This document shows, piece after piece, positions 1 to 64,000 of a DNA stretch of 64,000 nt. The DNA comes from a virus. The notes under the pieces were generated by a model. It was not told the DNA's origin, did not search any database, and saw nothing but the letters and a program-made list of their open reading frames with translations. Position 1 is the stretch's first letter. The number at the start of each line of letters is the position of its first letter. The stretch covers positions 32,001 to 96,000 of the IMG/VR virus record IMGVR_UViG_3300005436_000501. One strand, given 5' to 3'. Position numbers and translations under genes: made by a program.

Positions 1-39
1 TCAGGCGCAGCGGCGCGCCCGGACGCTCCAGGGTGGCGG

Positions 40-435
40 TCACTTCGAGGCCTTGCGGCGGGCCAGCGCGGCGGAGTCGCCCGGGTAGACCCAGAGTTCC
101 CCCCACGGCTCCTCGCGGGCGACCATGCCCACCGCGCCGGGCGACACGCACTTGCCGTCCTTCTGGTGCGCGTCGAAGCCCGTGACGCTGCTGATCGTCT
201 CGTGGCAGGAGCCGCAGTGGTTGCGGTCCCGGCCGGTCCACCACCGCCCGCATGCGCCGTGGCGGATCACCTCGTCCCGGGCGACGCCGAGCGACGCGGG
301 GTCGGGCTGTGCCCCGGAATGGCCCCGGGAAGCTCCCGGGCGAGCGGATAGAGCGCCTGAGGGGGTCGGGTGCGAGGGATTTTGCATCGGGGGCTCCTGT
401 CGGTCGTTGGCGGTCTGGTCGTGGAGGTCGGTCAC
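40..435 (-). CDS. Phage zinc-binding protein (FDXHR-motif-like)
   Basis: CGRWWTG...HCGSCHETISSVTGFDAHQ...C; GTG start overlaps the upstream stop (GTGA). Confidence 0.65.
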   Translation of the reverse strand: MTDLHDQTANDRQEPPMQNPSHPTPSGALSARPGASRGHSGAQPDPASLGVARDEVIRHGACGRWWTGRDRNHCGSCHETISSVTGFDAHQKDGKCVSPGAVGMVAREEPWGELWVYPGDSAALARRKASK

Positions 436-800
436 GGGGTGCTCTTCGCGGTCTTCTGGCGTTCGCGGGCGGCGCGGCGCTTGAGTGCGCGGCGCTCGTC
501 CTCGCTCATCCCGCCCCACACACCCGCGTCCTGGCCGGACTCCAGAGCCCACTGCAAGCACTGGTCGATCACGTCACAGCGGCGGCACACCGCCTTCGCG
601 TCCTCGATCTGCAGCAGTGCCGGCCCGGTGTTCCCGATCGGGAAGAACAGCTCCGGGTCCTCATCGCGGCACGCGGCGCGGTGGCGCCAGTCCCGGTCGC
701 CCGCCGGGTCCGGGTTGGTGAACCCGGGGCGCAGCACGGCCGCCACACGCCGGGCGGTGACCGCGGACGCCATCGCCGCGAGACCCTTCGCCTGCGTCAC
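432..800 (-). CDS. whiB: WhiB-family Fe-S transcription factor, WhiB1/WblE-like, with N-terminal extension
   Basis: DWRHRAACRDEDPELFFPIGNTGPALLQIEDAKAVCRRC..CLQWALESGQDAGVWGGMSEDERR: four Cys plus GVWGG. Confidence 0.95.
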   Translation of the reverse strand: MTQAKGLAAMASAVTARRVAAVLRPGFTNPDPAGDRDWRHRAACRDEDPELFFPIGNTGPALLQIEDAKAVCRRCDVIDQCLQWALESGQDAGVWGGMSEDERRALKRRAARERQKTAKSTP

Positions 801-1375
801 GACGCACCGCCGGTCGCGTGGCCGCGCAGCAGCTCGGCCGTGAGGTCCTGAATCTCGGCCGCCGCCTCGTGCTGCGCGCGGGACTTCACGCACGCCGGGT
901 CGGTGCACTCCGCCTCCGGGCCCGGGTGGGTCGGCTCGTCCTGTCCGGGCGCCGGGTGCGGGCCGACCGCGCGCTGGCGGCGCACCACGTCCAGCAGCGA
1001 CTCGGGCGCTGCTGGCGCGGGCTTGATCTCGATGTCGTCCTGGTCGCGGCCCCGCCACCACACCGGGAACGGTGAGACGCGCACCTCGAAGTCGGCGGTG
1101 TCCGGCGCCCACAACTCGTCGTTCTGCCACGTGGACGCGATCTCGGCGAGTACGCACCGGTCCAGGGCCGGGCCGGGGCCGACCAGGTTCCCGTTGTCGT
1201 CGTACTCGTCGGCGTCGCGGCGGCACGCGGGCACGTCGCCGATCGGCAGCACCGTCAGGTCGCGGGTGTCGTGGGGGCAGAGGATCTCGGCGACGAGGGC
1301 GCGGTCCTGCAGGCGCACGCGGGCGGTGTGCCCGTCGTCGAGCCATTCGGTGTCGGACTCGGTGGGGACGGTCAT
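797..1375 (-). CDS. Hypothetical phage protein
   Basis: ATG after GGAG, coupled overlaps at both ends, acidic globular composition. Confidence 0.7.
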   Translation of the reverse strand: MTVPTESDTEWLDDGHTARVRLQDRALVAEILCPHDTRDLTVLPIGDVPACRRDADEYDDNGNLVGPGPALDRCVLAEIASTWQNDELWAPDTADFEVRVSPFPVWWRGRDQDDIEIKPAPAAPESLLDVVRRQRAVGPHPAPGQDEPTHPGPEAECTDPACVKSRAQHEAAAEIQDLTAELLRGHATGGAS

Positions 1376-1593
1376 GCTGCTGCGCTCCTGATGGGTGCGG
1401 GGACGGGGTTGGGCGGGCACAGGTCGGCGACCTCGGGCAGGCCAGCCGTGGCGGACGGCGAGTGCGCCGAGCACCACCAGCCCGCTGGGTAGGGCCGCAC
1501 GGGGCCCTCGCATTCGCGGTCGGGCCGGGTGGCGTACCCGCACGGGCCGGTGAAGGCCCGGCGGATACGCGGCGCGCGGAGGTCGGCGGTCAC
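1372..1593 (-). CDS. Small Cys/His (zinc-finger-like) phage protein
   Basis: C..C..YPAGWWCSAH motif; coupled overlaps. Confidence 0.6.
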   Translation of the reverse strand: MTADLRAPRIRRAFTGPCGYATRPDRECEGPVRPYPAGWWCSAHSPSATAGLPEVADLCPPNPVPAPIRSAAA

Positions 1594-2003
1594 GGGGTCG
1601 CCGTCGCGGGGATCTCGAGTTGACCCGGGACCGGCTCCTGCGGCTCGCCGTCCTCGGGCAGGTCGTCGTTGGCGTCCCCGATCCAGTCCAGGCCGGAGTT
1701 CAGCGCCTCGGACACGATGCGGGCCATTCGCGCGGCCAGGATCGGCCCGGCCGGGTGGTCCGACTCCTGTGCGACCCGCAGCACCGCGGCGAGGGTGAAG
1801 GTGAACACGTTCCCCGCGACCAGACCCTCGGCGGCGTCGCGGATGGCGCGCTCGTGCGGGGGAGTCGGCGCGGCGGCGGGGACGACGAACTGGGCGACGT
1901 AGGGCTGGCTCTGGTCGTACATCCGGTTCGACAGGTTCACGAGGCGGTGGCGCACCTTCGTGACGCCCGGGGCGGCGGCCTGGGTGGTCGTGGTGTCGGT
2001 CAC
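1590..2003 (-). CDS. Hypothetical phage protein
   Basis: GTG start with GAGGAG RBS; GTGA overlaps. Confidence 0.7.
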   Translation of the reverse strand: MTDTTTTQAAAPGVTKVRHRLVNLSNRMYDQSQPYVAQFVVPAAAPTPPHERAIRDAAEGLVAGNVFTFTLAAVLRVAQESDHPAGPILAARMARIVSEALNSGLDWIGDANDDLPEDGEPQEPVPGQLEIPATATP

Positions 2004-2293
2004 GGGTTCTCCTCGGTGTCGTGGCGGGTGTCGGTCAGGTCGGTGAGGGCTTCGCGGATCGCGGCGTCCCACGTGCGGCGGCTGGTGTGGTGGGTGCGCC
2101 CGGTGTCGGCGCGGCGGTCCGCGTCGAGCAGGACCGCGCGGCGCCGGGTGATCTCGTCGGGGGTGTCGGTGAACGGCGGCGCCCAACCCGCCGAAGCCGT
2201 CGGGCGCGACACGGGCAGCACCGGCTCGACGACGGGCTGCGGCGGCAGGCGTCGGCCCGGGCGGCGGGTGAGTGGGGTCGTCGGGCGCGTCAC
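2000..2293 (-). CDS. Hypothetical phage protein
   Basis: GTGA-coupled ORF in operon. Confidence 0.55.
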   Translation of the reverse strand: MTRPTTPLTRRPGRRLPPQPVVEPVLPVSRPTASAGWAPPFTDTPDEITRRRAVLLDADRRADTGRTHHTSRRTWDAAIREALTDLTDTRHDTEENP

Positions 2294-2352
2294 GCCGCAC
2301 CCTGCGGGACCAGGTCGCGCACCAGCTTCGGCAGCGACGCGTCGGCGTTCAC
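2290..2352 (-). CDS. 20-aa mini-ORF (VNADASLPKLVRDLVPQGAA)
   Basis: Joined to both neighbours by exact GTGA overlaps. Confidence 0.4.
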   Translation of the reverse strand: MNADASLPKLVRDLVPQGAA

Positions 2353-2798
2353 CGGGCACCACCCGGCGCGAGCGGTGCAGCCTCTTCGTCGGCCGACCAT
2401 GCCAGGATCTCCAGGTCGGCGGGGTTGACCTGGTCGAGGCGTTGCGCGCCCGCGAGCTCGTCGACCATGGCGCCCAGGGCGGCTCGGCTGTTCCTGGCGA
2501 AGTACAACTCCTGGGCGAGGTTCGGGCGCCCGGCCAGGCCGAGCAGCTCGCTGGCGGCGCTCGGGATCTCGCGGACGCCGTCCGGGGTCGCGGCCAGCGC
2601 TGAGCCGGGGTTGAGGTGGTAGCCGCCCAGGTGGCACGCCCACCCGGCGAAGCACATCGCGGTGCCGCAGTCGGTCTTGCTGGTCCAGCGGGCCTGGTTC
2701 CACAGGTGGGGTTGCGCGTCGATGGCGGTGAGGATCTGGCGGGCGAGGGTGGCGTTGAACGGGTTGAGGGGCTCGGCGGTTTCGGTTGCGGCGCTCAC
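2349..2798 (-). CDS. Hypothetical actinophage protein with CGTxxCFAGW motif
   Basis: WNQARW..CGTAMCFAGWA motif; GTGA overlap. Confidence 0.75.
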   Translation of the reverse strand: MSAATETAEPLNPFNATLARQILTAIDAQPHLWNQARWTSKTDCGTAMCFAGWACHLGGYHLNPGSALAATPDGVREIPSAASELLGLAGRPNLAQELYFARNSRAALGAMVDELAGAQRLDQVNPADLEILAWSADEEAAPLAPGGAR

Positions 2799-3331
2799 CG
2801 GGCACCCCCGGTCCCGGCGCACTCGGGGCAGTTGCCGGGCTGGCCGATGTTCAGACCCGTGCCCTGGCACGGCTCGCAGTCACCGGACGCGGCGAGCGTG
2901 ACGGGCGGACCGGTGTACGTCGCGCCGCAGTCGCAGTTGCCGGGCGCGGTCAGGGAACCGTGCGGGGGCTGGATCGGGAACGAGTGCTCGTGCGGGGCGG
3001 CCGGCCGCGTCTCGACCAGGACGCCGCGGTGGAACACGTTCGGGACCAGGTCGTCGGTGTAGCACGGCTTCTGCCCGAACTTCGCCCGGTACCAGGCGTT
3101 GAACCGGTGGATCGAGTCGGCCAGCGCCCACGCGGTCTGCTCGGTCAGGGGCGCGCCGTCGGGGTTGTGCTCGCCCTGGGCGTCGGGCTCGTTGGTGTGC
3201 ACGTCGTCGGGGCCGATGACGTGCACGGCCCATTCGGTGTCGGCGTACTCGCGGGCGAACCAGGCGAGTTCGTCGGGGGTGTAGCCGGTCCAGCCGGTCG
3301 TGGCGGTTTGGGTGGCGGTCTGGTCGTTCAT
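2795..3331 (-). CDS. Hypothetical protein with C-terminal Cys-rich (CxxCxGxG) zinc finger
   Basis: CEPCQGTG...CPECAGTG repeats; RBS GGAAGG upstream. Confidence 0.7.
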   Translation of the reverse strand: MNDQTATQTATTGWTGYTPDELAWFAREYADTEWAVHVIGPDDVHTNEPDAQGEHNPDGAPLTEQTAWALADSIHRFNAWYRAKFGQKPCYTDDLVPNVFHRGVLVETRPAAPHEHSFPIQPPHGSLTAPGNCDCGATYTGPPVTLAASGDCEPCQGTGLNIGQPGNCPECAGTGGAR

Positions 3332-3448
3332 TGGCGAGGGTTCCTTCCGGTTGGGGTGCGTGGTCGGTGTCGGATGGGGTGCGGTTCGTCCCGTTTCATG
3401 ATCAAAACTGCGCCGGTTGGTGGCTCAAATGCGCCAGGTCGAGGCCGT

Positions 3449-3925
3449 TCACGCCGCCTCCCACAGGAAGCGCTGCACGCCGCCCGTGCCGCGGTCCTCA
3501 CGGGGCCGCGATGGCATGTCCCAACCCGGCCGCGCCCTGCGCTCCGCGATCACCCGCCACCCCGCGGCGCGCAGGCTCGACCCGGACTCGCCGTCCTGCG
3601 TGTACGTGACCAGGCGGCTGTAGCCCAGCGCCTTCGCGGCGCGCCACGCCGCCCCGTACAGGCACGAGTTCGCGTTCGCGGTCGCGTCGGTGGCCGTGCG
3701 GATCACCTCGAGCGTGTAGCCGTCGTCCAGGTGCCGGGCGACGGGGCGCCCGACGATCGCGACGCCGCGCAGGACCTTGTCGGCGGTGGCGACGCCCATG
3801 CAGAACTTCATCCCGGGCGGTGGGCGGTGGTGGCGGTGGTGTTCGGCGATGAACGTGCAGGCGTCGTTGAAGGAGACCGGGACCAGGTGCAGGGCTGGCT
3901 TGTCTGGTGCGCTGGTGGCGGTCAC
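3449..3925 (-). CDS. XF1762-family protein (Mom-like GNAT fold, putative DNA-modifying acetyltransferase)
   Basis: HHRHH..GVAIVGRPVARHLDDG.TLEV.R...NSCLYGAAWRAAKALGY.RLVTYT..ESGSSLRAAGW. Confidence 0.8.
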   Translation of the reverse strand: MTATSAPDKPALHLVPVSFNDACTFIAEHHRHHRPPPGMKFCMGVATADKVLRGVAIVGRPVARHLDDGYTLEVIRTATDATANANSCLYGAAWRAAKALGYSRLVTYTQDGESGSSLRAAGWRVIAERRARPGWDMPSRPREDRGTGGVQRFLWEAA

Positions 3926-3975
3926 GGCGGCCTCCTTCGGCGGGGTGTCGGGTGGTGTCCGGGCGGGATTCATGA

Positions 3976-4494
3976 TCAGAACGGGGGGCTGCCGTCGGCC
4001 GCCGTGCCGCCCCATCCGCCGTTCCCGGCCCCGCCGCCCGCCCACGGGTCGCCCTGCTGGCTGCCGCGGGTGGCCTGCCCGCCGCCGGGCCGCTGCGTGG
4101 ACGGGGCGCCCCCGCGGTTGCTGTTGCCGGTCGCCTTCGTGACCTTGGCTGTGGCGTATTTGAGGCTCACGCCGATCTCCTCGACGTCGAGTTCGACGAC
4201 GGTGCGCTTCTCGCCCTCACGGGTCTCGTAGGAGCGCTGCTTGAGGCGCCCGGTGACGACGACCCGGCAGCCCTTCTCGAGTCCGCTCTCGGCCAGGTTC
4301 TCGGCGGGCTGGCGCCACAGGGAGCAGCGCATGTAGAGAACGTCAGAGTCTTTCCACTCACTGGCCTGCTTATCGAAGACCCGCGTCGTGGACGCCACCG
4401 TGAACGACGCGACCGCCGCGCCGCTCGGGGTAAAGCGCAGTTCGGGAGCGTCCGTCAGCCCGCCGACAATCGTGATCAAGGTTTCACCGGACAT
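3976..4494 (-). CDS. ssb: Single-stranded DNA-binding protein
   Basis: [54 protein letters not shown]; C-terminal PPF. Confidence 0.97.
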
Positions 4495-4497
4495 GGG

Positions 4498-4941
4498 TCA
4501 CGCTGCTTTCGGAGTCGGGTCGGACGGGATGGAGGGGCTGGCGAGTCCTGCGTCCACGACCTCGCGCAGCCGCTGGCAGGCGTCACGGGCCTGCTCGGGG
4601 CTCAGGTACATGGCCATCAGCGCGGCGGCCCCGTCGACGAGGGTGCGCAGGTACGTCGCGGCGGCTTCCCGGGCGTCGTGTGTGCCGGGCCATCCGTCGC
4701 GGTTGTAGATCGCCCAGTAGGCGGCGTCGAGGTTGCGCAGGTCGTGCAGGGCGCCGTACGCGGCTGGGTCGGCGCTGTTCGCGCAGTGGTCGCAGACGGT
4801 GGCGGCTTGGTCGTCGGCGAGGGCGAACACGGCGGTGTTGAGCTCTTCGGGGATCTCGCCGTCACAGACGGCGCAGGGCGAGGTGAAGGGGCGGGCTGCG
4901 ATCCGCAGCGGGGTTGGGGGAGCGGGCATGGCGAGGCTCAT
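4498..4941 (-). CDS. Hypothetical protein with CxxC...CxxC zinc-binding motif (start uncertain)
   Basis: CAVCDG...VCDHC; the longer ORF-track N-terminus runs through the repeat cluster. Confidence 0.55.
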   Translation of the reverse strand: MSLAMPAPPTPLRIAARPFTSPCAVCDGEIPEELNTAVFALADDQAATVCDHCANSADPAAYGALHDLRNLDAAYWAIYNRDGWPGTHDAREAAATYLRTLVDGAAALMAMYLSPEQARDACQRLREVVDAGLASPSIPSDPTPKAA

Positions 4942-5097
4942 TTCGGGTTGGGGTTCGTCGGGGTTGCGGTCCCGGGTCGGCGGGGCGGCGCAGGGGTGTG
5001 CGGCCTCGATCCGTTCGGCGAGAGCGGTGAGGCGGTCGATGGGTGCGTGGAGGGCTCCGAGGACGTGGCATTCGACGGCCGCACGGGGGGCTTCGGC

Positions 5098-5291
5098 TGT
5101 TCCCGTGCTGCGGACTGTTCCCTCCTTCTGAGGGAAGGACGGAGGGAACAATCCACAGCCATACACCCGGGAACAGGCGCCCCATGCGGCGGGAACAGGC
5201 GTGACCTGCTGTTCCCCGATTCCGGGGAACACTGTTCCCAAGATCGAGGAACAGTCGCCCCAAGAAGGGCTGCTCCCAAGATCAGGGAACA
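5098..5291. repeat. Cluster of GGGAACA/TGTTCCC heptamers in both orientations; candidate replication origin
   Basis: 9 exact copies (5098, 5116, 5144, 5169, 5191, 5210, 5225, 5233, 5285) plus 2 one-mismatch copies (5247, 5271), directly downstream of the helicase. Confidence 0.8.
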
Positions 5292-5320
5292 AAAATCTCG
5301 GCTGAAAGTCGGACATAATT

Positions 5321-6406
5321 TCAGGCCGCCTTCGCCGCTTTGAGCGCCCTGGCGATGTCCGCCAGAACGGGTGCCTTGCCGGGCAGCGGGACCTTGTTGG
5401 CGGCAGCCCACTCGCGCAACTTGTCGCGACCCAGACCGCCCGGCGCCCCAGCCGCCACGAGGGCGTCTACGTGCCGCTGGATCGTCGCGTGGTGATCCAT
5501 CAGCGGACCGGGATCGGTCAACTCGTGGTTGGTACATCCCGGCAGCCATCCGCCGCCGCCCATCTCGCGTACTGCGCGGCGAGTGATGTCAAAGCTGTCC
5601 TGGCCGAGTCCTGACCGTGAGTGGGTTCGGCGCATCTTCAGGTTGGTGATGATCGTCTCTAGGCCGGCCTCGCGGTCGTATTCGTGACGCGGATCCTCAG
5701 CGGTAAACGTGAGTTCCCAGACCTGGTCGACGTCCTGCGCCTTGGCGGATGACCCGCGGGAGCCCTTCTCCTCGTCCTTGCCCATATGGTCGAGGCGGAT
5801 CCCGGCGACCCCGAGCCGCTTGAGCGGCGCGTGCACGAGCCGGTAGAACGACAGCCACGTGTCCGAGTCGTTCTCTTTCCCCGCGATGAACCGGGAGATC
5901 GTGTCGAAGACGACCAGGTCGGGCTTGCTCTGCTCGACGATGTCGAGCAGTTCGGCAACCGCGATGGCCGACTGATCGAGCGCGCCGCTGAAACTCGGGA
6001 AGAGCCGGTAGTCGAGCCCTTCCAGCTCGCGAGGTACGGCGCCGAAGCTGACCATGCGCGTGACGACGTCGCGCAGGTTGTTCTCGCGGTCGAAGTAGAG
6101 GACGCGCAGCGGTTCGTGGCGTTCGTCGGACAGGAATCGCCGTCCGGTGACGATGCGCCAGATCCAATCGTGGACGAGCAGGGTCTTGCCGACCTTCCCG
6201 CCGCCGACGAGCGCCGTTTGCTGGCCGTGTTCCATGAACTTGCCTGGGAGCCAGTTGACCTCGCTGAAGTCCGTGGCGAACGCGGACTCCCAATCGATGC
6301 GCGGGAATCGTTCCCGCTTCTCGTCTTCGGAGACGGGCGGGTCGATCTCCCGCCACGGGTCTTCGTCGGGCGGGAGGCCGGTGTTCGGGATGGCCTGCAT
6401 GGTCAC
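5321..6406 (-). CDS. AAA_25/RepA-like (RecA-fold) replicative helicase
   Basis: Walker A GGGKVGKT, LYFDREN, Walker B LVVFDT, LDH.GK...RGSSA. Confidence 0.88.
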   Translation of the reverse strand: MTMQAIPNTGLPPDEDPWREIDPPVSEDEKRERFPRIDWESAFATDFSEVNWLPGKFMEHGQQTALVGGGKVGKTLLVHDWIWRIVTGRRFLSDERHEPLRVLYFDRENNLRDVVTRMVSFGAVPRELEGLDYRLFPSFSGALDQSAIAVAELLDIVEQSKPDLVVFDTISRFIAGKENDSDTWLSFYRLVHAPLKRLGVAGIRLDHMGKDEEKGSRGSSAKAQDVDQVWELTFTAEDPRHEYDREAGLETIITNLKMRRTHSRSGLGQDSFDITRRAVREMGGGGWLPGCTNHELTDPGPLMDHHATIQRHVDALVAAGAPGGLGRDKLREWAAANKVPLPGKAPVLADIARALKAAKAA

Positions 6407-7395
6407 CGGCCACCGGCCTTGGCCATGGCGGTGCGCCACGCGTCGTCGATCTCGCGGCTGTCGCGCCCGGCCGTGTATCCGGCGTCGCGGATCGCGTCGA
6501 GCGCCTGATCCTCGGTAACCCGGCCGTCCGCGACGAGATGCGCCGCCGCGGTCGTGGCGGTGCACAGTTGGGCGTGACGGGTGCCCTCGGGTTCGACTGC
6601 GAGCCGCTGGGCGATGCCGTCGAGGATGCGCAGCCCCGCCCCGTCGTCGGCTTCGGCCCGCGGCCGGTAGTCGCGTCTGGCGCGGGGTTCGGGCATGTGC
6701 CCGGTGGCCTTGAGGTGGTGAAGGAGCCATTCGGGCGCCCGCGCGGGTTCGGTGACGTCGCCGAGGCGGGTGTAGCGCCCGGCCGGTTTGGCGGAGGTGG
6801 GGGCGACGATGAACGCGCCCGCGCTCTTGACGTCGACGAGCGGGCCGAACGCCCCGGCGAGGGACTTGATGGTCAGTCCGCGCGGGATGCGCCAGTACAG
6901 GTGCAGTCCCCCGGAGGGTGTGGCGACCATCATCGTGTCGTCCGGCCAGGGCAGCGATGCGCGGTCGGGGGTGCGGTAGCGGATCAGGGCGAGCGCGAAG
7001 ATGTCGTAGCCGTCGTTGACGCCTTCGATCTGACAACTGGGGTCTTCGATCTTGCCGTGGCTATTCGTGTCGAGGTCGATGACGAGCAGGTGGGCCGGGC
7101 CGGTGGCGATGCCGAGGTTCATCTGCGGGAACCGCTCGCACCAGGTTTCGAAGCGGTCGTGGTCGAGGGTTCCGGCGCGCCAGCCGTGGCAGTAGTCCAG
7201 CGGGTGCGGGCAGTCTTCGGGTCCGACGTGCGGGACGCGCTTGGGGGACTTGCTGCTGCACAGTTCGCAGGCCATGGGCCGGGACTGGCCGGGGACGAGG
7301 GGCAGCACGGGCCAGCCTCGTTGGATGAAGGCGTGACCGGCCCGCCTACGGCGCTCGTGGTCGCTGGCGGGCCGGGTGTCTGCGGGGTCGGTCAC
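6403..7395 (-). CDS. Bifunctional DNA primase/polymerase (prim-pol)
   Basis: RGWPVLPL..NLGIATG..LLVIDLD..TPSGGLHLYW..VDVKSAGAFIVAP. Confidence 0.92.
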   Translation of the reverse strand: MTDPADTRPASDHERRRRAGHAFIQRGWPVLPLVPGQSRPMACELCSSKSPKRVPHVGPEDCPHPLDYCHGWRAGTLDHDRFETWCERFPQMNLGIATGPAHLLVIDLDTNSHGKIEDPSCQIEGVNDGYDIFALALIRYRTPDRASLPWPDDTMMVATPSGGLHLYWRIPRGLTIKSLAGAFGPLVDVKSAGAFIVAPTSAKPAGRYTRLGDVTEPARAPEWLLHHLKATGHMPEPRARRDYRPRAEADDGAGLRILDGIAQRLAVEPEGTRHAQLCTATTAAAHLVADGRVTEDQALDAIRDAGYTAGRDSREIDDAWRTAMAKAGGR

Positions 7396-7478
7396 GGACG
7401 GACGCTCCATGCCTGGTGCTCGTGGGTGGACGGGTGGGTCGCGGGCCGGAGCGGTCTCCGGGTGGGTATTTCGCGGCC

Positions 7479-7820
7479 TCAGTCCGTCGCGTTGTCCGTG
7501 GTCGGCTTGCGTGGGTATCGGTCGGCGAGCGCGCAGGCTTCGGCGATCTGGGCGATGACCAGGCGCGCACGCGCGGGGGAGACGCTGCCGCGCAGGCAGA
7601 AGTCGGCAAAGGAGACCTGCGCCGGGTGGCCGTCGCGCTGCACCACGCAGAGCCCATCCGGGCCGAAGTAGTCCACGGGGGTGTTGTGCTCGGTGTCGGT
7701 CGAGCGGTCGAGGTGCCCGACGCAGAAAGCGGGGTCGGTGGGCAGCCGCTCGTACCAGTCGTCGAACGAGTCGCGCGAGGCGTAGGCGCGGAGGCCTGTA
7801 CCATCCGGCATTGGATTCAC
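7479..7820 (-). CDS. Hypothetical protein
   Basis: RBS GGGAG; downstream of a hairpin and an AT-richer divergent promoter region. Confidence 0.55.
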   Translation of the reverse strand: MNPMPDGTGLRAYASRDSFDDWYERLPTDPAFCVGHLDRSTDTEHNTPVDYFGPDGLCVVQRDGHPAQVSFADFCLRGSVSPARARLVIAQIAEACALADRYPRKPTTDNATD

Positions 7821-7847
7821 TCCCGGTCAGATCGGGTGATGGGTCCG

Positions 7848-7883
7848 GGCCCCCGGCTGGTGTTCGCGCACCGGTTGGGGGCC
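7848..7883. other. Stem-loop in the leader of 7479-7820
   Basis: GGCCCCCGGCTGGTG-ttcgcg-CACCGGTTGGGGGCC. Confidence 0.55.
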
Positions 7884-8058
7884 ACTTCGCTTTGGGCCGA
7901 TTTAGAGCCGCCGGGACTACCCCCGCCGACTTTCGCTCGGCCACGATGCATACTATCATTGCAACATGACTGAGCATAGGCAAGCGACGCGTCGGCCCGG
8001 AGGGAGGCATGACTTGGTTGCATTCCACCGATGCACCCCGGCGTGCGATCATTCCCCC

Positions 8059-8346
8059 GTGACCGACTACGACCCCGAGATCGAGGCCGCTGCGCTGGCC
8101 GAGCTCGACCGACTCGCAGCCGATTTCAAGGCCGCCACGGACGTCGCAGAGGAGAAGCGCGCAGCGCTCCACGAGGCGATCATCAGGCACCAGCGCGAGC
8201 GCAACGCCCCGCCCGGGAAGATCGCCGAACATGTCCCGTACGACCGCAACCACGTGCGGCGCCTCGCCGACGCGGCTGGCGTCCCGCCCCTGCGCACACC
8301 GACCGTGCAGCCGATCAAGCGGTCGCGGAAGCCGAAGGCGAGCTGA
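8059..8346 (+). CDS. Small HTH DNA-binding protein, antisense to the operon
   Basis: Helical N-terminus then PPGKIAEHVPYDRNHVRRL HTH-like segment and basic tail; high GC3. Confidence 0.7.
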   Translation: MTDYDPEIEAAALAELDRLAADFKAATDVAEEKRAALHEAIIRHQRERNAPPGKIAEHVPYDRNHVRRLADAAGVPPLRTPTVQPIKRSRKPKAS

Positions 8347-8408
8347 CCGGTGCCGACAATCAACGATGCAGCCTCTGCTTCCTCGATGCTGAGCGCATCT
8401 GATTGGTG

Positions 8409-9017
8409 TCACGCCGCCTCCTCGTGCTCGAAGCGGGCGGAACGAGCAGCCTGGTACGCGTACGACACGCCGCCGTCACGCGGCACGAACGGCGCCAACG
8501 CCTCCTTCGGCGCAGTCAACTCCGCGTCCAACGCCCACCGGAACTCCTCATCCGAGGACCGCGAGCGCACCAGCCGCGCCCGGTGCTGCATGTGGCGCAC
8601 GAACGCCCAGCGGCTCTCCACCGCGTACGGCTCGATGTCGTACGCCGGATCCTGGTACGGGTCGAGCCCCAACCAGGTCCACGCATGGTCGGCGGGCCGC
8701 GGGATCGGGCCGAGCAGCAGCAGCCGCGGACCCGGCGTGGGTGCGGGCATCTCGGGCAGGCTGATCGCGGCGGCTTCGAGCCGGCGGCGGTCGAGGTCCG
8801 CGTCGGAGCCCTTTATCTCGGCCCAGGTGCCGTGGTCGGTGAGCAGGAAGTCGGGCAGGTAGAGGCTTGTGGAGCCGGAGCGGTCTTCGATGGCGAATCC
8901 CTGGGGTTCGTATTCCCAGCGGATGCGCAGGGCGTCGAAGCAGGTCGCCCATCGTGCTTCGAGCCGGGAGCGGAACCGGCAGCCGGCGTACTTGGTCTCG
9001 ACCGGTTGAATCTTCAC
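8409..9017 (-). CDS. PD-(D/E)XK nuclease-like phage protein
   Basis: ETKYAGCRFRSRLEARWA.CFDAL.IRWEYEPQGF..YLPDF..WAEIKG. Confidence 0.85.
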   Translation of the reverse strand: MKIQPVETKYAGCRFRSRLEARWATCFDALRIRWEYEPQGFAIEDRSGSTSLYLPDFLLTDHGTWAEIKGSDADLDRRRLEAAAISLPEMPAPTPGPRLLLLGPIPRPADHAWTWLGLDPYQDPAYDIEPYAVESRWAFVRHMQHRARLVRSRSSDEEFRWALDAELTAPKEALAPFVPRDGGVSYAYQAARSARFEHEEAA

Positions 9018-9220
9018 CCGGCACCGCCCGAATAACAGTCCCCGAGGTATTCGGCCAGCAGGTCGGACGACCATCGGTGGCGGCAGCGCGGGCACCGGTA
9101 TTCGCACCTGATCCACGCGCCGATCTGGACTCTCGACGCGGGCAGTACGAACCGCGCGCTCTCGCAGGCGTAGCAGCGGTCCGAGAACGGGGGAGCGGGC
9201 AGCGCGACCAGGCTCGTCAT
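9014..9220 (-). CDS. Small zinc-ribbon protein
   Basis: DRCYAC...YRCPRCRHRW. Confidence 0.7.
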   Translation of the reverse strand: MTSLVALPAPPFSDRCYACESARFVLPASRVQIGAWIRCEYRCPRCRHRWSSDLLAEYLGDCYSGGAG

Positions 9221-9639
9221 GACGGGTCAGCCGCCCTCGGCGGCCGGAATGCGCTACAGGTCTCGTCTCCCGCGATGTCCCAGGTCATCCCGTCGAAGTC
9301 GACGCCGACGGGTTGCGTGCGGCCGTTGTCGTAGACGAGCCACATATGGACGGGCAGTCGCTCTTTGTAGCCATCCCGCTTGAAGGTCCAGCCGCCGCCC
9401 GGGAGTGCTGCGACCACCCGGGGTCCCGCGGTATCCGGTGGGGTCGTCCGCGCGCCGACAGGCTGGGCCGCGTCGGCGATTGCGTCGATCAGGTCGTCCG
9501 TGTGGTCGTCGAGCCACACGCTGAACGCCGTCCCGAGTGCCTTGGTGATGAGTTCCGGGATGCTGACGGGGTGTTCGTTGAGCCAGTCGCTCCACGCCCC
9601 GGCCACACCCTCAGCGGTCGCGTCGCCTTTGCTGGTCAT
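9217..9639 (-). CDS. Hypothetical protein
   Basis: RBS AGGAG, ATGA overlaps. Confidence 0.7.
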   Translation of the reverse strand: MTSKGDATAEGVAGAWSDWLNEHPVSIPELITKALGTAFSVWLDDHTDDLIDAIADAAQPVGARTTPPDTAGPRVVAALPGGGWTFKRDGYKERLPVHMWLVYDNGRTQPVGVDFDGMTWDIAGDETCSAFRPPRAADPS

Positions 9640-9941
9640 GGTCGTCTACTCCTTGTCTTGTCGGCGGTGTCTGGTATCGCGAAGAGCGAGTCCTGCCCGG
9701 GCGGCCCGTTGGGCTCCGGCCGGGAGGTGCCGCGCGTCCTGGCTCGCGCCGCTCCGGTGGCGCACTTGTGCCGGTGGTGGCCGAGGTGCCCCTGCGGGGT
9801 GCGCCACGCCGCGACGACCTCGGCCTTGGTGAACCCGGTCCCGTCCGCTTTGAGCACGCCGAGGCGTGTCGGGTCCGGGTCGAGCAGCCCCGATGGGGTC
9901 GCGAGGACCGGGGCGGCGCAGGACGGGCAGGCGTCAGGCAT
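9636..9941 (-). CDS. Hypothetical Cys/His protein
   Basis: CPSC...HHRHKC; coupled overlap. Confidence 0.6.
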   Translation of the reverse strand: MPDACPSCAAPVLATPSGLLDPDPTRLGVLKADGTGFTKAEVVAAWRTPQGHLGHHRHKCATGAARARTRGTSRPEPNGPPGQDSLFAIPDTADKTRSRRP

Positions 9942-10473
9942 CCGGGTCACCCCCGAGGTCCAGCGCCCCGCGAACCCGCCGCGCACACGCGTCGAAGCCC
10001 GCCTGCCAGGCGTCAATGCCCGCGCCGTCGTCCGCGTCAAGCCACGCCAGCAGCGGCATCCCGACCCACACGGTCAACGCGAGCAGCGAGCACAGGTCCG
10101 GCGCGATCGCACCGGTCTCGATGCGGCTGATGGTGGTGTCCGCCTGGCAATACCGGTGCAAGTCCCCCGCCTCGCCCGGACCCGACGCCCGCTGCGCGTG
10201 CCAGCACGACGTGGACAGGTAGGCGTGGCCCCGCTTGGGCGCGCCCTCGTCGGGCACGATCCAGCCCTCGAAGGTGCGCACGATCCACTCCTGGTCGACC
10301 GCGAGCGCGAGCAGCGCGAACGTGTTCGCCACCCCCGCGCGCTCACAGGCGCGTTGTAAACGCCGGTACAGCCCGTCCTGCGAGGTCCCGTCGCGGCTGG
10401 CGACCGCCCTGAGCGGCTGCCCGTCGGCGATGCGGGCCGGGTTCCAGCGGTCCCGCATGATCGGTGCGGTCAT
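9934..10473 (-). CDS. Putative DNA-binding protein (HTH-like segments)
   Basis: LRAVASRDGTSQDGLYRRL and TTISRIETG..PDL XRE-like segment. Confidence 0.5.
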   Translation of the reverse strand: MTAPIMRDRWNPARIADGQPLRAVASRDGTSQDGLYRRLQRACERAGVANTFALLALAVDQEWIVRTFEGWIVPDEGAPKRGHAYLSTSCWHAQRASGPGEAGDLHRYCQADTTISRIETGAIAPDLCSLLALTVWVGMPLLAWLDADDGAGIDAWQAGFDACARRVRGALDLGGDPDA

Positions 10474-10868
10474 GGCCGCTCCCCGAGGTAGGCGCGGGCG
10501 GCCGCGAGTGTCGCGGTCCATTCGTCGCGCACGCCGACCAGGCATTGCAGTACCCGGCCGTGCTCGTCCTCGTAGGCGCTCCAGTGGGCCATCTCGCGGG
10601 CGGCGGCGTCCCACTGGTCGGCGATGAGCAGTGCGACGCCCGGGTGCATCCCGGCGATGTGCTCGGCGTCGGCGCGCTCATGAACGTCGCTGCCGATCCA
10701 TCGGTACTCGGTTCGCGGTCTTGCGGGCGGGCTCTGGTCGGCGCGCACCTCGTAGAAGTCCCACTCGGGCAGGGTGATGGACTCCCAGCGGCCCGATGTC
10801 GCGGCGGCGGCGCGGTCCCGCATGAGTGCTGCGGCGCGCCTGATCGTGTCGTGCGGCGCCTCAACCAT
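10470..10868 (-). CDS. Ead/Ea22-like phage protein (paralog of 18831-19403)
   Basis: IRRAAALMRDRAAAATSGRW...DAEHIAGMHP..ALLIA..W. Confidence 0.6.
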   Translation of the reverse strand: MVEAPHDTIRRAAALMRDRAAAATSGRWESITLPEWDFYEVRADQSPPARPRTEYRWIGSDVHERADAEHIAGMHPGVALLIADQWDAAAREMAHWSAYEDEHGRVLQCLVGVRDEWTATLAAARAYLGERP

Positions 10869-11091
10869 GGTCGGCCTCGCACTGGGCGAGCAGGCTCAGC
10901 CGCGCGGCCTCACAGGTGTCCGTGGTGATGGCGTCGAGCGCTTCGTAGACCTCGCCGAGGCTCGTCCCGCACTGACCGGCGGGCCAGTCGTTGCCGTCCA
11001 CCCGCCACCCGGTCTGCCCGTCGAACGGGTCGGGCGGCGGCGGGAGCGCCGCGGCGAGCCGGTCGGCGATACGGCGCAGGAATCTAGGCAT
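10861..11091 (-). CDS. Hypothetical protein
   Basis: RBS GGGAG; overlaps both neighbours. Confidence 0.5.
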   Translation of the reverse strand: MPRFLRRIADRLAAALPPPPDPFDGQTGWRVDGNDWPAGQCGTSLGEVYEALDAITTDTCEAARLSLLAQCEADHG

Positions 11092-11425
11092 GGGTGTTCT
11101 CCCGTCGTGTGGCGAACGCCCGTTCGGGGCTGAGCGCCCCGGGGCGGCGGAACGCGAGCGCGGAGCGGACCTCGGGCCGGCCGTGGCCGCGCAACCGGAC
11201 CCGCTCGATCACCAGCCAGAAGCGGGCGCCCGGCCGGACGAGCGGCGCGTCCCGGTCCGACACGAGCGCCAGATCGACGTAGTCGCGCCGCCGCTCGCCC
11301 CGAACGCGCGCCGAGAAGAAGCCGTCGAACACGGCCGTGACCGTGCCCTCGCGGATCTCGCGGCGGGCCACCACCGCGCCGTCGGGGGTGCCCGTAAGCC
11401 ACGACGGGCCGAGGTCTTCGGTCAC
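11084..11425 (-). CDS. Hypothetical beta-rich (OB-fold-like) protein
   Basis: EGTVTAVFDGFFSARV...LVRPGARFWLVI. Confidence 0.55.
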   Translation of the reverse strand: MTEDLGPSWLTGTPDGAVVARREIREGTVTAVFDGFFSARVRGERRRDYVDLALVSDRDAPLVRPGARFWLVIERVRLRGHGRPEVRSALAFRRPGALSPERAFATRRENTHA

Positions 11426-11712
11426 GACACGCCCCCGATCTCGGGAGCGAAGAATTCCGGCAACGGCTCCGGCCCCGAGTAACGCACGCAGGCGCAGGCG
11501 GCGTATCCGTCCAGCACTTCCTCGCTCCCGTTGTACCTGTACGTCTTCACCCGCGCGTTGCAGCGGCCGGTGGCGGGGTCGTGGGTGTGGATTCCGTGCG
11601 TGCAGCCGCAGATCGGCTTGGCCGGCTTCGGTGGTTTCGGGTGTTTGCGCCGGCTGGGCAGGAACCGGCCGATCAGGACACCGGCCAGGGCGATCAGGGC
11701 GCCTTCGAGCAT
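11422..11712 (-). CDS. Membrane-anchored Cys/His-rich protein
   Basis: N-terminal TM helix; CGCTHGIHTH..C..CACVRY. Confidence 0.7.
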   Translation of the reverse strand: MLEGALIALAGVLIGRFLPSRRKHPKPPKPAKPICGCTHGIHTHDPATGRCNARVKTYRYNGSEEVLDGYAACACVRYSGPEPLPEFFAPEIGGVS

Positions 11713-11742
11713 CGGGGGATCTCCTACGTGCCGAAGGCGCGG

Positions 11743-11773
11743 CGCCCACCCGGGACGCCGCGCCCGGGTGGGC
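11743..11773. terminator. GC-rich hairpin after the lipoprotein gene
   Basis: GCCCACCCGGG-N8-CCCGGGTGGGC. Confidence 0.5.
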
Positions 11774-12381
11774 TACTTCTGCAACTGGGGGATGTTCGCG
11801 TACACCGGGATCACGGCGTTGCTCACCAGGAACGGCATGTCCGTCTCGACCAATGCGCCGCCCGCTGTGCGGAAGAACACCCCGAACGATCCGCCCTCGT
11901 CCGGACCGTAGGAGCCGTCGTCACCGGGCGCGAGGTTCGTGCATGAGGTGTTGTTCGCGCAGTTCACGTTGACGTCGGTGCTGGTCATCTGCGAGCCGGT
12001 CGAGGAGACCTTGCCCTGGATGACGTAGTAACCGACCGGTGTCCCGCCGAAGGTGAAGATGTAGACGAAGTTTGTTGATCCGCGGGAGTTGTAAGCCTGG
12101 AGCCGGAACGCGAGGTTCTTCAATTCCAGCGGGTCGGACGGCGGATTGGGGGCACAGTTCCCGGCGCTGTCGCAGTTCGCGAACGGATACGGCACCGCCG
12201 CGTCGAACTCGGCCGCGATCGTGCCGGACTTGTTGTTCTGGAACGTCTGGTTCTTGCTCGCGCTGTTCGAACTGGAGTGGTTGCACGCCGCGAGCGTGAC
12301 GACCAGGCCCAGGCCGATCAGCGCGGACGCGGCCAGGGAGACGATGCGCCGGCGGCGCGAAACAGCACGGGCCTTGTTCAC
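11773..12381 (-). CDS. Lipoprotein
   Basis: RRRR + hydrophobic stretch + LAAC lipobox; GYYVIQGKVSS..PGDDGSYGPDEG. Confidence 0.85.
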   Translation of the reverse strand: MNKARAVSRRRRIVSLAASALIGLGLVVTLAACNHSSSNSASKNQTFQNNKSGTIAAEFDAAVPYPFANCDSAGNCAPNPPSDPLELKNLAFRLQAYNSRGSTNFVYIFTFGGTPVGYYVIQGKVSSTGSQMTSTDVNVNCANNTSCTNLAPGDDGSYGPDEGGSFGVFFRTAGGALVETDMPFLVSNAVIPVYANIPQLQK

Positions 12382-12833
12382 GGGGTGACCAGCCTTGTCG
12401 GGTCGGTGGAGCACACGGATGCGGGATCGAGGTGCTGCTTCGGGTAGCCGTCGGGCACGACCGCGAGCGCGTTGTCCAGGTCGCTGTTCCAGGTGGCGAC
12501 GTCGGTGTCGCAGTTCTGCTGGACGCCCTCGAGGTTGACCGCGTCCTGCTTGTCCGCGCCCGGCGCGGCGGCGGCTTTCGTGGCGACCTGGATGTTCTGC
12601 TGGTCGGCCTGCAACTGGGCGTACAGGCCCGTGAAGGTCGCGGACCAGTGCTCGCGGTTGGCGGCGCTACCGCGGTCCTTGCGGACGTCGCCGGTGCCCT
12701 TGACGCTGGCGCTGAACACGCCGAACGCCCACAGGCACAACGGCAGGGCGACGAACAGCAGCAACGCGGCCAGGCAGCCGTACGCCCAGACGCGTTTGGG
12801 GCGCAGGTCGCCGTCGGCGGTGAACACGGACAT
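12378..12833 (-). CDS. Membrane protein paired with the lipoprotein
   Basis: Single N-terminal TM helix, coiled ectodomain; RBS AAGGAG. Confidence 0.8.
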   Translation of the reverse strand: MSVFTADGDLRPKRVWAYGCLAALLLFVALPLCLWAFGVFSASVKGTGDVRKDRGSAANREHWSATFTGLYAQLQADQQNIQVATKAAAAPGADKQDAVNLEGVQQNCDTDVATWNSDLDNALAVVPDGYPKQHLDPASVCSTDPTRLVTP

Positions 12834-12848
12834 GGGTGTGAGGTCTCC

Positions 12849-13064
12849 TTAGGTGGTGGTGTCGGGTTTGCGCAGGCCCCGGAAGGGGCGCACATCGGTG
12901 CTGCCATCGCCGCGGCGGATCATGACGTTGCGGGGCCCGTGTGCCTTGGTGCGCACCAGGGGCAGCAGCCCGGTCAGGTTGGGCAGGTCGCGTACAGCGC
13001 CGTTCCACGCCGCGACGACGGTGACGGGTTCGCCCCGCTCGAGATACGTGCTCCCGGTGATCAC
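12849..13064 (-). CDS. Small hypothetical phage protein
   Basis: TYLERGEPVTV..GPRNVMIRR.DGS..VRPFRGLR. Confidence 0.65.
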   Translation of the reverse strand: MITGSTYLERGEPVTVVAAWNGAVRDLPNLTGLLPLVRTKAHGPRNVMIRRGDGSTDVRPFRGLRKPDTTT

Positions 13065-13621
13065 GGGGCCACCGCCTGTCGGGCGACCGGCCGCACCTTC
13101 ACGACCTGCCCCTTGAAGGCGCAGCCGTTCACGTTGCCGACGGTGAGCGGCCCCGGCTCCCTGATCCCGATCGCATAGGAGCGCACCCAGACCCGGAACC
13201 AGGCGTCGGCCGGTTTGCCCGCGACGTGGCTCTGATCGCTCGTCCACCCGCCGCACCCGCAGCCCGGGTCGCCGCACGGCTTGCCGGTCACGTCGTGCGG
13301 CGCCTTGTTGTAGGTCGCCATCGCTCCGGCGACCATCGGGCACGCCGCAACGGAGTAGGCGGCGCACTCCGGGTGTAGCGCCGGCTCGGACGAGAACCCC
13401 TCGTCGATCATCGACTGCGTGGCGAGGAACAGGTACGGCGGCGGGTCCAGGCGCTGCCCGCAGATCTGGCAGAGGTAGTGCGCGACGCACTCGGCGACGC
13501 GTTTGCCGTGGGTGCCGCCCAGGTGTGTGCGGCCCTCGGCGACCAGGCTGATGTACGGCACGACCAGGCCGCCGAGCAGGGGGCGGCGGGCGCAGCGCGC
13601 GGGGATCGGCGGGGCGGTCAC
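13061..13621 (-). CDS. Cys/His-rich hypothetical phage protein
   Basis: GGLVVPYI..LCQICG..EPALHPECAAYS..CPM. Confidence 0.75.
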   Translation of the reverse strand: MTAPPIPARCARRPLLGGLVVPYISLVAEGRTHLGGTHGKRVAECVAHYLCQICGQRLDPPPYLFLATQSMIDEGFSSEPALHPECAAYSVAACPMVAGAMATYNKAPHDVTGKPCGDPGCGCGGWTSDQSHVAGKPADAWFRVWVRSYAIGIREPGPLTVGNVNGCAFKGQVVKVRPVARQAVAP

Positions 13622-14163
13622 GGGGTCGCCTCCGGCAGGTGCGCGCCTTCCCGCGCCCCGCTCTCGGCGTCGGCACCGGATGCGGGCTCGCCGTCGGGGA
13701 CCTCGTCGTCGGTCGCCGCCCGTTTGGCGTGCACGTCGCGCACCCCGCAGCGCGGGCACGGGAGCACAGCAACCCTGTCTCCGGCGCGGAAAAGCATCAG
13801 GATCGGCCCGGACGTGCAGTTGTAACAGGACCCGACCATGCGGTAGATCCCGCAGCCGCCGTGCTGTTCGCATCTGGCGCAGGTGCACACGCCGCTGACG
13901 GTGAGCATCGATTCCTCCTGGATTTCAGGTGGCAGGACGATGGATGCGGCGGGTAGCCCGGTCAGGAACGCGCGCGTCACGCCGCGCGGCACGACCACCA
14001 GGCGCTCCCCGTCGCCGACCGACACCCCGGCGGGCAGCGTCAGCCACGTCTCGGGGCTGGGCTCGTAGCCCACGACCGCGTAGTCACCCGACGGCAGCTC
14101 GGCGATGAGAGGGCAGTTGCCCGACGACGTGCACGCCGCGGCCGGTCCCGGACCGCGGTTCAC
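13618..14163 (-). CDS. Two-domain hypothetical protein with C-terminal zinc ribbon
   Basis: CTSSGNCP..YAVVGY..GERLVVVP domain, then internal GGAGG-ATG and CxxC pairs. Confidence 0.6.
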   Translation of the reverse strand: MNRGPGPAAACTSSGNCPLIAELPSGDYAVVGYEPSPETWLTLPAGVSVGDGERLVVVPRGVTRAFLTGLPAASIVLPPEIQEESMLTVSGVCTCARCEQHGGCGIYRMVGSCYNCTSGPILMLFRAGDRVAVLPCPRCGVRDVHAKRAATDDEVPDGEPASGADAESGAREGAHLPEATP

Positions 14164-14429
14164 GGCCGCCTCCCGTCGCGCACAGGCGGCCGCACCAGCA
14201 GCCAGCCGAACCCCGACACCACGGCCACCGAGGCGGCGAGCCCGGCGGACGGGTACTCGGCGGGAAACAGCAGCACGACCGCGATCAGGAAGCACACCCA
14301 CCCGGCCGTGGCCAGCGCCGCGGCGACCATGCCGCGCAGCCACCACGCCCGGTCGAACGCGGCCAGCAGCAGCGCGGCGAGCACACCCGCCACGGCTGCG
14401 GCGGTGGAGACCGGTTCACGGCGGGTCAC
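14160..14429 (-). CDS. Small multi-pass membrane protein
   Basis: About three hydrophobic helices. Confidence 0.6.
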   Translation of the reverse strand: MTRREPVSTAAAVAGVLAALLLAAFDRAWWLRGMVAAALATAGWVCFLIAVVLLFPAEYPSAGLAASVAVVSGFGWLLVRPPVRDGRRP

Positions 14430-14854
14430 CGCGACCACCGCAGCCACCGGCCCCACCCGCGCGCCCCGGCCGATGCCGCTTCCGGGCGGACCGGCTTGGG
14501 TTCGTCGCCGCCGCTGCGGCAGTCCGGCCCGCATACGTGTGCTGCGCCCTCGTCGTCATCCGCGTCCTCGGCGGTCTCCCGGTCGATGCGCTCGACCATC
14601 CGCAGCGCCGCATCGTCGCGGCCCGCGGCGGCCTGCGCGCGGCGAAGCTGTCCGATCACGGCCTTCTGGTTGGCGACGCGCCTGCGCAGCGCGCCGGCCT
14701 CGATTTCGAGTTCGGCGACGCGTCGGCGCGCCGCGGTCAGGTCGCCGGCCATGCGCAGCACGCCCACACCGAACAGGTGCCGCCCCTCCTCGTCGAGGTC
14801 GAACGGGTCGACGGCCGCTGCGGTGTGCGCGGGGTCGGCGGTGACAGGGTTCAA
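14426..14854 (-). CDS. Coiled-coil hypothetical protein
   Basis: RBS AAGGAG; heptad-like helix. Confidence 0.6.
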   Translation of the reverse strand: MNPVTADPAHTAAAVDPFDLDEEGRHLFGVGVLRMAGDLTAARRRVAELEIEAGALRRRVANQKAVIGQLRRAQAAAGRDDAALRMVERIDRETAEDADDDEGAAHVCGPDCRSGGDEPKPVRPEAASAGARGWGRWLRWSR

Positions 14855-14879
14855 CGGGTTCTCCTTTGGGTGCGGGCAG

Positions 14880-15272
14880 TCAGTGGCGGCGCGGCGGACG
14901 GCGCCAGGAGGGGCGCCGTACGGGCCGCTGCGGGGCGTCAGGGATGCTCGGCGGCACGGGCTCCGCGGTGCCGGACTGGGGTGCCTGGAGAGCCTTCTGC
15001 GCGTCGGCGAGCCGGCCGCGCAGTCCCCGGATCTCCGCGTCGCGCGCCCGGATCACGTTGTCCATGGCCACGCCGTACGACTCGCCGAGGTCGGCCCGAT
15101 GTCGGGCGTCGGCGAGATCCTCAGTGGCCTGCGCGAGCCGGATGCGGGCGTCGTCGCGTTCGGCGACGACGCGGCGCACGGTCTTCTCAAGCCCCTGGAT
15201 CTGATCGAGGATGCTCGGCTCGCGCACGGTTACGGGCGGCGCGGTAACGGTTTCTTCGGTGGTGGTGCTCAA
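14880..15272 (-). CDS. Coiled-coil hypothetical protein
   Basis: Heptad-like helix, high GC3. Confidence 0.6.
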   Translation of the reverse strand: MSTTTEETVTAPPVTVREPSILDQIQGLEKTVRRVVAERDDARIRLAQATEDLADARHRADLGESYGVAMDNVIRARDAEIRGLRGRLADAQKALQAPQSGTAEPVPPSIPDAPQRPVRRPSWRRPPRRH

Positions 15273-15317
15273 CGGTGTGCCTTGCTGTTCGATACCGGTT
15301 GACGGACTGTAGTGGAT

Positions 15318-15807
15318 CTAGATGTTCGGTGGCTGATCACCGGGTGTGGTGAGCGGATCCACAGGCGGGAGGGGTTGCGCGGCTATGTCCGCGAGGACCA
15401 CGGCGAGCGCGACGAGATGCTGGCGGTCCCACCCGGCCAGCGCGCCCCGCGCCGCGTCCGCATCCCGGCCGGCGACCGCCGAGACGAGGTCCTCGGCGGG
15501 CCCGGTCATCGTCAGGGCCAGCAGGTCCGCGGCGAGACCGGGTAGGTTGCGGCGGCGCTTCGCGATCCGGTCGTCCAGGCTCGACCTCGAGATCCCGAGC
15601 CCCGCCGCGGTTATCTCGCGGTCCAGGCCGTCGAGGTCGGCGATCACGATCAAGGCGCCGCGTTCCAGCTCGGTCAGCGTGACCGGGTCGCCGAGCAGCG
15701 CCCGGCGGATCGCCCCCCCCGTCGACGAGGTGCACCGCGCGCTCGTGGCGCTGCGCGGCGAGGTCCCGGATCGTGCGCCGGGTCGTCTCGCCCGGGCGGT
15801 CGGTCAC
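15318..15807 (-). pseudogene. Putative HTH DNA-binding protein frameshifted at a G8 run (15713-15720)
   Basis: Coupled GTG at 15807 reads ..HLVDGG; removing one G continues AIRRALLGDPVTLTELER..LGISRSSLDDRI to 15318. Confidence 0.6.
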
Positions 15808-16334
15808 GCCGCACCGCCCACGGCCGTAAAGTGCAGGACCAGCTGCGAGCCCTTGACCGGCTCGCCCAGTGTGTACGTGGTGCTCAGGACGTACCGCTCG
15901 TCGTCCCCGGGTAGGTAGCCGGCGACGACGATGCCGTCGATACATGCCTTGACCGTGGGCTGGACATTGTCCGAGTCCTGATGCCTGCGGTCGCGGGGGT
16001 GCAGGACTGCGGTGACGCGGACGCGCTCCAGCTTCGGCAGCCGGTGGGCGCGCGCCATCAGGGCGGCGTCGGCGCGGATCTGCTTGACGATGCGCGCCTT
16101 GGCGCGGAAGTCGTGCCGGTCGTTGGCGGACAGGAGGTCGTAGCCGGCGGGCAGTGCGACGGTGTAGGTGGTGCTCTCCCCGTCCGCACGTGCCGCACAC
16201 CGGTGCGGACGGGGAGAGCCTGGGTCCGGGCCGGCCGTGGGGACCGGCCCGGGGATCGTGGCGGCGAGGAGTTCGTCGAGCGCCGCGCGCGGACAGGCGT
16301 CGACCGGGATCACGGTCTGCTCCGGGGCGCTCAC
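15804..16334 (-). CDS. rusA: RusA-like Holliday junction resolvase
   Basis: LSAND..RRHQDSDNVQPTVKACIDGIV.AG.LPGDD. Confidence 0.8.
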   Translation of the reverse strand: MSAPEQTVIPVDACPRAALDELLAATIPGPVPTAGPDPGSPRPHRCAARADGESTTYTVALPAGYDLLSANDRHDFRAKARIVKQIRADAALMARAHRLPKLERVRVTAVLHPRDRRHQDSDNVQPTVKACIDGIVVAGYLPGDDERYVLSTTYTLGEPVKGSQLVLHFTAVGGAA

Positions 16335-16873
16335 GACGCCGTCCCGTGCTGCTCGAGCACCGCAGCGAGCGCGGCCGGCTGCGGGCGCCAGAACCCGAGC
16401 GCGCCACGGCATGCCACGGGCTGGGCCAACGCGAACCGCCGGCCGAGCCGCACATGCCAGGCGCCCTGCTCGGCCCACTCGGAGCAGTCGCCGTCGCACC
16501 GGTGGCAGTCCTCGATCACCGCCGCCCCGACGACCGCCCCGGTGGGCATCGTGGACGGAGTGGCGGATCCGGAGGTGAGCCACTGGCACATCACCCAGGA
16601 GCGCGACGCGGCGTCGAGGTCGTAGCGCAAGCCGGCGTGGATGAGGACCAGTCCGCGACGGTTGACCCTGGTTGTCCTGTTCTCGACGGACTTGGGGCCG
16701 CCGTTGCCGCCGGGCTGGCCGACAATCGCGGACGCCCACGGCTGCCGCACGGTCCATGCGCGCAGGTCCACGCGGGCGGCGTCGGCGAGCGCCCGGGTGT
16801 CGATCGGGGGCGCGGGGTGCGCGTCGGCGTCCGCCGCGGCGATACCGGCGAGCAGTTCGGTGTCGGTCGTCAC
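16331..16873 (-). CDS. ASCH domain protein
   Basis: AWTVRQPWASAI..GPKSVENRT..LIHAG..GAVVG..RGALGFW. Confidence 0.88.
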   Translation of the reverse strand: MTTDTELLAGIAAADADAHPAPPIDTRALADAARVDLRAWTVRQPWASAIVGQPGGNGGPKSVENRTTRVNRRGLVLIHAGLRYDLDAASRSWVMCQWLTSGSATPSTMPTGAVVGAAVIEDCHRCDGDCSEWAEQGAWHVRLGRRFALAQPVACRGALGFWRPQPAALAAVLEQHGTAS

Positions 16874-17742
16874 GACGCACCGCCCGACTGTTCGGCGTCG
16901 ATAGCCTTGCGCGCGTCAGCGATAGCGGAGCGCAGCAACCGCTCGGTGTCCTCCATGCGCTCCAACGCCTCGGCCGCGGCCTTCACCGCCCGCCCCTTGG
17001 CGATCAACTCCCGCAGCGCAGAGCCCAGAACTTCAGGCGAGACGTACTCGCCGAAGTCGTAGCTGTCCAACTGGAACCCGCAGGACTTCTCCAACTCCTC
17101 CAACCGCTTGAGGCGGCGGTGCGTCTCGGCCGAGCCGGGGGCGGTGGCCTGCCGCCGAAGCGCCTGCATCTGCTTGTGGTGCTCGTTGACGAGGCGGTTG
17201 CGCTGCCGCTCGACTTCTTTGTTGCGGTCGGTTTCCATCGACACCAGCAGCGCCGCGAGTAGAGCCGTGGTGGGGCGCAGTTCGCGGCGCTCGGCCGGGG
17301 TGACCACCTTGAAGCGGCGCGCCTTGCCGGGCACCATCAGGCCCCAGCCGGGCGGCAGCAACTGCGGCGGCGCGACCATGGTGTTCGGGGCGACGATCCA
17401 GAACGTGTTGCTGTGCGCCCACCACGCCTCGGCCTTGTCGGGCTGGTCGAGTTCCCGTTGGAAGTCGGCGCGGCCGGTCTTAAGCTCGCACACGTCCACC
17501 GTGTAGCCCCGGCTCGCCCACAGTCCGACGTGGACAGCGTCCGCACGGTGGATGCGGTCGGGCGCGGTGACCTCGGTGAGGAACACGGCGCCAGGCCGGG
17601 ACTGGCCGGGCATCAGGTAGTGGTCGCGCAGCGCCTCGAGCAACTGCGCCGTGTTCGCCGGTGTCGGTGTGGACTCAGCCTCGGTGACGGCCGACACGCC
17701 GACCGGGGCGGGAAGGTCGAGTTGGGTCTGCGTCTCGGTCAT
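16870..17742 (-). CDS. MmcB-like PD-(D/E)XK nuclease with coiled-coil tail
   Basis: EV..RADAV..ELKTGRADFQREL..PDK..FWIVAP..LPPGWGL. Confidence 0.75.
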   Translation of the reverse strand: MTETQTQLDLPAPVGVSAVTEAESTPTPANTAQLLEALRDHYLMPGQSRPGAVFLTEVTAPDRIHRADAVHVGLWASRGYTVDVCELKTGRADFQRELDQPDKAEAWWAHSNTFWIVAPNTMVAPPQLLPPGWGLMVPGKARRFKVVTPAERRELRPTTALLAALLVSMETDRNKEVERQRNRLVNEHHKQMQALRRQATAPGSAETHRRLKRLEELEKSCGFQLDSYDFGEYVSPEVLGSALRELIAKGRAVKAAAEALERMEDTERLLRSAIADARKAIDAEQSGGAS

Positions 17743-18251
17743 CGGGCACCCCGCCACAGCGTCATCGGCGTGTTCCCCGCGACGTACAGCGGGTGCTTGG
17801 GCGCCCCGGACTTGGTCACGCCGAGGCAGTGCAGGTGCCCCACGCCCGGCTGACGCCCGATCAGGGCCAGCACCTGCGCGACCCGGTCCGGCTTCGCGTT
17901 CGCGCCCCACGCCGCGATCACCTCGTGGCATGAGACGGCGTCGGCGATGTGCCGGTCGTTGTCCGGGCCCACCGGGTCCGCGGCGGTCCACAACTGGGCC
18001 GGGTCCGTGGCGCGTAGCGCGTACAGGTTCGCGACGATCAGCCGCCCGAACCCCCAGCCCCGCGAGAAGACGCTGATCCGGCGGAGGGTCTGGTCGTCGG
18101 TGTCCGCGTCAGCCGTAGACGGGTTCAGCATGATCCAGGCGACGGCGGGGCCGCCGCCCCAACGCCGCTCCAACAGGTACCGGTACACGCCGTCGGGTGA
18201 GATGACCGCGGACCGGGTCACGCCCACGTCGAGGGACTGCTGGCCGGTCAC
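17739..18251 (-). CDS. DUF1643 family protein
   Basis: YRYLLERRW..IMLNPSTAD...DD.T..NLYALRATDP..AAWG..PKHPLY. Confidence 0.92.
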   Translation of the reverse strand: MTGQQSLDVGVTRSAVISPDGVYRYLLERRWGGGPAVAWIMLNPSTADADTDDQTLRRISVFSRGWGFGRLIVANLYALRATDPAQLWTAADPVGPDNDRHIADAVSCHEVIAAWGANAKPDRVAQVLALIGRQPGVGHLHCLGVTKSGAPKHPLYVAGNTPMTLWRGAR

Positions 18252-18463
18252 CGGGTCTCACCGCCCGGCGGGACGATCGTGACGCCGCGCGACGCGAACA
18301 GCGCCACGATCGACGCGTCATCCCGGTACCGCTTGACCGACAGCATCGGCACGCCGACCACGTCCATCGTCGCGGCCAGGATGTGCGTCTTGATCCGGTC
18401 CGAGGCGCCCACACGCACCAGCGCGTCGGCCACGGCCTCGAAGGTCTCGGTGTCGCCGGCCAT
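18248..18463 (-). CDS. Hypothetical protein
   Basis: TGATG coupling. Confidence 0.55.
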   Translation of the reverse strand: MAGDTETFEAVADALVRVGASDRIKTHILAATMDVVGVPMLSVKRYRDDASIVALFASRGVTIVPPGGETR

Positions 18464-18834
18464 CAGGACGCCCCACCTTCGAGCACGGCCCGCGCCAGCC
18501 TCACCGCGGCGGGCTCCGGGTGCTCCCACGACAGCGCCAACGCGAGACACCAGCGGCAGTGGTGGTGCCCGTCCTCGTCGACGAACCCCTCGTCGAGCTC
18601 GGTCGGACACTTGTACTTCGGCGCGCTACGCGAGGGGCACTTGCGGCCGGGACAGTGGTCGGCGCCGTGCTCGCCCTGGGTCTCCTCGTCAAGCAGGTCG
18701 GCGACGGCGGAGGCGAGCGGGGAGGTGTCAGTCATGCGCAGCCGGAAGGAGGCGCGGCCCATCAGGTCGGCCCAGGTGCGGATCCCGGCGGGGCCGGCGT
18801 CCACGTGGACGCTCGCAGCGGTCGGCGGCGTCAC
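18463..18834 (-). CDS. Cys/His-rich hypothetical protein
   Basis: Coupled ORF; ends AVRLARAVL. Confidence 0.6.
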   Translation of the reverse strand: MTPPTAASVHVDAGPAGIRTWADLMGRASFRLRMTDTSPLASAVADLLDEETQGEHGADHCPGRKCPSRSAPKYKCPTELDEGFVDEDGHHHCRWCLALALSWEHPEPAAVRLARAVLEGGAS

Positions 18835-19403
18835 GGGGTCACCGCCGGGGCGTCCTCGCGCAGGTACTCGAGCGCCGCCTCGACCGTGGCCGTCCAGTCG
18901 TAGTGCGTGGACTCGCGCTCATCCGCGACGGCCCAAGTCTGCGTACCGTCCACCCGGTCGACCGGGTGGAAGTGGGCGAGCGCCCCGGTCATGTCGTCGG
19001 CCTGGTGCTCCCAGGCGTTCGCGATCGCGTGGGCGGCCTTCGGGGCGAGGCTCGCGACGTATGCGGCCGCGAGTTCGAGCATGTCCCCGACCGCTTCCCA
19101 GGCGGTGCCGCCGGTGTCGGTGGTGAACTCGCCGATCACGCGGTGCGTGTAGCCGTGCGGCTGCGGGTCGCGGACCTCCAGGACGAACCAGGAACCGCGG
19201 GGCGCGTCGTCGGCGCGCTCGTGCATCAGCTTGGCGGCGCGGGTCACGATCCCGGCCGGGCTGTCCGGCAGGATCGGGTTGTCGCTCGCGTACTCGGCGC
19301 GCAACTCGACGAGGTGAGTCGGGTCGAAGCCGAACGGGTCGGGCCTGGGGCCATTACTGACGGCGCTCGGGTCGGGCTTGTGGTCGGTCTGGTACTCGGG
19401 CAT
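18831..19403 (-). CDS. Ead/Ea22-like phage protein (paralog of 10470-10868)
   Basis: RAAKLMHERADDAPRGSW..YVASLAP..AIANAW..WTATVEAALEYL. Confidence 0.6.
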   Translation of the reverse strand: MPEYQTDHKPDPSAVSNGPRPDPFGFDPTHLVELRAEYASDNPILPDSPAGIVTRAAKLMHERADDAPRGSWFVLEVRDPQPHGYTHRVIGEFTTDTGGTAWEAVGDMLELAAAYVASLAPKAAHAIANAWEHQADDMTGALAHFHPVDRVDGTQTWAVADERESTHYDWTATVEAALEYLREDAPAVTP

Positions 19404-19460
19404 CGGTTCCCCCAAAGGAATCGGCGGTCGGGATGAGAGGTGGTGCGGTGTTGTCCCCCG

Positions 19461-19544
19461 GGCCGGGGCCGCCTGGTGCACGGCCCCGGCCGTGCCGCCC
19501 TGGCCTAGGGCGGCTACCGCGACGGTTGGGGGAGCCCGCCGCGG
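19461..19544. other. Three tandem stem-loops in an intergenic region
   Basis: GGCCGGGGCCG/CGGCCCCGGCC; GCCGCCCT/AGGGCGGC; CCGCGaCGG/CCGcCGCGG. Confidence 0.55.
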
Positions 19545-19552
19545 AACCTGAG

Positions 19553-19807
19553 CTACGGAACCCGCTGCGACGCGGGGAACGCCTCACGCACCCGCGCGAG
19601 ACACATCACGCCGAACTTGCGGATCTTGAGCAGTTGCCGGTCGGACAGCGCCGCGACCTGATCCCGTGTCCGGTAACCCGCGCGACAGAGCGCGTTGCGG
19701 GCCTGATGCCCGACACCGTCGTGGCCGAGCAGGTCGTCCAGCTCGGTCGGGGAAAGGCGGCACGAGCCGTTACGGCAGCCGGGCACGGCGGGGTCGTCCT
19801 CAGCCAT
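19553..19807 (-). CDS. Stand-alone RNA polymerase alpha-CTD-like protein
   Basis: ARNALCRAGYRTRDQVAALSDRQLLKIRKFGVMCLARV matches the alpha-CTD pattern N.L.R.GI.T..L...LL.IRNFG. Confidence 0.75.
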   Translation of the reverse strand: MAEDDPAVPGCRNGSCRLSPTELDDLLGHDGVGHQARNALCRAGYRTRDQVAALSDRQLLKIRKFGVMCLARVREAFPASQRVP

Positions 19808-20069
19808 GAGTGACCGCCAGGACTTCGGTGAGCAGCGCCTGGAACTCCGGGCCGTCGATGTCCGCCGCAGTCCACGGCCCAACTGCGTCGGTCACCCGGG
19901 GCCGGCGCTTCATCGGGTGCTTCTCGGCGAGGTGACCGAGCAGATCCGGATCGGCAGCCCCAGCCGGCGTCGGGTCGACGCGCTCGCAGTGGCGCAACGC
20001 GGCCACCCCGACCGCGGCGAGCGCCGCGAGGATCAGCAGCAGGACCATGCCGTGCAGCAGATGCGTCAC
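19800..20069 (-). CDS. Membrane-anchored hypothetical protein
   Basis: N-terminal TM helix. Confidence 0.6.
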   Translation of the reverse strand: MTHLLHGMVLLLILAALAAVGVAALRHCERVDPTPAGAADPDLLGHLAEKHPMKRRPRVTDAVGPWTAADIDGPEFQALLTEVLAVTHG

Positions 20070-20611
20070 GTGGCACCGCCCTGCGCGGCCTCACGGGTGA
20101 ACCGGGTCGCCAGTGTGAGGACCTGCACGACCGCCTCGGAGATTTGCGCGTCGCTCGGCGGGCCACCGAACAAGTCCACCCCGGGCGGATCGATCGGCTC
20201 GGGCAGCACCTCCGCGGGCACATGACTGTCCCGGCCACGGTGCGGCATCAACCAGCCGGGATGCGTCGGCCCGAACACCTCCGACACGGTCACCGGGCCA
20301 AGGTCCGGGTCGAACCAGGGCGCGTCGCCGTCGAAAGGCTCGGCAGCGAGCAGATCCGCAGGCTCGACGCACAGCACCGGATCGGGGAGCGTGGCGGCCA
20401 CCGGCTGCACGTCGCGGTCCCGAGTCAGGTAGCACCAGGCCGCGAACCGCAGCCACGGACCCACCCGGCGGCGCACACCCGCAGCCACGGACACACCCAG
20501 GTTCGACAGCGTCCACAGGCCCGCGCCGAACACGACCACGGCGAGCCCGACACCTGCCTTTGCGGCGGCCGGCAGCGTCCCGGCCTCGTGGAGAGCATGC
20601 GAGAACGTCAC
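20066..20611 (-). CDS. Membrane-anchored hypothetical protein
   Basis: One TM helix, Pro/Asp-rich tail. Confidence 0.55.
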   Translation of the reverse strand: MTFSHALHEAGTLPAAAKAGVGLAVVVFGAGLWTLSNLGVSVAAGVRRRVGPWLRFAAWCYLTRDRDVQPVAATLPDPVLCVEPADLLAAEPFDGDAPWFDPDLGPVTVSEVFGPTHPGWLMPHRGRDSHVPAEVLPEPIDPPGVDLFGGPPSDAQISEAVVQVLTLATRFTREAAQGGAT

Positions 20612-20763
20612 GGCGCACCGTCGCCCGGGCCGGAGGACTCCGTGAAGTGCTGCCTGGTGACCTCGTCGGCGTGCTTCGAGGCGCGGCCCATACCGAGCGC
20701 GAGCACCAAACCGGCGCAGGCCAGGACGGCGACGACGATGACGGCGATCCACGCGGCGCTCAC
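20608..20763 (-). CDS. Small membrane protein
   Basis: WIAVIVVAVLACAGLVLALG; GTGA overlaps. Confidence 0.6.
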   Translation of the reverse strand: MSAAWIAVIVVAVLACAGLVLALGMGRASKHADEVTRQHFTESSGPGDGAP

Positions 20764-21416
20764 GACGCCACCGCCTCGTTGGCGCCGCTCTTGAGCACCC
20801 GCGCGCGCTCGGCGAGCAGCATGTCCAGCGACGACCAGCGCAGCACGTGGCCCGGCGTCACCTCGTCCGCGATCTCGACCTGCACCGTCGGGCTGACCAC
20901 GTACGCCGACAGCGCCCGTGTGCGCTGGCGGAGATACGCCTCGACGTTCGCCCACGCCTCATCGACCGTCGTGGACGGGCCGTCGGCCGCGAGATCCGAG
21001 TAGCCGATGAAGCTCTCGCCCTCCCGTGGCACGGTGCGCTGCACACGCGTCGGGATGTGCCGCGGGAACAGGAAACGCACGACACGCAGGAACTCGGCCA
21101 GGTGCCGCGTGTCCGCCTCGCTCGGCTCGAAACCGAAGTAGGCGGCGAACTCAGCCCGCCGCTCCTGCGCGGTCCAGCGCCAACTCGCCTTCTCGATCTG
21201 CGACCACAAGTCGTCGTCGGTCGCCGCCCGCTCGGCCTCGTCCGTCGTTGCCGTGTCGGGGCGCTGGGATGCGGTCAGCGCCAGCGTCGCGTACGCCTGC
21301 GCGATCCCGGCCGCCACCTCCGAGATCCGCATGTCGCGCGGGTCCTCGGTCAGGTGGCGGGCAGCGGTGTCCGCGAACTTCTCGGCCTGCTGGCCGTACC
21401 AGGTCGCGTCCGCCAT
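20760..21416 (-). CDS. Hypothetical protein
   Basis: TGATG coupled to the nuclease gene. Confidence 0.65.
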   Translation of the reverse strand: MADATWYGQQAEKFADTAARHLTEDPRDMRISEVAAGIAQAYATLALTASQRPDTATTDEAERAATDDDLWSQIEKASWRWTAQERRAEFAAYFGFEPSEADTRHLAEFLRVVRFLFPRHIPTRVQRTVPREGESFIGYSDLAADGPSTTVDEAWANVEAYLRQRTRALSAYVVSPTVQVEIADEVTPGHVLRWSSLDMLLAERARVLKSGANEAVAS

Positions 21417-22333
21417 CACGCACCCGCCTTCGCTGTCTTGCGCGGACCGGAGACGAAGTACAGTGAGTACCGGTCCGGGAAGTCCGGGCTCGGCCGGAAA
21501 TCCAGCACCCGATCCCCGCACTGCACCCGACCGCCCTCATCCGGGCGCAGACCGTCGAGCGCGCCCTTCAGGCGGCTGGACCTGTCGGTCAGCTCCTTGA
21601 TCTGCTTGCGGACCTGCCACAACTCCTCGGCGAACTTCGCCGCGTCCGGGTCCTCCACGAGCAGCACGGACAGCCGATCCCGCTCGGGAACGTGCCCCTG
21701 CCAGCAGATCCCGCCGTCCTCACCCCCGAACGGGCAGCCGCGGCAGAACACCGAATCCGGGTCGTGGTCGCGCGGCAGCATCCCCAGCTCGGTGTCGCGG
21801 ATCTGCGCGAGCCACGTGAACGCGTCCCGCACGTGCCGAACGTCGAACGGCCCGGACCACACCCACTCCTCGCCCGTGTCGCGGGCGAGGTAGTCCAGCT
21901 GGACGCGCTCAACCGGGTGTCCCTCGGCGATCAGCGCGGCGCCGTAGCAGTTGACCTGCCACATGTGACTGATCTCCGGGCCGTTGAGCATGATGTGCTC
22001 AAGCCAGCGCGACGAGGTGGTCTTCGTGTCTGCGACCTTGCGCTCCGCGGCCTCGTACCGGTCGAGGTGGCCGAGGACTCCCGCGAAGCGCACCTCGTGC
22101 TCGACGAGGTCGTGCGGCCCCTTGGTGTCCTTGAGTACGTCGGCGACCATGTCGTGGATCGCCGACCCCATGACGGCCTGCACGCTGCCGGACGGGTTGA
22201 CCGGCTCGGTGCCGGCGAGCTTGTAGCCCACGCGGCGACGGCACGAACCGAGATCGGACATCCCGATCTCGCGCTGACGGCTGCGCGGCCGCCGCTGGTC
22301 GGCGATCAGCAGGAGCTCTGCGGTGGTCGTCAC
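21416..22333 (-). CDS. Cas4-like/RecB-family PD-(D/E)XK exonuclease (recombination)
   Basis: SDLGSCRR..GSAIH..GHLD..DTKT..QVNCY..CRGCPF..C. Confidence 0.85.
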   Translation of the reverse strand: MTTTAELLLIADQRRPRSRQREIGMSDLGSCRRRVGYKLAGTEPVNPSGSVQAVMGSAIHDMVADVLKDTKGPHDLVEHEVRFAGVLGHLDRYEAAERKVADTKTTSSRWLEHIMLNGPEISHMWQVNCYGAALIAEGHPVERVQLDYLARDTGEEWVWSGPFDVRHVRDAFTWLAQIRDTELGMLPRDHDPDSVFCRGCPFGGEDGGICWQGHVPERDRLSVLLVEDPDAAKFAEELWQVRKQIKELTDRSSRLKGALDGLRPDEGGRVQCGDRVLDFRPSPDFPDRYSLYFVSGPRKTAKAGA

Positions 22334-23226
22334 GGCGCGTCGCCGATCGTGCCCTGGACGCCGCCCATGGCCGGGTCGTGCTCGTCGTCGTAGTGGCCGG
22401 TCTGGCCGCATTCGGTGCACACGTTCATCTCGCGCGCCGGGTCGGCGGTCTGGGTCTGCTGCGTGAAGTCGAACTCCTCGGCGATGCGCCCGACTTCCGC
22501 GCGCGCGGCCGCCGGCTCGACGAGTTCGGCCTCTTCGATCACTGTCGCCGCAGGCGCGGCTGGCGTCGGGTCGGCGGTGTGGAACACGCCGGGGGCGTCC
22601 TCCCCCTGCTCGTCGTCGAGTTCCTCGCCTTCGGCGTAGAAACCCATCGCGACCTCGGGGCAAATGAACCTCGCGCAGTTCGAAACCGCACGGGCGAGGG
22701 TCATACGGCGCGGGTGCGCCTTCCAGATGTCCTTGTTCGCCAGCCCGGCGGTCTTCGCGTCGTCGAGGTCGAACTTCTCCGTGTGCATCGCGCCGGTGTC
22801 GCCGCGCACGATCGTCATACGGCAGTGCCGCTCGTCGTGGTCCGGCTCATACCGGTGGTCGGCGCGCGAGCCGCCCGGCTGGTGCTCCTCGCCGGCGCCG
22901 TCGCACGTCTTGCACGGAACGAACGCGCGGTGGCCGGCGCGGCGCAGCAACGCCAGCCATGTCTGTGCGGCGAGCGTGGGGCGGCTGTTGACGACGTAGA
23001 TGCCCTGGATCGACTGCATCGGGGCCAGACCGACTTCCTGCCCGTAGAGCAGGATCGCGAGCACGTCGGAGGGCTTGCCGCGCAAGTCCTTAGGCATGAG
23101 CCCGGCCATGGCGAGCGCCTGGGAGAGCCGGTAGGCCTCGTCGAGGCCCCTGAGGGGAACTCCGACATTGACGGCGATCTTCTTCGGTTGACGGGTGGCG
23201 ACTTCGGTGCTGGTAGGCGTGCTCAC
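22330..23226 (-). CDS. RecT-like ssDNA-annealing recombinase
   Basis: GKPSDV..GQEVGLAPMQSIQGIYVVNSRPTL..AKTAGL..WKAHPRRM..ARA..AR..PE; next to the exonuclease. Confidence 0.78.
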   Translation of the reverse strand: MSTPTSTEVATRQPKKIAVNVGVPLRGLDEAYRLSQALAMAGLMPKDLRGKPSDVLAILLYGQEVGLAPMQSIQGIYVVNSRPTLAAQTWLALLRRAGHRAFVPCKTCDGAGEEHQPGGSRADHRYEPDHDERHCRMTIVRGDTGAMHTEKFDLDDAKTAGLANKDIWKAHPRRMTLARAVSNCARFICPEVAMGFYAEGEELDDEQGEDAPGVFHTADPTPAAPAATVIEEAELVEPAAARAEVGRIAEEFDFTQQTQTADPAREMNVCTECGQTGHYDDEHDPAMGGVQGTIGDAP

Positions 23227-23558
23227 AGCGACGCCTCCTTCCTTCGTTGGGAGGCGGCCCGCTGGGCGGAGCCGGGGATGGTGAACACGCCGAGCGGTTC
23301 GGCGTTCTTCGCGTCGACTTCGAGGGCGTACATCTCAACGTCGAGCGACAGGCCGGCGAGCGCCTCGTCCAGGGTCGCCAACGCGGACTCCGCGACGGCG
23401 GGCCGCGCGTCCGGGCCGCAGGACTGGGCCCGCGACATGTCGTCCTGTGCGTCACGTGCGACCCGCGCCAGATCCAGCAGTTCCGCGAGCCCCTCCGGGC
23501 AGTGCGCGAGCGCCAGTTCCAGCACCTGCAACGCGACCTTCGCGGTGATCTCGCTCAC
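23223..23558 (-). CDS. Hypothetical protein
   Basis: Coupled ORF. Confidence 0.6.
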   Translation of the reverse strand: MSEITAKVALQVLELALAHCPEGLAELLDLARVARDAQDDMSRAQSCGPDARPAVAESALATLDEALAGLSLDVEMYALEVDAKNAEPLGVFTIPGSAQRAASQRRKEASL

Positions 23559-23848
23559 GGGGCCACCGCCTGCGGGTCGTACACCGCGCGGTAACCGGCG
23601 AACTGGCCGAAACTACGGGTCGCGGTGAACCGGCCGCCGATCCCGGCAACCGGAGTCACCCCTAGGCGGTGCGCGATCTGCGCAACCATCTGGAACCCGT
23701 CCAGGTCGGTCTGCGCCGTGACCCGGTACTCCACGACGACCCGGTGCGGCAACGGAACCTGCGACTGCGCCACGGCCGCGAGCAGGTCCAGGACGTCACG
23801 CACCCGCGGACCCTGCGCAGCGATCTCCGTCTCCGGGGCCAGCGTCAC
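23555..23848 (-). CDS. Hypothetical protein
   Basis: Coupled ORF. Confidence 0.55.
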   Translation of the reverse strand: MTLAPETEIAAQGPRVRDVLDLLAAVAQSQVPLPHRVVVEYRVTAQTDLDGFQMVAQIAHRLGVTPVAGIGGRFTATRSFGQFAGYRAVYDPQAVAP

Positions 23849-24159
23849 AGCGCACCCCCGGCGGACCCGCCGAGCGCGACGACGATCAGGGCGTCCGCGA
23901 GCTGCCAACACCACACCCGGTCGCCGAACAGCACCGCCCCGCCGACCGTCTCCACCCGGCCGGCGTGCGCCTGCGCGACCCGCAGCCACACGTCCCCGGC
24001 CGACTCGCCGCCGCACAGCACGTAATCGCCGGGCAGTACCTGCGTCGGGTTGAGCGGCACCAGGTCGCCGTGCAACGGCTCGTCCAGGGCCGTGTCCACC
24101 GCCGCAGGCATCGAGTCCGGCAGGTGCAGCGCCGCAGGGGTCTCGTCGAGGGCGGTCAC
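23845..24159 (-). CDS. Hypothetical protein
   Basis: Coupled ORF. Confidence 0.55.
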   Translation of the reverse strand: MTALDETPAALHLPDSMPAAVDTALDEPLHGDLVPLNPTQVLPGDYVLCGGESAGDVWLRVAQAHAGRVETVGGAVLFGDRVWCWQLADALIVVALGGSAGGAL

Positions 24160-25037
24160 CGGGGCTCACCGCCCTCGGCCGGCTCGTCCGAGACGCGGCG
24201 CCCGCCGATACACCCGGGCGCCGTGTCGTCCCCGTCGGGCCCGTTCTGAGCGCCCTCCGGGTCGGCGGGGACACGACGCGGCAACGGCTCGGCCGCGGCA
24301 GGCGCCTCGTCGGGCATCGGGGGAGCGGAACCGCCGCCATCCGGGTGCACCGGGGACGCAGGGGCTGCAACACCGTCGGCGATCACGGAACCGCCGCCCG
24401 GTCCGACCGCACCCTGCGCCCGCGAACGGGACCGCGCACGCGGGTCCGGCATGTCATCGGTGATCCTCGGCAGGCCGACCAGGGTCTTCTCGCTCAGGTC
24501 GTGCGCGTTCACCCACACCGCGCCGACGCTCTGCCCCAACTGCTCGGGATCCAGGCCCACCTTCACGCCGGTGATGTCCTCGACCTTCACGGCCGCCTCG
24601 ATCGCCGCCGCCGCCTGCCCGGCCGTGCGCTGCGCCTCCCGCCTGCGCCGCTCGATCGCCGCCTCCTGCGCGGCCTCGGCGTTGGCGCCCTTACTGAACC
24701 CGTCCAGTTCGGCGCGCAACCGGTCAAGGCACTTGCGGTAGTCGAGCGTGTGGTCGTCCTGCAGGTCGAGCACCGTGCGGGCCAGGCGCCGCAGTTCGTA
24801 GGCGGGGTGCGAACCGGCCGGGGTGCGCGGCGCCGAAGCCGCCTGCGCCTTGTCGGGGCGGGTCAGGTGGCGGACCTCGGCACGCAGCGCCGAGAGCAGC
24901 CAGCGGGCCTGCTGGTCCGGGATGAACTCGTCGCGGCGGCGGCGGAACAGTCCCCGCCTGGCCTGCGGTTTGGGCTCTTCAGCGAACGCGTGTTTGTGCG
25001 AGCCCTGACGATCGGATACGGTTGGTTGTGAAACCAC
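24156..25037 (-). CDS. Hypothetical early protein with coiled-coil
   Basis: RBS AAGGGGG; high GC3. Confidence 0.6.
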   Translation of the reverse strand: MVSQPTVSDRQGSHKHAFAEEPKPQARRGLFRRRRDEFIPDQQARWLLSALRAEVRHLTRPDKAQAASAPRTPAGSHPAYELRRLARTVLDLQDDHTLDYRKCLDRLRAELDGFSKGANAEAAQEAAIERRRREAQRTAGQAAAAIEAAVKVEDITGVKVGLDPEQLGQSVGAVWVNAHDLSEKTLVGLPRITDDMPDPRARSRSRAQGAVGPGGGSVIADGVAAPASPVHPDGGGSAPPMPDEAPAAAEPLPRRVPADPEGAQNGPDGDDTAPGCIGGRRVSDEPAEGGEPR

Positions 25038-25081
25038 CGGTTAAACCCCCTTTTGATCCTGATGTGCTGGTGGTTGGATCG

Positions 25082-25120
25082 CCGCCTCGCCCGGGCTGCC
25101 TCCGGGCCTGGCGGTTTTTT
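25082..25120 (+). terminator. Hairpin + T6, oriented to stop + strand (antisense) transcription
   Basis: CCGCC..GCCCGG/CCGGGC..GGCGG followed by TTTTTT. Confidence 0.6.
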
Positions 25121-25126
25121 CGTGCG

Positions 25127-25342
25127 CTACGCGGCGCGCGGGACTCCGCTTGCCGCCGCCTCCTCGGCCTCGCGCCGCATCAGGCGCGCCGCGGCCGGAG
25201 CCCACAGTTGGCGCATCCGCTCGACCAGATCGGTTGACGGCTCCGGCGCCTCGTCCACGCTGCGCGTGACGTCCGCGACCACCTCGGGGCCCAGCAGGGC
25301 CAGGAAGTACTCGTCGGAGAAGTCGCAGTCCGGGGTGCTCAC
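25127..25342 (-). CDS. Small hypothetical protein downstream of the cro-like gene
   Basis: GTGA coupled. Confidence 0.6.
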   Translation of the reverse strand: MSTPDCDFSDEYFLALLGPEVVADVTRSVDEAPEPSTDLVERMRQLWAPAAARLMRREAEEAAASGVPRAA

Positions 25343-25656
25343 GCGACCACGGCCTTGCGCGGCGTGGCCGCAGGTTCGCGGACGTCGACTAGGTCGAACA
25401 GGGCGTTTTCCGCGTCGGCGCGGCTGTGGCCCCGCTGCATCAGCAGGTCGGTCAGCGCGGCCTTGACCCAGATGGACAGGCCGATCTGCCCGTTGACGAT
25501 CTGCAGCAGGGTGGTGGAGTCGAGTCCGGCGGCCAGGCTGATCGCGGATGCGTTGGGCTTGCCGGTGCTGCGGGTGCGCAGCGCGGGCTCGTCGCCCGCG
25601 AGGATCTCGAGCGCGTCGGACTGCAAGACGTACATCTTGCGTCTGATGGCTGCCAT
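25339..25656 (-). CDS. Cro-like HTH regulator
   Basis: PNASAISLAAGLDSTTLLQIVNG HTH; first gene of the leftward operon, divergent from the repressor. Confidence 0.7.
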   Translation of the reverse strand: MAAIRRKMYVLQSDALEILAGDEPALRTRSTGKPNASAISLAAGLDSTTLLQIVNGQIGLSIWVKAALTDLLMQRGHSRADAENALFDLVDVREPAATPRKAVVA

Positions 25657-25673
25657 GACCTGCCCCTTCATCG

Positions 25674-25726
25674 CTGAACTGATTCAGTTCAGTTCCGACT
25701 CTAGCACCTGAACTGAATCAGTTCAG
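25674..25726. promoter_or_regulatory. Two perfect 19-bp palindromic operators flanking a leftward -10 (TAGAGT)
   Basis: CTGAACTGA-T-TCAGTTCAG (25674-25692) and CTGAACTGA-A-TCAGTTCAG (25708-25726); minus-strand TAGAGT at 25698-25703. Confidence 0.85.
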
Positions 25727-25894
25727 CAACTAGGCCGAGGCTGTGTGTTGCGAATCGGTAACGGGACGCAAGCGGCGCGCCAGGGCGGCCGGGACGTTTT
25801 CGCGCCACTTCGGCCGCACTCTCTGGCGCGCACGTCAGCCGTCTGTGACACTGCCCGCGCAAGGGGGAGTGCTCCGACCGCGCGCGGCGCCCGC

Positions 25895-25918
25895 TAGACT
25901 GACTGAACAGTTTCAGTC
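25895..25918 (+). promoter_or_regulatory. Candidate repressor promoter -10 (TAGACT) with adjacent degenerate operator
   Basis: TAGACT at 25895-25900 then GACTGAA-CAGT-TTCAGTC palindrome sharing the CTGAA/TTCAG half-sites. Confidence 0.65.
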
Positions 25919-25953
25919 GGTGGCCGCCGCGCACCCGATGGCCAGCGCTCAGA

Positions 25954-26505
25954 ATGGGACGAACGATGCCCCCAGAGGCACGAGACCGACGCAGGGCGAA
26001 ACGCGGCGAGATCGCACAGCAATGGGCCCGCTGGCTCAAAGACGCACTCGCCGCACACCAGCCGCCCATGGCCGCCGCCGACCTCGCCCGCAAATCCGGC
26101 GGAGCCCTCGACACCGGCAAGATCACCCACTGGACCAACGGCGACAACACCGCCGCCCCCGACAGCGCCATCCTCGTCGCCCGGCTGCTCTGCCGGGACC
26201 CCGTCGACGCGCTGCGCGCCGCCGGACACCAGGAGATCGCGTCACTCGCCGAAGACCTGCGCCGCGACGCCCTGACCGCCTACATGAACCGCCAGGAAGC
26301 CGACATCGAGGACGACCCCTGGCTGCGCTGGCTCGACCAGGAGCTCGAACAGGGCGCCATCCCCAAGCCCGAATACGACCGGCTGCGCGAAGATTTCCTG
26401 GCGCGCAAACGCGAGAGCATCAGGCTCATGCGAGCCGACTACGCGGCAGCGCTGGTCCGCATACAACCCGAGGTGAACGGCGACGACGACCGGGCGGCAC
26501 GCTGA
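25954..26505 (+). CDS. Immunity repressor (XRE-type HTH)
   Basis: WLKDAL..AADLARKSG..DTGKITHWTNG...LVARLL.RDPVDALRAAGH; divergent from cro. Confidence 0.8.
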   Translation: MGRTMPPEARDRRRAKRGEIAQQWARWLKDALAAHQPPMAAADLARKSGGALDTGKITHWTNGDNTAAPDSAILVARLLCRDPVDALRAAGHQEIASLAEDLRRDALTAYMNRQEADIEDDPWLRWLDQELEQGAIPKPEYDRLREDFLARKRESIRLMRADYAAALVRIQPEVNGDDDRAAR

Positions 26506-26699
26506 CACCAAGGCTCTGACGCGTGGTCACACAATCGGGTGACGCCACTCCCGTTTGCGCCACCCGGAGCCTACTGTGACCAGTTGGTGACTAACCGTCC
26601 GACCGCGTCCGACACCCCAGTCCCCGGTGCCAGCGCCGTGTCATACTGGGCCGCCCGGCGGGCCGGCCCATCACCGCGGGAGCGAAGGGGAGAGCACTG

Positions 26700-27173
26700 A
26701 TGCGCGACCGAGCGGCCGACATGCCGACACAACCACTACCCGTGATCAGGCCCCACACCGAGTGCTGGCCGGGCAGCGGCGTGCTCGCGTTCCTCGCCGG
26801 CGAGGCATGGCTGGCCGCGGGAATCCTGCTCGCCGCGCAGGGCACCGTGACCGCCGCCGCGCCGGGTGGCGTACGCGTCGCGGTCTGGGTCAGCGTGTGC
26901 GCCTGCCTCCTGGTCGGGCTGCTCTGCGCAGGCGCCTGCATGGCATCGCTCGCCCTGAGCGCGATCCGCGCGGCCAAGCGCCCCCGGCGCCGGCCCCGCC
27001 TGGTACCCCCGCCCAGGGAGCAGTCCCTGGCCGCCTACCGGGACGAGTGCCGGGATCTCGCCGAGCGCGCAGCGCGCCTGCACGCCGAACCCGGCAGCCA
27101 GCAGCCCTACACCGGGCCCCGCCTGGTCGACGCCCGGCAGGTGCGCGACGAACACCAGGGCGCGGCGGGCTGA
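26700..27173 (+). CDS. Two-TM membrane protein downstream of the repressor
   Basis: RBS GGGGAG; two hydrophobic helices. Confidence 0.6.
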   Translation: MRDRAADMPTQPLPVIRPHTECWPGSGVLAFLAGEAWLAAGILLAAQGTVTAAAPGGVRVAVWVSVCACLLVGLLCAGACMASLALSAIRAAKRPRRRPRLVPPPREQSLAAYRDECRDLAERAARLHAEPGSQQPYTGPRLVDARQVRDEHQGAAG

Positions 27174-27175
27174 GC

Positions 27176-28681
27176 TCAGCGCAGCCAGTCGAACTCGTAC
27201 CGCTGCGGGGTGACCGCGCGCATCCCCTTGCCCCCCGGGAACAGGGTCACCCGCACCAGCCCCCGGATCGCCGCACGCCGCTGACGCATGTCGAACTCGT
27301 CACGCCACACCGTGCGCGCCCCCGGTCCCGCCAGCCGGCGCAGCACCACCGGCACCGTCGCGTCCCGCGCCCGCTCCCGCGCCGCCTCGATCAGCGGCGT
27401 CAGATGCGCCTGCAACGCCATGAACTCGCCGACCGGCAACGCCATCCGCCCGTCCCTCACCGTCGCCGCGAGCACCCGCGCCTGCGCAAGCTGATCCTCC
27501 ATCGCCGCCGCGTCCGCGAGCGCCGCCCGCACCGCGTCGCCGCCGTCCGCGGGCGCCAGCGACGCCGCGAACCCCGGCTGCTCCACCCGCTTGAACACCG
27601 CCATCGTCACCAGCGCGTCCAGGGCCGGCTCCCGCATCGACACCCGGTAGCACTTCCGGCACGTGTACGACCACCCGGCCGCCGACCGGGTGGGGCGCAA
27701 CACCCGCACCGGCTCCTCCGAACCCGGGGCCCGCGTCGCGGCGCACACCCCGCACAGCACCAGCGCGGACAGCAGGTGCGTGACGTCCGAGTCACGGTTC
27801 ACCCGCCGTCCGTCCGCCGTCAGGACCCTGCGCAGACCGTAGTAGGTGACCTCGTCGAGGATCGGCTCCCACGTCGCGTCGACCATGGTCTGGTGGTGCT
27901 GGCGTTTGCCGACGTTCGACAGCCGCAGCAGCAGTCCGCGCACCGCGAGCTGCGACCACTCTTTCGCGTGCGGCGCCGGCACGGCGCGCGCGTTGAGATC
28001 CTTCGCGATCGAGTACATCGACTCGCCCGCGAGGACCCGCGCCGCGCAGTCGCGCACCACCGCGGCCTGCTCCTCGTGCAGGACCTGGCGCAGCAGCGCG
28101 CCCGTGTCCGGGTCGTACTCGCGCCGCCACCCGTACGCGATCCGGCCGTGCGGGCGGCCGCGTTCCGCGTTCAGGCGCACGGTGCGCAGGTTGTTGTCGC
28201 GGATGCGGTCCACGTCGCGTTCCGCGAGCAGCGCGTCGAGGTGTGCGGTGAACCGGTCGTCGGAGCACTCCATGTCGAGCAGGCGCCCGTTGATGCACAG
28301 CAGGATCCCGCGCCGCTCGCACAGGTCTTGCAGCACCAGGTAGGAGCGGGTGTTGCGGTTGGCGCGGGAGGACTCCCACACCACCACCACGTCGCATTCG
28401 CGGACCTCGTCGTCGACGTCCAGGCGCCGGACCATCTCCTCGTAGTCCGGGCGGCCCCGTTTCGCGTAGCGGGACGCGGAGCGTCCCGGGTCTTCGAAGG
28501 TGTCGGCGACGACCCATCCGTGCGCCTCGCACAGGCGCCGGTTCTCCAGGTCCTGGTCGCGGATCGAGGTTCCGCCGCGCGGGTTCAGGCGCGAGTTGCG
28601 GTCGTAGATGAACGCCCGCAGCGGGGTGCCCGGTGCCGGGCGGGCGGCGGCGCCGGGGCGCCGGGTTCGCGGTTTCGCCAT
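27176..28681 (-). CDS. int: Large serine integrase
   Basis: IYDRNS catalytic motif, S..DQ, D.GRSA..RP, DVVVVWESSRANR, recombinase domain (YGW), zinc ribbon CGVC..YTC..C, coiled coil. Confidence 0.95.
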   Translation of the reverse strand: MAKPRTRRPGAAARPAPGTPLRAFIYDRNSRLNPRGGTSIRDQDLENRRLCEAHGWVVADTFEDPGRSASRYAKRGRPDYEEMVRRLDVDDEVRECDVVVVWESSRANRNTRSYLVLQDLCERRGILLCINGRLLDMECSDDRFTAHLDALLAERDVDRIRDNNLRTVRLNAERGRPHGRIAYGWRREYDPDTGALLRQVLHEEQAAVVRDCAARVLAGESMYSIAKDLNARAVPAPHAKEWSQLAVRGLLLRLSNVGKRQHHQTMVDATWEPILDEVTYYGLRRVLTADGRRVNRDSDVTHLLSALVLCGVCAATRAPGSEEPVRVLRPTRSAAGWSYTCRKCYRVSMREPALDALVTMAVFKRVEQPGFAASLAPADGGDAVRAALADAAAMEDQLAQARVLAATVRDGRMALPVGEFMALQAHLTPLIEAARERARDATVPVVLRRLAGPGARTVWRDEFDMRQRRAAIRGLVRVTLFPGGKGMRAVTPQRYEFDWLR

Positions 28682-28822
28682 GTCTCAGAGGGTAGCGCGC
28701 ACCTATGCGGGATCATTGGCTTCTCGGTCGAGAGCCGATGTATTGCGCGGTTCTGGTCGTGGGGTGCGTGCACCGATATCCGAACGGCCGCTGTTTCCGC
28801 TGGTCAGTGGCCTGGGAACACG

Positions 28823-28874
28823 AAAAAGCGCGCCCGTCCCCGCTCGCGCACGTGGCGCAAGGGGGACGGGCGCG
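28823..28874 (-). terminator. Rho-independent terminator of the late/lysis operon
   Basis: 13-bp stem CGCGCCCGTCCCC/GGGGACGGGCGCG with a T5 run downstream on the minus strand. Confidence 0.8.
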
Positions 28875-28909
28875 TGGCTCGTCGAGCTAACGGAGTGGTC
28901 GGGTCGTGC

Positions 28910-29389
28910 TCAGTGGTGCGTCAACGCGACGATCATGGCGACGATCGCGCCGAGCATCAGCACCACGGACACCGCGACCGTCCAGCCGGCGTTGAGCCCG
29001 GTGCTGCGGCCCTCGGTGCGGTCGATCCGCGTGGCCAAAGCGTCGATCTTGTCGGCGTTGGTCTGGATCTGCAGCAGCGCTTCGGCGCGGGAGATGAACG
29101 TCGCGGCCTGGTCGGACAGTTGCCCGCGGAACTCGTTGACCCCCTCGAATCTACGTTCTGCCGCGAGTTCGGCTTTGCTCACGGCCCGGTCGGCGGCCGT
29201 GAGCGCCGCGGCGACGGCCTCTTTCTGTGCGGCGAGCGCCGCGGTGACCGCGATCTGCTGGTCTGCGAAGCGCCGCTCGTTGAGTTTCTCGGCGGCTTCG
29301 ATCGCGAGCCTGCTGACTTCGGCGGCGTGTTGGATCGCGGCGTCGGCGTAGACGCGCAGGGTGTCCAGGGTCCAGCCGTCGTCCGGCAC
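28910..29389 (-). CDS. Coiled-coil membrane protein (lysis region)
   Basis: RFEGVNEFRGQL; C-terminal TM helix. Confidence 0.8.
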   Translation of the reverse strand: MPDDGWTLDTLRVYADAAIQHAAEVSRLAIEAAEKLNERRFADQQIAVTAALAAQKEAVAAALTAADRAVSKAELAAERRFEGVNEFRGQLSDQAATFISRAEALLQIQTNADKIDALATRIDRTEGRSTGLNAGWTVAVSVVLMLGAIVAMIVALTHH

Positions 29390-29411
29390 GGCACCCCCGT
29401 CCGGGTGGTGG

Positions 29412-30365
29412 TCAGTCCAGGCGCCGGATGAGCGCGGGCAGGTTGAGGCCGAGCAGGGAAGCGCCGCCTGAGGGTGCGGGCACCGGGGTTCCCGGTGTGG
29501 CGGGTGTCGCCGCGTCGGCCGGGGGCCGGGCCGGGCGGCCGGGGTTTCGGTGCAGGGACTGCGGCGGCGGGGCCGGGGTCGTGCCGGGTGCGGCGGTGGG
29601 CGTGCTCGCGGACGGGGTGGGCGTCGGGGACGCGGGCGTGCAGGTGTAGTGCGGTGCGGGTGTCTGGCCGTCGGGGGCGCACGAGTACTGGTTGCCGCTG
29701 GGGTCGGTCCACGACCATCCGGCGGGCGCGCTGCCGGGGGCGCCCGCGGGTCCGGCGGGCCCTTGTGGGCCGGCGGGCCCTTGTGGGCCGGCGGGCCCTT
29801 GTGGGCCGGCGGGCCCCGGGGCTCCGTCCTGCCCGTTGCCGCCCGGGCTGCCGGGGGCGCCGGACGGTGCGGGGTTCGCGGCCATGTACGCCGCGACGGC
29901 CGCGGCGACCTGCGCGTCGCTCGGCGGCGGCCCGGGTGCGGGGGGGTGCGCGGCCAGGTACTCGGTCACGGCCGCGTCGATGACCGGGGTGGGTACGGTG
30001 CCCGCCGGGGGGTGCTGGCCGAGGTACACGTCGACGGCGGCCTGCACCTGTGCGTCGGACGGGCCCGGGCCCTGCTCGCCCTGGGGGCCGGGCGGTCCGG
30101 CCTGCGCGATGATCGACGCCGGGGGTGGCGCCGACGGGGAGATGCCGTGCGCTTTGAGTTGCTGCTCGGTCGTGCCCAGGGCCGCCGCCAACTGGGCGAT
30201 CGCGGTGCTCTGGACGCTGATCTGCTGGCCTTGCGCGTCCAACTGGTCGCTCGCGGCGCCGAGCCGGGTCACCATCCACACCAGCACCAGCACCGCGAGC
30301 AGCGCGAGCAGCCACACCGACGTCCACAGTCCGCGGCGCCGCACGACATCGCTGACCGGCCTCAT
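29412..30365 (-). CDS. Membrane-anchored collagen-like protein
   Basis: N-terminal TM, coiled coil, G-X-Y repeats, GPxPSDAQV repeats, YSC..YTC pair. Confidence 0.85.
29753..29815. repeat. 18-bp tandem repeat x3.5 encoding GPAGPQ
   Basis: CCGGCGGGCCCTTGTGGG repeated. Confidence 0.85.
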
Positions 30366-30367
30366 CG

Positions 30368-30787
30368 CTAATGGATCCCCTTCGATGCGGCGAGCGCGGC
30401 CACGATCACCCCCGCGAGCGCGACCGCCACCGCCAGCAATCCGACCGCGCGCTGCCACGTGAATTCGCTGCGTTTCTCCCGCTCCGCCTTGAGCGCCGCG
30501 ATCTGCGCGCGGTTCTCGGCGCGCGCCTGCTCGATCTCCTTGTCGAGGTCCTCGCGCAGTTCCTTGACGTCGCGTTCGTGGGCGGTGCGCAGGTCGCCGA
30601 CGGCGCGTTCGATGCGTTCGCGGTCCACCACGGACTGCGCGATGTGGTCGGCGAGTGCTTTCTGTAGCGCCTGGTGCGCGGTCTCGTAGAGCCGCGCGGG
30701 TACGGAGTCCGTGGCGAGTTGCCGCTGGGCCTTGTCGAGGCGGTCGAGGTTGCGGGCGAGTTCGCCCAGAGTCAGGTCGTCGGCCAC
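30368..30787 (-). CDS. Coiled-coil membrane protein (holin-like candidate)
   Basis: LTLGELAR..; C-terminal TM helix; next to the endolysin. Confidence 0.7.
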
Positions 30788-30838
30788 GGGCGGCCTCTCT
30801 CGTTCGGCCGGGGTCCGGGGCCGACGGGTGGCGCGTGC

Positions 30839-31753
30839 TCAGTTCTTCGCGGCGGCGCTCAGGGCGGCGCCGAGGTGCTGCTCGAGGGTCACGGCGAACT
30901 GGTCGGCGGTCAGTTGCACACCCTGCGCCGCGGCGGTCTCAAGTGCGGGGCCGAGGGTGGATGCGAGCGCCGCGGCGAGCGCGGCGACGTCCACGGCGGG
31001 CGGCGAGGACAGGGCGGCGACCGTCTTGTTGAGGTTCGCGAGCGCCGAGGCGAGCGCCGCGGTGCCCGTCTTGCCGTCGTTCGTCGCGACCCACGCGCCG
31101 TGGGCGAGCTGCCCGAGCGGCACGTTGTGGCCGGTGCTGCCGTCGGGGAAGGTGACGTCCTCGCGGCCGTAGTTGTAGACCGCCGCGGCGACGGCGGCGA
31201 TGTCCTGTTGTGTGAGCGGCATGTCTGCTCCTCGGGTGTCCCACAGGGGTGTGTCGGCGGCCACGACGGACAGGTCCCAGGGGTGCCCGAGTTGCGTGTC
31301 GCCGGCGTATTGGCGCGCCGCCCACCCGGACGCGAGCCGGGTCGCGGCGGCGTCGCGGTCCCAGTTCGCGACCCAGTAGCCGCCGGAGGGGCGCGGGTTG
31401 CCCAGGACCGTGGACTGCTGCCCGTACACGGCCACGAGCCACCCGGCGGCGTGTACCGCGGTGTCGTAGGCGCGCAGGTATATCGGGTCGACGCGGTCTT
31501 CGAAGTCGAGCGCGGTCAATGTGCCCGCCGGCTGGCCGTGGGCGCGGCACCAGGCGATCAGCGCGGCGGCGTCTTTCGCGGGGTCGCCGCCGATGTTGCG
31601 GGTCAGGATCGGCAGCCGGTAGCGGCAGGGGATCGCCGCGACTTCCTCGTCGGTCCACACGTGGGGGGTGTCGCCGTGGACGTAGAACGCCCAGGCGTCG
31701 ACCTTCGGGTAGGCGGCGGGCGGGTTTGCCGAGTCACCCATGATCGGGTTCAC
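30839..31753 (-). CDS. Endolysin, GH25/DUF1906-like TIM barrel plus C-terminal domain
   Basis: AFYV..ALDFE..VYG..YWVANW..QY..DLSVV; linker with internal RBS+ATG. Confidence 0.75.
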   Translation of the reverse strand: MNPIMGDSANPPAAYPKVDAWAFYVHGDTPHVWTDEEVAAIPCRYRLPILTRNIGGDPAKDAAALIAWCRAHGQPAGTLTALDFEDRVDPIYLRAYDTAVHAAGWLVAVYGQQSTVLGNPRPSGGYWVANWDRDAAATRLASGWAARQYAGDTQLGHPWDLSVVAADTPLWDTRGADMPLTQQDIAAVAAAVYNYGREDVTFPDGSTGHNVPLGQLAHGAWVATNDGKTGTAALASALANLNKTVAALSSPPAVDVAALAAALASTLGPALETAAAQGVQLTADQFAVTLEQHLGAALSAAAKN

Positions 31754-31998
31754 GGCGTGTCTCCGTCGCCCGTGCGCTGCGGATGTGCGTCGAGGTGTTC
31801 GCGCAGGTCGGCGAGTTGCGCCCGGGTCTGTTCGGCGAGGTCGCGCTGCGCGGCGAGTTCGGACAGCAGTTGCGCGTGGCGTTTCGCCGCGGCGGTGTCG
31901 ACGCGCCTGGACACGGCGCGCCACGCCGCGGTGGGGATCGCTGCGGCGGTGAGCGCGGTCAGGGCCGTGCGGACGCGGGCGGTGTCGGGTCGGCTCAT
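31750..31998 (-). CDS. Small hypothetical protein with hydrophobic N-terminus
   Basis: Coupled on both sides. Confidence 0.6.
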   Translation of the reverse strand: MSRPDTARVRTALTALTAAAIPTAAWRAVSRRVDTAAAKRHAQLLSELAAQRDLAEQTRAQLADLREHLDAHPQRTGDGDTP

Positions 31999-32498
31999 CG
32001 GGCGGCTCCCGTCGGGGGTGTGAAGCGGTCGAGGATCTGCTGGATCTGCGCGAGGATCCGCAGGGCGGCCTGGTCCTGGACGTGGAGGTGGTTGTCTTGC
32101 GCCTGGAGGTGGCGTTGGATCTCGGCCGCCTCGTGCAGGACGGCTTCCGCGTCTTTATATGTGGCTTCCGAGCGGGCGTCAGCGGCCTTCGCCTGGATAT
32201 TCTGGCCTACGATCACAATTGGCAGGAGAATCAGCTGTAAAAAATTGCTGCTAATCCAGGCAACTATGATCGTCATATTATGGGAGGAGATCGCAGATGG
32301 GAGGCTCAGCAGGGCGACGGCGGTGAAAACATATGCCGCCCACATCGTTCCAACCGAGATGGTTATCAACAACCCGAGTCGGGCGTTGAGTCTTCCAAGC
32401 ACGCCGCTCGACCTGGCGCGATGGTCCTCCACACGCACCGGCCCCCGAGCCTTCCGCTCTTCGCGATACGGGTGCGGGACGTGCTCGTAGAGGCTCAA
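31995..32498 (-). CDS. DUF1003-family membrane protein
   Basis: VGTMWAAYVF..AWISSNFLQLILLPIVIVGQN..AADARSEATYKDAE; TTG start with GGAG. Confidence 0.75.
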   Translation of the reverse strand: MSLYEHVPHPYREERKARGPVRVEDHRARSSGVLGRLNARLGLLITISVGTMWAAYVFTAVALLSLPSAISSHNMTIIVAWISSNFLQLILLPIVIVGQNIQAKAADARSEATYKDAEAVLHEAAEIQRHLQAQDNHLHVQDQAALRILAQIQQILDRFTPPTGAAR

Positions 32499-32516
32499 CT
32501 GAATCTCCCCGCCCGG

Positions 32517-32522
32517 TATAAT
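32517..32522 (+). promoter_or_regulatory. Consensus -10 TATAAT 6 nt before the HNH ATG (leaderless mRNA)
   Basis: TATAAT-tattac-ATG, no RBS. Confidence 0.75.
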
Positions 32523-32528
32523 TATTAC

Positions 32529-33284
32529 ATGACGAGTTTGACGCTGAAGCCCTGCGAAGAAACCGACTGCAAGAACCCGTCGAAGGCTCGTGGGCTGTGC
32601 ATGAAGCATTACAACTATCACACTTGGCGGGGAACGCTTCCGCCGCTTAAAAGCTTTACCGACCCCGCATCCCGGTATGAACACTGGATCGACCGGAGTG
32701 ATCCGTCCGGCTGCTGGCTATGGGGCGGTGCGCTCAGTAGCGGATACGGCGTCATCGCGGTCAACGGCGGCAACGACTACGTCCACAGGTGGGCCTACGA
32801 GACGTTCGTTGGCCCGATACCTGATGGCCTGATAGTCGGGCATGTCTGTCACGACCTCGACCTGACATGCCGGGGAGGTGAGTGCGTCCACCGTCGTTGC
32901 GGCCGTCCGGATCACTTGTCTCCGATGAGTAAGGGCGACAACCTCCGCGCGGGGCGCATGGCAATGCTCACGCGGGAGCGCGGGCAGATCCGTAGGGCGA
33001 CGCGCACGCACTGCCGTAACGGCCACGAGTGGACTGAGGAGGACCTGTACATCCGGCCCAGTGACGGCGCCCACATCTGCCGGGCGTGCACTCGGGAGTC
33101 CGGCGAGAGGTACAAGAGAAAGCTGGGGATCGCCACCCGGCCCTACAGGGACAGGGCCGAGTGCCCGCAAGGCCACCCCTACGATACGGTCAACTCTCAG
33201 GGTTCCCGCGTGTGCACGATCTGCGCGAAGGAAGCGCAGGCGCGCTATCGGGAACGGATGCGACAGTCCCGGCTGACCGCGTAG
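32529..33284 (+). CDS. Free-standing HNH homing endonuclease with zinc-finger DNA-binding modules
   Basis: C..C..ARGLC.KHY; CWLW.G..GYG..HRWAYE.FVGPIP.GL..H.C..C.RPDHL..N; THCRNGH and CPQGH repeats. Confidence 0.9.
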   Translation: MTSLTLKPCEETDCKNPSKARGLCMKHYNYHTWRGTLPPLKSFTDPASRYEHWIDRSDPSGCWLWGGALSSGYGVIAVNGGNDYVHRWAYETFVGPIPDGLIVGHVCHDLDLTCRGGECVHRRCGRPDHLSPMSKGDNLRAGRMAMLTRERGQIRRATRTHCRNGHEWTEEDLYIRPSDGAHICRACTRESGERYKRKLGIATRPYRDRAECPQGHPYDTVNSQGSRVCTICAKEAQARYRERMRQSRLTA

Positions 33285-33288
33285 AGGC

Positions 33289-33822
33289 TCACGGCTTGGC
33301 CGCAGCCTGAAGCATGCGGTGGTGAATGGCGTCCACGCGGGCCCGCGCCTCCCCGGCCACCAGGGGGTCGCGGATGACGACGAACGCATTGTCCTGGGCG
33401 CTCTCGCCCGACGCGGACCAGTTCGTCGAGCCCGTGACCACATCGAGGCTGTCGCAGATCAACAGCTTCATGTGTTGGATGGCGCCCTTCTCCGAGCGGC
33501 CCACCGCGATCGACGACGCCGGGTACGCCTCGTGCTCCAGCAGTTTGCGCTCGTGCACCCCGCCGGCTTGGCTCGAGTCGAGGGTCAGTTGCACAAACAC
33601 GCTCTTGTCGGCGAGCTTCTCGTGCAGTGCGTCCGCGACCTCTTCGTCATCGAACCCGTAGACCGCGACTATCAGGGAGGACGTCGAGGCGCGGATCAGA
33701 TCGAGCAGCGCCGCATGAATGTCGTCGACCGGCGAATACAGGGTCCTGAGGTTCGCGGGATAGCCGGGCGGGTAGCCGCCGACTTTGTACTGGTCGAGCG
33801 CGGCGAGGTCGGGCAGCGCCAT
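33289..33822 (-). CDS. Phospholipase D/Nuc-family protein (single HKD motif)
   Basis: IVAVYGF..QHMKLLICD..VTGSTNWS..QDN. Confidence 0.88.
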   Translation of the reverse strand: MALPDLAALDQYKVGGYPPGYPANLRTLYSPVDDIHAALLDLIRASTSSLIVAVYGFDDEEVADALHEKLADKSVFVQLTLDSSQAGGVHERKLLEHEAYPASSIAVGRSEKGAIQHMKLLICDSLDVVTGSTNWSASGESAQDNAFVVIRDPLVAGEARARVDAIHHRMLQAAAKP

Positions 33823-33831
33823 GGCAACCTC

Positions 33832-35007
33832 CTACAGTGCGCCGAGAGGAACGACGCCGGCCATGACGTCGTAGCCGGCGGAGCCCGGGTGCAGGTGGTC
33901 GCCGGAGTCATAGAGGCTGTTCAGCGCGAGCGGGTTGCTGGTGCTCATGGCGGCGCCGTTGAAGTCGACGCAGCCGTCCGCCGTGGAGCCGCCGCTGAAG
34001 ACCCAGGAGTTGTAGATCTCCCGCTGCGTCTCGAAACCCGATGCGCACTGGGGCGCGCCCGCGCAGGGTGTGAGGGTGGCGAGCAGTACCCGCACCCCGG
34101 CGGCGTGCGCCTGCGCGATCAGCGTGTTCTGCGCCGCCTCCAACGTCGCCGCGCTGACTCCGCCGCGCAGGTCGTTGATCCCCGCCGCGTCGATCACCGT
34201 GCGCACCCCGGACACCGCGAGCACGTCGCGGCCCCACCGGTTGGCGAGGTCCTGGTTGCCGGGCTGATCCTGCGTCACCCAGTCCCCGACGATGCCCATG
34301 TCGACGACGCCGTACCCGCCGGGCGCGGCGCGGGCGGCGAGGTAGTCGGGCCAGCGCGTGTCGGCGTCCACGACGGCGCCGGTGCCGTCGGTGATCGAGT
34401 CGCCGACCGCGACGACCGTCTGCGGGCCGGCGGTGTCGACGTCGAGCCCGGTCAAGTACGTGGTGAAGTTGAACATGTTCGTCACCGCGGGATGGGCGAT
34501 GCCGGTGACGTCGCTGCCGATGATGTTGTATTCCTGCTCGTCCGGCAGTTGGTGCACGGGCGCGGAGGTGATCCCGGCGCCGGGTGGGATGTAGAGGCTG
34601 ACCAGCAGCCGGGTGTCCGCGGTCACGGGCAGCGGCACGGGGTCGGACACCGCGGACGCCCCGGGTGGCAGGGTCACGGAGGACGCGCCGCCGAATGTGG
34701 CCTGCACCGGTGCCGCCTGGGTCCACGCGCCGTCGAGCTGCACACCCACCGAGACGCGCCCGAACGTCGCCGTGCTGGTCGCGAAGGTATTCGCGAGGTG
34801 GACGCGGACCTGCGTGCCGCCGAGCGAGACCCGTGCCGCCATCCGCAGCGTCTGCGACTGCCACGGCCCGACGGGGATCGCCTGCGCCTGCGCGGTGCCC
34901 CACGACGCCGACCAGGCGACCGGCAGCCCCGCGGCGCGCGGACCCGCGAACAGTGCGGCCGCGGCGGCGAGCAGTGCGGCGGCGCAGACGGCGATACGGC
35001 GACTCAT
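33832..35007 (-). CDS. Secreted SGNH/GDSL esterase
   Basis: Signal peptide; GDSITDG, G, GIND, DHLHP blocks. Confidence 0.92.
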   Translation of the reverse strand: MSRRIAVCAAALLAAAAALFAGPRAAGLPVAWSASWGTAQAQAIPVGPWQSQTLRMAARVSLGGTQVRVHLANTFATSTATFGRVSVGVQLDGAWTQAAPVQATFGGASSVTLPPGASAVSDPVPLPVTADTRLLVSLYIPPGAGITSAPVHQLPDEQEYNIIGSDVTGIAHPAVTNMFNFTTYLTGLDVDTAGPQTVVAVGDSITDGTGAVVDADTRWPDYLAARAAPGGYGVVDMGIVGDWVTQDQPGNQDLANRWGRDVLAVSGVRTVIDAAGINDLRGGVSAATLEAAQNTLIAQAHAAGVRVLLATLTPCAGAPQCASGFETQREIYNSWVFSGGSTADGCVDFNGAAMSTSNPLALNSLYDSGDHLHPGSAGYDVMAGVVPLGAL

Positions 35008-35543
35008 CAGGCGTGCCCCCAGTAGACGGCCATGCCGGGCTGCGGCCCGGTCGTGAAGGTGGTGAGAGCGCCACCGCTGGTCTGATACGCGCCGAGCTCC
35101 ACATAGTCGCCTGCGTTGAGCTGCAGGATCCCCGCGGTCGCGGTCGCGGTCGGCGTGGATGCGGCGGTCACGGCCTGCGCCCACACGTCGAAATAGACGA
35201 CGCTGCTGCCGTTCTTCAGCAGTCGCGCGACCCTGACTCCCGTGCCGTTGGTCGCGAACGCGGCGACACCGATCACCAGGTACCAGCCTGTGACCTGCGC
35301 CGTGTACCTGGAGTTATTGGTGATGTTGGAATGTCCGCCATATGAGTCGTTGACGGTGGAGTCGAACGTCACCGGGGTGACGGCGCTGTTCGGGATGCTC
35401 TGGACGCTGCCCTGGGTGATCTGCGCGATCGGCGGATTGAGCAGGAACGTCCCGAGGTCGCGCACGCCCGCGTTGAAATACGAGCCGACCTCGGTCTCGC
35501 CGGGCGTGAACGTGCGCGGGATCGGGACGGCGAGGTTCGCCAC
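35007..35543 (-). CDS. Tail fibre/minor tail protein with C1q/TNF-like fold
   Basis: VTFDS..SRYTAQVTGWY..LNAGDYVEL.AYQ. Confidence 0.75.
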   Translation of the reverse strand: MANLAVPIPRTFTPGETEVGSYFNAGVRDLGTFLLNPPIAQITQGSVQSIPNSAVTPVTFDSTVNDSYGGHSNITNNSRYTAQVTGWYLVIGVAAFATNGTGVRVARLLKNGSSVVYFDVWAQAVTAASTPTATATAGILQLNAGDYVELGAYQTSGGALTTFTTGPQPGMAVYWGHA

Positions 35544-35600
35544 CAGGGCACCTCCGGGCTCGGGTCGGCCCGGGAGGGCGGATTACGTGTCGGGTGGCTG

Positions 35601-38600
35601 TCAGTACGCAACGCGGCTGGTCGCCGCTATCTGGCTGGGCGCGGTGTCGCCCGGCGGCAGCGGATCGCACACCCCGTCGCCCGCCGCATGGTTCTGCGTC
35701 AGGTTCTGGTACAGCGTGATCACGCAGGTGGTGTAGCCCGGGTACGACGTCGCCACCGACAACACCTGCGGGCACACCTGGAACGCCGACGCCGACGCGG
35801 CCTGCTCGAGCTGCAACGCGTCCGCCTGCCACGTCCACGCCCCAGCCGGCGCAGTCGCGGTGAGCAGCAACCCGATCTGCGCCCACACCGTGTTTGCGGG
35901 AGCCGTCGCAGTCACCGTCATCCGCGTCCACGCCGCGGACGGCGCCCCGGTCAGGACCGTGGTGCCCGAGTTGGCCTGCGCGAGGCTCGTCCCGGTCGCG
36001 TCCGAGAATTTGAGGTAGATCTGCACGGTGGGGTTCGCGCCGGTGGTCGCGGACCGCACGTACTCGCTGGCGGTGTACACCAGTCCCGCGGTCACCGGGA
36101 CCTTGAGGACGTACATCAGGCCCTTGGTGGGTACGACGCCGCCCGCGACGCTGACCGCCCATACGTTGGCGCCCTGCTGCGCCGACCCGGACGCGGTTAC
36201 GGTGGGGGTGCCCACGTCCGACGACAGACCCCACGCCGCCCCTGACGTGCCCGCCGCGAGCGGGAGTGCGCCCTCGCCCGCGGTCGCGATGTTCGGGTGC
36301 AGCAGGTTGTAGCCCTCGAACTGGGGTGTTCCCGGGGAGAGCCACAGCAGGTCGCCGGTCGAGAGGTCGGACCCGAGCGCGTTGGTCTTCCCGTCCGCCG
36401 GCGCGTTCACCGTGATCGCGTTCGTACCCGAGGACGCCGCGGCGGCGAAGCTCGTGGACAGCGCGCCGAGCACCGACTGCGAGTCGTACGTGGTGGGGTC
36501 GGTGATCCCGGGCGGCAGCGGTTCGCATGCGACCGTGCCTATGGCGTGGGTGAACGCCAGGTTCGGGGTGACGTTCAGGGTGGCGCTGTTGTAGCCCGGG
36601 TTCGTCGCGGGCAGTGGCGGCACGACTGTCACAGTCTCCGCGCGCACCGTGCCCGGCTCGAGCGTCAGCTGCTGGTTCTGCGGCATCGACGCGGCGAGCG
36701 GGTTGACCGCGGAGTCGAGCAGCGCGTTGATCGAGATCGAGGACGCGCCCGCAGTGGCCTGCGCGTGCAAACTGGTGTGCATCGCCCCGAGCACCCAGTA
36801 CGACGCCAGGTTCGCGGGCGAGCACTGCAGGGTGACGAACACCTCGGGGCCCTCGGGATCCCACTCCCATTCGATCTTCTCGACGAAGCCGTTGAAACTG
36901 ATCTGTGGGGCGCCGTTCGGCCGCCGGTTGACCTGGATCCGCATCCCGAGCTCGAGTTGCAGGCACACCAGGAAAAGACCCGGCACAGCGCTGGGGTGCA
37001 GGCGCAGCGTGGACACCCGCATCTGCGCGGTCCTGTACTGCGACAGCAGATACGCGGCGGCGTCGGCAGCCTCGGCCGGGGACGTGGTATTGACGGTGCG
37101 CTGGTAGACGCGGGGCCAGTTGCGCAGCGCCGACGCCGTGTCGATCGCCGTGAACGTCGAACCCTGGTATTGGGTGACCTGGACGTTGTTCGCGATGTGC
37201 GACGGGTCGTCGTCGAACTCGACGACCTCGAACGGCCACTCACCGGTGGCGGTGTGCTCGCCGAACGTGAACACGGGGACGGTTTTGTTGTAGCGGGCGT
37301 TGCGCGCCTGGAACGTCAGGGCGCCGCCGCTGGAGACGAAGAAGTCGCCGTTTTCCGTCAGGGTGATGTTGTTGATGGCGTCGAGGGCGGTGGCCCCGGT
37401 CAAGTCGCTCGCGGGGCCCATCGACGCGGTCACGCCGGCGTCGATGGCGGTGGGCCCGGTCCACGGGATCCAGTTCAGGACCCGCTGTACGCGCGCCCCG
37501 GTGGACTCGCCGGAGGACGCGGAGCGCCAGGACGCGTAGAGGTTCGCGGCCTGCGCGGTGGTCAGTGCCGTCGGCAGTTCGATCGCGTGCGCGATGTCGC
37601 CCTCGTAGCCCTGCTGGAACCACTCGCCGCCGTACAGGATCGCCGCGCCGAGGGTGTCGGCGGTGATCCCGGTGGGGTAGCGGGCCACGGAGTTCGTCGC
37701 GACCTGCACGCCGTCGACGTAGTAGCGCATGAACGTGCCGCCGGTGCCCGCCGGGTCCACGGTCATGATGACCTGGTGCCAGTTGCCGTCGCAGATGGAT
37801 GAGGCGCCGTTGTAGAACAGCCCGAAGTTCGAGGAGTTGACGCAGTTGAGGGAGATCACCCCGGCGGGTGAGATCTGCATCCAGAACGAGGAGAGGTTCC
37901 CGGTGCTCCAGGTGGTCGGGTAGGCGGTCCACAGGCTCATGACGTTGCTGCCGCCGGGCACCGTGGAGGTGCGGAACGCCAGGATCCTGCTCCAGCCGCC
38001 GGACACGGGCGGCCCCGGGGTCGCGGTGGTCTTGTGCAGTGCGACGTACGTCTCGGCGAGCTGGACGTTCGAGCCCGACAGGACGTTGTTGACCGTCGCG
38101 ACCGGTCCGGCGGCCCCGGTGAACAGGCCCGACGGCGACAACGCGGCGGTGATCGAGGTGCCGAGGGTGAGCGAGCCGACACCGTAGGGGCTGTTCTCGA
38201 TCGGCGCCGCGCCCCGTTTGCCCGCCAGGTCCGCGACCGAGGAAACCCCGGCGGGGTCGCTGAGGGGGTAGTAGAAGTTCGGGCCGAGCGCGAGCACCTC
38301 GTTGACGTACGGGTCGCGCAGGGTGACCTGGGATAGGGCCGCGAACGCGTCCACGCCGACGACGTCGCACTGGCCGTAGGTGGCGTCCTGCTCCGACCAG
38401 GACTGCGGCCACCGCTCCACAAACGGGGTGATCACCGAGAACACGGCGCCGGTGTCCCGCCACGCCGACGCCGTCGCCGCGGCTTCGAACTGGCATCCGG
38501 TCAGGTACGCCACATTGGTCGCGGTGGTGCTGGCGGGGGTGGTGATCGCCAGGGACAGGCGTCCCCACAGCGCCCCGGCCGGCGCGGTCCCGGTCACGCT

Positions 38601-39827
38601 CGCGCGACCCCACGCCCCGGTGGCGAGGGTGAGGGGGGATCCTGCGCTGGTGCCGAGCGACACTGCGGTCGCGCCGTACCAGGTGATCGTGGGGGTGATC
38701 GCGAGGGTCGCGTCCGCGGAGGCGGCGCGCAGCGAGTAGACCGACGCCGTGTACTGCGTCGCGGCGACCACCTGAACGTTGTCGCCGACGGGCCCGGAGG
38801 ATGCGGCGCCGAACAGGAGTGGCGATGCGCTGGTCGTCGCGGCCGGGGTGGTCCACGCCAGGGCGTTGGTGTGCCCGGTCGGCGCCGCCAGTAGCGCCGT
38901 GGCGTAGGCGACGGACCCGGCGGTGGGGTACAGCCACCCGGTGGCGCTCTGTGCGTCGTAACCGCCGGAGGCGATGTTGCCGGGGAACAGGTTCGGCGGG
39001 ACGGCGAACGGGACCTGGAACGGGGTGGGGAAGTAGCTGTTCTCGAACTGCAGTCCGTCGAACTGCGCGGACGCGGTCGCGGTAGTCGTGGTGCCGAGCA
39101 CGGCGCGGATCGCGCAGTACTGGGTGCCGGGCGGCGCCGTCCCGGACGCGGACAGCGTCACCCAGCTTGTCGATCCGCCGGTGATGGCGACGCCGGCGCC
39201 GCTGGTGGTGGAGATGAGCGTCCCGGTGGCGCTGTACCAGTCGATCGCGACGCTCAGGGTGAGGTTCTGTACGGTCGCGAGCACCCGCGCCTGGGTTTGT
39301 GCGGCGTAGGCGGCGCCGGGCTGCGCGTCCACGACGGCGACGGCGAGCAGGTTTTGCGGCGCTGCTGCGCCGTTGGGTACGGACACCTGGTAGACCTGCG
39401 CGCCCTGGTATGCGGATCCGGAGGCGGCGAGGGTGAGCGGGTATCCGGCGCCACAGCTCACGTTCATCGACGCGGGCGGTGCGATCCCGGCGGGGTAGCC
39501 GGTACCTTCGCCTGCGGTGGACTGGTCGGGGGTGAGCCAGTTGGGGCCGGGCGTGCAGCGGATGCGCGCCTGGCGGTAGGGCACGACGTTGGGGGCGTAG
39601 GGCGACGCGGTGTTGCTGGGGTCTAGGGCGCCGTCGGGGTTGGCGAGGGTGGGGCGCCATTGCCCGGTTTCGTTGGCGTCCTGTTCGTATTGGCGTCCGC
39701 GTTCGCTGGACCAGGGGTATTGGGTGCGCCAGGACTGGTCGGTCCAGTAGGGGGGGATGGTGGTCTGGTTGGGGTCAGCGTTGAACGCGACCTGGTAGAA
39801 GATGGGTGGGATGGTGGGGACCGCCAA
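35601..39827 (-). CDS. Large minor tail/receptor-binding protein with CBM-like and LamG domains
   Basis: Follows the tape measure; YYPLSD, ICDGNWHQV..YVDG LamG signature; repeated W..V.ATAP..A CBM-like modules. Confidence 0.85.
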   Translation of the reverse strand: MAVPTIPPIFYQVAFNADPNQTTIPPYWTDQSWRTQYPWSSERGRQYEQDANETGQWRPTLANPDGALDPSNTASPYAPNVVPYRQARIRCTPGPNWLTPDQSTAGEGTGYPAGIAPPASMNVSCGAGYPLTLAASGSAYQGAQVYQVSVPNGAAAPQNLLAVAVVDAQPGAAYAAQTQARVLATVQNLTLSVAIDWYSATGTLISTTSGAGVAITGGSTSWVTLSASGTAPPGTQYCAIRAVLGTTTTATASAQFDGLQFENSYFPTPFQVPFAVPPNLFPGNIASGGYDAQSATGWLYPTAGSVAYATALLAAPTGHTNALAWTTPAATTSASPLLFGAASSGPVGDNVQVVAATQYTASVYSLRAASADATLAITPTITWYGATAVSLGTSAGSPLTLATGAWGRASVTGTAPAGALWGRLSLAITTPASTTATNVAYLTGCQFEAAATASAWRDTGAVFSVITPFVERWPQSWSEQDATYGQCDVVGVDAFAALSQVTLRDPYVNEVLALGPNFYYPLSDPAGVSSVADLAGKRGAAPIENSPYGVGSLTLGTSITAALSPSGLFTGAAGPVATVNNVLSGSNVQLAETYVALHKTTATPGPPVSGGWSRILAFRTSTVPGGSNVMSLWTAYPTTWSTGNLSSFWMQISPAGVISLNCVNSSNFGLFYNGASSICDGNWHQVIMTVDPAGTGGTFMRYYVDGVQVATNSVARYPTGITADTLGAAILYGGEWFQQGYEGDIAHAIELPTALTTAQAANLYASWRSASSGESTGARVQRVLNWIPWTGPTAIDAGVTASMGPASDLTGATALDAINNITLTENGDFFVSSGGALTFQARNARYNKTVPVFTFGEHTATGEWPFEVVEFDDDPSHIANNVQVTQYQGSTFTAIDTASALRNWPRVYQRTVNTTSPAEAADAAAYLLSQYRTAQMRVSTLRLHPSAVPGLFLVCLQLELGMRIQVNRRPNGAPQISFNGFVEKIEWEWDPEGPEVFVTLQCSPANLASYWVLGAMHTSLHAQATAGASSISINALLDSAVNPLAASMPQNQQLTLEPGTVRAETVTVVPPLPATNPGYNSATLNVTPNLAFTHAIGTVACEPLPPGITDPTTYDSQSVLGALSTSFAAAASSGTNAITVNAPADGKTNALGSDLSTGDLLWLSPGTPQFEGYNLLHPNIATAGEGALPLAAGTSGAAWGLSSDVGTPTVTASGSAQQGANVWAVSVAGGVVPTKGLMYVLKVPVTAGLVYTASEYVRSATTGANPTVQIYLKFSDATGTSLAQANSGTTVLTGAPSAAWTRMTVTATAPANTVWAQIGLLLTATAPAGAWTWQADALQLEQAASASAFQVCPQVLSVATSYPGYTTCVITLYQNLTQNHAAGDGVCDPLPPGDTAPSQIAATSRVAY

Positions 39828-39878
39828 CGCCGCACCGCCCCCCGTGTGCGCCGCGTGCGGGCCGGACGTTGCGGGGCG

Positions 39879-42776
39879 TCAGTTGCCGATGCCGGCGAGT
39901 GCGAGGTTGTTGCGGGAGTTGCGCTGCTGGTAGCGCAGCACCTCCGTGCGTACGACCTTCGCGATCCCGGCGTCGGAGTGCACGGCGCCCTGCACGTTGA
40001 CCACGACGATCACGCCGTTGCCCGCGGACGTGCCGCCGCCGACACCGGACCCGGCCAGGTTCAGCCCGGCCGTGGGCGACCCGAACCCGCGCAGTGCCGC
40101 GTTGCCGAGGCCCGCAGTCGCGGCCTGCGCGGCACCGTGCATGGACGCGATGCCGTTGACGAGGCCCTGGCCGATGTTCATGCCGAGTTCGTGGAAAACA
40201 GTCGAGGGAGAGTGCGCGCCGATCAGGGACTTGAATCCACCGACAATCTTGGAGCCCACGGACTTGACCGCGTCCCAGGCGGCGGACGCCATGCTCTCCA
40301 CGCCGTGGACCAGGCCCATGATGAGGTCCTTGCCCGCTTGAAACAGCCAGCTGCCCGCATCCTTGAAGAAGCTGACGATCGCACTCCACACGGCCTTGAT
40401 CGCGCCGACGATGCCGCTCACCGCGTCCTTGATCGCGCCGATGAAGCCGTCCCAGATGGCTTTGACCGCGCCGAGCACGGTGCTCTTGATGTCGCCGAGT
40501 ACGGAGGTGAAGATCCCCTTGATGTCGTTCCACACGGTCACGACAAGGTTCTTCACGTCGCCCCAGAGCTTGCCCCATTGGCCGGTGACCAGATCCGCGA
40601 AGATCTTCAGCACGCCCTTGATCAGGTCGAGGGCGGTGTTGACGACCCCGGTGATCACATCCCACGCGGCCTTGAAGATCCCTGCGACGACGTCCCACGC
40701 CGCCTTGATCACGCCGGTGATGATCGAGAGCGCGCCCTTCACGATCCCGGAGATGAAGTCCCATGCGGCCTTGACGATGCCCTTGATCAAGTCCCATGCC
40801 ATGTGGAAAACGCCTTGCACGACGTCCCATCCGGCACGCACGACGCCCTTGACGATGTCGAGGTAGCCGCGCACGAGACCAGAGATGAAGTCCCAGGCGG
40901 TCTTTACCAGGCCCACGATGTGGTCCCAGGACTGAGCGAAGAAGTCCTCGATCTGCGAGAGGTGGTCCGAGATCAGCGACACGAGCTTGCCGCCGGTCGC
41001 GTTCCAGATCGTGGCCAGGCTGCCCCAGATCGACGACAGGTCGCCGGAGATCTTGTCCCACTCGGCGGTGATCGGCCGGGTCAGCCTGTCCCAGGTGTCC
41101 TTGATCCAGGTGATGGCCTTGCCGCCGGTGCCGTCCCAGATCGCCTTCAGGCCCGCCCACTGAGTCTTGAAGAACCCGGAGATGTCGCCCCACACACGCT
41201 TGAACGCGCCCGACACGTCGTCCCACACGTGCTCAAGGAAGTGCGCGACGTCGGCGCTGATCCTCTTGATCTCGCCCCAGACCGTGCTCCAGTGCTTGAC
41301 AAGCTCGACGATCCCGATCGTGATCAGTGCTATCGCGGCGACGATGGCCGCCGCGATCCACACGATCGGGTTCGCGAGCAGCACCGCGTTCCACTCGATC
41401 GTCGCGATCGTGGCGGCGGTCAGCCCGACAACCAGGGCGCCGAGCGCGACACCGAGCCCGAGCAGCACGACCTTGTGTCGGCCGAGCCACGCCCCCGCGG
41501 TGGTGATCCAGCCGATGAACTTCTGCAGAACCGGGATCAGGACATTGCCGATCTTCACGCCCCACACGTCCAGGGCCGCGCCGATCTGCTTGATCTGCTG
41601 CCCGAACTGCGCCTGCTGCGCCTTCCACGCCTCCTGCGCCTGCGCCGCCCTCGACGCGGCCGTCCCGTACGCGTCCGTCTTGGTCTTGAACCGGTCCATC
41701 TCGCCGAGCAGCGTCATCATCGTGCCGCTCGACTTGCCGCCCCCGAACATCGCCGACAGCGCCGCGGACTGCTTGACCGCGGCAGAGCCGGACGTCTCCA
41801 GGTTCGTCTTGAACTGCGCGAGCAGTGTGGTCTGCTGGTCGAGCGGGACACCCATGTCGGTGAGCGACGCCGAGTAATTCTTGAGCTCGGCCTGCTGCTC
41901 GACGAGCGAGAGCTTCATGGCCTTACCGGCCGGATACGTCTTCTCGAGATGCGCCTTGAGGTCCTCGAGCGCCGCGGACAGCCCGCCGGGGCCGCGCATG
42001 TCCTGCGCCATCTGCCGGCTGCTCATGCCGATGGAGTTGTACGCGTCCTGCGCCTTCTGCGTGGGCGCGGACATCATCGAGAACGTCATGCCCAGGCGCG
42101 TCGCGGCCTCGTTCGCGGGAGTGACGTTGTCGGTCAGGGTCGCCAGCGCCGCGCCCACGTCCTCGAACGACAGTCCGGCGGCGGCGGCCTTGGGCAGGAT
42201 CCCGGTGCCGATCGCTTCGGCGAGCTGCTGCATCTTCATGTCGCCCATGCCGACCGTGGTGTTGAGCAGGTTCCCGGCGTCGGCGGCGTCCTTGACGCCC
42301 TTGATCTGGCTCGCCATCACGCCGACCACGGCCTGCGCGGTCGTTTCGAAGTCGGACTGGCCGATCTGTGAGAGCTTCGAGGAGGCGGTGAGGATGTCCA
42401 TGGCCTGAGCGCCGCGGAACCCGGCGGACTCGATGTGGTACAGGCCTTCGGCGAGGGTCTCGGGTCCGATGCCGACAGCGGGCGCCAGGGCGAGCACGGA
42501 GCCCTTGAGCTTGTCGACCTCCTGCTGGGAGGCGCCGGCCTGGGTATGGACCATCTCCATGGCCTGGTCGAAACCGGTGGCCATCTTTACCGACTCGTAG
42601 CCCACCCCGACGGCGGCGACGCCGATACCGAGCAGCGCGACCTTCCCGAACGCGCCCGCCTGCTCCATAGACGTCTTGGTGGCGTCCATCTCGCCGCGCG
42701 CCTCGCCCATCGCCGCCTTGAAGCCGGTGATGTTGCCGAGCAGATACGCCACAGTCGGAGGCAAGAATCCCGCCAT
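39879..42776 (-). CDS. Tape measure protein (TP901-like core)
   Basis: FDQAM..AEGLYHIESAG..; TM region; W/F-periodic amphipathic repeats. Confidence 0.95.
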   Translation of the reverse strand: MAGFLPPTVAYLLGNITGFKAAMGEARGEMDATKTSMEQAGAFGKVALLGIGVAAVGVGYESVKMATGFDQAMEMVHTQAGASQQEVDKLKGSVLALAPAVGIGPETLAEGLYHIESAGFRGAQAMDILTASSKLSQIGQSDFETTAQAVVGVMASQIKGVKDAADAGNLLNTTVGMGDMKMQQLAEAIGTGILPKAAAAGLSFEDVGAALATLTDNVTPANEAATRLGMTFSMMSAPTQKAQDAYNSIGMSSRQMAQDMRGPGGLSAALEDLKAHLEKTYPAGKAMKLSLVEQQAELKNYSASLTDMGVPLDQQTTLLAQFKTNLETSGSAAVKQSAALSAMFGGGKSSGTMMTLLGEMDRFKTKTDAYGTAASRAAQAQEAWKAQQAQFGQQIKQIGAALDVWGVKIGNVLIPVLQKFIGWITTAGAWLGRHKVVLLGLGVALGALVVGLTAATIATIEWNAVLLANPIVWIAAAIVAAIALITIGIVELVKHWSTVWGEIKRISADVAHFLEHVWDDVSGAFKRVWGDISGFFKTQWAGLKAIWDGTGGKAITWIKDTWDRLTRPITAEWDKISGDLSSIWGSLATIWNATGGKLVSLISDHLSQIEDFFAQSWDHIVGLVKTAWDFISGLVRGYLDIVKGVVRAGWDVVQGVFHMAWDLIKGIVKAAWDFISGIVKGALSIITGVIKAAWDVVAGIFKAAWDVITGVVNTALDLIKGVLKIFADLVTGQWGKLWGDVKNLVVTVWNDIKGIFTSVLGDIKSTVLGAVKAIWDGFIGAIKDAVSGIVGAIKAVWSAIVSFFKDAGSWLFQAGKDLIMGLVHGVESMASAAWDAVKSVGSKIVGGFKSLIGAHSPSTVFHELGMNIGQGLVNGIASMHGAAQAATAGLGNAALRGFGSPTAGLNLAGSGVGGGTSAGNGVIVVVNVQGAVHSDAGIAKVVRTEVLRYQQRNSRNNLALAGIGN

Positions 42777-42843
42777 TGCGAGGCACCCCCACCCCGCGTG
42801 GACTAGGCGTGCGGCGGCGGACTACGGCGCAGGGGGTGGCGTG

Positions 42844-43293
42844 CTACGCGTGGACGGCAGCGCGCCACGCCTTGGAGAACACGGCCGACAGGCGCCCCGA
42901 GTCGATCAGGTGTTGCAGCGCCGGCCCCAGGTACGGGCGGGCGGGCAGTGCCGTCGCGCCGCCCCGGCCGGTCACCCCGCCGAGTTCCTGGATACGCCCA
43001 TACACTGCCGTCGGACCGACCCCCGCGCGCCACGTGGCCGGCCCGACGCGCGCGGGCCCCTCTACTTTCACCGAGCGGCGTAGCGCGCCCGTCACCAGAT
43101 CCGGGGGCGCGCCCGGCGCGGAGCTCGTCGGCTCACCCTTGGCGTGCGACCCGATCGAGAGGTCCTCCTTCGTTTCCGCCTCGATCAGGTGCGCGCCCGC
43201 GGCCACGGCCTCGCGGGACGCCACGTCCGCCGCGACCACCATCGCCTCGATCGCGGCCGTGAACTCGGCCACGCCCAGGAGTTTGACGTCCAT
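42844..43293 (-). CDS. HK97 gp10-like tail completion protein
   Basis: TGALRRSV..VGPTAVYGRIQELGG..ARPYL.PA. Confidence 0.8.
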   Translation of the reverse strand: MDVKLLGVAEFTAAIEAMVVAADVASREAVAAGAHLIEAETKEDLSIGSHAKGEPTSSAPGAPPDLVTGALRRSVKVEGPARVGPATWRAGVGPTAVYGRIQELGGVTGRGGATALPARPYLGPALQHLIDSGRLSAVFSKAWRAAVHA

Positions 43294-43531
43294 CAGCGCC
43301 ACCGCCGATCCTCGCGCTCGTTGCGCACCTCGTCGAACACGGCGGCGACCGGGAGCATCCGGTGGTAGAGCTCCACCGGCAGGTCGTCTACTTCTTGCGG
43401 GGTCCAGCCCCAGCGCTCCGCGAACGCGACGTAGATTTGCGCGTCGTCCCACCCGGTCCAGATGTCCCTGTGCTCGGGGACAGTGCCGCCCTCGAGCCGG
43501 GCCCGGATCCGGCGGAGGGCACGGAAGGGGA
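43293..43531 (-). CDS. Tail assembly chaperone, frameshift extension (gpT-like)
   Basis: FAERWGWTPQEVDDLP motif in the -1 frame, without its own start codon. Confidence 0.65.
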
Positions 43532-43885
43532 CTCGGGATTGTCGTAGTCGTCGGGGGTGACCTTCTCGCCGCGTAGTTCCATCAGCCGCGTGGCGACCTG
43601 GGTGACGTATTCGTGGCCGAGCAGCGTCTCGTAGTCGTCGATGGTGAGCTCGTCGATCGAGTCGAACAGCTCGGAGGGCAGCGGCAGCAACTCCCCGTCG
43701 TCGCCGGTCACGTTCCAGTCCTGCACGAGGATCGCGATGACACCGTCGGTGATGTCGACGGCCATGCCGCCCTGGCGCTGGTCGCGGCTGGTGACGGCGC
43801 GCATGACGGCGCGTTGGTGCTTGGCCTTGAGCTTGTCGGGGGGCAGCAGGTCCGCCCACGCGCCCGACGGGAGGTCTATCTTCAT
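43388..43885 (-). CDS. Tail assembly chaperone (gpG-like)
   Basis: After the tail tube; LVQDWNV..LPLP..DYETL. Confidence 0.75.
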   Translation of the reverse strand: MKIDLPSGAWADLLPPDKLKAKHQRAVMRAVTSRDQRQGGMAVDITDGVIAILVQDWNVTGDDGELLPLPSELFDSIDELTIDDYETLLGHEYVTQVATRLMELRGEKVTPDDYDNPESPSVPSAGSGPGSRAALSPSTGTSGPGGTTRKSTSRSRSAGAGPRKK

Positions 43886-43900
43886 CCGGATCCTTAACCG

Positions 43901-44914
43901 TCACACATACGTCGAAGCGGCAATGGCGTTCTGGAGGCTGAGCGTCGCCGGCCCGTAGCCGCCGCTCGTGCCGATGTTCGTGGTGTTCAGCACGCACTCC
44001 CCAGTGGCGTCGAACATGATCGCCTCGGAGCCGAAGTTCGGCTTGGCCTCGGTGAACGCGGCCTGCTGCATGTCGACCTGCACCACCAGGGCGTTCGACA
44101 GGGTCAGGCCGTTGTTGAGGATGAACTGGATCTGCGGCTGGGTGTTGTTGCGCATGTACGTCAGCGGCGACTCGTCAGCGGCGACGAAACTCAGCTTCCA
44201 GTCCACGGTCAGGCCGCCGCGCTGGATGATGTACGGGTTCTGCGAGTTCTGCGCGGTGAAGTACGGCTTGAGTGCCCGCTTGAAGTTGAACTCGCCGCTC
44301 GCGCACGAGAGCACCGGTGCGCCCACGACCGTGCCGCCCACGCCGAGCTGCGACTGCCACGACGGCAGCGGCTTGGCCGTGGTGAACGTCGCCGTAGGGG
44401 TCGCCGCGGCGACATTGCTGATCCAGGACGCGGCCTTCGCCGTGTACGTGAGCAACTCGCTCTCGGCGTTGAACTTGAGCCCCACCTCGGACACGCACGT
44501 GCCGGAGAACTGCCGGGCCTGATGGGTGGGCTCCGCCATGTAGTACTGCGTCACCGTGTGCGTCGTCGGCTGGCCGCCGCCGGTGTTGAGCAGCGAGAAT
44601 TTGTGCGTGAACGGGGCGCTGGCACCGGTGGTGTCGTCGGCGCCGAACAGGTTGCCGATCAGGTATCCGAGTTCGTCGGCGAATACCGGCCCCTCGAAGT
44701 CCAACTCGCCGAGCTGGACGCCCTGGATGATGCCGAACGCGTCGTCGGCCATCACCCCGCGCAGGCCCTTGTCTTTCAACCAGGTGGGCTTGTCGTTCCA
44801 GTCGAATTTCGTGACCGGCATGAACGCCGCCGGCGCGACCGGGATGCCGGGCGTCACGTCCCGGGCGAAGCCGATGAACCGCTTGATGCTCGGGAACGTG
44901 CTGGGTGCGGGCAT
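43901..44914 (-). CDS. Major tail tube protein
   Basis: 337 aa, beta-rich, upstream of the chaperone and tape measure. Confidence 0.85.
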   Translation of the reverse strand: MPAPSTFPSIKRFIGFARDVTPGIPVAPAAFMPVTKFDWNDKPTWLKDKGLRGVMADDAFGIIQGVQLGELDFEGPVFADELGYLIGNLFGADDTTGASAPFTHKFSLLNTGGGQPTTHTVTQYYMAEPTHQARQFSGTCVSEVGLKFNAESELLTYTAKAASWISNVAAATPTATFTTAKPLPSWQSQLGVGGTVVGAPVLSCASGEFNFKRALKPYFTAQNSQNPYIIQRGGLTVDWKLSFVAADESPLTYMRNNTQPQIQFILNNGLTLSNALVVQVDMQQAAFTEAKPNFGSEAIMFDATGECVLNTTNIGTSGGYGPATLSLQNAIAASTYV

Positions 44915-44920
44915 GGCCGG

Positions 44921-45262
44921 TTACGCCTCCGTCGCGGTTTCGTCGGCCGCACCCGTGGGCGCCGGCTCGGGGGTGGCCTCGGCTTCGGCCCGCGCGGCGT
45001 CGGCGCCCTGCTGGGCGTCGAAGTCGGACTCGGTTGCCGGGGACAGGTCGCGGTGGGTCGGGGTGCGCTGCAGGTGCGCGATCCGGCCGGGCGCGAGCAC
45101 GGCCGTGGCGCCGTCGCCCAGGACCACCAGGTCGACCAGTCCGCTGTTGCGGAACCAGCCGCCCCGGTCCGGCTCGGCGGTGGCTGTCTGCTCGACCGGT
45201 GCGGGCGGCGGCGCGGTCTCCTCGGTTAGCGCCGGGGCGGGCGGGCGGGCGCGTGGAGGCAT
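44921..45262 (-). CDS. Hypothetical virion-operon protein
   Basis: RBS AAGGGGAG; acidic, Ala/Pro-rich. Confidence 0.6.
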   Translation of the reverse strand: MPPRARPPAPALTEETAPPPAPVEQTATAEPDRGGWFRNSGLVDLVVLGDGATAVLAPGRIAHLQRTPTHRDLSPATESDFDAQQGADAARAEAEATPEPAPTGAADETATEA

Positions 45263-45328
45263 GGCTCGGCTCCCCTTTCGGGTGCGGGTCGGAAAGGGGT
45301 GCGGGCGGGTCGGGGCGTGGCCGGGCGG

Positions 45329-45766
45329 TTACTTCCAGGCGTGGGTGTGCCGGCGCCCGGCCGCGTAGGGGGAGCGCATGCCGCGGATCCGTTTGCCCTT
45401 CTTGAAGCGCGAGGCCAGCCGGGTGTGGCCGCGCTTGAAATGGGACGGGCGGATGCGTTCACGCCTCGGGCGCGCGGCCCGGCCGCGGTGCGTGGACGCC
45501 GCACGCCGGGCGGAGTGCCGGTGACCGGCACGCCGCGCAGGCCGGTGCTTGACGTGCGAACCCTTGTGCGGGTGCTTCAGCCCCTTGCGGCGCTTCGGGT
45601 GTCGGCGCGGCGCCCCTTTATGCCCGTGATGCTTGGCGTGGCTGCCCTTGTGCGGGTGCTTGCGGCCCTTCTCGCGGGCGCTGAGCTTCTTGCGGGTCGC
45701 CGCGGACTCGGGGCGGCGCTTGCCCGGATGGCGTCGGGCGCTGTGGCGTCTCGCGCGCCCTGCCAT
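45329..45766 (-). CDS. Very basic His/Lys/Arg-rich protein
   Basis: ATG 1 nt after the upstream stop; AAG/CAC codon bias; KHPHKGSH x2, RHSARR x2. Confidence 0.7.
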   Translation of the reverse strand: MAGRARRHSARRHPGKRRPESAATRKKLSAREKGRKHPHKGSHAKHHGHKGAPRRHPKRRKGLKHPHKGSHVKHRPARRAGHRHSARRAASTHRGRAARPRRERIRPSHFKRGHTRLASRFKKGKRIRGMRSPYAAGRRHTHAWK

Positions 45767-45767
45767 G

Positions 45768-46298
45768 TCAGGCCTGGAGGTACTCGGTCGCGCCGAACCG
45801 CATCAGCAGATACGACTTGGTCAGCTCGTCCTTCGTCTCCGGCTGCCCGTACTCGATCTCGAGCCAATCGTGCTCGCCCTCGATCGCCTCGCCCGCCTGG
45901 AACACGGCGAGACCCAGGGTGCGGTCCTCGCGCAGCCGCACCTTGAGCGCGTCGCGCAGCGCGTACACGTCGTCCTGCGCGTCTTCTGCGTGCGGGGTGC
46001 GCGAGCGGATGTAGCAGTGCAGCTCGACCGTGTACGCGGCGCGTTTGAGCCCCGAAACCGCGCCACCGACCGCCTTGCGGGTCTCGTGCTCGTGGGGGAT
46101 GAACACCACGATCTGGCAGCCGGTGCGCGACGCGGCGGGCAGCCCCTGGAAATAGTCCTGGTGGTTGTCGCGCTTCGCCCAGGCGCGCCGTACGATCCCC
46201 ACTCCAGGCACCGGCGAGGAGCGGTAGGTGCGGGTGACCGGGTCGTAGGGCCCGCCGAAGTACTGGCAGATACCGTCGAGCGCACTCTGGATGGTCAT
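45768..46298 (-). CDS. Tail terminator/head-tail joining protein (putative)
   Basis: Position; LR.D.TLG motif. Confidence 0.65.
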   Translation of the reverse strand: MTIQSALDGICQYFGGPYDPVTRTYRSSPVPGVGIVRRAWAKRDNHQDYFQGLPAASRTGCQIVVFIPHEHETRKAVGGAVSGLKRAAYTVELHCYIRSRTPHAEDAQDDVYALRDALKVRLREDRTLGLAVFQAGEAIEGEHDWLEIEYGQPETKDELTKSYLLMRFGATEYLQA

Positions 46299-47179
46299 CG
46301 GATCCGGCGTAGCCGCTCGAGCAGCCGCTCGGCCTCGTCGATCAGGCCGGAGCCGTCCTTGCGCGAGTCGTTCTGCCGTGTGCCGCTCGCCTGGCGCGAG
46401 TCCGGGTACGCGTCCTCCGCGGCGGTGTCCGGGCGCAGCAGTTGCGCGATCGTGTAGTTGGTCACCGCGAGCCGCGCGTCGTGCTCCATGTTCGTGAAGT
46501 CGTGCCCGACCGCGTGCGCGAACACGGCGGGCGCCGCCAACGGGACCGCCGTCACCACCGGGGGCACGGCGACCGCGGGTGGCGCGAACGCCGAGGAGAC
46601 GGTCACCGTCTCCTCGGCGCCCGGCTCCCAGATCCGGTAGGAGGCGCCCGGCTGGATCCCGGTCGGGTCCGTCACGCTCAAAGACGTGGCGCCCAGGGAT
46701 GCGGACGCCGCCAGGGTCGTGGCGACATACCCGGCCGTGTACGTCAGCTGCGCGTACACCTGGCAGCCCGCGCCAGGCGTACCGAACTGGAGCGACCCCG
46801 ACCAGGGGCCGCCCGCGCCGATCGTGATCTCGAGGTTGCGCCCGTCCTCGCTCCACACGCTCGGGTTCGCGATCGTGGTCATCGCCGTGGGCGTGTAGCC
46901 GTAGCCGACCGAGGAGACCGCGATCACAGGCCCGTGATCGGGGTGGATCTTCAGGGTGCCGGTCCGGCTGAAGCGGGTGCGCAGGTTCTGGACGTTCTGG
47001 TGCGCGAGCAGCGGCTGCTCGAGATAGCCGTCCGCCCACGCCGAGGACATCAGCAGCAGGTTGTTCAACTCGGCTGCCTGGTCGGCGGTCAGGGCGTCGC
47101 CGTAGCGCAGGTCGTCCAGGTCCAGGTAGGTGGGGTGGGCGGTGAACGCGGCGACGGACACGAACGGGGTGACGATCAA
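46295..47179 (-). CDS. Head-tail adaptor (putative)
   Basis: SSAWADGY..LTYTAGY..AERLLE pattern; position after capsid. Confidence 0.7.
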   Translation of the reverse strand: MIVTPFVSVAAFTAHPTYLDLDDLRYGDALTADQAAELNNLLLMSSAWADGYLEQPLLAHQNVQNLRTRFSRTGTLKIHPDHGPVIAVSSVGYGYTPTAMTTIANPSVWSEDGRNLEITIGAGGPWSGSLQFGTPGAGCQVYAQLTYTAGYVATTLAASASLGATSLSVTDPTGIQPGASYRIWEPGAEETVTVSSAFAPPAVAVPPVVTAVPLAAPAVFAHAVGHDFTNMEHDARLAVTNYTIAQLLRPDTAAEDAYPDSRQASGTRQNDSRKDGSGLIDEAERLLERLRRIR

Positions 47180-47250
47180 CGGGTCCGCCTCCCGGTGTTC
47201 ACGGGCGGCGCGTCACGCCGAACGGGGAGCGGGTGGCGGTGCGCGCCGGG

Positions 47251-47445
47251 TCAGCGGGTGTTCGGTGGGTCGGTGTTTTCGGCGCCGATCCACGCCCCGG
47301 CCGGATACACGGCCACGACCCACTCGCCGCGGCCCTCGCGGGCGGTGACGACCAGGTTCCCGGCGTCGTCGACCGACACGTCCTGGCCCGCGTCGTGCAC
47401 GACTTTCTCGGGGCGCGGGCCGGCGAGCCGAACGGTGACGGGCAC
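47251..47445 (-). CDS. Small hypothetical protein
   Basis: TAGTG coupling; VDDAGNLVV..VAVYPAGAW. Confidence 0.6.
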   Translation of the reverse strand: MPVTVRLAGPRPEKVVHDAGQDVSVDDAGNLVVTAREGRGEWVVAVYPAGAWIGAENTDPPNTR

Positions 47446-47906
47446 TACTGGGCCGACGCGATCAGGGCGGTGACGGTCGGGGCTGTTCCGCCGGTCAGCA
47501 CGGTGAGGTTCGCGCGCACATACCGTACGGCCTTGCCGGTGGCGGTCTGCACGTCGCCGGTGGTGGAGGTGGACGTCGCGAGCGTCGCCCACGGCCCCGC
47601 GGCGGCGAGCGATCCCTCGAGCAGGACCGTCACCCCGGTCGGTGACCCGGTCGTAGAGGTCTGCAAGGTGTGTGCGGAGCGTACGACGCCGAGGTCGGTT
47701 ACGGTGCCCGGCCCGGTCGATGTCGCGGCCGACAGTGACGCGACGGGACCGGCGCCGCTGGACGTGGGCAGGGTGCCGCCTGCGCCGACGGCGAGCACGT
47801 TGCCCTCGCCGTCGGTGATCGCGACGGCGCGCGCGGCCGGGGTGGTCAGGTTGGTTGCGGGCTGGGTGACGCATGCGCCGCCGGTGCCCTGCACGATGGA
47901 CGCCAT
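47445..47906 (-). CDS. Putative head decoration/fibre protein
   Basis: Thr/Gly-rich; V.LEGSL..W..L..RYVRA jelly-roll-like motif. Confidence 0.6.
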   Translation of the reverse strand: MASIVQGTGGACVTQPATNLTTPAARAVAITDGEGNVLAVGAGGTLPTSSGAGPVASLSAATSTGPGTVTDLGVVRSAHTLQTSTTGSPTGVTVLLEGSLAAAGPWATLATSTSTTGDVQTATGKAVRYVRANLTVLTGGTAPTVTALIASAQ

Positions 47907-48289
47907 CAGGGTGTGGTGTCCGCGACGCGCACCCACTGGCCGTGCGCGCAGCCGATGCTTCCTGCACCGGGGGGCGGTCCGGCGGGGTTGCACTCGCGGC
48001 ACGGGGCTCCGGGCTCACCGGCGGCCGTCTCCCAGTGGAAGGACGGCCCCGCCGCAGGTTCGGCGGGCGCGTCCCCGGCGGGCTTGTCGTCCGCGGGCTT
48101 GGCCCCGCCCTCACCCGCCGACGCCAGCTTCGGCTCCGGGGCACTGTCTGGCGTGGCGGCCGGGTCCGGCTCGGTGTGCGGGGTAGCGGCCGCAGGGTTC
48201 TTCGCATCCTTGGGCGCCACCGCGCTGTCCGGCTCGCTCGCGTCCGCTGCGGGCTTCGCCGCGGCGCTCTTGCGCGGGGTGGTGGGCAT
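47906..48289 (-). CDS. Low-complexity protein with C-terminal Cys/His motif
   Basis: TGATG coupling; CREC..CAHGQW. Confidence 0.6.
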   Translation of the reverse strand: MPTTPRKSAAAKPAADASEPDSAVAPKDAKNPAAATPHTEPDPAATPDSAPEPKLASAGEGGAKPADDKPAGDAPAEPAAGPSFHWETAAGEPGAPCRECNPAGPPPGAGSIGCAHGQWVRVADTTP

Positions 48290-48552
48290 CAGCTCTCCCT
48301 CTCGCACTCGCCGCCGCAGCGCGAGCACTTCTTCACGAACGATCCGAATCCGCACGACCCGCACCGGTAGCCGATCGAGCGGCGGGTGCCGCCCGACAGG
48401 GACGCCGGGAACGCGCCCTCGGACCGCAGCGCCTTGACGTGCATCGGGTCCTGCACGTCCATGATCCGGCCCGGGTATCTGGTGACCTGGCCGCTCTGGG
48501 CGCCCTTGACCTCCATGCCTGCGACCGTGCTGCTGGGTGCTGCCAGGCGCAT
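48289..48552 (-). CDS. Small zinc-ribbon protein
   Basis: YRCGSCGFGSFVKKCSRCG; RBS AAGGAG. Confidence 0.75.
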   Translation of the reverse strand: MRLAAPSSTVAGMEVKGAQSGQVTRYPGRIMDVQDPMHVKALRSEGAFPASLSGGTRRSIGYRCGSCGFGSFVKKCSRCGGECERES

Positions 48553-48620
48553 GCGGGACTCCTTTCACGACACGGCGCCCGGCCCGGTTGAGCCGGGCGC
48601 CGCTCGGTATCAGGGGGCGA

Positions 48621-49979
48621 CTATCCGGCGGAAACGCCCGAGATGCAGCCGTTCCAGCCGGGTGCGTAGCATAGGTGAGTACCGAACCAGTAGCTCGACG
48701 ACTCGTACGCGAACTGCGTCACGGGCCAGTCGATCCCCATGAAGTCCTGCACGTTGCAGATCGCCCACACGTTGCTGACCTGCGAGTCGGGGATCGGCAG
48801 GGTGTCCGAGATGATCGGACACACGCCCTGCGGCAGCCACGGCGAGACTTCCATCTCGACGTGCTTGCCCGTGGTCTCGTTCACGATCGCGACGGCGACC
48901 GAGCCGAGCGTGACCCCGGCGACCTGGTCCTGGGTGACCTGCAGGATGTAGTTGTTGGACTCGCCGGTCTTGAGCGTCGCGGACAGCTGCTTGCGGTCGG
49001 CGCCGTTGAACATGACCCGGTCGGGGTCGGCCTTGACCGAGTTGTAGAGGCTGGCGAACGCGGTCTGGAACTCGCCGCCGGGGGTCGCGGTGCCGAACGC
49101 CGAGTTCAACTTGACGTTGTAGCCGGACGAGGTGCCCATCGTCCAGGCGAGGATCCCGTCGTACCCGGCGGAGTACGCGGAGGTGTCGGCGGTGGGCGGG
49201 TTCGCTCCCGCCACCGGGATCGCGCCCTGCAGCACGATGCCGGTACCGCCAGCGCCGCCGCCGTTGACGGACTGGTTCGGGAACCGGCCGTACAGGAAGA
49301 ACGCGGAGTTCGCCGGCTGGGAGGCTCCCGTCCCGATGTACACCTTGTATCCCAGCGCCGCCGGGACGTCGGTCAGGCGCAGCACCACGTTGTGGCCCGC
49401 GGTCGGCGCGATCGTGGCGACGGTGGAGACGACGGACTCGCCGAACGCGCCCGCGTCGGAGGTGACGTACACGTAGATGTTCGTGGTGTACCCGGTCAGG
49501 GCGGCCTGCCCGGTGCCGAGGGTGTTGTCCACCAGCGACGTGCCGGTGGGCGCGGCGAGAGCGCCGGCGTACCCGGACGCGGTGCCGCGGCCCATGATCA
49601 GCATCCGCTCCTCCATCAGCTTGCTGGCGTACAGCAGGCTGGTGCGCGAGAGCTGGCGGATGTCCTGATACCCCTGGCCAGCATATTGGGCGGACCAGGT
49701 GACCTCGTCGGACATCGAGAACTGCGAGTGCGGCAGCACGACGTCGTAACCGGCGTACGCGATCTTCGGGCCGCGCGCGTAGTACAGCGAGTTGCTCGCG
49801 CCCGACGGGGCGAAGTTCGTCTGGCTGCTGTCGGCGATACCGGGGTGGATGTTGCCGACGCCGCCGGTGCCGGAGCCGGTGATCCCGGAGATCACCTTGA
49901 ACCGGTGCGAGGTGCCGAAGCCCTTGATCCGCGGCGTGCGGTTGCTGACCGGCGTCGGACGGGGAGCGAGGAACTTTGC
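48621..49979 (-). CDS. Major capsid protein, exon 2
   Basis: Open frame from AKFLAPRPTPVSNR to the stop; capsid-like C-terminus ..SPWLPQG..YAPGWNG.ISG. Confidence 0.88.
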   Translation of the reverse strand, partial: AKFLAPRPTPVSNRTPRIKGFGTSHRFKVISGITGSGTGGVGNIHPGIADSSQTNFAPSGASNSLYYARGPKIAYAGYDVVLPHSQFSMSDEVTWSAQYAGQGYQDIRQLSRTSLLYASKLMEERMLIMGRGTASGYAGALAAPTGTSLVDNTLGTGQAALTGYTTNIYVYVTSDAGAFGESVVSTVATIAPTAGHNVVLRLTDVPAALGYKVYIGTGASQPANSAFFLYGRFPNQSVNGGGAGGTGIVLQGAIPVAGANPPTADTSAYSAGYDGILAWTMGTSSGYNVKLNSAFGTATPGGEFQTAFASLYNSVKADPDRVMFNGADRKQLSATLKTGESNNYILQVTQDQVAGVTLGSVAVAIVNETTGKHVEMEVSPWLPQGVCPIISDTLPIPDSQVSNVWAICNVQDFMGIDWPVTQFAYESSSYWFGTHLCYAPGWNGCISGVSAG

Positions 49980-51034
49980 CAGATTTGTTACCGAGCCCCG
50001 TCGGCTCGGGCCGCTTCATTTCTGCGCGGCTCTGCATGTCTCCATGCAGCTCGGACTATGCCACCACCTGCTGCTTCCGGTGATCCTTCCACCGGATGTG
50101 GACCGGATTGGACTGAGGGTTCTTCCTCATCCAAACCCCGTAGCACTTCTGGGTGCAGAACTTCTTCTCGTAGGTCCGGTTCGTCCGGTGCTCGACGAAG
50201 ACATTTCCGCAGCCGGTGCAGGTGTGCTCGATCTGAGCACCCTTCCAGCTTGCGTTGTCCTTGCCGCGCCCACTCCGACGGATGTCAGCGATCGGATCCG
50301 TGTCGGGTGTCAGTCCAACGGCGTCCGCGACCGACCGGACGCAGGCGTCCGGGTCAGCGTTGATCTGGGTTCCGTTGAACCGGAAGACCTTGTAGCCCAC
50401 ATCGGCGAGTTCGGCGTCGCGCACTGCGTCGAGCGCCTTGCGACGCTCGAGTCGGTGCGACAGTCCGTCGGCCTCGATGATCACGGGAGCCTGAAGAAGC
50501 TCGATATCGACGACATAGCGGCCGAGGTGGCATCGCTGTGTCGTGAACGAGAGTCCTGCACGTTTGAGTGCTCCATGGAGCAGCTTTTCCAGCGGAGAGT
50601 CCGCCGACGAGCCTCGCAGCTCATCGAATCGCTTAAGCGGACTCACTCGGTGCGCTTCCTTGAACTCCGGAGTGTTGCATGCGGCCCTGTGTGCAGCCTT
50701 GCGCTCGTCACTCCACACCCACGTTCGCCCAGTCATGGGCTTGCGGGCGATACCAAGGCGCTTCATCGCGTTCTCTACCGGCTTGCGTGAGCAGCCGTAC
50801 AGTTCCGCGACAGCGCGTTGCGGCCCGAGTCGGTCGTAATCCGCCTGGAGGTTGCTCCAGTCCAACAGGTGCCCCGCATCTAGTCTCTACGGACTCGCCC
50901 CTACGAACGGGGATTGCCTCGGCGTTTTCCACATGACCTGGACGCTCTAAGTATATTGCGCCCAGCGAAGGACTTTCACCGATACAGCGGGGTTCTCAAC
51001 TGCGCATCACTGCGCAGCGGCCCTACGAAAACGA
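49980..51034 (-). ncRNA. Group I self-splicing intron in the major capsid gene
   Basis: 5' exon ends in U, intron ends in G; P3 CCCCGC/GCGGGG, R element GTAGAGACTAGA, S element GCATAGTCCGA (P7 GACTA/TAGTC), P8 CACCTGTTG/CAGCAGGTG around the ORF, P9 hairpins. Confidence 0.92.
50056..50865 (-). CDS. Intron-encoded DUF559/Vsr-like endonuclease (putative homing endonuclease)
   Basis: SPLEKLL..GRYVVDI..IIEADGLSH..D..RD..L..GYKVFRF; N-terminal HTH, C-terminal CxxC..FC..C finger. Confidence 0.88.
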   Translation of the reverse strand: MDWSNLQADYDRLGPQRAVAELYGCSRKPVENAMKRLGIARKPMTGRTWVWSDERKAAHRAACNTPEFKEAHRVSPLKRFDELRGSSADSPLEKLLHGALKRAGLSFTTQRCHLGRYVVDIELLQAPVIIEADGLSHRLERRKALDAVRDAELADVGYKVFRFNGTQINADPDACVRSVADAVGLTPDTDPIADIRRSGRGKDNASWKGAQIEHTCTGCGNVFVEHRTNRTYEKKFCTQKCYGVWMRKNPQSNPVHIRWKDHRKQQVVA

Positions 51035-51421
51035 AGGCGCCTCGAGGTCGAACGCGACGAGGCCAGTTCCAACGGGGGACGTGAGGTTGATGTCCTTGAC
51101 CAGGTCCGGCTGCTGCCCCTTGAGGGCGTCCAGCGCCGCGGCCACCGACGCGACGGCGTCCGGGGACATCGACTTGACCAGGTCCGGCGAGCCGAGCGCC
51201 TTCTGCAGGTACTCGATCGCGTTGGTCGGGCGCGGGCTGAAGTCGATCGGGTGGCCGGCCTTGAAGCTGGTGACGATCTCCTCGCGGGTCAGTTCCCGCT
51301 CGGGAACGCACTGGATCGACTTGACCAGTTCGTCGAAGCGGATGGAGACCTCGGCCTTGGACAGCTTCGCGGACTCCGGGGACTCACCGAACATGAGCTC
51401 GACGTTCGTGGGCAGAGCCAT
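51035..51421 (-). CDS. Major capsid protein, exon 1
   Basis: RBS GGAAGGAG; ends GLVAFDLEAP at the splice site. Confidence 0.88.
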
Positions 51422-51445
51422 GGGCCCTGCTCCTTCCATGCGAAA

Positions 51446-51465
51446 GGCCCCGCACTGGCGGGGCC
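51446..51465 (-). terminator. Hairpin followed by TTTCGCATG on the minus strand
   Basis: GGCCCCGC-actg-GCGGGGCC; same downstream motif as the hairpin at 53565. Confidence 0.5.
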
Positions 51466-51481
51466 GGGTGGTCGGGGGGGG

Positions 51482-53542
51482 CTATGCGGCGGCCTTCGCG
51501 AGCAAGGCGCGGGCACGGTCGCGGTAGCCCTGGGCGAGGTCCCGGTTCGCCGAGAACATCTCGGCCTTAGCCAGGAGTTCGTTCGCCTGGGCGTGCAGCG
51601 TGTCGGCGTCGCTCTTGGTCGCTGCGCCCTGCTGGGCGGCGGTGCGAGTCAGGGCGGGCCCGCCGGGCTGCGGCAGGTCCTTGACGGCCTCGAATGCGCT
51701 GGCCTTCGCGAGGTCCACCGTGAGCGCCGTGAGGCGCTCCTCGTCGGCGGCCCTTGCCTCTGCCACGGCGCTCTTCACGAGGTCTTCGAGTTCTGCCTTG
51801 GTCATGCCCTGCGGCTCGGTGGCCGCAGGAGTCTCGGGTGTGTCGTTCTTCGTAAGGGCTGCGGCGACGGCGGCCTTGACGAGGTCGGCAGCCTCGGCCT
51901 TGGTGAGCAGCTGCTCGACCTCGGGCGCGTGGGCAGCGTCGGGCGCGTCTGCCTTCGCGGCGGTCTTGGCCGCTGCCTTCTTCTTTGCCGCAGACTTCTC
52001 GTCGTCGCCCTCGGTGTCATCCTCTGCGTCGGCGCCGTCGGCGCCGTCGGCGCCTTCCCCGTCGGCCGCGTCGGCAGCGCCCTTCTTCTTGAACGGCGGC
52101 GCGAGGTTCGGGTTCTTCTTCCCGTCCGCCTTGAGCAGGTCCTCGCCGTCCGCCGGGGCGTCGGAGAGCATCATCACCGCGTCGTCCACGCCGGACTGCT
52201 CGCTGCGCTCGTTAGCCTGGAACCACTTCAGTGCCCTTACGGCATCGAGCAGCAGCGCGATATCGCAGGCCTCGTTCAGGTTGCCCATCGCGAGCGACTC
52301 GGCCTCGGACACGATCAGCTTCGCGATCGCGGCGATGGCGTCCTGCGCGCCCTGGATGTCGTCAGTCTCGTCCACGCCGCCGGCCGCTCCGCCGCCGTCG
52401 TCGGCCTTGGCGAGGTCCGGGACGAGCGCACGCACGTCACGCAGCACCGCCTCGGCCTTCTCGATCGCCTCCGGGTCGGCGTCAGCCTTCGCCGCGTCGT
52501 CCTTGAGCGAGCCGTCGGCATTCCAGTTCTCGGGCACCATGCCCTCCAATCCGAGGGCCTGGGCCCGCTTGCGGATGTGCTTTCTCACGTCGTCGTGGTC
52601 GGCGTTGCCGCGACCCACGGCCTTGATTGCGCGGCGCAGATCGGCCTTCGTCTTGATCACATAGGAGGGGTCGCCCTTCGCGTTCGGCATCGCCTGACCC
52701 GCCGCCAGCGCCTGCCGCTTCTCCTCGGCCGTGTACGCCTTGTCGAGCGACTCGTAGGTCTGCGCCTTGTAGGCGTCCGCCGCCTCACGTACCGCGCCTA
52801 CCAGTGCCTCGTCGCTCACGAGACGCCCGGACACAGTCACGTTGACCACCACGGGCGCCGCGGGGGAGTCCGTCTTGGCGGTCTCAGCGTCCTGCTCGGC
52901 TACGGCCTGAACCGAGGCCCCGGCCCCGGCGAGGTCGGCAAGCGCCTGCTTTACGGGGGAGGCGAGGCGGTCGAAGAGTTCGGGCGGCAGTCCGTAGGTC
53001 GGGGACGCGACGCGCTCGAGCGTGGGCTCCTCGACGATCTGGAGTTCCCCGGCGCCATCGGACTTCGCGAGCGGCAAGCGCCAGTGATCTGAAATCGTCG
53101 CCGTGGGCAAGCACGGGCTATCTACGAGGCTTGATTCACATATCCTGCCAGCGACGACGGTCCCGCCTGGCGCGTCGGCCTTGGTGTAGTCGAGGCGGTG
53201 GCCGCGCACGCCGATGGAGAAGCCGTTGAGGACACCCTCTTCGACCTTCTCGACAGCCTCGCGGTCGACGACCTTCGCGCCGATGTACCAGCCGTCGTCC
53301 TTCTCCTCGAGTTCGATGGCCTTGCCGACGGCGCGTCGATGATCATGGCCCTCGCGGATGTTACCGGCGCGGGTGAACCACTCGGGGACGGCAGTCCTGA
53401 GCCAATCCGCTGACATGCGCTGCTGGTCATGGTCGAGATCCGTGCCGGTCAGCTTCCCGTACACGTACAGGTGGCCCGTCGTCGGGTCCTTCTCGCGCTT
53501 CGTGATCGGCGCGTAGAGCTCCAGCACCGCAGGCAGCGCCAT
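51482..53542 (-). CDS. HK97-type prohead protease fused to scaffold
   Basis: D.D.Q..NIREGH..AVGK..LNGFSIG..ESSLVDSP; long acidic/Ala-Lys coiled C-terminus. Confidence 0.85.
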   Translation of the reverse strand: MALPAVLELYAPITKREKDPTTGHLYVYGKLTGTDLDHDQQRMSADWLRTAVPEWFTRAGNIREGHDHRRAVGKAIELEEKDDGWYIGAKVVDREAVEKVEEGVLNGFSIGVRGHRLDYTKADAPGGTVVAGRICESSLVDSPCLPTATISDHWRLPLAKSDGAGELQIVEEPTLERVASPTYGLPPELFDRLASPVKQALADLAGAGASVQAVAEQDAETAKTDSPAAPVVVNVTVSGRLVSDEALVGAVREAADAYKAQTYESLDKAYTAEEKRQALAAGQAMPNAKGDPSYVIKTKADLRRAIKAVGRGNADHDDVRKHIRKRAQALGLEGMVPENWNADGSLKDDAAKADADPEAIEKAEAVLRDVRALVPDLAKADDGGGAAGGVDETDDIQGAQDAIAAIAKLIVSEAESLAMGNLNEACDIALLLDAVRALKWFQANERSEQSGVDDAVMMLSDAPADGEDLLKADGKKNPNLAPPFKKKGAADAADGEGADGADGADAEDDTEGDDEKSAAKKKAAAKTAAKADAPDAAHAPEVEQLLTKAEAADLVKAAVAAALTKNDTPETPAATEPQGMTKAELEDLVKSAVAEARAADEERLTALTVDLAKASAFEAVKDLPQPGGPALTRTAAQQGAATKSDADTLHAQANELLAKAEMFSANRDLAQGYRDRARALLAKAAA

Positions 53543-53564
53543 GTCGCCTCCTCCGGGCATGCGA

Positions 53565-53592
53565 AAGGGCCGCACCGACCGGTGCGGCCCTT
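53565..53592 (-). terminator. Hairpin between portal and protease genes
   Basis: AAGGGCCGCACCG-ac-CGGTGCGGCCCTT. Confidence 0.55.
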
Positions 53593-53611
53593 CGTGAGTT
53601 GGTGTGGCGGA

Positions 53612-56600
53612 TCAGCCGTCCGTCGCGCCGACGCCGGCGCGGTCCGCCGGGGCGATCTCCGCGAGCGAAACGGTCACCGGCATGGGCGCGCACCGGCACC
53701 GAGTATGTCCAGGTGGTGATAAATCGCCGCTCTGGAAAGCCGCTCCGAGCGGCACGGCGCCCTCGGCCTCGTTCGGTTCGCAGACGCTCGAACACACGCG
53801 ATCATCATCAGCCGAGGCCCAGTAGGTGGCCTCAATGCCGTTGGCCCGGTACGTGTCCATCGACGCGGCGCTCGTTGCTCGCGCCAGTTCCGTGATCGCG
53901 ACCGCTTCGGCCCACGCGGGGTCATCGAGGATGCCGCGCAGTACCCCGGCCAGGGTGGCGGCCGAGTCTCCGCGCGCCAGGGCGTCGGACAGCGCCTTGG
54001 CCAGCTTGTCCAGGCGGTTGCTGGCGATCGACTTGATCGTGATCCCGGCCCGGTCGAGCAACAGCGCTAGTCCGTTGCGGCCGTTCTCGTCCAGGACCAG
54101 CCGGGCGGCGTCCACGTCTCCCGGGACCCACCGCGACCAGTCCACGCGCGCGCTGCCGGTCAGGACGGCGGTCGCGGACAGGTCCCCGATGACGTAGCCC
54201 TCGGTCCACAGCCCCACGATCAGGCCAGCGAGTACCACGGTCAGGTCCACACCACGTTCGGCGAGCCAGGAAGCGGGGTCCTGGGTGTAAGTGTCGGGGC
54301 CGGGCGGGTCGTCGGTGAAGTCGTTGGGCAGGTCGGGTTCGTCGGCCTTTCCGAGCATGGCGATGCGGTGCGCGATCCACGCCTCGGCAAGTGCTCGGGC
54401 ATTCAGGGCGCCGCGCATGGCTGTGCGGATGCGCGGCTTCCAGGCGGCGGCGGTCTGCTTGTCTCGGTCCCAGCCCGGCCAGTGCGGCCGGTCCGGGTCA
54501 CCGGCTTTTGGGACTTTGCCGACACCGCCCGCGGGCGCGAACACGATGCGCGGGTCGGCGAACATGTCGTCGGGCGCGTCGGCTTTGGTCAGGATCCGGG
54601 CGTGGAAGGCGCGGCCGGGCTTGGGGTTGCGGCGCGCCCAGTTGCGATAGGCGGCGATCTCCGCCTTGACGGACTGCGTGGTGGCTGGCGTCGGCGCGCC
54701 CTCGGACGCGTCCGACTCTTCGCCGTCACCGTCGTCGCCCTGGTCGTCCTCGAACTGGTCGGGCACGCCGTCCGCGTTGTCGTCCTTGTTCGGGGGCGAC
54801 TCCAGGGGCGTAACCGTCTCCCCTGCGGGCGCCAGCTTCGACGCGCCCTCCAGGAAGATCACGCCGCGGCTGGTCACCACGATCGGCATGTCCGCCTCGG
54901 GGAACGCATACCTCGGCAACCCGAGCCGGTCGCGGTCCTCGTTGTACGTCATCCGCGCGCTCTTCACGCGGGTGTCGGCAACCGCGTCGGCCGCCGCTTC
55001 GTCCTCGTCCTCGAGTCCGAGGATCTTGAATTCGAGTTCGCCGGGCATCCCCAGGTGCCGCCGGGAGATCCCGGTGACCAGTCCCTGGATCCACCGGTAC
55101 GTCGGCATGGTGGCGTTGCGGTCCTTGATGTCCGCCTGACCCTCGTGGTACCCGCTGGAGCCTAGACCGCCGGTCTCGGTGAAGTTGAGCTCCGCGATGG
55201 TCGTGGCGAAGTGCGCGGCGAGCTGCTTGAGCAGGAACAGGTCGTACTCGGGCTTGTAGCGCTCGGCGACGTCCGCGTGGGATTCGAGCTCGAACCCGGG
55301 CGGCAGGATCCGCATCCGGTGCCGCTCGAGCGTCTGCCCGGACCAGGCGTCGTTCAGGGCGGTCTCGTACTCCAGGACCTGCTGCGGCGTCCATGAACTG
55401 GTGGCGTTGTTGCGCAGCAGCCCGGCGGGCACGGTGCCGTCGGTGAACTCGGCGCGGATCCAGGCGCGCCGGCGCAGCCACACGTCGAGGTCCTCGAGGC
55501 ACTGCTCGACCGCGCTGAAGCCGTAGAGGGTCTCGGTGCGCACGTTGCGCCGCTTGTAGATCAGGGTGTCGGGCGCGTAGCCGTTGATGACCTTGCCCTG
55601 GTCGTCCACGTCTGCGACGTACTCGCCGCGCGGAAAGCCCCACAGGATCTGCTGGTACGCCGGGTTGGGCGGCAGGGGCTTGCCGCCGCGGTAGTCCCGC
55701 AGCACCTTAATGGTGTTGCCGCACCAGGCCGGCTTGCCGTTGCGCCGCACGTACAACACCTCGTTCGGCACCGACACGCAGAACACGTCGCCGTCATACG
55801 GCACCCCCTCGACACGCCACGTGCGAGCTTGCGTGTTCGACAGTCGGACCGAATACTTTGGCCGCATGTTCCCCGAGTGGATAACACGTCCATCACGCAT
55901 CACCGAGTCCGCGGTGGCCACGCTACGACTCACGTTGGCGCACTTGCCGATCTTCTGCGCGATCTCCTGTAGATCGTCAGCCATGCGGGGGCTGCACGTC
56001 GTGATGGTCTGACGATTCCCGTCGTAGCAGCCATCCCCCAGCATGTAGAAACGCCAGAAGATCTCAAGCTGGCGCGCAGACATGTTCTTGACGATGTCCG
56101 GGACATGCTTCTCGTGCGCTTTCCCGAACTGCGCAAGGTAGGAGTGGAGGCACTTCCGGCTGATGACGAACGACTTGCCGGTATGGCATACCTCGCGGCC
56201 GAAGATCCGCATGAGCAGGTCGCGGAACGGGCCGTATCCCTTCGACGCGGGGTCTTGCGTGATGCAGACGGCGTCCTTCTTCGCGCCGGTAACGCAGCCC
56301 TCGGAGAGGTACGCCCCCATGAAGGCCGCGAAGTCGTCGCCGCTGCACTCGAACGGCAGCGACGTGGTACGTCCAGAGGCGGCCAGTTTGAACTCGGCCA
56401 GGTCGGCGCCGATCCAGTGCGATGTCATCGGGATCTTCGACGCTTGGCCATTGCCGAATTCAGCCAACTCGGCTGCCGTGACAATTGCCTCGCCGCGATC
56501 CTGCCAGCGGGAGCCGCCCAGCGCGCGGGGCTTGGCGGTCACGAGCATCCGATGATTGCCCGTGACGAGGACATCCAGGGACTTCGACGTGAAGTGGTAG

Positions 56601-57475
56601 AGGTCGCCCTTGTGCGGGGCGCGGTGGAAGTACGTGGCCTGCTGCCACTCGAAGTCGTGCGTCTTGGGGTTGCGCGTCGCGAAGTCATCGTCGACGCGGG
56701 TGTCCGCGAAGCGGAGCCAGCCGCGTCGCGTCAAGACTTCAGTGTCGTCGGAGTAGCAGGACCCGTCCAATATCTCTAAAGCGTACAGGTCGCCGCCGTA
56801 CGTGCGCCTGGGATAGATCGCTAGGGCGTCCAACACGAGGTGCTCTTCGAGGAGTTTTCCGATCCAGTCGGTCCAGTCCTCGTCCTGGCCGGGGTCGGGC
56901 TTCTCCCAGAACGCGGAGCAGCGGGCGATCTCGGGTCCGAGGCGCCTGCGCAGGTCCGCCTCGACGTCGGCACGCGCCGAGGAGGGACTGTCGGCCTGCG
57001 CTTTCGCAACGGCCGACTTGGTGATGGTGATCGCCCATTCGAGGGTGGAGATCTCGTCCTTGCGGATCTGGATACAGCGCCGCGGGATCCCGCCGGCCGC
57101 GGCGGCGTCGCGCAGCACCTTCCACGGCACGAGCCGGTCGGTGACGCCGGGCAGGTTCGTGGAGACGGGGTATTCGCCGAAGCGGGGTTCGGGCCGGCCG
57201 GAGTCGCGCCGTACGGGGTCGATCGCGGCGGGGATCAGGGCGAGGCCGGGTCCGAACGCGACCTGCGGGTCCAGGCGTGGCAGCGGGTTGAAGCCGCCGC
57301 TGGTGGCCGGGGCGGTGTTCACGGCGGCGAGCAGCGCGGCGACCTGCGTTCCGGTGTAGGTGGTCGCTCCGGGTCCGACACCAGGCACCATAGCCTTGGT
57401 CATTTCGGCTTCGGTGCTGCGGCGCACCTGGTAGTGCTGGTTGCCGCCCTTGCGGTTGCGGTTGCGGCGACTCAC
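53612..57475 (-). CDS. Portal protein (intein-containing) fused to a MuF/gp7-like head morphogenesis domain
   Basis: LDG(S|T)IK, YGFSAVE, FTDGTVPAGLL, TYNEDR..LG portal motifs; C-terminal A.TE.ARA..W..DDRVC..C..N..PPGHTRCRC. Confidence 0.92.
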   Translation of the reverse strand: MSRRNRNRKGGNQHYQVRRSTEAEMTKAMVPGVGPGATTYTGTQVAALLAAVNTAPATSGGFNPLPRLDPQVAFGPGLALIPAAIDPVRRDSGRPEPRFGEYPVSTNLPGVTDRLVPWKVLRDAAAAGGIPRRCIQIRKDEISTLEWAITITKSAVAKAQADSPSSARADVEADLRRRLGPEIARCSAFWEKPDPGQDEDWTDWIGKLLEEHLVLDALAIYPRRTYGGDLYALEILDGSCYSDDTEVLTRRGWLRFADTRVDDDFATRNPKTHDFEWQQATYFHRAPHKGDLYHFTSKSLDVLVTGNHRMLVTAKPRALGGSRWQDRGEAIVTAAELAEFGNGQASKIPMTSHWIGADLAEFKLAASGRTTSLPFECSGDDFAAFMGAYLSEGCVTGAKKDAVCITQDPASKGYGPFRDLLMRIFGREVCHTGKSFVISRKCLHSYLAQFGKAHEKHVPDIVKNMSARQLEIFWRFYMLGDGCYDGNRQTITTCSPRMADDLQEIAQKIGKCANVSRSVATADSVMRDGRVIHSGNMRPKYSVRLSNTQARTWRVEGVPYDGDVFCVSVPNEVLYVRRNGKPAWCGNTIKVLRDYRGGKPLPPNPAYQQILWGFPRGEYVADVDDQGKVINGYAPDTLIYKRRNVRTETLYGFSAVEQCLEDLDVWLRRRAWIRAEFTDGTVPAGLLRNNATSSWTPQQVLEYETALNDAWSGQTLERHRMRILPPGFELESHADVAERYKPEYDLFLLKQLAAHFATTIAELNFTETGGLGSSGYHEGQADIKDRNATMPTYRWIQGLVTGISRRHLGMPGELEFKILGLEDEDEAAADAVADTRVKSARMTYNEDRDRLGLPRYAFPEADMPIVVTSRGVIFLEGASKLAPAGETVTPLESPPNKDDNADGVPDQFEDDQGDDGDGEESDASEGAPTPATTQSVKAEIAAYRNWARRNPKPGRAFHARILTKADAPDDMFADPRIVFAPAGGVGKVPKAGDPDRPHWPGWDRDKQTAAAWKPRIRTAMRGALNARALAEAWIAHRIAMLGKADEPDLPNDFTDDPPGPDTYTQDPASWLAERGVDLTVVLAGLIVGLWTEGYVIGDLSATAVLTGSARVDWSRWVPGDVDAARLVLDENGRNGLALLLDRAGITIKSIASNRLDKLAKALSDALARGDSAATLAGVLRGILDDPAWAEAVAITELARATSAASMDTYRANGIEATYWASADDDRVCSSVCEPNEAEGAVPLGAAFQSGDLSPPGHTRCRCAPMPVTVSLAEIAPADRAGVGATDG
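55715..56758 (-). mobile_element. 348-aa intein with LAGLIDADG (DOD) homing endonuclease
   Basis: Block A CYSDDTEVLTRRGW, block B VTGNHRM, FMGAYLSEG and FYMLGDG, block F YDGDVFCVSVP, block G YVRRNGKPAWCGN followed by T. Confidence 0.95.
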
Positions 57476-57521
57476 CGGGGATCCGACCCCCTCGGCGCGG
57501 TCGGGGTGGCATCCTCAGTGC

Positions 57522-57785
57522 ATGCGGATCACACTGCAACAGCAGGCGGAGCCGGGCTGCGTCTTCGCCGGGGATGCCCTGGACGCGAACATCGGCCGGA
57601 CGGCCCCGGTCAATCTGGGCGCCCACCGGGCCGAGGGCGTCATCGTCGCGGCGCGCGTAGTCGACAACGGCGAAGCGATGGAGGTGACGGTCGAGGTGGC
57701 CGAGGATGAACAGGTGCGGCACCTGGAGTCCGCGCTCAAACCGCCGCTGGGCCGCTACTCGATCGGCGCGACGCCACCAGTCTGA
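57522..57785 (+). CDS. Small antisense hypothetical protein (moron-like)
   Basis: High-GC3 88-codon ORF; CATCCT -10-like hexamer 6 nt before the ATG. Confidence 0.55.
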   Translation: MRITLQQQAEPGCVFAGDALDANIGRTAPVNLGAHRAEGVIVAARVVDNGEAMEVTVEVAEDEQVRHLESALKPPLGRYSIGATPPV

Positions 57786-58237
57786 TCGCCACGCAGACTC
57801 GTCGGCCTTTGCGCGAGCCGCTCAAGTTGCTCCGGCGTCGGACTGTGCGGCAGGCCGCCAACCGGGTATTGCGCCGAGCGCGGCCCGGGCCGGGCGGCGG
57901 CTTTCAGCGGGCGCACGAGGTATTCGTACCGGAACTCGACGATCGGCAGCGGGTGCAGGGTGGCCGCGCCGATGAGCCCGGCTTCGGTGAGCAGCCGGGC
58001 CGCGATGGCGCAGGCGGCGGCGGTGACCTCGCCTGTGCTCATGCCTGCGGTGTGCTCGTCCCAGCGCAGGCTGAACCTGATGTGCCGAGCAGCCCAGTCG
58101 TCCACCCCGGGAGGACTCCACGGGGTCACGGTGACGTCCGGGTGTGCGTCGGGCAGCGAATCGACCGGGATGAGCGTGATGTCGCCCGGTCCGGGGCCGT
58201 ACACGGTAACCCTCTGTCGCCGAGTAGGTTCGGTCAT
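57755..58237 (-). CDS. Hypothetical protein
   Basis: ATGA coupled. Confidence 0.55.
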   Translation of the reverse strand: MTEPTRRQRVTVYGPGPGDITLIPVDSLPDAHPDVTVTPWSPPGVDDWAARHIRFSLRWDEHTAGMSTGEVTAAACAIAARLLTEAGLIGAATLHPLPIVEFRYEYLVRPLKAAARPGPRSAQYPVGGLPHSPTPEQLERLAQRPTSLRGDQTGGVAPIE

Positions 58238-58746
58238 CGTGTCACGACCTCGATCGGGATCAGCGGGCGCGAACCCTCGGGACGGTCTGCGGGTGGCAGG
58301 TCCCCGAGGTACGAGCACTGCGGGTCGAGGTTCGCGGCCCGCTCGGCGCTGGGCGCCTGTCCGTACCAGGGGAAGTTCGCGCAGATCGGGGGCTTGGAGT
58401 CTTGGGCGGCGCACAGCCGGGTATGGCGGTCGAACAGGTCGCAGTCGTAGTCGTTCGCGTCCCCGCCGCGGCGGCGCCAGTGCTTCGCGGCGAAGTCGGC
58501 GTTGCGGCGGGTGGAACCGTCCGGGGCGAACATGCCCACGGCGCGGGCACGTGACTCGGCGCTGTCGTCGTTCCAGCCGTTGGCGCGCCAGTACGCCCAG
58601 CCCTCGTCGGTAGAGGGGTCCGGGACACCCGCAAGGCGCTGCGTGGTCCACATTGCGAGGGTGTCGGCCGCCCACTGCGAGAGCGTCACCGGATCGCAGC
58701 AGCAGCCGCACCTGGCGCAGCCGAGCGTCGAAGCGAAGTCGGTCAT
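58234..58746 (-). CDS. YkgJ-family (CxxCxxCC) Zn/Fe-S cluster protein
   Basis: CARCGCCC..CDLFD..LC...KPPICANFP..C. Confidence 0.8.
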   Translation of the reverse strand: MTDFASTLGCARCGCCCDPVTLSQWAADTLAMWTTQRLAGVPDPSTDEGWAYWRANGWNDDSAESRARAVGMFAPDGSTRRNADFAAKHWRRRGGDANDYDCDLFDRHTRLCAAQDSKPPICANFPWYGQAPSAERAANLDPQCSYLGDLPPADRPEGSRPLIPIEVVTR

Positions 58747-58985
58747 GTAGTGATAATGCCGAGCTGGATCCTCGGCGGGAACGCCGCGTAGATCATCGAA
58801 CACATTCCGCAGTACCCGGGTACGGGCTGCTTGCGCACACAGCCGGGACAGAAGTACTCGGGGACGTCGAACTCGAACGTGTAACCTGCGAGCGCCGCCG
58901 CGAGGGACTGCGTCTCGGGCCACGCGAGCCGCTCCGGATCAACCGCGCAACCGGCCTGTGGCGTGTCGAACTCGGGGTCGCCCAT
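58743..58985 (-). CDS. Small zinc-binding protein
   Basis: FCPGC..YCGMC. Confidence 0.5.
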   Translation of the reverse strand: MGDPEFDTPQAGCAVDPERLAWPETQSLAAALAGYTFEFDVPEYFCPGCVRKQPVPGYCGMCSMIYAAFPPRIQLGIITT

Positions 58986-59209
58986 CAGGCGATCGGGACT
59001 CCGTTGAGCAGCCCGCTGGCGCACACGGCCTCGTGGGCGTCGCGGGTGCGCAGGTCCCGGGCCAGGGCGTGGGAGTCGTTCGAGGTCCAGTGCGCGCCAC
59101 AGAACTGGTGACCGCCAGCGCGGCACAGCAGCACCCGGAACAGTCCGTTCGTCGCACCGAAACTGCCGCCGAGCCGTCGCGGCCACAACACCCCGGACCA
59201 CCACCTCAC
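58985..59209 (-). CDS. Small Cys/His protein
   Basis: Coupled to terL; C..C..H..C. Confidence 0.5.
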   Translation of the reverse strand: MRWWSGVLWPRRLGGSFGATNGLFRVLLCRAGGHQFCGAHWTSNDSHALARDLRTRDAHEAVCASGLLNGVPIA

Positions 59210-60702
59210 GCCGCTGCGGTGAGCCCGCGCAGCCACTCCATCGCCTGGTCCGCTGACCCGTGACCCCCGAGGAGCCGGGACACCGCCTGCGACATCGTAT
59301 CGACCTGATCGTCGTGTACCGCATTCGGGAAACCCGCGTGCTCCTCGATGAACGCCGCCACCCACGGCGCCGACGACGGGTCCGGCAGATGCACGTTGTG
59401 CGCCTCGACGAACGGCGCGACGGCCGAGGCGCGCGCGTACTTGGAGTCCTTCGGCGTCACCGCGATCAGGCCGGGAACCCGCGAACGCAGTTGTGCGATC
59501 ACGGCCGGTCCGTTCGCTTTGTCCTCGACGAGTTTCCCGTTGGCCTGTGGCCACTTCGCCGTCAGCGCCTCGAACGCCTTGCACGTAGCGGGGAAGTCGA
59601 GGCGGTCGCGCACCTGGTCCAGCAGGTACACGTCTGCGCCGCGCCGCCCCCACACCTGCCCGACGACATAATCCGAAACCTTTGTGTCCTTGAACGCCAT
59701 ATCCCAGGACTGGACGAGTTCGTCCATGCTGTCCGCGCGCCATGCGCCGTCGCTGCCGCAGCGGGCCAGCGCAGGACTGTAGTACTGCCAGTCGCCCCGT
59801 TTGAACAGCGTGCCCTCGGCCGGCGCGGGCCGTCCCTGGTAGAGGGCGTTCCAGACGCGCGCGCCGACCGCCGTCTTGATCTGCTCCCACTGCTCGCGGG
59901 TTCGCTTGCGTGCCGAAGGAAGGAACTCGCCGACCGGTCGTCCGAGCGGATCGTGCTGCCCCTTGTTCGGGTCGTGGTCCGCTTGAGCCGGGATGTTGAT
60001 GACTCGCCAGCGGTGGCCGTCCGCGGCGGCGAGCATGCGCCCGGCCAGGTCGTCCTCGTGCCAGCGGGTAAGGATCAGGATGACCGGCGCCCCGGGCGCG
60101 AGGCGCGTGTTCCCGACCGCGAGCCAGAACTTCCAGACCCGCTCGCGCCAGGTCGCCGACTGGGCCTGCGCCTCGTCCTTGATCGGGTCGTCGATATAGA
60201 GGATGTCGGCGGGGCGCCCGGTCAACCCCGCGGTGATGCCGACGCTGCGCACACCGCCGCGGCGCCCGGCGATACGCCACCTGCGGGCCGCGCCGTTGTC
60301 CGGGGCGATACGCAGACCGAGGTCGAGTTCGTCGTCTTCGCCGCTATTGGAGGTGATGTGGTTGCGGATGTTGCGGCCGAACTCGTCCGCGAGGTCCTGT
60401 CCATAGGAGACGATCGCGATGCGCAGGTCCGGGTTGCGGGTGAGCATCCACAGCGGGCCCACCGTGGTGACGCGGGTCGATTTGCCTTCCTGCGGCGGCA
60501 TGCTGATGATCAGTCGGTCGCAGCGACCTTCCGCCACGTCCACCAGTGCGGCGTCGATCAGGTCGAGTGCCCGGGTCTGGACCGTGCTCGGGTCGATCGC
60601 ACGGGCGAGGATCCCCGGGGTGACCCACGGCTGAACCTCGCTGCGGTCGCACTCTTCGTCGATGTGCTCCGCTGTGCGCTCAAGCAGGTCCATCCCGGCC
60701 AC
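59206..60702 (-). CDS. terL: Terminase large subunit
   Basis: MPPQEGKS Walker A, LTGRPAD..IDDP, TRWHEDDLAG, ALYQG.P, SWD, EDKANG, FPN..HDDQVD. Confidence 0.97.
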   Translation of the reverse strand: MAGMDLLERTAEHIDEECDRSEVQPWVTPGILARAIDPSTVQTRALDLIDAALVDVAEGRCDRLIISMPPQEGKSTRVTTVGPLWMLTRNPDLRIAIVSYGQDLADEFGRNIRNHITSNSGEDDELDLGLRIAPDNGAARRWRIAGRRGGVRSVGITAGLTGRPADILYIDDPIKDEAQAQSATWRERVWKFWLAVGNTRLAPGAPVILILTRWHEDDLAGRMLAAADGHRWRVINIPAQADHDPNKGQHDPLGRPVGEFLPSARKRTREQWEQIKTAVGARVWNALYQGRPAPAEGTLFKRGDWQYYSPALARCGSDGAWRADSMDELVQSWDMAFKDTKVSDYVVGQVWGRRGADVYLLDQVRDRLDFPATCKAFEALTAKWPQANGKLVEDKANGPAVIAQLRSRVPGLIAVTPKDSKYARASAVAPFVEAHNVHLPDPSSAPWVAAFIEEHAGFPNAVHDDQVDTMSQAVSRLLGGHGSADQAMEWLRGLTAAA

Positions 60703-60713
60703 CTGCTTAGGGG

Positions 60714-61319
60714 CTAGGCGACCGAGCGAAGTCGTCGCGCGACCGCGCGCTTCGCGGCGACGGCGTCCTCACCGTCCAGCCCGACATCCCGGATCGCTTC
60801 AGCGACAGCCTTGGAGATCAGCTCGACCTTGTCCTGCTCGATGCGTGTCAGCCGTTCGTCGATCCGCAGCCGCGCGTACGACGACAGGACGGTGTTCGCC
60901 CGGTCCATCGCCCGCTCGTAGAGTTGCACGACGGCCTGGATCTGGACGCCTGCGTACTCGGATTCGTAGCCGACGACCTGCAGGTCGTCGAGCAACTTGT
61001 CCATCAGGTCCAGCCACGCCATGACGCGCCCGGCGAACGCGGCGTAGGCGGCCAGCGGATTCTCTACCGGGGCGGACTCGGGAGCGACCTTGCCGAAGAG
61101 TTCGCGCGCTTCACGATCAACCAATTCGACCAACTCGGCGTGCCCGGCTTTCGCCCCGGCCGGCGCGCAGCCGCCGTGAAGCTTGCATCGGCCGGCGCCC
61201 GCGTGGTCGGTGCCCCAGCCGGCGGGTCGCGTGCACAGTCCTTCGCCCTGCTTCTTCTTGCCGCCGCAGTGCCGACTGTCATGGATGGGGGGGCGGTTGC
61301 CGCCTGTCATGGATGGCAC
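60714..61319 (-). CDS. terS: Terminase small subunit (HGGxSTG-like N-terminus)
   Basis: CG.K..C..PAGWGT.H.G.GRCKLHGG; directly upstream of terL. Confidence 0.75.
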   Translation of the reverse strand: MPSMTGGNRPPIHDSRHCGGKKKQGEGLCTRPAGWGTDHAGAGRCKLHGGCAPAGAKAGHAELVELVDREARELFGKVAPESAPVENPLAAYAAFAGRVMAWLDLMDKLLDDLQVVGYESEYAGVQIQAVVQLYERAMDRANTVLSSYARLRIDERLTRIEQDKVELISKAVAEAIRDVGLDGEDAVAAKRAVARRLRSVA

Positions 61320-61368
61320 CGAAGTTCGACGGCCTTGTGGTCGTGGCCGTCATCGGGCGGTGGGGACA

Positions 61369-61788
61369 TCAGGGACTCGCCGGCGCGCGGTTGTCGCTCG
61401 TGCAGACGCAGGCGCTGTAGCCGCCGCAGTCCGCTTGGTGGAGGTGATCGCAGGTGTCGGGCTTCGGCTGCGCGGCGATGCGCGCCGGATGCTCGACCGG
61501 GCGCTGCGTCCCGTCGGGTTTCACGCACGGATCGCCCACGGCGGCGGCGCAGTCGGGGCACGGCACCGGCTGCGGTTCGGTGTGGGTGCATGTCGACACC
61601 AAGGCGTGGTCGCCGCACCCGTGGACGGTGACGCGCACCACGCCGCTTCGGTCCTGTACGTAGCTGGGGTTCCCGGACGCGATGATCGACGCTTCGAGCG
61701 CGGACCAGTGCGCCGCGGCCTCGACGTCGGTCGCGTAGCGCTCCCAGTGCATTTCCGCCGGGGCGCCGCAAATGTGGCAGTCGGGCAC
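61369..61788 (-). CDS. Cys/His-rich zinc-finger protein
   Basis: CHICG..CPDCAA.VGDPC..H.AR. Confidence 0.65.
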   Translation of the reverse strand: MPDCHICGAPAEMHWERYATDVEAAAHWSALEASIIASGNPSYVQDRSGVVRVTVHGCGDHALVSTCTHTEPQPVPCPDCAAAVGDPCVKPDGTQRPVEHPARIAAQPKPDTCDHLHQADCGGYSACVCTSDNRAPASP

Positions 61789-61799
61789 GGCACGCCCCC

Positions 61800-62663
61800 T
61801 TACGCGGTGCGGGTGAGCACGATGCGCTCGACCTGTCCGATGAAACCGGTCGCGGACGCGTTCTGCGTGAGCATCGCGAGGGTGACGGTGTGCTGACCGG
61901 CGCCTATCGTGAGCCCGGTCAGGGCGCTGCGGGTGGGGGTGAGGCTTGCCGCGTATCCGTCGATCGTGCCGGCCGTGACGCCGTCGATCTTCACGGTGTA
62001 GATGCCGCGCGACTGGAACCGCGGGTGGAAAAGCTCGAACGTGTAGGTGCCCACGTCACAGGCGAAATCGAGACTGATCGTGTCGCCCTGGGTGCCATCA
62101 CTTTGGTTGACCCACCCGTAGAACGCGGGATCCGCGATGTACGTGGGCGTCCACGCCCCGACGGGCGCGACCACGGTCGACGGCTGGCCGTTGGCCTGGA
62201 TGGCGACCTGCCGGGAGAACGTGCTGGCGCCGGCTGCGGCGAAGGTGACGTCGACTCGGTTGCTCGCGGGATTGTCGGCGGCGGTGACGGTCGCGTTGGC
62301 GCCCGCGATCAGGTTTACCTCGGACCGGACGCCCTTGACGGTGCCGCCGACCGCGACCTGCACTGGGGCGGACGGGGTCGGCGGGACACCCGCGAGAACC
62401 TGGCTGAGGTTGTACGGGCCGCCGCTGGCCGGGACGATGATGCTCGCGATCGTCTGGCCTGCGGTGACCTGGTAGAACGTGCCCGCCGTGTTCGGGGTCA
62501 GATCCAGGGACCAGTTGCCGCCGTTGTCGCTGCGGATCGTCGTCGGCGTGCCGGTCGCGGCGCCGGGGTTGAGCGGGCTGCCGCTCATCGGCGTGATGCC
62601 GACGCTGGTGTATTTGAGGGGCGCGCCGCCCGAGTCGGTGGCTGTGCCCTGGATGACGGTCAT
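61800..62663 (-). CDS. Putative virion-associated protein with carbohydrate-binding-like C-terminal domain
   Basis: GNWSLDL.PN N-terminus; RGIYTVKIDG..IDGY..GQHTVTL. Confidence 0.6.
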   Translation of the reverse strand: MTVIQGTATDSGGAPLKYTSVGITPMSGSPLNPGAATGTPTTIRSDNGGNWSLDLTPNTAGTFYQVTAGQTIASIIVPASGGPYNLSQVLAGVPPTPSAPVQVAVGGTVKGVRSEVNLIAGANATVTAADNPASNRVDVTFAAAGASTFSRQVAIQANGQPSTVVAPVGAWTPTYIADPAFYGWVNQSDGTQGDTISLDFACDVGTYTFELFHPRFQSRGIYTVKIDGVTAGTIDGYAASLTPTRSALTGLTIGAGQHTVTLAMLTQNASATGFIGQVERIVLTRTA

Positions 62664-62721
62664 CGCGCGGACCTCCTGTCTGTCGCGTGCAGGGGCCAGC
62701 GCGGGCGGCGCGCGGGTTCGC

Positions 62722-63234
62722 CTACCGGTCTTGCGCCAGGGCGAGCCGCGCGAGGTCCGCGGGGACGACGTAGCCGGACCAGCGGTGGTCGTCGAAGATC
62801 TGCCAGCCGCCGAGCTGCGCGGCCTTGTCGGCGAGGCGGCTGCAGATCGCGTGGCCGGTGGCGTCGATGTAGTCGCGCAGCCCGGGGATCGGCAGGTGGA
62901 AGCGGTGCGCGGCGAGGGCGAAATATTCGAGCGCCGAGTAGGGGGTGTCTTTGAGGTGCCGGGCTGCGGCGGTGACGCTGTCGCGGTGTTGCGCGGGGCA
63001 GCGCAGCCACAGGACGGGGCGGTCGTCGTATTCGGTGAGGCTGGCGATGCGGGCTCCGCCGGGTTCGGCTTCGAGGAGTTCGCCGTCGCCGAGGTAGACG
63101 AAGCAGTGTTCCCAGGGCTGGAATCCGTCGCCGAGCAGGTACTGGCCCAGGGAGATGAGGCGGCCGGCGTCGCCGTGGATGGTAGTGATGCCGATGTCGC
63201 CCGGTTCGGGGGCGGCGGCGCCGGTCGCGGTCAC
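62722..63234 (-). CDS. Permuted NlpC/P60 (YiiX/YebB-like) amidase
   Basis: PGDIG..EH.FVYLG..EA.PGG..TPY..ICS.L (His before Cys). Confidence 0.75.
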   Translation of the reverse strand: MTATGAAAPEPGDIGITTIHGDAGRLISLGQYLLGDGFQPWEHCFVYLGDGELLEAEPGGARIASLTEYDDRPVLWLRCPAQHRDSVTAAARHLKDTPYSALEYFALAAHRFHLPIPGLRDYIDATGHAICSRLADKAAQLGGWQIFDDHRWSGYVVPADLARLALAQDR

Positions 63235-63407
63235 TGCGGGGGTCGGCGGGTCCACGTGGTCGTTCCGATGCCGCACAGGTGCAGCGCGACGCAGACGAGG
63301 CCTGCGAGGATGAGGCTGGTCGGGGAGAACCAGGCGTTGGTGTGGTCGCCGGATCCTGAGAGGACGAAACCGATCCCGAAGAGGATCGCGGCGATGATGG
63401 CGAGCAT
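63231..63407 (-). CDS. Small two-TM membrane protein
   Basis: Two hydrophobic helices. Confidence 0.65.
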   Translation of the reverse strand: MLAIIAAILFGIGFVLSGSGDHTNAWFSPTSLILAGLVCVALHLCGIGTTTWTRRPPQ

Positions 63408-63409
63408 GC

Positions 63410-63958
63410 TCAGCCGGCGGGCGCGGGGGCGGGCTGGTCGGTGACCGGTCCGGCGGTCAGGCCCAGCGAGGTGGCCGGGCCGCTGACGACGTCGAACACG
63501 AACGGCGCCGAGTTGCCGGACGCGTCGGTCGCGGTGAGGGTGACGCCGGTCGCGGGGATAGCGCCGAGCAGGGTGACCGAGAGGGTGTCGGCGGACACCT
63601 CGAGCGGCTTGACGGCGGTGGTGTTGTCGACGGTCCACTCGACGGTGTCGCTGGTGGGCTGACCGGCGGCGTCCTTGGGGGTGGCGGTGATGACGACCTG
63701 CTGGCTGTCGCCGAGTTCGAGCGCCATGTCTTCTCCTGTGGTGGTGGGGGCGACCGCGCCGGTGCGCTGGTCGGTGATGGGTCCTGCGGTCAGGTCGAGT
63801 GAGAGCGGCGCGATGAGCCAGGCGTAGATCTCTTCGGCGGCGTCGAGGATCTCCTCGGTGCGCTGGTCGAGGCCTGCGCGGCGGGGGCCCATTTCGTTTG
63901 CGTCGATGCGGGCGGCGAGGTCTGCGGCGGCTTCACGCAGGCGCATCCGGTCGCTCAT
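63410..63958 (-). CDS. Protein with C-terminal Ig-like domain (internal RBS+ATG at 63727)
   Basis: ITATPKDAAG..VEWTV..; AGGAGaagacATG in frame. Confidence 0.6.
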   Translation of the reverse strand: MSDRMRLREAAADLAARIDANEMGPRRAGLDQRTEEILDAAEEIYAWLIAPLSLDLTAGPITDQRTGAVAPTTTGEDMALELGDSQQVVITATPKDAAGQPTSDTVEWTVDNTTAVKPLEVSADTLSVTLLGAIPATGVTLTATDASGNSAPFVFDVVSGPATSLGLTAGPVTDQPAPAPAG

Positions 63959-64000
63959 GTCGCCTCCGGTTCGTTGTGGTCCAGTGCCGAGCGTGGTCAG

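Follow-up and report, generated by a model that had tools for sequence, protein, structure and literature searches.

The window analysed here (64,000 nt, positions 32,001 to 96,000 of the IMG/VR virus record IMGVR_UViG_3300005436_000501) carries on its minus strand a probable major capsid gene that is interrupted by a 1055-nt insertion at 49980..51034. Exon 1 (51035..51421, minus strand) codes for 129 aa, MALPTNVE...FDLEAP, and ends ...GAG GCG CCT, its final T lying at 51035; exon 2 (48621..49979, minus strand) begins GCA AAG TTC at 49979, opens the protein segment AKFLAPRPTP and codes for 452 aa followed by a stop codon. Joined end to end, the two exons form a single 581-aa frame. The insertion itself comprises an 810-nt open reading frame (ORF) and 245 nt of RNA that reads as a group I ribozyme, and its final base is G 49980. 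The exon ends, the terminal G and the 581-aa joined frame had been proposed in an initial annotation, and each was found at the coordinates given there when the sequence was re-read. ORF callers split the gene as foreseen: one fragment is 138 aa long, another about 424-452 aa, and a “very-short-patch-repair endonuclease” is reported beside them. Among short database entries, some, for instance P0027 (453 aa, starting MAKLLTPRPTP), may be exon-2-type fragments.

Homologs of the interrupted gene run straight through the insertion site. The nearest uninterrupted homolog, P0001, is also 581 aa long, shares 96% identity with exon 2 and reads ...FDLEAPAKFLAPRPTP...; exon 1 is colinear with P0001 and with five further full-length homologs. 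The colinearity expected across FDLEAP|AKF is exact in 28 of 30 related viral loci, where the junction is uninterrupted; one locus (L010) has a 1060-nt insertion at the window's insertion site, and one lacks the junction and is hence uninformative. A soil-metagenome DNA contig (run X3) represents one further intron-less allele, skipping 1131 positions with 76 letters between, exactly 1055 nt fewer. The site is polymorphic for the presence and absence of the insertion. At the protein level the splice sites are ambiguous: moving both one base upstream (5') gives Pro-Ala again. The sites as first placed are retained because no other option has both U ahead of the 5' site and G as the last base of the intron.

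The interrupted gene is probably the major capsid gene. It follows a portal-MuF gene and a gene with a weak HK97 prohead-protease match (E 3.5e-4), and tblastn gives a distant match (24.6% identity, E 5e-13) to an annotated “major head protein” of Alicyclobacillus phage MMB025, in which the gene order is the same as that of the window's head genes. A language-model lead points the same way, the closest Atlas clusters being major capsid / SU10_MCP with scores of 0.96-0.97. The label “major capsid” of the initial annotation stands on these three lines; confirmation from the fold did not follow. The gene has no Pfam, NCBIfam or PDB sequence match, a profile search of PDB sequences returned only weak immunoglobulin-like matches over residues about 290-410 (E at least 0.013), and an AlphaFold model of P0001 with 25 homologs reached a pLDDT of 45, unusable for an HK97-like fold. 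The intron host is a temperate phage, present as a prophage in a high-GC soil actinobacterium that probably belongs to the Streptomycetaceae.

The ribozyme can be read helix by helix on the minus strand. On the exon side, P1 is made of GCCU (51038-51035), the last four bases of exon 1; the P1 loop and internal guide follow at 51020..51034, where GGGC (51023-51020) pairs with the exon GCCU and U 51035 meets G 51023 in a U.G wobble at the 5' splice site. P2 (51000..51017) is a hairpin of CUGCGCA/UGCGCAG with a GUGA tetraloop, and the 5' strand of P3 (CCCCGC) occupies 50987..50992. P4, P5 and P5a (50919..50982) consist of UCGGUG/CGCCGA, UCC/GGA and the variable hairpin CUGGGCGC/GCGUCCAG, while P6 and P6a (50892..50918) consist of GGC/GUC and CCCC/GGGG. 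J6/7 (CGUAGA), the 5' strand of P7 (GACUA, 50885-50881), J7/3 (GAU) and the 3' strand of P3 (GCGGGG, 50877-50872) lie within 50872..50891. The 5' strand of P8 (CACCUGUUG, 50863..50871) holds the TTG start of the ORF; beyond the ORF, 50054..50073 contain the 3' strand of P8 (CAGCAGGUG, 50073-50065), J8/7 (GUGGCA) and the 3' strand of P7 (UAGUC, 50058-50054), including the ORF's stop. In the 3' domain (49980..50053), P9.0 pairs AG 50051-50050 with CU 49982-49981 next to the terminal G 49980, and within the same interval lie P9 (loop GAGA), P9.1 (conserved loop GCAGAAAUGAA), P9.2 and the tail UAACAAAUCU.

The three long-range helices first reported are complete. P3 (50992-50987/50877-50872) has 6/6 pairs, P7 (50885-50881/50058-50054) has 5/5, and P8 (50871-50863/50073-50065) has 9/9, one G.U among them, and encloses the ORF. 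The ORF starts in the 5' strand of P8 (TTG 50865-50863) and stops in the 3' strand of P7 (TAG 50058-50056, its first three bases), also as reported. In the window, no pair is missing from any of the 16 listed helix segments, which run from P1 with its extension to P9.2; minimum-energy folds recover P1, P2, P3, P4, P5, P5a, P6a, P9, P9.1 and P9.2. Compared with dinucleotide shuffles, the 5' half folds with a z of -3.26 and the 3' half with a z of -5.07. For P10, no convincing pairing was seen by eye.

The ORF (50056..50865, minus strand; 269 aa, TTG start, TAG stop) encodes three parts: a helical, HTH-like region at the N-terminus, a nuclease of DUF559/Vsr fold covering about residues 90-183, and a CxxC...CxxxC module at the C-terminus. 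Its early assignment to the DUF559/Vsr-like endonucleases is supported by a Pfam DUF559 match (PF04480; E 5.5e-14, 52.4 bits against a cut-off of 20.6) and by structure. The nuclease model (pLDDT 77 overall, 75-95 over the domain) superposes in Foldseek on 3r3p, the I-Bth0305I catalytic domain (TM to target 0.72-0.76; rmsd 3.3-3.4 A over 97-99 columns), and on the DUF559 protein 3hrl (0.74); the values for 1vsr and 1cw0 are 0.42 and 0.51. Vsr, DUF559, 3hrl and 3r3p have been placed in one PD-(D/E)XK group (Steczkiewicz et al. 2012, PMC3424549). At the sequence level, phmmer against PDB sequences at E<=10 finds 3hrl only (E 0.0031), with an alignment spanning VD...IEADG..H...D..R, and gives no match to 3r3p / I-Bth0305I. 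The putative catalytic residues E93, D120, E131, D133, H137 and D150 are invariant in 8/8 family ORFs; E93, D120, H137 and D150 are candidates for the composite Glu, Asp, His, Asp motif of the “EDxHD” enzymes. For the C-terminal Cys4 module, PHROG gives matches to “HNH endonuclease” families (E 3.8e-5), confined to residues 205-260.

The TTG start of the window's ORF is plausible rather than settled, since neither L046 nor L048 begins its conserved MDWSNL segment with ATG, GTG or TTG. The 3' strand of P3 offers a possible ribosome-binding stretch, rich in G. With such a stretch there and the start codon in P8, ribozyme folding and ORF translation should compete.

Relatives of the intron were found with a degenerate P4-P6 pattern; the exact 19-nt core motif was absent from the metagenome and genome contigs scanned, and a single endonuclease protein used as query for related loci in viral contigs found nothing. 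The family as assembled counts 10 members. Blastn of the intron region against 50,697 phage records gave no match, and tblastn of the ORF against phage records gave none above 26% identity. For the ORF, 69 relatives were found, none from NCBI or UniRef. Related introns occupy two further sites in related capsid genes, the 5' exon ending in CCU each time, and CCU precedes all three insertion sites of the family at their inferred 5' sites. At the window's own site, L032 carries the window's intron with a 5' ribozyme part nearly identical by eye and a homing-endonuclease ORF 80% identical, yet exon 1 of its capsid gene shares only 50% identity with the window's. Among informative viral loci, the intron is present in 1 of 29. 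Such a sporadic distribution is the classical signature of homing.

The insertion in the probable major capsid gene is very probably a mobile group I intron equipped with a Vsr/DUF559 homing endonuclease, and a course of splicing and homing can be proposed from its anatomy. Once transcribed, the 245 nt of noncoding RNA would fold into a group I core, with the guide GGGC on the exon end GCCU so that the U.G wobble marks the 5' splice site, where an external guanosine would attack. Next, the terminal G (49980) would occupy the P7 site with the aid of P9.0, and ligation of the exons would follow. The spliced mRNA would be translated into the 581-aa protein ...FDLEAP-AKFLAP.... The ORF in the P8 loop would yield the endonuclease of Vsr/DUF559 fold, whose probable cleavage site in intron-less capsid alleles lies near GAGGCxCCx|GCxAAG, and repair off the intron-bearing allele would copy the intron in. 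If splicing proceeds as proposed, the most abundant virion protein hinges on efficient RNA self-splicing.

A splicing intron could also carry an ORF whose product no longer acts mainly in homing, serving instead as a maturase or, without homing, as a weapon that cuts rival phages in their capsid genes. Purifying selection on the ORF (dN/dS 0.26, window versus L010) fits any retained function, and one phage intron endonuclease has been described as interfering with a co-infecting phage (PMC11620839). The sporadic distribution (1 of 29 informative loci), the near-identical intron in a capsid gene with so divergent an exon 1, and the invariance of the putative catalytic residues in 8/8 ORFs argue for homing, and a mainly non-homing role appears improbable. 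Homing, maturase and weapon roles are not mutually exclusive.

The structure of the mobile group I intron is conserved among its relatives through compensatory change. In the 5' half (25 pairs, 9 sequences), 99.1% of 222 cells are paired and 9/25 pairs show both-sided change; none of 500 shuffles was as good on four of the five measures. Slid controls, which were 36-47% paired, were all exceeded, a comparison that is in itself biased towards the tested structure, which was drawn from the window's own sequence. In the 3' half (14 pairs, 7 sequences), 99.0% of cells are paired and both-sided change is seen in 11/14 pairs; this half lies above all 500 shuffles on all five measures and, with the same bias, above all slid controls.

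Both-sided changes occur in P2, P3, P6, P7, P8, P9.0, P9 and P9.1. In P2, 6/7 pairs changed on both sides with 98.4% of cells paired; in P3, 100% of cells are paired and 2/6 pairs changed on both sides. P8 keeps 7/7 base pairs across the ORF in 7/7 copies, with changes at pairs 3 and 7. P7 has 5/5 pairs in 6/7 copies and covaries at two pairs (L042, L048), its second pair being mismatched (A.C or A.G) in these same two loci; the site-3 intron of L048 stands outside the 9- and 7-sequence counts, and its helices were read by eye. P4 and most of P3, P5 and P7 are near-invariant and so uninformative either way, and in P5a every lineage has its own sequence and length. The intron end, UAACAA plus 4 nt plus G, is shared by 7/7 aligned complete copies and also by L048. 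Between the window and L010, noncoding identity is 81% in the 5' part (137/169 columns) and 90% in the 3' part (73/81 columns), and ORF identity is 77%; where differences were read in P2, P6a and P9.1, they compensate one another, and most of the others fall in the variable P5a hairpin. The group I reading of the initial annotation is borne out by the U.G at the 5' site, the terminal G, the P3/P7 pseudoknot, the P8 that closes the ORF loop, and this covariation.

It is very unlikely that the insertion is a dead, non-splicing relic, that is, a decayed intron or a free-standing endonuclease cassette in a defective prophage that makes no full-length capsid protein. The window has no Rfam match, and some relatives do look decayed, the ORF of L041 being frameshifted and those of L046 and L048 being without a canonical start; against this, all core helices are intact in the window and compensatory changes keep them paired across 9 and 7 diverged copies. 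The exons are open and colinear: between the window and L010, the other intron-bearing allele, dN/dS is 0.33 for exon 1 and 0.30 for exon 2, purifying selection as on the ORF, and neither the exons nor the ORF contain a stop codon. The Pro codon before the junction, which must be CCT for the U.G wobble, is CCT in 4/4 intron-bearing site-1 alleles compared with 1/28 intron-less alleles, the others having CCG or CCC. CheckV rates the provirus 97% complete.

Covariance-model searches gave a different picture. The initial annotation had set the absence of such a match against the group I reading, and on this point its expectation failed, as the Rfam model RF00028 finds nothing in the window. There was no match at the gathering score, nor at E<=1 on the whole window; at E<=10 there was none on 49900-51100, on the 5' half alone or on the 3' half alone. 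The whole 127-kb record gave none either. A search of Rfam on the window at E<=10 returned only chance-level SCARNA2, Hrs13, mir-72 and DdR13, and no other intron family. Among relatives, the ORF-less intron of L038, located 27 nt downstream of a sister intron, scores 49.9 bits against a cut-off of 50 (E 4e-11), and the ORF-less intron of L041 scores 37.6 bits (E 2.7e-6). Sister introns that bear an endonuclease ORF give only a 30-nt partial match over J8/7-P7'-P9 (20.1 and 20.7 bits, E 0.035 and 0.32). The silence of RF00028 on the window is therefore judged to be a limit of the model, given the near-threshold match of the L038 intron and the restriction of the sister matches to J8/7-P7'-P9.

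The window shares with RF00028 the order and spacing of J6/7, P7 (AGACUA), a 3-nt J7/3, P3', P8, J8/7, P7' (UAGUC) and P9 with a GNRA loop, and its J6/7-P7-J7/3-P3' layout matches the consensus AGACUA-AAc-P3'. With the ORF-less introns of L038/L045 and L041 it shares P9, the P9.1 loop GCAGAAAUGA and the GGUAACA tail. It differs from the model in the P3-P6 region (CUGUAUCGGUGAA..., compared with the model's AAUUGCGGGAAA-type P4) and in its P8 loop, which is filled by the 810-nt ORF. Intron surveys of high-GC phages that rely on RF00028 will undercount, as a well-formed intron was missed even when searched as halves.

A different mechanism altogether (group II splicing, an intein, translational bypassing, or a capsid assembled from two unjoined polypeptides) might draw on the silence of RF00028, yet Rfam shows no other intron family, and the helix order P3...P7, P3', P8...P8', P7', the U/G splice-site rule and the J6/7-P7-J7/3-P3' segment all match the group I consensus, which leaves such a mechanism with hardly any credibility. 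A group II intron was rejected: the insertion has no reverse transcriptase or group II domains, and 245 nt of noncoding RNA is too short. An intein was likewise rejected, the exon 1 frame stopping 12 nt into the insertion and the ORF lying in a different frame. An IS element was also rejected, with transposase and terminal repeats judged by reading the sequence alone.

Beyond this single locus, the mobile group I intron may, tentatively, belong to an undescribed lineage that Rfam misses and whose Vsr/DUF559 family is so far found in metagenomes only. Within one family of capsid genes from phages of soil actinobacteria, such a lineage would occupy at least three different sites that end in CCU, with two introns in some genes and an additional ORF-less intron at a fourth site in some. 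Since its nuclease would target the gene for the most abundant virion protein, the enzyme might, besides homing, double as a weapon when an intron-less relative co-infects, or superinfects a lysogen. This broader picture is rather less likely than not to hold.

Introns in phage capsid genes and Vsr-like intron endonucleases are both kinds of element that have already been published, and the novelty implied at first was overstated: a spliced capsid-gene intron of an actinobacteriophage is on record in mycobacteriophage LittleE (Cluster J), where splicing was demonstrated in RNA, by RT-PCR, and in the protein, whose N-terminal sequence was determined across the junction (Pope et al. 2013, PMC3706429). 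As described there, LittleE resembles the present case in being a temperate phage of a high-GC actinobacterium whose major capsid subunit gene is split by a probable group I intron, with U at the end of exon 1, G at the intron end and an internal endonuclease ORF; its authors call the intron type “unclear, most likely group I.” It differs in that its intron is about 820 nt long and holds an HNH or LAGLIDADG-like ORF on the opposite strand. The same report cites a capsid-gene intron in lactococcal phage Tuc2009 (PMC3706429).

For the nuclease, the closest described counterpart is I-Bth0305I of the “EDxHD” family, encoded in a recA intron of Bacillus phage 0305phi8-36, with motif residues E170, D196, H213 and D222 (Taylor et al. 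2011, PMC3239194). The two share a group I intron as their carrier, a Vsr-like catalytic domain and DNA-binding modules of HTH/NUMOD type. They differ in the position of the ORF, which interrupts P5 in the Bacillus phage and sits in P8 here; in the arrangement of the protein, where the nuclease of I-Bth0305I is C-terminal and that of the window is central with the Cys4 module after it; and in the host gene, recA compared with a probable capsid gene. The present family supplies natural variants of putative Vsr-fold homing endonucleases for three capsid-gene target sites, which makes it useful for the study of DNA recognition in a rarer nuclease class. Elsewhere in the same head module of the window, the portal gene appears to need protein splicing.

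The provirus record that holds the window is 127 kb long and 97% complete by CheckV, and the window has a G+C content of 70.5%. Three open frames follow one another on its minus strand: a 138-aa ORF (51023-51439) ending in FDLEAPSFS and a stop, a 269-aa ORF (50056-50865), and a long open frame reaching down to 48621. Removal of 49980-51034 joins exon 1 (51035-51421; 129 aa, counted from the Met at 51421) to exon 2 (48621-49979; 452 aa) in a single frame of 581 aa, which reproduces the interrupted capsid gene noticed in the initial annotation.

A sequence search with exon 2 retrieved 2812 relatives; among the 120 listed, most are 570-581 aa long, and the listed sources are metagenomes and genomes of Streptomyces, Kitasatospora and Actinacidiphila. 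All six homologs inspected run uninterrupted across the junction as FDLEAP(A/S)K, and the closely related P0001 (581 aa; exon 2 96% identical) has a junction identical to that of the window. At the DNA level, the predicted colinearity across FDLEAP|AKF holds in 28 of 30 related loci on viral contigs, where exon 1 is directly joined to exon 2; of the other two, L013 lacks the junction, and in L010 an insertion of 1060 nt occupies precisely the window's site and carries an ORF 74% identical. A soil-metagenome DNA contig (run X3) aligns to both exons with 1131 positions skipped and 76 letters between, i.e. exactly 1055 nt are absent. The same intron occupies the same site in L032 (ORF 80% identical over the 173 aa present), although L032 and the window share only 50% identity in capsid exon 1, and it recurs after YDLEAP in the still more divergent capsid gene of L036. 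The distribution is sporadic and independent of the host gene, the pattern that a homing element should show. Some capsid homologs are short: P0027 (453 aa) starts with MAKLLTPRPTP, exactly at the exon-2 boundary, and P0002, P0057 and P0062 start 10-15 residues inside exon 2. These four may represent exon-2 gene calls from further intron-bearing alleles.

In the 245 non-coding bases of the window's intron, every listed helix from P1 to P9.2 is fully paired. P1 pairs exon GCCU with GGGC and places a U.G at the splice site; P2 carries a GUGA loop; P3, P4, P5, P5a, P6 and P6a follow; P7 is GACUA/UAGUC; P8, of 9 bp, closes the ORF-containing loop; and P9.0, P9 (GAGA loop), P9.1 and P9.2 lead to the tail UAACAAAUCU-G. 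The listed helices also emerge when each half is folded by itself to minimum energy (z -3.26 and -5.07).

Covariation was compared in the two halves separately. In the 5' halves (nine sequences; 25 pairs in P2, P3, P4, P5 and P6), 99.1% of 222 cells are standard pairs and nine pairs are altered on both sides; none of 500 shuffles equals this on four of five measures, and 98 of 500 equal the fifth. Sliding the partners by 1-3 columns lowers pairing to 36-47%, a comparison in which a structure derived from the window sequence has an advantage in itself. In the 3' halves (seven sequences; 14 pairs in P9.0, P9 and P9.1), 99.0% are paired, both sides are altered in 11 pairs, and none of 500 shuffles is equal on any measure. 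Across 0.8-0.9 kb of ORF, the seven compared base pairs of P8 are kept in all seven complete copies, with pair 3 alternating between C-G and U-A and pair 7 appearing as U.G, U-A, G-C or A-U. P7 is fully paired in six of the seven copies; the exception is L042, where one pair differs by a compensatory change and another is an A.C mismatch. By eye only, the intron at a third site in L048 shows a P8 of 8 bp and, in P7, an additional compensatory pair together with an A.G mismatch at the second pair, where L042 is mismatched as well. P4 and much of P3, P5 and P7 are invariant and are therefore no evidence for or against the structure.

A covariance-model search had been suggested initially, with the lack of a hit counted against a group I intron, and here the result was negative: RF00028, the Rfam group I intron model, matched nothing in the window in any search, so Rfam does not place the window's intron among group I introns. 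This silence lowers confidence a little. It is not taken as refutation, since the same model scores ORF-less introns of about 285 nt in related capsid genes (49.9 bits against a cut-off of 50, E 4e-11, in L038; 37.6 bits, E 2.7e-6, in L041) and partly matches the sister introns of L038 and L037 (about 20 bits, in the J8/7-P7'-P9 stretch). The window's intron follows the RF00028 consensus in order and spacing over the run J6/7, AGACUA, a 3-nt J7/3, P3', P8...P8', a 6-nt J8/7, UAGUC and P9 with a GNRA loop, but differs from it in the P3-P6 region. The ORF-less introns (L038 about 670-950, minus strand, likewise L045; L041 1728-2000, plus strand) are separated from the endonuclease-bearing intron upstream by a 27-nt mini-exon (ILLQEMMLG); P9, the loop GCAGAAAUGA of P9.1 and a GGUAACA tail are common to them and the window's intron. 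A weak match of their 3' part to LOOT RNA (RF03000, E 0.031) is probably fortuitous.

The intron ORF matches Pfam DUF559 (E 5.5e-14) and, by sequence search, the DUF559 structure 3hrl (E 0.0031). In an AlphaFold model (pLDDT 77) for which eight family ORFs were used, an alpha/beta nuclease lies between a helical module at the N-terminus and, at the C-terminus, a beta-hairpin/helix module with CxxC...CxxxC. In Foldseek, compact and well-superposed matches are 3r3p, the I-Bth0305I catalytic domain (TM 0.72-0.76), 3hrl (TM 0.74) and Vsr (TM 0.42 for 1vsr, 0.51 for 1cw0). Apicomplexan mitoribosomal proteins ranked higher, but their superposition is poor (rmsd about 20 A). E93, D120, E131, D133, H137 and D150 are invariant in all eight family ORFs, and between the window and L010 the ORF has a dN/dS of 0.26 and no stops. 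The 69 relatives retrieved from 5.8 billion proteins all come from metagenome sources, where JGI names them 'very-short-patch-repair endonuclease'; isolated phages yielded nothing above 26% identity.

A degenerate P4-P6 pattern and an ORF profile, applied to viral, metagenome and genome contigs, recovered relatives of the intron; the family in all counts ten distinct ORF-bearing introns, eight of them complete. Four occupy the window's site (window, L010, L032, L036); five lie after ALANL (L037; L038, identical to L045; L041; the L042/L044/L047/L048 group; L046); and one lies after PVYSP, eight codons beyond the window's site (L048 reverse strand, oriented positions 168-1291), so that L048 has two family introns in one capsid gene. 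The introns at the latter two sites lie in more distant capsid genes and have the same core and endonuclease family as the window's; their junctions are predicted from the reading frames together with the U/G rule. All three sites follow CCU, matching the conserved GGG of the guide, and regardless of site the spacing between the conserved UAACAA and the terminal G is constant in L048 and the seven aligned copies. Of the 28 intron-less alleles of this GC-rich gene, 27 have CCG or CCC as the Pro codon preceding the junction, whereas all four intron-bearing alleles have CCT, a bias that fits either a need for the U.G pair or co-conversion of flanking exon sequence along with the intron. Some family ORFs look decayed: that of L041 (886-1640) is split over three frames; the codon preceding DW(S/T/N)NL, ATG or TTG in the others, is CCG in L046 and GCC in L048; and in L048 an altered UAG lets the ORF run on through the P7 3' strand.

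Core helices, covariation, colinearity and the DUF559 match together support the original reading of a group I intron with a DUF559/Vsr-like endonuclease in a capsid gene, and we infer that it splices and homes. Both components have precedents. Pope et al. (2013, PMC3706429) used RT-PCR and protein sequencing to show that a probable group I intron carrying an endonuclease ORF divides the capsid gene of mycobacteriophage LittleE, and they refer to a further capsid intron, that of lactococcal phage Tuc2009. I-Bth0305I is a Vsr-like 'EDxHD' homing endonuclease in a phage recA group I intron (Taylor et al. 2011, PMC3239194), and Vsr, DUF559, 3hrl and 3r3p have been placed in one group (Steczkiewicz et al. 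2012, PMC3424549). Within the limited literature surveyed, no publication describing a capsid-gene intron with a DUF559 endonuclease was found. What is modestly novel is the family context, with several sites occupied in a single capsid-gene family, members known from metagenomes alone, and no recognition by Rfam.

The interrupted gene is likely the major capsid gene. It follows a portal-MuF fusion gene and a protein with weak prohead-protease matches; in Alicyclobacillus phage MMB025, whose gene order is the same, it matches the protein annotated as major head protein (24.6% identity, E 5e-13), and its nearest language-model clusters are capsid families. The portal-MuF gene (53612-57475, minus strand; 1287-aa ORF; Pfam Phage_portal E 2.5e-7, Phage_Mu_F E 7.3e-7) appears from its sequence to carry an intein at about residues 230-590; the inserted segment lies between LDGS and TIKV, with CYSDDTEVL as its first residues and AWCGN as its last, and Pfam gives no intein or endonuclease family at E<=0.01. 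If this intein is real, the two core head genes would both depend on splicing, the capsid gene on that of RNA and the portal gene on that of protein. In the model of P0001, the sole confident part is residues about 270-390 (about 140-260 of the window's exon 2; pLDDT 66-90, mostly 82-90), a beta-rich insertion, possibly a surface decoration domain, whose sequence gives weak immunoglobulin-like matches (E at least 0.013).
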